Sequence record: SRR9188677_125
Strand: one strand, 5' to 3'
Length of the DNA: 20,000 bases
Position 1 is the stretch's first letter; every line of letters starts with the position of its first letter. Below the pieces are notes generated by a model. That model was not told the DNA's origin, made no database searches, and saw nothing but the letters and a program-made list of their open reading frames with translations. Positions 1 to 20,000 of this stretch are shown piece after piece. The translations under genes and the position numbers were made by a program.

Positions 1-252
1 AACGCCACTACTTTTGACAACCATCAGATTATACTCAATTGCACGCCAATCGGGACAAGTCCGAACACTAAAGAATTCCCGCCTATTCCGTATAATTTCT
101 TTACCGAAAAACACATTGCTTTCGATCTGATCTACAATCCGGAAGAAACCCAGTTTTTGAAAAAGGCCAAAAAGAAAGGTGCCGTGGTTAAAAACGGTTA
201 TGAAATGCTGGTACTTCAGGCAGAAAAGGCGTGGAAAATCTGGAATAAATAA
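1..252 (+). CDS. aroE: Shikimate dehydrogenase, C-terminal part (truncated by window start)
   Basis: Manual frame-1 translation NATTFDNHQIILNCTPIGTSP...AFDLIYNPEETQFLKKAK..GAVVKNGYEMLVLQAEKAWKIWNK*, TAA at 250-252. The NxTPxG, DLIYNPxET and NGxxMLxxQA motifs are typical of AroE. Not in the ORF track because it has no start codon in the window. Confidence 0.93.
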   Translation, partial: NATTFDNHQIILNCTPIGTSPNTKEFPPIPYNFFTEKHIAFDLIYNPEETQFLKKAKKKGAVVKNGYEMLVLQAEKAWKIWNK

Positions 253-258
253 ACCGAA

Positions 259-732
259 ATGAACATCAAACTTTTAGCGATCGGGAAAACCGACAATAAA
301 GAACTTCAGAAGCTGATTGAGGAGTACACCAAGCGTTTGTCATTTTACATTAAGTTCGATCTGGAAATCATTCCTGATATTAAAAACGTCAAAAACCTTT
401 CAGAAAGCCAGCAAAAGGAAAAAGAAGGCGAATTGATTCTGGCAAAGCTCACTCCTACCGATCAGTTGATTTTGCTCGACGAAAACGGAACAACCTTCTC
501 AAGCGTGTGTTTTTCAGATTATCTGCAAAAGAAAATGAATTCGGGTGTCAAGACTTTAGTATTTGTGATTGGCGGCCCATACGGATTCAGCGAGGAAGTC
601 TACAAAAAAGCGCAGGGAAAAATTTCGCTTTCGCTGATGACCTTCTCCCATCAAATGGTGCGGTTATTCTTTATTGAGCAGTTGTATCGTGGCTTTACAA
701 TTTTAAGGAACGAGCCTTATCACCATCAGTAA
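259..732 (+). CDS. rlmH: 23S rRNA (pseudouridine1915-N3)-methyltransferase
   Basis: 157 aa SPOUT protein with FVIGGPYG, SLSLMTFSHQMVRL..EQLYR and terminal EPYHH motifs. Confidence 0.96.
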   Translation: MNIKLLAIGKTDNKELQKLIEEYTKRLSFYIKFDLEIIPDIKNVKNLSESQQKEKEGELILAKLTPTDQLILLDENGTTFSSVCFSDYLQKKMNSGVKTLVFVIGGPYGFSEEVYKKAQGKISLSLMTFSHQMVRLFFIEQLYRGFTILRNEPYHHQ

Positions 733-1551
733 TTATACTCGAGAAACCAATTTTATCGTTTCCATTGCTTCTTTTACATCGTGAACGCGTAGGATATTTG
801 CCCCTTTCTGCAAAGCGATTGTATTGAGGACGGTAGTTCCGTTTAAGGCCGATTCCGCGGAAGTTTCCAGTGTTTTGTAAATCATCGATTTTCTTGAAAT
901 GCCAACCAGCAAAGGCAAATCCAGTTCCGAAAATAATTCCAGATTGTTCATTAGTTCAAAATTCTGCTCGAGCGTTTTGGCGAAACCAAATCCCGGATCA
1001 ACAATTAAATCGTTGATACCTAAACTTCTTGCTTCGGCAATTTTTCCTGAGAAATAGAGCAACACTTCCTTCGTAACATTTTCATAGTGCGCCAGGCTTT
1101 GCATCGTTTGCGGATTGCCTTTCATGTGCATCATGATGTAAGGAACGTGAAGTTCTGCTACTGTTTTCATCATATTCGCATCGAGACTTCCGGCAGCTAT
1201 GTCGTTGATAAGGCACGCACCGGCTTCAATTCCTGCTTTCGCTACATTCGCACGGAAAGTATCAATAGAAATTAAGGTATGCGGAAAATGCTTCAAAACC
1301 AGTTCAATCGCTGGAACCAAACGTTCGATTTCTTCTTCTTCGGATACAAATTCGGCACTTGGTTTGCTTGAATACGCCCCGACATCTATAAAAGTTGCTC
1401 CTTCAGCCAACATTTTCTCAACCTGCTTCAAAATACCTTTTTCATCAGAATGTTTTCCGCCATCGTAAAATGAATTTGGAGTAACATTAAGGATGCCCAT
1501 TACTTTGGGAGTTGACAAATCAATAAGCGTTCCGAGGCAGTTTATAGTCAT
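733..1551 (-). CDS. folP: Dihydropteroate synthase
   Basis: VMGILNVTPNSFYDGG, IDVGAYSSKP, SIDTF, DPGFGFAK, GISRKS and ILRVHDV motifs. Confidence 0.97.
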   Translation of the reverse strand: MTINCLGTLIDLSTPKVMGILNVTPNSFYDGGKHSDEKGILKQVEKMLAEGATFIDVGAYSSKPSAEFVSEEEEIERLVPAIELVLKHFPHTLISIDTFRANVAKAGIEAGACLINDIAAGSLDANMMKTVAELHVPYIMMHMKGNPQTMQSLAHYENVTKEVLLYFSGKIAEARSLGINDLIVDPGFGFAKTLEQNFELMNNLELFSELDLPLLVGISRKSMIYKTLETSAESALNGTTVLNTIALQKGANILRVHDVKEAMETIKLVSRV

Positions 1552-1583
1552 TGTTAATTTAAGATAGTTATAAGATTTAGTCC

Positions 1584-1614
1584 TTTGAACTTCGGCCTTT
1601 ATTCGTTACTTTTG
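1584..1614 (+). promoter_or_regulatory. Bacteroidota sigma-ABfr-type promoter for the DUF1599 operon
   Basis: TTTG at 1584-1587 (-33), 19-bp spacer, TACTTTTG at 1607-1614 (-7, TAnnTTTG consensus). Confidence 0.7.
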
Positions 1615-1661
1615 ACCCGAGACCCTTAGGTCGAACTGTACGAAAGTAAAAAAAATTGATA

Positions 1662-1669
1662 CAAAGATA
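1662..1669 (-). promoter_or_regulatory. Candidate -7 promoter box for folP
   Basis: Plus-strand CAAAGATA reads TATCTTTG on the minus strand. A weaker alternative, TACTTTCG, lies at 1641-1648. Confidence 0.5.
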
Positions 1670-1676
1670 CACCGAA

Positions 1677-2219
1677 ATGAGTAATACTTCTCAAGAATAC
1701 GACAAGGTTATCGGGATTTGCCGGCAACTGTACGCCAATAAAATGAAAGATTACGGAAGCGCCTGGAGAATCCTCAGATTGCCCTCAGTAACCGACCAGA
1801 TTTTCATCAAAGCCCAACGAATCAGGAGTTTGCAGCAAAACGAAATCCGTAAAATTGACGAAGACGAAACGGGCGAATTCATCGGAATCATCAACTATTG
1901 CATCATGGCCCTGATCCAGCTGGATTTAGGCGTTGTAGAACAACCAGATTTAGATGCTGCAAAAGCTGTCGAACTATACGATGAGAAAGCGGCACTGACC
2001 AAAAAACTCATGGAAGACAAAAACCACGATTACGGTGAGGCTTGGCGTGAAATGCGTGTGAGCTCGTTAACCGATCTGATTCTTCAGAAGTTACTCCGCG
2101 TAAAGCAGATTGAAGACAATAAAGGTAAAACCTTAGTTTCAGAAGGCATCGATGCCAATTACCAAGACATGATTAACTACTCCGTTTTCGCATTGATTTT
2201 GATGAAATTCGGGCAATAA
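1677..2219 (+). CDS. DUF1599 (nucleotide modification associated domain 1) protein with two tandem domains
   Basis: Internal duplication: KMKDYGSAWR..IKAQRI..GIINYCIMALI and KNHDYGEAWR..QKLLRV..DMINYSVFALI. ATG at 1677 preferred over TTG at 1656. Confidence 0.85.
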   Translation: MSNTSQEYDKVIGICRQLYANKMKDYGSAWRILRLPSVTDQIFIKAQRIRSLQQNEIRKIDEDETGEFIGIINYCIMALIQLDLGVVEQPDLDAAKAVELYDEKAALTKKLMEDKNHDYGEAWREMRVSSLTDLILQKLLRVKQIEDNKGKTLVSEGIDANYQDMINYSVFALILMKFGQ

Positions 2220-2229
2220 ATAATTTAAA

Positions 2230-3330
2230 ATGGCAGTTTCAAAAAACACAATTTCTTGGGGAATCCGATATGTAATTTCATTTTTATTCCTGCTCTCGGC
2301 AGTAGCCAAGCTTTATCCTTCACCTTATTTTGCAATTTCAACTTTTGAGGTAAAACAGTTATATCCTATGGGTTTTTCAGAAGGATTTGCTCCCTATTTC
2401 TCCCGAATCCTTATCGGAATCGAATTCGCTTTAGGAATATTGATTCTGCAAAAGAACTTTTTGAGAAGCATTGTAATCCCAGCTACATTCCTGCTTTTGG
2501 CAGTATTCGTAGGACATTTGACTATCGAGACCATTTCCAACGGAGGAAATTCCGGAAACTGCGGCTGTTTTGGAAGTTTGTTGCCAATGACACCAATTGA
2601 AGCGATCCTTAAAAATGTAGTAGCGATGGCTTTATTGGGCTGGTTATACGTCATAATCCCAAAAACAGGAGAAAAGACTCATAACTTCTGGGTACTGAGC
2701 ACCGTAACATTAGGAGCCATTTTAGCGATGTTCATGATTGCGCCCATCCAACCTGTTGAGAGCAGTTTTAGCGTTTCAGGCCCCGAACAAACAGTCATTG
2801 ATTCAACAGAAACTGCCATCGACACTTCTAAAGTTGAAGCTGCTCCGGCATCGATCGCAAAAGACACTTTGAAAAAAACCGCTGAAGTAAAAGTTGACGC
2901 TGAAACCGAAGTTTTAGAACCTAAAAAACACAAATCGGGTTATACACAGTATTTTTCACACATCGATAAAGGAAGAAAGACGCTTTGTTTCTTCGTACCG
3001 GGTTGCGATCACTGCCGTGTTGCTGCCAAGGAGTTGACCGAATTAAAGAAAACCAACAAAAACTTCCCTGAGATTTCCATTATCTTCATGAATGAGGAAG
3101 CGGATTTGATACCGGCATTTTTTAAGGAAGCCGGTGCGGAATACCCGTACAAGATCATAGAAATCATTCCGTTCTGGAAGGTTTTGGGCGACGGCAAAGA
3201 CACTCCTGGAGTAAAATACTTATGGAATGGTAATGAATACAAGTACTATTTTGGTATCGGGGATAATAAATTCAACCCTGTTGATTATCAAAAACTGATT
3301 AACAAATCGTATCCTGAATTGAAGAAGTAA
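2230..3330 (+). CDS. DoxX/MauE-family membrane protein fused to a C-terminal thioredoxin-like domain (BT_3928-like)
   Basis: About 5 hydrophobic segments with SAVAK, IEFALG and NCGCFG motifs, an acidic low-complexity linker, then FFVPGCDHCR and TPGV. Confidence 0.8.
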   Translation: MAVSKNTISWGIRYVISFLFLLSAVAKLYPSPYFAISTFEVKQLYPMGFSEGFAPYFSRILIGIEFALGILILQKNFLRSIVIPATFLLLAVFVGHLTIETISNGGNSGNCGCFGSLLPMTPIEAILKNVVAMALLGWLYVIIPKTGEKTHNFWVLSTVTLGAILAMFMIAPIQPVESSFSVSGPEQTVIDSTETAIDTSKVEAAPASIAKDTLKKTAEVKVDAETEVLEPKKHKSGYTQYFSHIDKGRKTLCFFVPGCDHCRVAAKELTELKKTNKNFPEISIIFMNEEADLIPAFFKEAGAEYPYKIIEIIPFWKVLGDGKDTPGVKYLWNGNEYKYYFGIGDNKFNPVDYQKLINKSYPELKK

Positions 3331-3369
3331 ATCTAATTTAACTATATTTAAAACCTTAAATTTTAGATT

Positions 3370-3672
3370 ATGATTAAATATTTTATGTCCAGGAGCATGC
3401 TCGAAAGAGGGATAATCGGCATTATCTTCTGCATACTGCTTTTTGCTTTTGGGTATTTTTTCATCTTGAATTACGTTTCCACACTGGAAAGGCCGCCGCT
3501 GGGAAACACTTTATACATTTTATTGGGGAGCACCTTCAGTATAGTTTCCCTACTGGGGATAGTATTGATTATAAAATACCTATACGATTACAAGAAAAGA
3601 AAACTACGCAAGGAACGTAAAAGGAAAAAGCACAAATTGTTTTACTTGAAAAACATAAAAAAAAACAAGTAG
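3370..3672 (+). CDS. Small two-TM hypothetical membrane protein with a polybasic C-terminal tail
   Basis: 100 aa, two hydrophobic stretches, tail KKRKLRKERKRKKHK. Fills the gap between co-oriented genes. Start could be the 2nd or 3rd Met. Confidence 0.6.
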   Translation: MIKYFMSRSMLERGIIGIIFCILLFAFGYFFILNYVSTLERPPLGNTLYILLGSTFSIVSLLGIVLIIKYLYDYKKRKLRKERKRKKHKLFYLKNIKKNK

Positions 3673-3720
3673 AGACAACAAAAAAGACTAAAGCCGTTTC
3701 ACACAACACACAATTCCATT

Positions 3721-4215
3721 ATGAAAAAGATACTATTTTGCATTATTGCCACAACCACTTTAGCCTGCAGCAATGCCCAAGACAAGCAGTTCGCGAAAGA
3801 AAGCCTGGCCAAAAAACTAATAACTCCTCAAAATACTGAAATAGCATTCAAGGATATCCTAAAAAAACACAGCGGCAAGATTACGGTTATAGAAGTCTGG
3901 GCTTCCTGGTGCGGCGATTGTGTAAAGGCAATGCCTAAAGTAAAGCAAATGCAGGCAGACTTTCCGGATGTGGATTACGTATTCCTTTCCATGGACAAAG
4001 CTTTTGACAAATGGGAAAATGGGATAAAGCACCACGAACTCAAAGGCGACCACTATTGGGCAACCGACGGAATGAAAGGCGAATTCGGAAAATCGATTGA
4101 TTTGGACTGGATCCCGAGATATATAGTGCTAGACAAAGCCGGAAAAGTGGTACTCTACAGAGCCATAGAAACCGATTTTGAAAAAATTTACGACCAAATA
4201 AAAAAACTACAATAA
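3721..4215 (+). CDS. TlpA/ResA-family thiol-disulfide oxidoreductase, exported
   Basis: N-terminal signal (possible lipoprotein Cys in TLAC), VWASWCGDC active site, WIPRY cis-Pro loop. Stop overlaps the tpiA start by 1 nt (TAATG). Confidence 0.9.
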   Translation: MKKILFCIIATTTLACSNAQDKQFAKESLAKKLITPQNTEIAFKDILKKHSGKITVIEVWASWCGDCVKAMPKVKQMQADFPDVDYVFLSMDKAFDKWENGIKHHELKGDHYWATDGMKGEFGKSIDLDWIPRYIVLDKAGKVVLYRAIETDFEKIYDQIKKLQ

Positions 4216-4967
4216 TGAGAAACAAAATAGTTGCGGGCAACTGGAAAATGCACAAGAACGCTGAAGAAACAGAAGATTTATTAAACGAACTTATAGATCA
4301 GTTACCTAATGATGTTGAGGCACAGATTATCGTAGCGCCAACATTTGTAAATCTTGCTTCAGCGGTAGATCATTTAGAATTCACCAACATTGGTGTAGCT
4401 GCACAAAACATGAGCCAGTTTGAAAGTGGCGCTTACACTGGTGAAATCTCAGCAGACATGCTCAAAAGCATTGGCGTAAACATAGTCATCATTGGTCATT
4501 CAGAGCGCCGAGCGTATTTCAATGAAACCGATTTTATCCTGGCAGAAAAAGTCACAACGGCCTTAAAAAATAACCTGACCGTAATTTTCTGTTTTGGGGA
4601 AGAATTAAAAGACAGGCAAAACAACCAGCATTTTAATCTGGTAGAAAACCAATTGCGTGACGGATTATTCCATATCGAAAATAAAGATTGGGAAAATATC
4701 ATATTGGCTTACGAGCCGGTTTGGGCTATCGGAACAGGAGAAACAGCATCTCCCGATCAGGCACAGGAAATGCACCAGTTCATTAGGGAAGTGGTTCAAA
4801 AAAGATACGGAAACGAAATTGCTGACGATGTCTCAATTCTTTACGGAGGCAGCGTAAAACCGGACAATGCCAAAGAAATCTTCTCAAAACCAGATGTTGA
4901 CGGCGGATTGATCGGAGGAGCCGCACTGAAAGCTGCTGATTTTGCGGCAATTGTGGATTCGATCTAA
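4215..4967 (+). CDS. tpiA: Triosephosphate isomerase
   Basis: AGNWKM, GHSERR, AYEPVWAIGTG, LYGGSV and DGGLIGGA motifs. Confidence 0.99.
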   Translation: MRNKIVAGNWKMHKNAEETEDLLNELIDQLPNDVEAQIIVAPTFVNLASAVDHLEFTNIGVAAQNMSQFESGAYTGEISADMLKSIGVNIVIIGHSERRAYFNETDFILAEKVTTALKNNLTVIFCFGEELKDRQNNQHFNLVENQLRDGLFHIENKDWENIILAYEPVWAIGTGETASPDQAQEMHQFIREVVQKRYGNEIADDVSILYGGSVKPDNAKEIFSKPDVDGGLIGGAALKAADFAAIVDSI

Positions 4968-4987
4968 CGATAATTTCCTATAAATTC

Positions 4988-5021
4988 AAAAGACCTTTCA
5001 TTAATTTGAAAGGTTTTTTTT
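4988..5021 (+). terminator. Intrinsic terminator after tpiA
   Basis: AGACCTTTCA-ttaatt-TGAAAGGTTT stem followed by a T run. Confidence 0.8.
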
Positions 5022-5113
5022 ATGTTTTAAGTTAATTTATACACTTTAACGATTTTTTTTACACTTAATCGAATAAATCTTATACTTTTACGGTTCATTA
5101 AAGTCAAAATCAA

Positions 5114-5584
5114 ATGAAAACAAGATTTGCCCTGATTCTTGTGCTATTATTTTCGTTGAGTGTAAATGCACAGATTGATTCTCAAAAACGGTTCCAATCC
5201 GATTCGAGAAAGTACTATGTATGGAATAAGGAATTCGATAAATACGAATTAAAGGAAACGGAATACGAAAACTCTGTAATCGATATTCGTGAAATTGGCT
5301 CAAAGACCAATGGCTACATCGTTATCAGCATGATTGACAATGGACAGGTTCGATTGCACCACGGATCTATAATAGAATTTACACAGACCAGCGAAACGGA
5401 AGGCACCTGGCTGATCCGCTCTAAATTCATGAGAGCCAAGCTAATTTATAATCCAAAGGAAAATACGATTACCTATTTATATGACGTTGACAATAAACGC
5501 TACAGCAGAATGATGATTTTTGCGGTTGCCCCGGATTCAGCACCAAATGCCGGTTTAAAAGCTGTTGCCAATTCTGACGATTAA
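5114..5584 (+). CDS. Hypothetical exported beta-rich protein
   Basis: 156 aa with a Sec signal peptide ending VNA|Q (Bacteroidota Q-rule) and alternating beta-strand patterns. No family recognised. Confidence 0.75.
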   Translation: MKTRFALILVLLFSLSVNAQIDSQKRFQSDSRKYYVWNKEFDKYELKETEYENSVIDIREIGSKTNGYIVISMIDNGQVRLHHGSIIEFTQTSETEGTWLIRSKFMRAKLIYNPKENTITYLYDVDNKRYSRMMIFAVAPDSAPNAGLKAVANSDD

Positions 5585-5624
5585 AGTTTTCGCAAAATGC
5601 CTTCACAGTAAGACTGCCGATTGT

Positions 5625-5632
5625 TACCTTTG
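5625..5632 (+). promoter_or_regulatory. -7 promoter box for prmA
   Basis: TACCTTTG matches TAnnTTTG, 15 nt upstream of ATG 5648, which supports that start. Confidence 0.65.
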
Positions 5633-5647
5633 CAAAAAAACAATCTA

Positions 5648-6481
5648 ATGTCAAACATTTATTTAGCTTACCATTTTTCGGTTGAACCTAAAGAAACGGG
5701 TTCCGAAATCTTAATCGCATTGCTGGGCGAAAAACCCTTTGAAAGTTTCATTGAGACTGAAAACGGATTTAGCGCCTTTATTCAAAAAGATTTATGGACT
5801 AAAAACATCTTGGATGATATTACTTTGTTACATTCTCCTGAGTTCGCTATTTCCCACACAATCGAAGAGATTGACCAAGTTAATTGGAACGAAGAATGGG
5901 AAAAAAACTTCGAAGCCATCGATGTAGACGGAAAATGTCACGTCCGCGCCCCTTTTCACCCTAAAACCAACGCTGAGTTTGATATCGTTATCGAACCCAA
6001 AATGAGCTTTGGAACCGGGCATCATGAAACGACGCACATGATGATCCAGCATCTTTTGGAAATTGATGTCGCCAATAGGAAAACGCTCGATATGGGCTGT
6101 GGGACTGCCATCCTTGCCATCCTTGCCGAAATGAAAGGCGCGAAACCTATCGATGCTATCGACATTGACAACTGGTGCTACCTAAATTCCATTGAAAATG
6201 CAGAACGGAATAATTGTACCGAAATTACAGTTTATGAAGGTGACGCAGCTTTACTTAAAGGCAAAAAATACGACCTCATCATAGCCAACATCAACCGCAA
6301 CATTTTACTGAACGACATGCAGCAATATGTGGATTGCCTCAATAAGGACGGAATCTTATTATTGAGTGGTTTTTACACAGAAGACATTCCATACATTGAT
6401 AAATCGTGTACGGAAAAAGGCTTAACTTATGTTAAAAAATTCGAAAGAAACAATTGGACATCACTTAAATACGTAAATTAG
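5648..6481 (+). CDS. prmA: Ribosomal protein L11 methyltransferase
   Basis: NWNEEWE, IEPKMSFGTGHHETT, LDMGCGTAIL, IANINRN and LLSGF motifs. ATG at 5648 used instead of TTG at 5621. Confidence 0.96.
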   Translation: MSNIYLAYHFSVEPKETGSEILIALLGEKPFESFIETENGFSAFIQKDLWTKNILDDITLLHSPEFAISHTIEEIDQVNWNEEWEKNFEAIDVDGKCHVRAPFHPKTNAEFDIVIEPKMSFGTGHHETTHMMIQHLLEIDVANRKTLDMGCGTAILAILAEMKGAKPIDAIDIDNWCYLNSIENAERNNCTEITVYEGDAALLKGKKYDLIIANINRNILLNDMQQYVDCLNKDGILLLSGFYTEDIPYIDKSCTEKGLTYVKKFERNNWTSLKYVN

Positions 6482-6482
6482 C

Positions 6483-6500
6483 CCCCTGAAATTTTACACT
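6483..6500 (+). repeat. Left arm of a perfect 18-bp inverted repeat (CCCCTGAAATTTTACACT)
   Basis: Exact reverse complement of 8166-8183. Lies in the 29-bp prmA-clpS gap. Confidence 0.85.
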
Positions 6501-6510
6501 TGCAAAGGAA

Positions 6511-6792
6511 ATGAAAATGAGTACTATAGAAAAAGTCCAGGAAGACGTACTTGTAGAAGAACAAACCGGGATCAACAACGAAATTGTATTGTATAATGAT
6601 GATGTCAATACTTTTGACCATGTGATTGACACCTTAATACGGGTTTGCAACCACACTTCAGAGCAGGCCGAGCAATGCGCTATTTTAGTCCATTATAAAG
6701 GAAAATGTACGGTAAAGACAGGCTCTTTTGACGAACTGAAACCACAATGCACTTCTCTTTTAGAAGCCGGGTTGAGTGCTGAAATCATTTAA
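6511..6792 (+). CDS. clpS: ATP-dependent Clp protease adaptor ClpS
   Basis: IVLYNDDVNTFDHVI and AEQCAILVHYKGKC motifs. True start may be the second Met at 6517. Confidence 0.93.
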   Translation: MKMSTIEKVQEDVLVEEQTGINNEIVLYNDDVNTFDHVIDTLIRVCNHTSEQAEQCAILVHYKGKCTVKTGSFDELKPQCTSLLEAGLSAEII

Positions 6793-6794
6793 CC

Positions 6795-7217
6795 TTAAAA
6801 TTTCCAGTCGAATTCGTCGTTGTCATTGATGATGGCACCAATCTCAATGCGGATAATATCATTGTATTCTGATTGCAGGATCAGCCAATTGCTTTCGTTA
6901 AAGTGGTTTTCAGTGGTATCAAAATCCTCTTTTGTCCAGGATTTGAATGGCAGTGCGGCTTTAGCTTCCTCGATATTTCCCCCGATTAGTTTTTTATCCA
7001 AAATTGCCGCTTCCGGATTGGAGCAGATGATATACCCTAAACGAAAATCCTCATCTTCATAAAACGTCAGGCTCCATTTCTGCTTATTGTACAAACAGAT
7101 TAAATTCCCGTCCTCATCATTATACTGTTTGTCGGCCTTGCCGTAAAGTGATTCCACATCTTGCTGCTTCATGCCAAAAAGCAACTGGTCTATTCCGTTT
7201 TTTAGATTGATAACCAT
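6795..7217 (-). CDS. Acidic hypothetical protein, cytoplasmic
   Basis: 140 aa clean ORF filling the clpS-ygiD gap. The GIDQLLFGMxxxDVxxLYGxAD opening is reminiscent of BLIP/SmpA-like folds (inference). Confidence 0.8.
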   Translation of the reverse strand: MVINLKNGIDQLLFGMKQQDVESLYGKADKQYNDEDGNLICLYNKQKWSLTFYEDEDFRLGYIICSNPEAAILDKKLIGGNIEEAKAALPFKSWTKEDFDTTENHFNESNWLILQSEYNDIIRIEIGAIINDNDEFDWKF

Positions 7218-7248
7218 TTATTAAAATTAGGAGTTATGGGTTATTTGT

Positions 7249-7266
7249 ACTTACTGCAAAGTAAGT
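7249..7266. promoter_or_regulatory. Palindrome ACTTACT-GCAA-AGTAAGT, candidate operator between divergent genes
   Basis: Perfect 7-bp arms. Overlaps a promoter-like TTACTTTGC on the minus strand. Confidence 0.5.
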
Positions 7267-7310
7267 GAAGTTTTCCCGAATCTTCTAAACAGATTTAGTA
7301 ATTTTACATC

Positions 7311-8141
7311 ATGCAAGACCTGAACAACTTACAGCAATTTACAGACTCTTTACCCAATACAGAGCGAATGCCTGTCCTCTTTCTGGGACACGGCAGCCCA
7401 ATGAATGCGATTGAGGAAAATGAATTCGTTGCAGGATTTAGAAATGCTGCCGCCACTCTTCCAAAACCAACTGCCATTATTTGTATTTCGGCGCATTGGT
7501 TCACCAAAGGCACCAAGGTCACCGCTATGGAAATGCCACAGACCATCCATGATTTTGGTGGTTTCCCGAAACCTTTATATGAAGTGCAGTATCCTGCAAA
7601 AGGAAACCCCGAATTAGCACAGGCAACAAAACTATTGTTGGAACCCGCAATAATCGAACTCGATGAAAAATGGGGGTTGGACCACGGAGCCTGGTCGGTT
7701 TTGAGGCATCTCTACCCAAAAGCAGACATTCCGGTAATCCAGCTGAGCATTGATTATTCCAAACCGGCGCAATATCATTTTGATTTAGCCCAAAAGTTAA
7801 GCACACTGCGTGATAAAGGCGTACTAATCATTGGCAGCGGCAACATAGTCCACAACCTTCGTTTGGTTGATTTCCAGAATTTCCATAAAGACAATTATGG
7901 TTTTGACTGGGCCATTGAAGCCCGAAGTACCATCAACAACTATCTTTTCAATGGCGATTTCCAGTCGCTGATTGATTATGAAACCAAATCCACAGCAATA
8001 CAACTCGCAGTTCCTTCCCCGGATCATTTTTTACCCTTACTCTATACTTTGGGATTAAAGCAGAAAAGCGAAGAACTGTCTCTATTCAATGACAAACTTT
8101 TAGCCGGAAGCCTAAGCATGACTTCGGTGAGGATCGGTTAG
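7311..8141 (+). CDS. ygiD: 4,5-DOPA extradiol dioxygenase (LigB family)
   Basis: PVLFLGHGSPMNAI, ISAHW, TIHDFGGFP, WGLDHGAW, GSGNIVHNL and PSPDHFLPL motifs. Confidence 0.93.
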   Translation: MQDLNNLQQFTDSLPNTERMPVLFLGHGSPMNAIEENEFVAGFRNAAATLPKPTAIICISAHWFTKGTKVTAMEMPQTIHDFGGFPKPLYEVQYPAKGNPELAQATKLLLEPAIIELDEKWGLDHGAWSVLRHLYPKADIPVIQLSIDYSKPAQYHFDLAQKLSTLRDKGVLIIGSGNIVHNLRLVDFQNFHKDNYGFDWAIEARSTINNYLFNGDFQSLIDYETKSTAIQLAVPSPDHFLPLLYTLGLKQKSEELSLFNDKLLAGSLSMTSVRIG

Positions 8142-8165
8142 AATCCTGTAAATTCCAGGAACAAT

Positions 8166-8183
8166 AGTGTAAAATTTCAGGGG
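8166..8183 (-). repeat. Right arm of the perfect 18-bp inverted repeat (AGTGTAAAATTTCAGGGG)
   Basis: Exact reverse complement of 6483-6500. Lies in the ygiD-LprI intergenic gap. Confidence 0.85.
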
Positions 8184-8220
8184 TTTATTTGGGTAACTTT
8201 ATCGCTCTAAACTTTGTGAA

Positions 8221-8619
8221 ATGAAAACAAAATGCTGCATGCTGCTATTTATTTTATGCTTTACCGGCTTATCATTCGGGCAAAATCAGGATCAGATGAA
8301 CCAAAAGGCTTATGATGAGTATAAAAAAGTAGATAAAGAGCTTAATTCGGTCTACGGAAAAATACTTAAGCAATACAAATCGGATACTGAGTTTATCAGA
8401 AACCTCAAGAAATCACAAAAAATCTGGATCACTTTTCGCGATGCTGAAATGCGGGTGAAATACCCCAATCGCGGTTCCGGAACTTATGCTTCCTCCCACC
8501 AGATGTGCTGGTACGGTTACATAGCCGGGCTCACCAAAAAAAGAACCAAAGAGCTCAATGTATGGTTAACCGGAATTGAAGAAGGCGACGTCTGCGCAGG
8601 TTCGGTAAAAAAGAAATAG
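8221..8619 (+). CDS. LprI/DUF1311-family exported protein (lysozyme-inhibitor-like)
   Basis: Signal peptide SFG|Q, plus Q..MN..A......DKELNSVY, LKKSQKIWITFRDAE and MC......T..RTKEL patterns. Confidence 0.85.
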   Translation: MKTKCCMLLFILCFTGLSFGQNQDQMNQKAYDEYKKVDKELNSVYGKILKQYKSDTEFIRNLKKSQKIWITFRDAEMRVKYPNRGSGTYASSHQMCWYGYIAGLTKKRTKELNVWLTGIEEGDVCAGSVKKK

Positions 8620-8626
8620 GCCCACA

Positions 8627-9805
8627 TCAATACTCAAACTTCCCAAACTCGCTTTCTATAGTGAGTTTTTTGCTTTCAGAAGCTTCTACCCTGCCTACAA
8701 TCTGGGCATCAACCCCGAAAGATTTTGAGATTTCGATGATGTCGTTGGCAATTTCTGAAGGAACGTACAATTCCATTCTATGGCCACAATTGAACACCTG
8801 GTACATTTCCTTCCAATCCGTTTTGGATTGCGCCTGAATGAGTTTGAACAAAGGTGGAACCGGAAATAAAGTATCTTTTATTACGTGCACATTCTCTACA
8901 AAATGCAACACTTTAGTTTGAGCACCACCCGAACAATGTACCATTCCGTGAATTTCATTTGGAGTATATTTTCCTAAAATCGATTTAATTATCGGAGCGT
9001 AAGTACGCGTTGGGGACAAAACCAATTTTCCGGCGTCGATTGGGGAATCTTCAACTGCATCGGTCAAATTCGTATTTCCGGAATAGACCAAATCTTTTGG
9101 TACAGAACTGTCGAAACTTTCCGGATATTTTTCGGCTAAGTAGTGGGCAAAAACATCATGACGTGCCGATGTCAGTCCGTTGCTTCCCATTCCGCCGTTG
9201 TAGCTTTTCTCATATCTGGCCTGACCGAAAGAAGCCAAACCGACAATCACATCGCCAGCTTTGATATTGGCATTGTCAACCACATCACTGCGCTTTATAC
9301 GGGCAGTTACGGTAGAATCCACAATGATTGTACGAACCAAATCGCCTACATCGGCTGTTTCTCCGCCAGTTGAATGTATGGTTACGCCAAATGATTTCAG
9401 TTCTTCAATAAGTTCTTCAGTGCCATTGATTATGGCAGAAAGCACTTCGCCCGGGATCAGGTTTTTGTTCCTTCCGATTGTTGACGAAAGCATGATATTG
9501 TCTGTAGCGCCAACACAAAGCAAGTCGTCAATATTCATAATCAACGCATCCTGTGCAATCCCTTTCCAAACCGAAAGATCGCCGGTTTCTTTCCAGTACA
9601 TATAGGCCAGGGAAGATTTTGTACCGGCACCGTCTGCGTGCATTATCAGGCAATAATCCTCATCATTAGTCAAATAATCGGGAACTATTTTGCAGAACGC
9701 TTTTGGGAATAATCCTTTATCGATGTTTTTAATAGCATTGTGAACATCTTCTTTGGAAGCCGAAACCCCACGAAGATTGTAACGTTGACTGTTATCAGAG
9801 CTCAT
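8627..9805 (-). CDS. purM: AIR synthase (phosphoribosylformylglycinamidine cyclo-ligase), Bacteroidota type
   Basis: RGVSASKEDVH, HADGAGTKS, MNIDDLLCVGA, GGETADVGD, GSNGLTSARHD, HCSGG and EMYQVFNCG motifs. Confidence 0.93.
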   Translation of the reverse strand: MSSDNSQRYNLRGVSASKEDVHNAIKNIDKGLFPKAFCKIVPDYLTNDEDYCLIMHADGAGTKSSLAYMYWKETGDLSVWKGIAQDALIMNIDDLLCVGATDNIMLSSTIGRNKNLIPGEVLSAIINGTEELIEELKSFGVTIHSTGGETADVGDLVRTIIVDSTVTARIKRSDVVDNANIKAGDVIVGLASFGQARYEKSYNGGMGSNGLTSARHDVFAHYLAEKYPESFDSSVPKDLVYSGNTNLTDAVEDSPIDAGKLVLSPTRTYAPIIKSILGKYTPNEIHGMVHCSGGAQTKVLHFVENVHVIKDTLFPVPPLFKLIQAQSKTDWKEMYQVFNCGHRMELYVPSEIANDIIEISKSFGVDAQIVGRVEASESKKLTIESEFGKFEY

Positions 9806-9828
9806 GTGTAGTAGTTAGTTGTGTTGCG

Positions 9829-9836
9829 CAAAGATA
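9829..9836 (-). promoter_or_regulatory. -7 promoter box for purM
   Basis: Minus-strand TATCTTTG, 23 nt upstream of the purM ATG. Confidence 0.65.
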
Positions 9837-9841
9837 GGTTT

Positions 9842-9873
9842 AATGTGTCAATTAGGCAATTTGAAAATTTGAT
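9842..9873. repeat. Degenerate 8-bp tandem repeat, 4 units
   Basis: AATGTGTC|AATTAGGC|AATTTGAA|AATTTGAT. Confidence 0.45.
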
Positions 9874-10640
9874 TATTTCTCCACAATCAGGATTTCTACG
9901 CGTCGGTTTTCATTTTCCTGCTGCTCGTCCTTTTCGGGAATCGGATGCAGGGGTTTTGTAGTTCCAAAACCTTTGAAGGACATGCGTTTCTTATCGATTT
10001 TATTCCGGATCAGATAATTATAGATTGCCCTTGCCCGCGAGGTGGATAAATTCAAAAGGTCCGAAGGCTGGCAACAGATATGGCCTTGAATCTGGATCTT
10101 AAGCTTTGGGTTTTCTTCCATCGCGCAGCGTAAGTCATAAAGCGTTGGTTCGGATTTCGGAACGATGCGGGCGGAATTATTGAAGAAATAAATGTCCGGC
10201 AAAGTAATGTGCTCGCCAACCTTGGATTCTTTTATCTTCTTAGTCAATTCCATTTCGATTGGTACGGCAACCGGTTCATTATAAAAGATAGTCACCTTTC
10301 GGTTCTCTGCCTGGACTTTGGATTGCTTGAAATCTTTACCGTAAGCTGTTTTTTCTAAATATTTGGAGAACTTCAGTCCGCTTTTCTCTAACAGAAGCTG
10401 AACATTTTCAATACGCCTTTCCGATAGTTTTATGTTGTAATTTTTGGTGTCGATGCTGTCGCAGTAACCTAAAAGCTTGGTAATTTCGGCATCTTTGTTT
10501 TTGGAAATCCATTCGTTGAGCACCAAAACGGAAGGCGGGTTTGGAAAATCCTTATTAAAATCGAAAAACGCCTCAATTTGTTTCTGCCCCAACGATTTGA
10601 TAGAGACCAGGAGAAACAATATGATTATTTTCCCTTTCAT
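9873..10640 (-). CDS. OmpA-family periplasmic protein with two OmpA-C-like domains (copy 3 in transcription order)
   Basis: Signal SLG|Q. N-domain FFDFNKD..GYCDSID..LSERR..ENRKV. C-domain IYFFNNS..QGHICC..LSTSRARAIYNYL..GFG..ENRRVEILIV. Confidence 0.9.
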   Translation of the reverse strand: MKGKIIILFLLVSIKSLGQKQIEAFFDFNKDFPNPPSVLVLNEWISKNKDAEITKLLGYCDSIDTKNYNIKLSERRIENVQLLLEKSGLKFSKYLEKTAYGKDFKQSKVQAENRKVTIFYNEPVAVPIEMELTKKIKESKVGEHITLPDIYFFNNSARIVPKSEPTLYDLRCAMEENPKLKIQIQGHICCQPSDLLNLSTSRARAIYNYLIRNKIDKKRMSFKGFGTTKPLHPIPEKDEQQENENRRVEILIVEK

Positions 10641-11632
10641 TTTTTTTGCACAATCAGGATTTCTACTCTGCGGTTGGCCATGCGCTGCTTTTCATTTTTT
10701 TCCGGTACTTTATAGATCGGATTGTTGCTCCCAAAGCCTTTAAAATCCAATCGGTTAACCTCAACCCCATGACCTGTTAAATATTTAAGGATAACCAATG
10801 CCCGGCGATAGGAAAGCTTGGTGTCGTTTGGATTTGGGTTACAGCAGATGTGCCCGTGTATCGCAATCCTCAAACCCGGATTATCCAGCATCACCTGAAG
10901 CAGTTCATTCAAAAGCGGTACCGACTGATCCATCACTTTTTCGGAATTAAAATGAAAAATGATATTGCTTATCCTAATCAGGTCACCTACTTTGGCTTTT
11001 TCAAACTTCAAGGCCAAACCGGCTTTCTCTTCAGCAATCATAGCGTCCATGTCTATCGGCTCAAATACTTCTTCTTCAATCTGTCCGGTTACTTTTTCTG
11101 CTTCCGTCTGTTTTCCCGGAGTTTTTCCGAACAGAGTCTGCGGCTTGTTTACCGGCTTAGGGTTTGGTTTGGATTCCGTTAAAGCTACTTTGCCTGCATT
11201 CGGATTTACAGCGGTTTTTGTTTCTTTATCCGATTCCTTTTTTATATCCATTGGGAGGGAATAAAACACTTCCACTTTCCTGTTCTCGCTCTGGATTTTG
11301 GAATACTTAAAATCTTCCCCAAAAGATTTCAGCTCCACCTTATCCGCTATTTTGATGTGCTCTTTTTTAAAAATTTCCAGCATAGAATGGATCCTGCGCA
11401 TGGCCAGCTGCTTGTTGTAATCATTGGAATCGACACTATCGCAATAACCCAAGACCTTGGTGATTTCTGCCGTTTTGTTTTCGGCTATCCATTGATTTAT
11501 TTTAGCTTGTGAAGCTTCATTGGCTATGTCCTGATTGAAGTCAAAAAAAACCTCGAATTTATTTTGGCTAAAACAGTTTAGTGACAACAACACAACGAAA
11601 ACTAAAAATTGTGGCTTCATCTTAATTTTCAA
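10637..11632 (-). CDS. OmpA-family periplasmic protein with two OmpA-C-like domains and a long Pro/Lys/Glu linker (copy 2)
   Basis: Signal CFS|Q. GYCDSVD..LAMRR..ENRKV, then HGHICC..LSYRRA..ANRRVEILIV. Start could be 11620. Confidence 0.9.
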   Translation of the reverse strand: MKIKMKPQFLVFVVLLSLNCFSQNKFEVFFDFNQDIANEASQAKINQWIAENKTAEITKVLGYCDSVDSNDYNKQLAMRRIHSMLEIFKKEHIKIADKVELKSFGEDFKYSKIQSENRKVEVFYSLPMDIKKESDKETKTAVNPNAGKVALTESKPNPKPVNKPQTLFGKTPGKQTEAEKVTGQIEEEVFEPIDMDAMIAEEKAGLALKFEKAKVGDLIRISNIIFHFNSEKVMDQSVPLLNELLQVMLDNPGLRIAIHGHICCNPNPNDTKLSYRRALVILKYLTGHGVEVNRLDFKGFGSNNPIYKVPEKNEKQRMANRRVEILIVQKK

Positions 11633-12506
11633 CGATTAGGATTTCAACTCTTCGATTGGCGGCGCGCTCTTTTTCATCTTTTTCCGGTATCGGATAAATG
11701 GGTGCCGTGCTTCCAAAACCTTTATAGGATAGCCTCGCTTTGGAAATATCCCTCGAAACCAGAAAATTATAGATGGCTTTTGCCCTTTGCGTAGACAAAT
11801 CAGTCCGGTCAACCGGCATACAGCATAAGTGCCCGTGGATTTCTATTTTTAAATTGGGGTTACTCTGAAGCACCAAAAGCAGCTCAAACAATTTTCCGCG
11901 CGATTCATTGACTACGGCAAAGGTATTGATGATGAAATTGAGGTTTTCGATTTTAAGTTTTTCCCCGGCTTTGGCATGTTCAATCTGTTTCATGAAATTC
12001 CGGTCGAGCTTGAATTCCGAGGTAGTCCCGTTGGGGTTTTCGAATATCAATTTCTCTGGATATTCGACTTCTTTTTTAGGTTCTACCGCAGCTGGTTCTT
12101 TTTTGATCCCGAGGATCTCATTTTCGCGCGGAATGTCCTTTTCCAAAATATAATAGAGGGTAACCCTTCTATTTTCAGCCTTATTTTTAGACTGCTCAAA
12201 GGTTTCGCCAAAACTGATCGTCTTGAAATCGTCTCTGGTTTTGATTTGTGTTTTTACTAGGTTATAAATGAAATTAACCCTTTTTTGCGCTAGCGTATCG
12301 TTGAAACTATTCGTTCCGTCTTCGTCGGTAAACCCGTGAATCGCTACTATTTTATTGTTTCTGTTTTCAGAAATCCAGGCATTCAGCTTGGCATTCTCTT
12401 TCGGGATCAGCTCGAATTTATTGCTGTCAAAATAGACTGTAAATTTTTGCTGGGCATGGGCCAGTAGCGAAAAGAAAGCGAAAAGAAAAACAAAATAGGA
12501 TTTCAT
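11622..12506 (-). CDS. OmpA-family periplasmic protein with two OmpA-C-like domains (copy 1)
   Basis: Start re-called at ATG 12506 (MKSYFVFLFAFFSLLAHA|Q signal peptide). HGFTDEDG..LAQKR..ENRRV, then HGHLCC..LSTQRA..ANRRVEILIV. Confidence 0.9.
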   Translation of the reverse strand: MKSYFVFLFAFFSLLAHAQQKFTVYFDSNKFELIPKENAKLNAWISENRNNKIVAIHGFTDEDGTNSFNDTLAQKRVNFIYNLVKTQIKTRDDFKTISFGETFEQSKNKAENRRVTLYYILEKDIPRENEILGIKKEPAAVEPKKEVEYPEKLIFENPNGTTSEFKLDRNFMKQIEHAKAGEKLKIENLNFIINTFAVVNESRGKLFELLLVLQSNPNLKIEIHGHLCCMPVDRTDLSTQRAKAIYNFLVSRDISKARLSYKGFGSTAPIYPIPEKDEKERAANRRVEILIVEN

Positions 12507-12617
12507 AAAATGCAAATTATACCGAAAGTTACAATAAAATACGGTTGGGGGTTCAAAAACGAACCGATTATCTAAATAAAAAACGCAGAATTTGTAATAA
12601 TATTGTGGAGAAAAATT

Positions 12618-12625
12618 TACATTTG
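12618..12625 (+). promoter_or_regulatory. -7 promoter box for the T9SS gene pair
   Basis: TACATTTG 18 nt upstream of ATG 12644. A TTTG is present at 12591-12594. Confidence 0.65.
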
Positions 12626-12643
12626 GCACCTAAAAATTTAACC

Positions 12644-13087
12644 ATGAAACAATTATTACTAGTTCCTTTACTGGCTGTTGGCTTATCAGCTAATTCCCAG
12701 TCAGTGATACAATCTGTAAATTCAGGAAGCATAATTGGCGCAGGCGGTTCTGTTTCAGTTGGCGAGATTGTGGTTGTTGCGCAAAACCAATCGAGTTCCA
12801 GCTCGGGGATTATCGGGATTTTGGTGCAAACGCTGGAAGTTCCACAACTAGAACTTAGCGCAAAAATTACCGTTTTCCCTAACCCAGCCACAGCCACAGT
12901 TTATTTTCAGACGGATGTTAATCTGGCAGATGAAAAAATTGCTGTTTTCAATTTGTCAGGGCAATTAGTCTCCGAAAAAAAGATCGCGGCTGACCATTCT
13001 TTGGATCTGTCCGAACTGTCTAACGGAATTTACATGATTCAATTCTCAAACAAAAAAATCAATTCATTTAAAATCATCAAACACTAA
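12644..13087 (+). CDS. Small T9SS type-A sorting-domain protein (signal peptide + ~45 aa + CTD)
   Basis: Start re-called at 12644 (MKQLLLVPLLAVGLSANS|Q). CTD ITVFPNPA..VFNLSGQLV..LDLSELSNGIYMIQF..FKIIKH. Confidence 0.88.
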   Translation: MKQLLLVPLLAVGLSANSQSVIQSVNSGSIIGAGGSVSVGEIVVVAQNQSSSSSGIIGILVQTLEVPQLELSAKITVFPNPATATVYFQTDVNLADEKIAVFNLSGQLVSEKKIAADHSLDLSELSNGIYMIQFSNKKINSFKIIKH

Positions 13088-13088
13088 T

Positions 13089-14195
13089 ATGAAAAAATTA
13101 TTACTCGTAGCGGCACTTTTTATTTCATTACTGACTTTTGCGCAGGTTCCACAAGGAATTTCCTATCAGGCAATCGCGCTGAACAGTTCCGGGACTCCTG
13201 TTGTGAGTTCCAACGTTAGGCTGAAACTTTCCATTCTGGATGCTACAGCAACCGGGAGCATATTGTATTCTGAAACCCAATTGAAAACCACCAATGCCAA
13301 CGGATTATTCAACCTGGTAATCGGACAGGGAACAGTGGTTTCCGGGGTATTCAATACCATCAACTGGGGAACTAACTTAAAATTCCTAAAAGTAGAAATG
13401 GATGCAGCCGGCGGAACAAACTACACCTTGGTTGGAACTACGCAATTATTGGCTGTACCTTACGCATTGGCAGCGGACACTTTAATCACATCTGCCGGAG
13501 AAGGAATCACATTGGTTTCTCCAAACGGAACTTCATACCAACTTACCGTAAACAACAGCGGGCAATTGTCTTTGCCAACTTCCGGGGTAACCGGAACTAC
13601 ACCAAACCAAATCTACGCTTATGGAACATTTAATAGTTTCAATGCGGCAACTTCACTATTGTTCGCCAATAGCCCTAGCGCTTCTGCATTTTACGGATAC
13701 AAATATTTAACGGCAGGCGGACAAGTTAAATTTCTGGCAGAAAATAACTCGAGCGCTGCGGTTTATGGACTAAACGGATCATACGATGTAGTAATCGGGG
13801 GAAGTGCCTATGTTGTTCCGGCTAACGGATTTTACTTTTTGAAAATCACTCATTATGACCAGAACCCATTAAATCTTGATGCAAGCACATTTTCTCCTCA
13901 GTTGGAAGTTTGGTCAAGTAACGGAGGAACAAGTGTTGTCAACCCTACTTACAATGCTACCACAAACACGCTTTCTTTTGTTGTTAACGGAGTGACCAAT
14001 GCAAATAATTTCATATTCAATCTTCCTTATCCATCAGGGAATCCGCAACACGGCGACTCTTTATCAGACGGTACAATTGATGCTGGTGGCCCTTCAATCA
14101 ATTTCCCGGGTGCTACTGCAACCCCAAAAAACTACAGGGTTGATTTGGTTTTGAATTTCAACGGATCAGGAACTTACACCATCACACAGATATAA
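13089..14195 (+). CDS. Exported protein: conserved Bacteroidota N-terminal 'PQGISYQA..VPYAL' domain, SPNG connector and SusE/SusF-like beta-sandwich C-terminus; no T9SS CTD
   Basis: Signal TFA|Q. QVPQGISYQAIA..YSETQ..TNANGLFNLVIGQG..INWG..FLKVEMD..QLLAVPYALAA, then LVSPNGTSYQLTVNNSGQL, then IYAYGTFNSFN / VKFLAEN..VYG / YVVPANGFYFLKI. Confidence 0.85.
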   Translation: MKKLLLVAALFISLLTFAQVPQGISYQAIALNSSGTPVVSSNVRLKLSILDATATGSILYSETQLKTTNANGLFNLVIGQGTVVSGVFNTINWGTNLKFLKVEMDAAGGTNYTLVGTTQLLAVPYALAADTLITSAGEGITLVSPNGTSYQLTVNNSGQLSLPTSGVTGTTPNQIYAYGTFNSFNAATSLLFANSPSASAFYGYKYLTAGGQVKFLAENNSSAAVYGLNGSYDVVIGGSAYVVPANGFYFLKITHYDQNPLNLDASTFSPQLEVWSSNGGTSVVNPTYNATTNTLSFVVNGVTNANNFIFNLPYPSGNPQHGDSLSDGTIDAGGPSINFPGATATPKNYRVDLVLNFNGSGTYTITQI

Positions 14196-14207
14196 TTAAA
14201 AATACCG

Positions 14208-14238
14208 AAAAAAAGCCGCTCAATGAGCGGCTTTTTTT
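14208..14238. terminator. Intrinsic terminator, bidirectional form
   Basis: A7-GCCGCTCA-A-TGAGCGGC-T7. Confidence 0.9.
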
Positions 14239-14289
14239 GCATATAATCTATTTTAACAGTTTAATCTGGGAAATTATTTTTTTAAAAAA

Positions 14290-14297
14290 TATATTTG
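14290..14297 (+). promoter_or_regulatory. -7 promoter box
   Basis: TATATTTG 23 nt upstream of ATG 14321. Confidence 0.6.
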
Positions 14298-14320
14298 TTT
14301 CTATAACTAAACAAAATATT

Positions 14321-15208
14321 ATGAAGCAAAAATTACTTTACCTATTTATTTTATGCAATTATGCGGCTGTAGCGCAGATAACCATTGGTAGCGGAACGGC
14401 AGTAGATTCCAATGCCGGATTGTCTTCACCCATATCAAACTGGTACAACTATTCGCTTTCACAGACCATTTATTTGGCTTCTGAAATCAATGCCAGCGGA
14501 ACCATTACTTCATTGCAGTTCCCGCAAAACAATGCCACTGCGATTCCAAAATCTGATGACCTGATAAGCGTATGGATCGGCCACACAACAAAAACGCAAT
14601 TTAGCTCAACGGTTGGTACAAACGGAGCCGATATCGTTGACATTTCGACCATGACCAAGGTTATGGACAATGGGTCATTGGTAAAAACAGGGACTACGAC
14701 AACTTACACTTTAACTACTCCTTTTGTATACAACGGGACAGACAACCTGATTGTGGTCGTTAACGCAGCAGAATTTGGCAATGACGGAAATTCCACTTTA
14801 TACCTTCAAAGTCCAACAGCAGCTCCAAGGTCCATGATGATAAGAAGCGATGCGGCTGTATTTGATGCTTCCAATCCTACTAAAAATTTTACTGGGACTC
14901 TTACTGCAGATTCATGGCAGCAAAAATCAGTTCGCCCGATTGTTACCATTAATGGGCTTACAGCTTTAAGCACATCATCATTTCATTTGGAAAACAAGTT
15001 CCGTTTATATCCAAATCCTGCAACTGATACTGTAAACCTGGGTAAAACTTATGCTGCAATTGAAGTATATGACCTTCTTGGAAAGTTAGTTGCAAGCGAT
15101 AAGAATTCGGATAAAATTGCAGTATCTTCCTTTGTAAAAGGAATGTACATTGTTAAAGCAACCGATGAAAACGGTGCTTCTGAATCAGCAAAGCTGGTCA
15201 AAAATTAA
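14321..15208 (+). CDS. T9SS type-A sorting-domain protein with a single beta-rich passenger domain
   Basis: Start re-called at 14321 (MKQKLLYLFILCNYAAVA|Q). Passenger YNYSLSQTIYLASEI..TTPFVYNGTDNLIV. CTD FRLYPNPATD..VYDLLGKLV..KGMYIVK..KLVKN. Confidence 0.9.
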   Translation: MKQKLLYLFILCNYAAVAQITIGSGTAVDSNAGLSSPISNWYNYSLSQTIYLASEINASGTITSLQFPQNNATAIPKSDDLISVWIGHTTKTQFSSTVGTNGADIVDISTMTKVMDNGSLVKTGTTTTYTLTTPFVYNGTDNLIVVVNAAEFGNDGNSTLYLQSPTAAPRSMMIRSDAAVFDASNPTKNFTGTLTADSWQQKSVRPIVTINGLTALSTSSFHLENKFRLYPNPATDTVNLGKTYAAIEVYDLLGKLVASDKNSDKIAVSSFVKGMYIVKATDENGASESAKLVKN

Positions 15209-15220
15209 GAAACACAACAA

Positions 15221-15259
15221 ATAAAAAATCCCGTTTCAAATGAAACGGGATTTTTTTAT
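15221..15259. terminator. Bidirectional intrinsic terminator between the convergent T9SS gene and glnA
   Basis: AAAAAATCCCGTTTCA-AA-TGAAACGGGATTTTTT. Confidence 0.92.
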
Positions 15260-15274
15260 GGTTATAAATTACTG

Positions 15275-17464
15275 TTATCTTGTAAACAATAATTCCCTGT
15301 ATTTGGTCAATGTCCAGATTTCGTCATCCACCAATAATTCTAATTTATCGCAGTGAACCCTGATTTGGTCAAAGTAGGGTTTTACCTTATCGCAGTAGGA
15401 TTCAGCCATTTTTTGGGCATCGGTTAAAGCGTTTGCTTGTTTACGGGCTTCAGTCATCGCTTCTACTTTTGAATTGATCCCTTCAATATGAGCCGAAATT
15501 TCCTTGATTAGGACGATTTGCTCTTTAGCGATTTTCTCGAAGTCTTTTCCGAAGATCTCTTTCAATCCGCGGACATTTTCAATCAGGGTGTTTTGGTAAC
15601 GGATTGCCGTTGGTATTACGTGGTTGCGGGCAATATCGCCTAGGACCCTTCCTTCAATCTGGATTTTTTTTGTGTACTCTTCCAATTCGATTTCGTAACG
15701 CGCTTCCACCTCAACGTGGTTCATTACGTTCAACTCGCTGAATAAGTCCAACGCTTTTTTAGAAACTTTAGCCTTCAAAGCCAATGGGGTGGTTTTATGA
15801 TTGCTCAAGCCGCGTTTTTTAGCTTCTTTTTCCCAGGCTTCGCTGTAACCGTCTCCTTCAAAAAGGATGTTTTTGGTTTCTTTTATGTATTCTCTCAACA
15901 CGTTGAAAATCGCTTCGTCTTTCTTTAAATCTTTAGTTTCGATCAAAGCATCAACTTCTTTTTTGAAATCCCTTAATTGCTTGGCGACAATAGAGTTGAG
16001 GGTCGTCATGGCATTGGCACAGTTTGCGGAAGATCCCACAGCCCGGAATTCAAATTTGTTCCCGGTAAATGCAAACGGAGAAGTTCTGTTTCTGTCGGTA
16101 TTATCCAGCATTACGTCCGGAATTTTCCCCACTACGTTCAACTTCAGATCGGTTTTCTCTTCCGGAGATAATTTTCCTTTGGAAACCCCTTCCAATTCAG
16201 CCAAAACTTTGGTCAGCTGCTCTCCGATAAATACCGAAATGATTGCCGGTGGTGCTTCGTTGGCTCCTAATCGGTGGTCGTTGCTTGCCGTTGCAATGGC
16301 TGCCCTTAACAATTCTTCATACTCCTGAACGGCCTTAATCGTATTGATAAAGAAAGACAAAAACTGGAGATTGCTCATCGGCGTTTTGCTTGGAGACAAT
16401 AAGTTCACTCCGGTATCGGTTGCCAGTGACCAGTTGTTGTGTTTTCCTGATCCGTTTACTCCCTGAAAAGGTTTTTCGTGGAATAACACTTTGAAATCAT
16501 GGCGCTCCCCTACTTTAGACATTACGTCCATCAAAAGGGAATTGTGATCCACCGCTAAATTCGTTTCTTCAAAAATCGGAGCCAGCTCAAACTGATTTGG
16601 AGCTACCTCGTTGTGGCGTGTTTTTACCGGAATCCCCAAAAGCATACACTCTTCTTCCAATTCCCTCATATAGTTTAAGGCACGCGACGGAATCGATCCG
16701 AAATAATGGTCATCCAATTGCTGTCCTTTTGCAGAAGTGTGCCCAAGAAGGGTTCTTCCCGTCATTATCAAATCCGGGCGGGAATTGGCTAAAGAAGAAT
16801 CAACCAGGAAATATTCCTGCTCCCATCCTAAAGTTGCCGTTACTTTCTTAACATTTTTGTCGAAATATTTACAAACATCAGTTGCGGCTTCATCAACCGC
16901 ATTCAATGCTCTCAATAATGGCGTTTTATAATCTAAGGCTTCACCAGTGTAAGAGATGAAAACCGTTGGAATGCATAAAGTGGTCCCGAAAATAAATGCC
17001 GGCGAAGTTGGATCCCAGGCAGTATATCCGCGGGCTTCGAATGTATTCCTGATCCCTCCGTTGGGGAAAGACGAAGCATCCGGTTCCTGCTGAACCAATT
17101 GCCCGCCGCCGAATTTCTCAACGGCATCCGAACCATCATAAGAAGTTTCAAAGAACGCATCGTGTTTCTCAGCGGTTGTTCCTGTTAAGGGCTGAAACCA
17201 GTGTGTGTAATGTGTCACGCCTTTTGACAATGCCCATTCCTTCATTCCCATTGCGATATAATCGGCTAGCTTCCTGTCAATTTTTGTTCCGTGCTGGACT
17301 GCATCTTTCACGCCTTTGTGAGCATCTGAAGTCAAGAATTGCTTCATTGCTTTGTCATTAAACACATTCGAACCAAAAAGATCTGATTTTCTTCCTGCTT
17401 CTTCAAATTTTACAGGTTTTCTACCTGATGCATCTTTTAATGCTTGGAAACGTAAAGTTGACAT
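15275..17464 (-). CDS. glnA: Glutamine synthetase type III
   Basis: 729 aa with THYTHWFQPLTG.TAEKHD, EPDASSFPNGG, GWEQEYF, HNEVAPNQFE, HEKPF.GVNGSGKHNNWS and DRNRTSPFAFTGNKFEFRA motifs. Confidence 0.97.
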   Translation of the reverse strand: MSTLRFQALKDASGRKPVKFEEAGRKSDLFGSNVFNDKAMKQFLTSDAHKGVKDAVQHGTKIDRKLADYIAMGMKEWALSKGVTHYTHWFQPLTGTTAEKHDAFFETSYDGSDAVEKFGGGQLVQQEPDASSFPNGGIRNTFEARGYTAWDPTSPAFIFGTTLCIPTVFISYTGEALDYKTPLLRALNAVDEAATDVCKYFDKNVKKVTATLGWEQEYFLVDSSLANSRPDLIMTGRTLLGHTSAKGQQLDDHYFGSIPSRALNYMRELEEECMLLGIPVKTRHNEVAPNQFELAPIFEETNLAVDHNSLLMDVMSKVGERHDFKVLFHEKPFQGVNGSGKHNNWSLATDTGVNLLSPSKTPMSNLQFLSFFINTIKAVQEYEELLRAAIATASNDHRLGANEAPPAIISVFIGEQLTKVLAELEGVSKGKLSPEEKTDLKLNVVGKIPDVMLDNTDRNRTSPFAFTGNKFEFRAVGSSANCANAMTTLNSIVAKQLRDFKKEVDALIETKDLKKDEAIFNVLREYIKETKNILFEGDGYSEAWEKEAKKRGLSNHKTTPLALKAKVSKKALDLFSELNVMNHVEVEARYEIELEEYTKKIQIEGRVLGDIARNHVIPTAIRYQNTLIENVRGLKEIFGKDFEKIAKEQIVLIKEISAHIEGINSKVEAMTEARKQANALTDAQKMAESYCDKVKPYFDQIRVHCDKLELLVDDEIWTLTKYRELLFTR

Positions 17465-17502
17465 AAATTTAAATTTTTATATTATACCCTATTAATTTTA
17501 TG

Positions 17503-17510
17503 CAAATATA
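17503..17510 (-). promoter_or_regulatory. -7 promoter box for glnA
   Basis: Minus-strand TATATTTG(CA), 38 nt upstream of the glnA ATG. Confidence 0.7.
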
Positions 17511-17533
17511 ATTTTTTTTACTTTTAAAATAAC

Positions 17534-17558
17534 TATACCCTATTTTTTATAGGGTATA
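17534..17558. promoter_or_regulatory. Palindromic operator candidate TATACCCTAT-N5-ATAGGGTATA
   Basis: Perfect 10-bp arms in very AT-rich DNA. An identical half-site lies at 17483-17492. Confidence 0.7.
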
Positions 17559-17631
17559 AATAATAATTTTTTTATTTTCTGCTATAGATTATTAATTCGT
17601 TAAAAAAAATGCCGCTAACTATCCAAACTGT

Positions 17632-17639
17632 TATATTTG
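17632..17639 (+). promoter_or_regulatory. -7 promoter box for terC
   Basis: TATATTTG 20 nt upstream of ATG 17660. Confidence 0.6.
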
Positions 17640-17659
17640 TAACATTAAAACTGTATATC

Positions 17660-18607
17660 ATGGTCGTTTGGATTATTTTTTTAGCCTTTATTTTTCTTTT
17701 TCTTGCATTAGATTTGGGTGTTTTCAATAAAACGCCGCATGTTATAAGTTCAAAGGAGGCAGGGATCTGGACCGGAGTATGGGTTTCACTTTCCTTTGCT
17801 TTTTCAGGAGTAGTGAACTGGCTGTACAGCAACCAGCTTATTGCCAACCCTACAGGAATAAAGCCATCGGTAGCTACGATGAAATACATTACGGGCTATC
17901 TTATAGAATTATCCTTAAGCATTGACAACATCTTTATTATAGCGGTAATTTTCGCCTCGTTCAAAATATCGCAGAAATACCAGCACAGGGTTTTGTTTTG
18001 GGGAATTCTCGGCGCTATAGTTTTTAGGGGGCTGATGATTTTCTTTGGCGTTATCCTGATCAATAAATTCAGCTGGATGACCTATTTATTTGGCGGCTTT
18101 TTATTATTTACAGCCTTTAAGATGCTGTTCAAAAACGAAGAAGAAGATTTTGACCCGAAGAAATCATTGGTATACAGAATGATAGGCAAAGTTATCCCAA
18201 TCACAACCCATACAGAGAAAGAACATTTCTTTACCCGAATTAATGGCATCAACCACGCCACGCCGCTTTTTGTAGCCTTGTTGGTCATCGAGGTTATGGA
18301 CATGCTTTTCGCCCTTGACAGCGTTCCGGCTATTTTAGCAATTACCTCGGATCCTTTTTTGGTTTTCAGCTCTAACATCTTCGCGATTCTTGGGTTGCGC
18401 TCTATGTACTTCTTTTTGGCCAATATGCTCGAAAAATTCAGCTTTCTAGAATACAGCCTCATAGCCATATTAACTTTCGTAGGCATCAAAATGCTGATCG
18501 TACATTACTACAAATTCCCGGAATGGGTTTCCCTAGGATTTATTGCCTTATCGCTAATTCTCGGTATTGTGGTTTCTGTCAGAAAAGACAGACAGGCAAA
18601 CAATTAA
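17660..18607 (+). CDS. TerC/Alx-family membrane protein
   Basis: LALDLGVF, YITGYLIELSLSIDNIF, YQHRVLFWGILGAIVFRG, DMLFALDSVPAI and SNIFAILGLRSMYF motifs. Start re-called at 17660. Confidence 0.93.
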   Translation: MVVWIIFLAFIFLFLALDLGVFNKTPHVISSKEAGIWTGVWVSLSFAFSGVVNWLYSNQLIANPTGIKPSVATMKYITGYLIELSLSIDNIFIIAVIFASFKISQKYQHRVLFWGILGAIVFRGLMIFFGVILINKFSWMTYLFGGFLLFTAFKMLFKNEEEDFDPKKSLVYRMIGKVIPITTHTEKEHFFTRINGINHATPLFVALLVIEVMDMLFALDSVPAILAITSDPFLVFSSNIFAILGLRSMYFFLANMLEKFSFLEYSLIAILTFVGIKMLIVHYYKFPEWVSLGFIALSLILGIVVSVRKDRQANN

Positions 18608-18677
18608 GCATTTTAAAAACAATTGTTAGTTCAAATTAATTTATTCAAAACCAACACCATAAGGTCTATGAATAAAA

Positions 18678-18757
18678 TCAGGAGCACGGCTTTTTGTTTG
18701 TTCAGGAAGCAAGCTCCCGCTGTCCGCTATACTTCGGTGCCGCTCCCATCGGGGCTA
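18678..18757. repeat. GC-rich structured intergenic element, resembling a Flavobacterial dispersed repeat / Flavo-1-like RNA motif
   Basis: Core AGCTCCCGCTGTCCGCTATAC-TTCG-GTGCCGCTCCCATCGGGGCTA: CCCG/CGGG outer stem, CCGCT on both sides of an internal loop, short apical hairpin. The family assignment is from recall and unverified. Confidence 0.55.
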
Positions 18758-19041
18758 TGGAGTTCGTTTTTTTTATCAGGACGCATCATTCCGTTTCTTA
18801 TTGATACTAACTACCCAATATTAAACAACACAATTACAACCTTAAAACCTATCATTCAACCGTTATCATTCCCGTTTTGAAAACTATCTGAAACATTCAA
18901 ACCGAAACCATACATCTTTCCTTGGATTCCAAACCTGCCAATAGACAACAAAACACTTATTTCCGGGTTTTAATTCATTCTTAGTTGCAGCTACAGCTTC
19001 AATCTTTTACAAAGAATTTATCTTTCGCTACCTTATAAAAC

Positions 19042-19072
19042 AAAAAACCCCTCCGTTTCCGGAAGGGTTTTT
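19042..19072 (-). terminator. Intrinsic terminator for the minus-strand T9SS repeat gene
   Basis: Minus strand reads AAAAACCCTTCCG-GAAA-CGGAGGGG-TTTTTT. The U-G pair and GAAA loop form only on the minus strand. Confidence 0.88.
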
Positions 19073-19090
19073 CTTTAAATCAATTAAGTA

Positions 19091-19999
19091 TTATCTTTTG
19101 ATTACTCTTAGCGTTTTCACTACTTCACCTTGAGTTACAATTACATTGTAAACTCCTGACGCGTAACGATCCCCTATTTGCAATCCTGCTGATATTTCAT
19201 TCATATCTGCCTGACGTTGCTCGATTAATTTTCCAGCCATATCGTAGATAGCTACCGATACTTTTTCCTGTGCAGAAGATGAAACATCTAAATTAAAGGT
19301 TTCAGTAAACGGATTAGGATAAGCTTTCACTGCTAATGCAACATCCATTGGTTGTGCTGTTACAGTGGCATCATTTCCTTTAGTTACAATATCTCTACAA
19401 ACGTTTCCGTTTCTAGTGATTGTAAACGTAGCTGTTACAGTGTCCGAGTTACAGTTTCCTGAGATGCTGTAAGTAACTCTTACAGTTCCTCCGTTGCTCC
19501 AGCTTGGAGCACATCTGTTATCTCCACTAAATACTGCACATGCTCCACATCCTGAACGGATAGTTCTGAACTGGCATAACCAGCTGTTGAAAGCATTGTT
19601 TACCCCAGCCTGGCTAGTGAAACTAGTGTTAGCATAAGTCACGTTAGACGGACCTGCTACTTCAACTTCACCACCAGATTGAACTGTAAATCTTCTGGTA
19701 ACTGTATAAGTACTTGTATTTGAAGTTTGACCGTTACAAGTGATGGTTTGACCACAAGTATTGTTTGATCTGTAAGTCCAAGTAACATCTACATATCCGC
19801 CACATGCTGATGGTGCAACTGTTGGCGCATTGTGTGTCAATGTACCTGTGCTGCATCCTCCACTTACTGTAGTTGACGCTAGGAATGAATTCCATGCTGA
19901 GTTAACCTGCGCTTGTGTTTTGCAAGATTGGATAGTTACGTTGCTTGCAGCATTGATAGTTACTGCCGCTGGAGCAGCTACTGTAAATCTTCTGGTAAC
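19091..19999 (-). CDS. C-terminal part of a large T9SS-secreted Cys-rich repeat protein (HYR/Ig-like repeats + type-A CTD), truncated by window end
   Basis: Frame stays open beyond 19840 to the window edge (VTRRFTVAAPAAVTINAASNVTIQSCKTQAQVNSAWNSFLASTTVSGGCSTGTL...). Repeats are ~99 aa. CTD VKAYPNPF..IYDMAGKLIE..ASGVYNVIVTQG..LRVIKR. Confidence 0.92.
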   Translation of the reverse strand, partial: VTRRFTVAAPAAVTINAASNVTIQSCKTQAQVNSAWNSFLASTTVSGGCSTGTLTHNAPTVAPSACGGYVDVTWTYRSNNTCGQTITCNGQTSNTSTYTVTRRFTVQSGGEVEVAGPSNVTYANTSFTSQAGVNNAFNSWLCQFRTIRSGCGACAVFSGDNRCAPSWSNGGTVRVTYSISGNCNSDTVTATFTITRNGNVCRDIVTKGNDATVTAQPMDVALAVKAYPNPFTETFNLDVSSSAQEKVSVAIYDMAGKLIEQRQADMNEISAGLQIGDRYASGVYNVIVTQGEVVKTLRVIKR

Positions 20000-20000
20000 T

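Follow-up and report, generated by a model that had tools for sequence, protein, structure and literature searches.

Three linked genes of Flavobacterium, here called A, B and C, encode exported proteins with two OmpA-like domains each, and the second domain carries two adjacent cysteines at the place of the ligand-binding aspartate. OmpA-like domains are the standard non-covalent link from the envelope to the cell wall, and their Asp, Asn and Arg pocket is seen as their defining chemistry; a monophyletic branch has here swapped the key Asp for an invariant adjacent Cys pair, always in a chain that also contains an intact canonical domain. The Cys-Cys domains are an undescribed, widespread branch of this well-known domain family. 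The best explanation as a whole, which we hold tentatively and at somewhat less than an even chance, is a wall tether or adaptor whose second pocket is lined by a disulfide and takes an altered ligand.

The gene array and its products

The genes were found in 20,000 nucleotides of sequence record SRR9188677_125 (the window). ORF calling gave three minus-strand reading frames, and the following features were assigned:

11622..12506, minus: gene A, first of the array, an A-type two-domain Cys-Cys OmpA protein of 294 aa (ATG at 12506, TAA at 11622-11624)
12453..12506, minus: A signal peptide, residues 1-18, signal peptidase I type, predicted cut between ...LLAHA and QQ with Gln at +1 (sequence; Q19 invariant in A-type; Q-rule)
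12144..12452, minus: A N-terminal canonical OmpA-like domain, GFTD, with D61, N69 and R76 (Pfam, alignment, model)
11979..12143, minus: A spacer, residues 122-176, 55 aa, conserved, predicted as helix, beta-hairpin and helix (alignment, model)
11625..11978, minus: A C-terminal OmpA-like domain of Cys-Cys type (Pfam, alignment, tree)
11820..11825, minus: A codons for Cys228-Cys229 (GHLCC at 11820-11834)
10637..11620, minus: gene B, B-type, with a long disordered spacer rich in Lys, Pro and Glu (327 aa from ATG 11620; 331 aa if from TTG 11632)
11255..11566, minus: B N-terminal canonical OmpA-like domain, GYCD (Pfam, alignment)
11000..11254, minus: B spacer, 85 aa (alignment)
10640..10999, minus: B C-terminal OmpA-like domain of Cys-Cys type (Pfam, tree)
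10841..10846, minus: B codons for Cys-Cys (GHICC at 10841-10855)
9873..10640, minus: gene C, last of the array, C-type, 255 aa, with a short 15-aa spacer (ORF, Pfam, model, tree)
10275..10586, minus: C N-terminal canonical OmpA-like domain, GYCD, with D61, N69 and R76 (alignment; model residues 17-122 against 9uu2)
9876..10229, minus: C C-terminal OmpA-like domain of Cys-Cys type (model residues 136-253 against 5wtp_C)
10071..10076, minus: C codons for Cys189-Cys190 (GHICC at 10071-10085)
10637..10640, minus: B/C junction, ATGA, a 4-nt overlap of stop and start (sequence)
11618..11624, minus: A/B junction, TAA, 1 nt, ATG (sequence; B start taken as ATG 11620)
8627..9805, minus: purM-like AIR synthase gene, downstream neighbour on the same strand as the array (Pfam; downstream in 44/51 loci)
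15275..17464, minus: type III glutamine synthetase gene, upstream boundary of the slot (Pfam; found in 41/51 loci)

The initial annotation described three overlapping genes, which is correct for B and C, whereas an overlap of A with B requires B to start at TTG 11632. A scan that does not cover Bacteroidota promoters returned 9 sigma-70 sites (6.9 in shuffled sequence) and 5 terminators (4.4 in shuffled sequence), no excess over the shuffled control in either case. One sequencing run guessed to be RNA contains fragments identical to A and B. Two more proteins encoded in the window, 6-8 kb from the array, are a MauE/DoxX-like membrane protein and one that is thioredoxin-like, with no link to the array shown.

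The products of A, B and C are 40-41% identical in pairs and share one layout, in which the signal peptide is followed by a canonical OmpA-like domain, a spacer (55, 85 and 15 aa, respectively) and a second OmpA-like domain with GH[IL]CC; this architecture had been proposed from the open reading frames and is confirmed by Pfam for all three and by AlphaFold for gene C. The OmpA profile PF00691, with its cut-off at 27.2 bits, scores 74.4, 63.2 and 76.1 (E 9.9e-21, 2.9e-17 and 2.9e-21, respectively) and matches two stretches in each protein, one per domain. In the AlphaFold model of gene C (pLDDT 94.6) both halves are OmpA-like domains: the C-terminal half aligns to 5wtp_C with Z 16.0 (rmsd 2.5, 116 residues aligned) and the N-terminal half to 9uu2 with Z 13.8 (rmsd 2.5, 104 aligned). 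Foldseek with the same model returned OmpA-like matches at E 5.9e-9 and weaker. The model of gene A places helices at 122-132 and 169-176 and strands at 152-156 and 162-166 in the spacer (pLDDT 58-85, low-depth alignment); with an overall pLDDT of 75 and a 29-row alignment, it gives only a hint of spacer structure.

Four named subfamilies were compared, and none fits these proteins. The eight-stranded beta-barrel of the OmpA porins is absent, and the N-terminal half is instead a second OmpA-like alpha/beta domain (gene C model). The Pal models (TIGR02802 / PRK10802) score 64.6-70.9 bits against 125.35, with no lipoprotein signal. The N-terminal membrane helix with plug of MotB and PomB stators is replaced by a cleavable signal peptide alone, and the NCBIfam MotB models score far under their cut-offs. 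The best NCBIfam match, the YiaD family (NF053611), reaches 91.9-102.6 bits against 175. The database name for all members of the Cys-Cys family is just 'OmpA family protein'.

Gln follows the predicted cleavage site in A, B and C, which fits the Q-rule described for Bacteroidetes (PMC5837995, PMC10653852), and 115 of 124 relatives have a Gln no more than 8 residues ahead of strand 1. The signal peptides of 31 of these 124 contain a Cys, in none of them in a lipobox context. Export with neither lipid anchor nor barrel, as first annotated, is thus supported by the signal-peptide survey and the fold of the gene C model. Given signal peptidase I cleavage and no lipid anchor, barrel or T9SS tail, the sequences indicate that A, B and C most likely stay in the periplasm.

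Canonical N-domains and Cys-Cys C-domains

Conservation was read from 135 two-domain relatives, roughly 29-57% identical to gene C. The N-terminal domains (GFTD in A, GYCD in B and C) keep the Asp, as the initial annotation had observed, and with it the whole diaminopimelate (DAP) triad, D61, N69 and R76 being present in 131, 133 and 134 relatives, respectively. Their spacing equals that of PorE Asp576, Asn584 and Arg591, which bind DAP in a crystal structure (PMC7192894), and they carry the Asp, Asn and Arg of the peptidoglycan-binding motif TD(x)7NxxLSxxRA (PMC5104382). The Thr position of this motif varies (C 71, T 38, A 23, S 3 among 135); it holds the third Cys of the B- and C-types and is often Thr in the A-type and in the D-type, a fourth paralogue described below.

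GH[IL]CC was confirmed at the coordinates first given for all three C-domains. The initial annotation equated Cys-Cys with Thr-Asp, a register that is off by one: Ile or Leu takes the Thr position, the first Cys that of Asp and the second Cys the next residue. C189 and C190 are found in 135/135 relatives, among which only 5 columns are invariant, and the motif TD(x)7NxxLSxxRA is accordingly broken at its Asp in every C-domain. The Asn of the triad is also lost, its position being unconserved (N 38, D 30, K 24), and the loop of the array type is 2 residues shorter than the canonical one. The Arg is kept (R202, 134/135), as are the strand-1 Phe (F152, invariant) and the LSxxRA helix. To judge from these substitutions, with Asp changed to Cys and Asn unconserved while Arg stays, the C-domain is unable to bind DAP in the canonical manner.

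The pair is conserved well beyond the array, so the possibility that it is absent from homologues, raised as grounds for rejecting the initial annotation, does not hold. Cys-Cys is present in 143 of the best 150 cluster representatives (long canonical proteins with several domains make up 5 of the 7 exceptions, fragments the other 2) and in 120/120 among the listed matches to a distant query from a branch labelled Chitinophagaceae after the few members that carry names. Restriction of Cys-Cys to the array was considered and rejected, as 4 of 20 fetched lower-scoring 'canonical' matches have GH[VI]CC; these led to the D-type, in which 31/31 proteins have the pair. The His of GH[IL]CC is present in 132/135 relatives, and Cys-Cys is kept where Gly or His has changed (SHICC, GNICC; His to Asn or Tyr in a few members). 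The loop after the pair spans 7-8 aa in the array type and 15-17 aa in both the Chitinophagaceae-named branch and the D-type; subtypes other than that of the array exceed the canonical length by 7 aa. The pair is the sole Cys of the mature protein in 53/135 members and in 76/120 of the listed Chitinophagaceae-branch matches; 64/135 members have an odd count of 3 Cys. In the C-type (n=29), C60 is invariant and C172 is present in 90% or more.

In the tree, all Cys-Cys domains fall into a single clade (62 tips, support 0.94) with no canonical domain within it, and A, B and C each represent an old orthologous group, in fixed order. The array occupies a conserved slot flanked by the genes for type III glutamine synthetase and purM, and the 51 sources have 1-4 copies each. 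The Cys-Cys family occurs in 186/301 sampled Flavobacterium species genomes and the sister D-type in 80/201 sampled Flavobacteriaceae genomes. Relatives outside Flavobacterium are lone genes, and among 22 genes scanned at four loci in four distant genomes no conserved neighbour was found. Three-domain forms of 404 and 425 aa exist; fused longer Cys-Cys forms were absent at E<=1e-10 among 158 candidates, which is weak evidence. The literature searched, which took in few subscription journals, contained neither adjacent Cys in an OmpA-like domain nor a Ctp-OmpA pair in Bacteroidota.

Two further proposals of the initial annotation lose support. An obligatory hetero-oligomer is weakened by single-copy arrays (5/51 sources) and by the lone genes outside Flavobacterium, yet A, B and C are old and their order is fixed. 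The different linker lengths are real, but mere variability is not an adequate description: the A spacer is highly conserved, with many invariant columns in 29 A-type orthologues at 66-81% identity, and is partly structured in the model.

Possible roles of the cysteine pair

In the explanation that we prefer, the N-terminal module would hold meso-diaminopimelate of the stem peptide via Asp, Asn and Arg, and the C-terminal module would have the same fold with a rebuilt pocket, in which Asp has become two Cys, Asn is lost, the loop is altered and of the triad only the carboxylate-binding Arg remains. The periplasm being oxidising, the Cys pair would most likely be joined as a vicinal disulfide lining this pocket; its geometry and exposure are deduced from alignment to solved domains. 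The C-domain would no longer read the free amine of DAP and might instead bind a carboxylate beside a flat or non-polar face, such as a glycan sugar ring or a modified stem peptide. Each protein would then have two hands on the cell wall and act as a tether or adaptor, and the three paralogues could give different reach through a structured 55-aa, a disordered 85-aa and a 15-aa spacer. If a vicinal disulfide does line the ligand pocket, it is a new recognition chemistry for this wall-binding fold.

Where the pair is the sole Cys, its members can within the chain pair only with each other; in the C-type, with its extra conserved Cys, other pairings are possible. Disulfides are reported to form in the periplasm of Flavobacterium (PMC12635249), and vicinal disulfides to bind ligands (usually by the bare face of a ring), to stabilize structure or to serve as switches (PMC12102755, section 2.5.5). 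The strong divergence between subtypes in the loop that follows Cys-Cys fits poorly with a finely tuned common pocket and better with a role in the Cys pair itself.

The pair, as disulfide or buried thiols, may instead only stabilize the turn after strand 2, with a C-domain that binds peptidoglycan via Arg and backbone or is inert. In exported proteins, disulfides often rank with the most conserved residues; here the Arg, the invariant Phe and the LSxxRA helix are kept, and stabilizing disulfides are described elsewhere in the E. coli OmpA and RmpM domains (PMC7192894). We consider a purely structural role rather unlikely nonetheless: the pair stands exactly in place of the ligand-binding Asp and the residue next to it, the Asn has gone as well, loss of the Asp abolishes DAP binding in Treponema Tp0624, where Asp is Ala and Arg is kept (PMC5104382), and vicinal disulfides are strained, rare and mostly kept at functional sites according to PMC12102755.

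The initial annotation suggested a metal- or redox-switchable His-x-Cys-Cys module, in which His and both Cys bind metal or thiol/disulfide cycling toggles binding. The near-invariant His, the ability of vicinal disulfides to be conformational switches (PMC12102755) and the MauE/DoxX-like and thioredoxin-like proteins of the window are compatible with it. Gly-His is, however, inherited from canonical GHTD, so that its conservation is uninformative about metal; some members that retain Cys-Cys have Asn or Tyr in place of His, a fourth ligand is not conserved, and a conserved redox partner gene was found neither next to the array at the 51 loci nor at the four distant ones. A metal or redox switch is, as a result, very unlikely.

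Covalent capture is a further alternative, in which a strained Cys-Cys donor disulfide is attacked by the lone Cys of a partner and the wall-bound protein becomes disulfide-linked to an envelope protein. For Cys-x-Cys motifs, such a mechanism is described in this genus, and efficient linkage there depends on both Cys (PMC12635249). In the present family neither Cys varies, a constancy that suits a role in the pair itself given the very unlike loops around it, and many members have the odd count of 3 Cys. The third Cys nevertheless stands at the position that varies among Cys, Thr, Ala and Ser, which is the pattern of a small buried residue, and the motif lies within a folded domain, not on a free tail. 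A chain polymer, with the N-domain Cys of B or C attacking the Cys-Cys of the next protein, was rejected on the variation at that attacking position and its frequent Thr in the A- and D-types.

In 38/39 loci (3/4, 30/30 and 5/5 in three sets), the D-type gene comes immediately behind that of an S41 C-terminal processing protease with a PDZ domain, which hints at a role in wall remodelling; in the preferred explanation the family would work there, for instance as wall-bound adaptors. The array of the window is not beside the protease, and its relatives outside Flavobacterium had no conserved neighbours at the four loci scanned; the adaptor idea therefore rests on this sister paralogue. The protease has a conserved Cys (14/15) where a solved Ctp has Thr, as covalent capture could require. 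A test of co-evolution failed, since among 39 readable orthologues from 40 genomes without the D-type this Cys is found in 36 (Ser in 3), and the one Ser-bearing protease in the D-type set is still paired with a Cys-Cys partner; a disulfide from Cys-Cys to protease Cys343 accordingly has no phyletic support and was set aside. In the 40 genomes without the D-type, a Cys-Cys gene downstream of the protease was found in 0/40. Complex prediction of the protease with the D-type scored 0.00 against a mark of 0.32, which weighs neither for nor against binding. With these points on both sides, we regard covalent capture as rather unlikely.

That the Cys-Cys is a pre-loaded, strained donor disulfide in the former DAP pocket, coupling the wall covalently and reversibly to Cys-bearing envelope proteins, seems to us quite unlikely. 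To our knowledge, no Braun-type lipoprotein is known in Bacteroidota. A donor disulfide would be a new kind of wall tether: it would extend the SprF/PorG-GldK principle from the gliding track to peptidoglycan and give Bacteroidota a disulfide-based tether, possibly stationing the neighbouring Ctp protease or its substrates.

Comparison with known systems

Both halves, as modelled for gene C, share the fold of canonical OmpA-like domains (OmpA_C/Pal/MotB, PF00691; PorE 6TOP, A. baumannii OmpA 3TD5, Capnocytophaga gingivalis OmpA 5WTP). The N-domains match them in the Asp, Asn and Arg triad and in its spacing, whereas the C-domains have Cys-Cys at the place of Asp, an unconserved Asn and an altered loop length, and two domains stand in one soluble chain without barrel, lipid anchor or membrane helix. 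Domain 3 of Treponema pallidum Tp0624 has likewise lost the DAP-binding Asp and kept the Arg. It has Ala rather than Cys-Cys, and belongs to another architecture and phylum, without a second canonical domain in the chain.

Adaptor-protease pairs of S41 proteases reportedly include NlpI-Prc of E. coli and LbcA-CtpA of Pseudomonas, whose adaptors are said to be TPR lipoproteins. In these, as for the D-type (not the array of the window), a PDZ-bearing S41 protease has a genetically coupled partner in the envelope, but the putative partner here is a wall-binding two-domain OmpA protein. The D-type is thus a candidate for the unknown adaptor of the Ctp protease in Bacteroidota. Substrates of Prc are the topic of PMC7481392.

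Within Bacteroidota, the array resembles Pgm6/Pgm7 of Porphyromonas gingivalis, which are also adjacent paralogous genes of the OmpA family and stand apart from the three Flavobacterium proteins in carrying, as we presume, beta-barrels. Pgm6/Pgm7 are described as outer-membrane proteins that form a heterotrimer (PMC5300881) and are said to form disulfide-linked oligomers (PMC12635249), whereas A, B and C have no barrel. A parallel to the Cys pair is offered by the twin-cysteine donors SprF and PorG of Flavobacterium johnsoniae, with Cys-x-Cys tails linked to GldK Cys343 (PMC12635249). They too carry a pair of conserved, neighbouring Cys in the periplasm and come from the same genus, and a strained disulfide is proposed there to make the covalent link; their Cys-x-Cys is in the free C-terminal tail of outer-membrane barrels, whereas the Cys-Cys described here, known from sequence, is placed in a folded pocket.

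Genes, export and array layout

The source of the window is a Flavobacterium. Among the best 120 of 2,996 relatives, identity to gene C is 70-95%, and names, where given, read "OmpA family protein [Flavobacterium ...]". The three genes are arranged head to tail:

11622-12506, minus strand: gene A, 294 aa
10637-11620, minus strand: gene B, 327 aa counted from ATG
9873-10640, minus strand: gene C, 255 aa

The TAA of A is followed by one base and then the ATG of B, the stop of B and the start of C share ATGA, and pairwise identity among the three proteins is 40-41%. By profile and fold, both halves of A, B and C belong to the OmpA-like domain family. Each protein has two separate stretches well over the cut-off of PF00691 (Pfam OmpA), in agreement with the two-domain architecture of the initial annotation. 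For gene C, AlphaFold (pLDDT 94.6; input alignment of 135 diverse relatives) gives two alpha/beta domains, at 20-121 and 131-254, with a short linker between them. The C-domain model matches Capnocytophaga OmpA (Z 16.0; Foldseek matches of the gene C model have E 5.9e-9 or weaker), and the N-terminal half does fold as an OmpA-like domain, matching another such domain with Z 13.8. Assignment as Pal, OmpA porin, MotB or YiaD was rejected, as no NCBIfam model reached its curated cut-off for A, B or C (YiaD family best, 92-103 bits vs 175) and the gene C model contains no beta-barrel.

All three proteins start with a signal peptide and then Gln, and 115 of 124 relatives have a Gln immediately ahead of strand 1. 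Gln after cleavage is described as the signal peptidase I substrate pattern of Bacteroidetes, the "Q-rule" (PMC5837995, PMC10653852), which the predicted export signals of A, B and C match. A signal-peptide Cys occurs in 31 of 124 relatives, and no lipobox context was found around it.

In 51 sources, namely the window plus 50 loci, the copy number per array is one in 5, two in 14, three in 27 and four in 5; at 52 of 83 junctions the neighbouring genes overlap by at most 4 nt or are at most 2 nt apart. Type III glutamine synthetase flanks the array in 41/51 loci and purM in 44/51, and variable T9SS-tail genes are inserted upstream of the array in some. In the window, several genes whose products have T9SS C-terminal sorting domains, plus a gene for a 368-aa protein without a family, lie at 12641-15208 and 19091-19840; the insertion site is between the array and glutamine synthetase, and relatives of these genes occur in only 1-11 of the 51 loci. 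Adjoining purM on the opposite strand (8221-8619) is a gene whose small product is exported and has a lysozyme-inhibitor LprI domain.

Three old orthologous groups emerge from a tree of 134 proteins, and their order is fixed: the A-type (~295 aa, with GHLCC and a Thr in the N-domain motif) comes first, the B-type (272-327 aa) lies in the middle and the C-type (255-257 aa) closes the array. In a second Flavobacterium subgroup the A-like gene is at the last place. Spacers in the window are 55 (A), 85 (B) and 15 aa (C). That of A (residues 122-176, window 11979-12143) is invariant at many positions in 29 orthologues, and a low-confidence model (pLDDT 75) gives it two helices with a hairpin between them; it is more than a mere linker and may serve for binding or as a small third module.

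Sampling of 301 Flavobacterium genomes turned up array-type Cys-Cys domains in 186. In an even sample of the phylum, 9 of 401 genomes had a match at E<=1e-28, eight with a two-domain protein bearing the Cys pair and one with a canonical domain. In four of these distant genomes the gene is solitary amid unrelated housekeeping genes. A contig from a metagenome bin labelled Agitococcus (Gammaproteobacteria) encodes a segment 51% identical to gene A residues 178-293 (L051:5001-5351), which could reflect gene transfer or contamination of the bin.

The C-domain pocket and conservation of the Cys pair

In solved complexes, OmpA-like domains are described as gripping stem-peptide diaminopimelate with Asp, Asn and Arg side chains (PMC7192894, PMC5104382), namely Asp576, Asn584 and Arg591 in PorE (PMC7192894), within the binding motif TD(x)7NxxLSxxRA (PMC5104382). 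The N-domain conforms to this motif, with the triad at the same spacing in the 135 relatives (D61 in 131, N69 in 133, R76 in 134), whereas the C-domain departs from it at two of three positions and is therefore not to be classed as a canonical peptidoglycan binder. In C-domains, Ile, Leu or Val occupies the Thr place, the first Cys occupies the Asp place with the second directly after it, the Asn place is variable (N 38, D 30, K 24; n=135), the loop is two residues shorter, and Arg is the sole triad residue retained (134/135). The initial annotation had correctly read and located GH[IL]CC in all three proteins, and had the pair replacing Thr-Asp; that register is wrong, as the pair corresponds to Asp and the residue following it.

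Two further cysteines are conserved in the 29 C-type orthologues: Cys60 of gene C (window 10461-10463), in the N-domain motif GYCD, is invariant, and Cys172 (window 10125-10127), in the first helix of the C-domain, is kept in at least 90%. The N-domain Asp, here in Asp61-Ser62-Ile63 (window 10452-10460), is often followed by Ser or Thr and an aliphatic residue in relatives also (at the next position, Ser in 56 and Thr in 13 of 135), a pattern that resembles the Bacteroidetes O-glycosylation motif.

A profile search of 1.84 billion cluster representatives returned 632 at E<=1e-30, and the 150 best were inspected. The pair is present in 143 (GHICC 116, GHVCC 11, GHMCC 7, GHLCC 4, others 7); of the other seven, five are long and contain several canonical GHTD domains, and two are fragments lacking the C-domain. 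Only five columns are invariant among the 135 two-domain relatives (~29-57% identity to gene C), and the Cys pair makes up two of them. A distant query gave 432 relatives, few with names (Chitinophagaceae, Segetibacter, Aridibaculum); Ferruginibacter also occurs among the relatives. The pair is found in all 120 of these that were listed, with a following loop of 15-17 residues vs 7-8, so that conservation in homologues, on which the initial annotation had staked its proposal, holds at both distances. In 53/135 and 76/120 members the mature protein has no Cys besides the pair. Two three-domain variants, P0205 (404 aa) and P0210 (425 aa), have a canonical N-domain and then two Cys-Cys domains, with GHVCC twice.

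When 62 Cys-Cys domains were placed in a tree together with 7 N-domains and 16 canonical domains of the same genomes, the Cys-Cys domains formed a single clade with no other domain inside (support 0.94); judging from this tree, a single substitution event gave rise to the pair, which has persisted ever since. That the pair is a metal or redox switch seems improbable to us, because the Gly-His before it is inherited from GHTD and the pair remains in members that have lost the His (GNICC), as it does where the Gly is lost (SHICC). At 2230-4215, 6-8 kb away from the array, lie three adjacent genes, for a MauE/DoxX-like membrane protein of 366 aa, an ORF of 100 aa with no family and a 164-aa thioredoxin-like protein; together they could make up a module for thiol redox in the periplasm.

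A fourth paralogue beside an S41 protease

The weaker OmpA matches in Flavobacterium genomes include D-type, a two-domain protein of ~270 aa that is 30% identical to gene C. Its N-domain is canonical, its C-domain has GH[VI]CCT and a basic loop of 16-17 residues, and D-type is basal in the domain tree. In 3/4 genomes it starts 1-2 nt past the gene for an S41 C-terminal processing protease (545 aa) that contains a PDZ domain. A full-length D-type relative occurs in 80 of 201 evenly sampled Flavobacteriaceae genomes and lies directly downstream of the protease in all 30 loci retrieved. D-type directly follows the protease in each of the five organisms closest to that of the window; therefore a copy outside the window is very probable in this organism as well.

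L091:4612-7064, L092:4613-7076, L094:2783-5234 and L096-L129, not in the window: D-type with S41 protease

In other Gram-negative bacteria, S41 proteases (Prc, CtpA) assisted by an adaptor lipoprotein break down cell-wall hydrolases, and by analogy a wall-bound D-type partner would fit an adaptor-like role. The protease has a conserved Cys at residue 343 in a PSGRCIQ motif (L091:5430-7064), where the solved Ctp 9jr1 has Thr; it is kept in 14/15 orthologues. This Cys is a candidate partner for covalent capture, in which the strained pair would act as donor disulfide and take a partner Cys, as the Cys-x-Cys tails of SprF and PorG are described to link to GldK (PMC12635249). It is, however, equally present in orthologues from genomes without D-type (36/39; L131-L170) and thus gives no signal of co-evolution, and we consider such capture rather unlikely.

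Readings of the Cys pair and known systems

Four readings were ranked, in the order pocket disulfide, covalent capture, purely structural disulfide, and metal or redox switch. We tentatively favor the first, in which a vicinal disulfide would line a rebuilt C-domain pocket binding a ligand other than the DAP amine, and the two-domain protein would act as a two-handed tether. It is favored because the pair sits exactly at the ligand-binding Asp, the carboxylate-binding Arg is retained, many members have no other Cys, disulfides are described as forming in the Flavobacterium periplasm (PMC12635249), and the uses described for vicinal disulfides are ligand binding (usually by the bare ring face), stabilization and switching (PMC12102755). 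Against it, the loops after the pair differ so much between subtypes that one common pocket is hard to picture. A purely structural disulfide is doubtful, in our estimate.

The sequence facts are solid, and the Cys-Cys branch is large and old. A search of literature lying mostly outside the subscription journals found no description of adjacent cysteines in an OmpA-like domain or of a protease-OmpA gene pair. The closest parallel for the loss of Asp is Treponema Tp0624, described as retaining the Arg and not binding diaminopimelate (PMC5104382), and the twin-cysteine motifs of SprF and PorG are a parallel, in the same genus, for paired periplasmic cysteines; neither is the same thing as the Cys pair described here.
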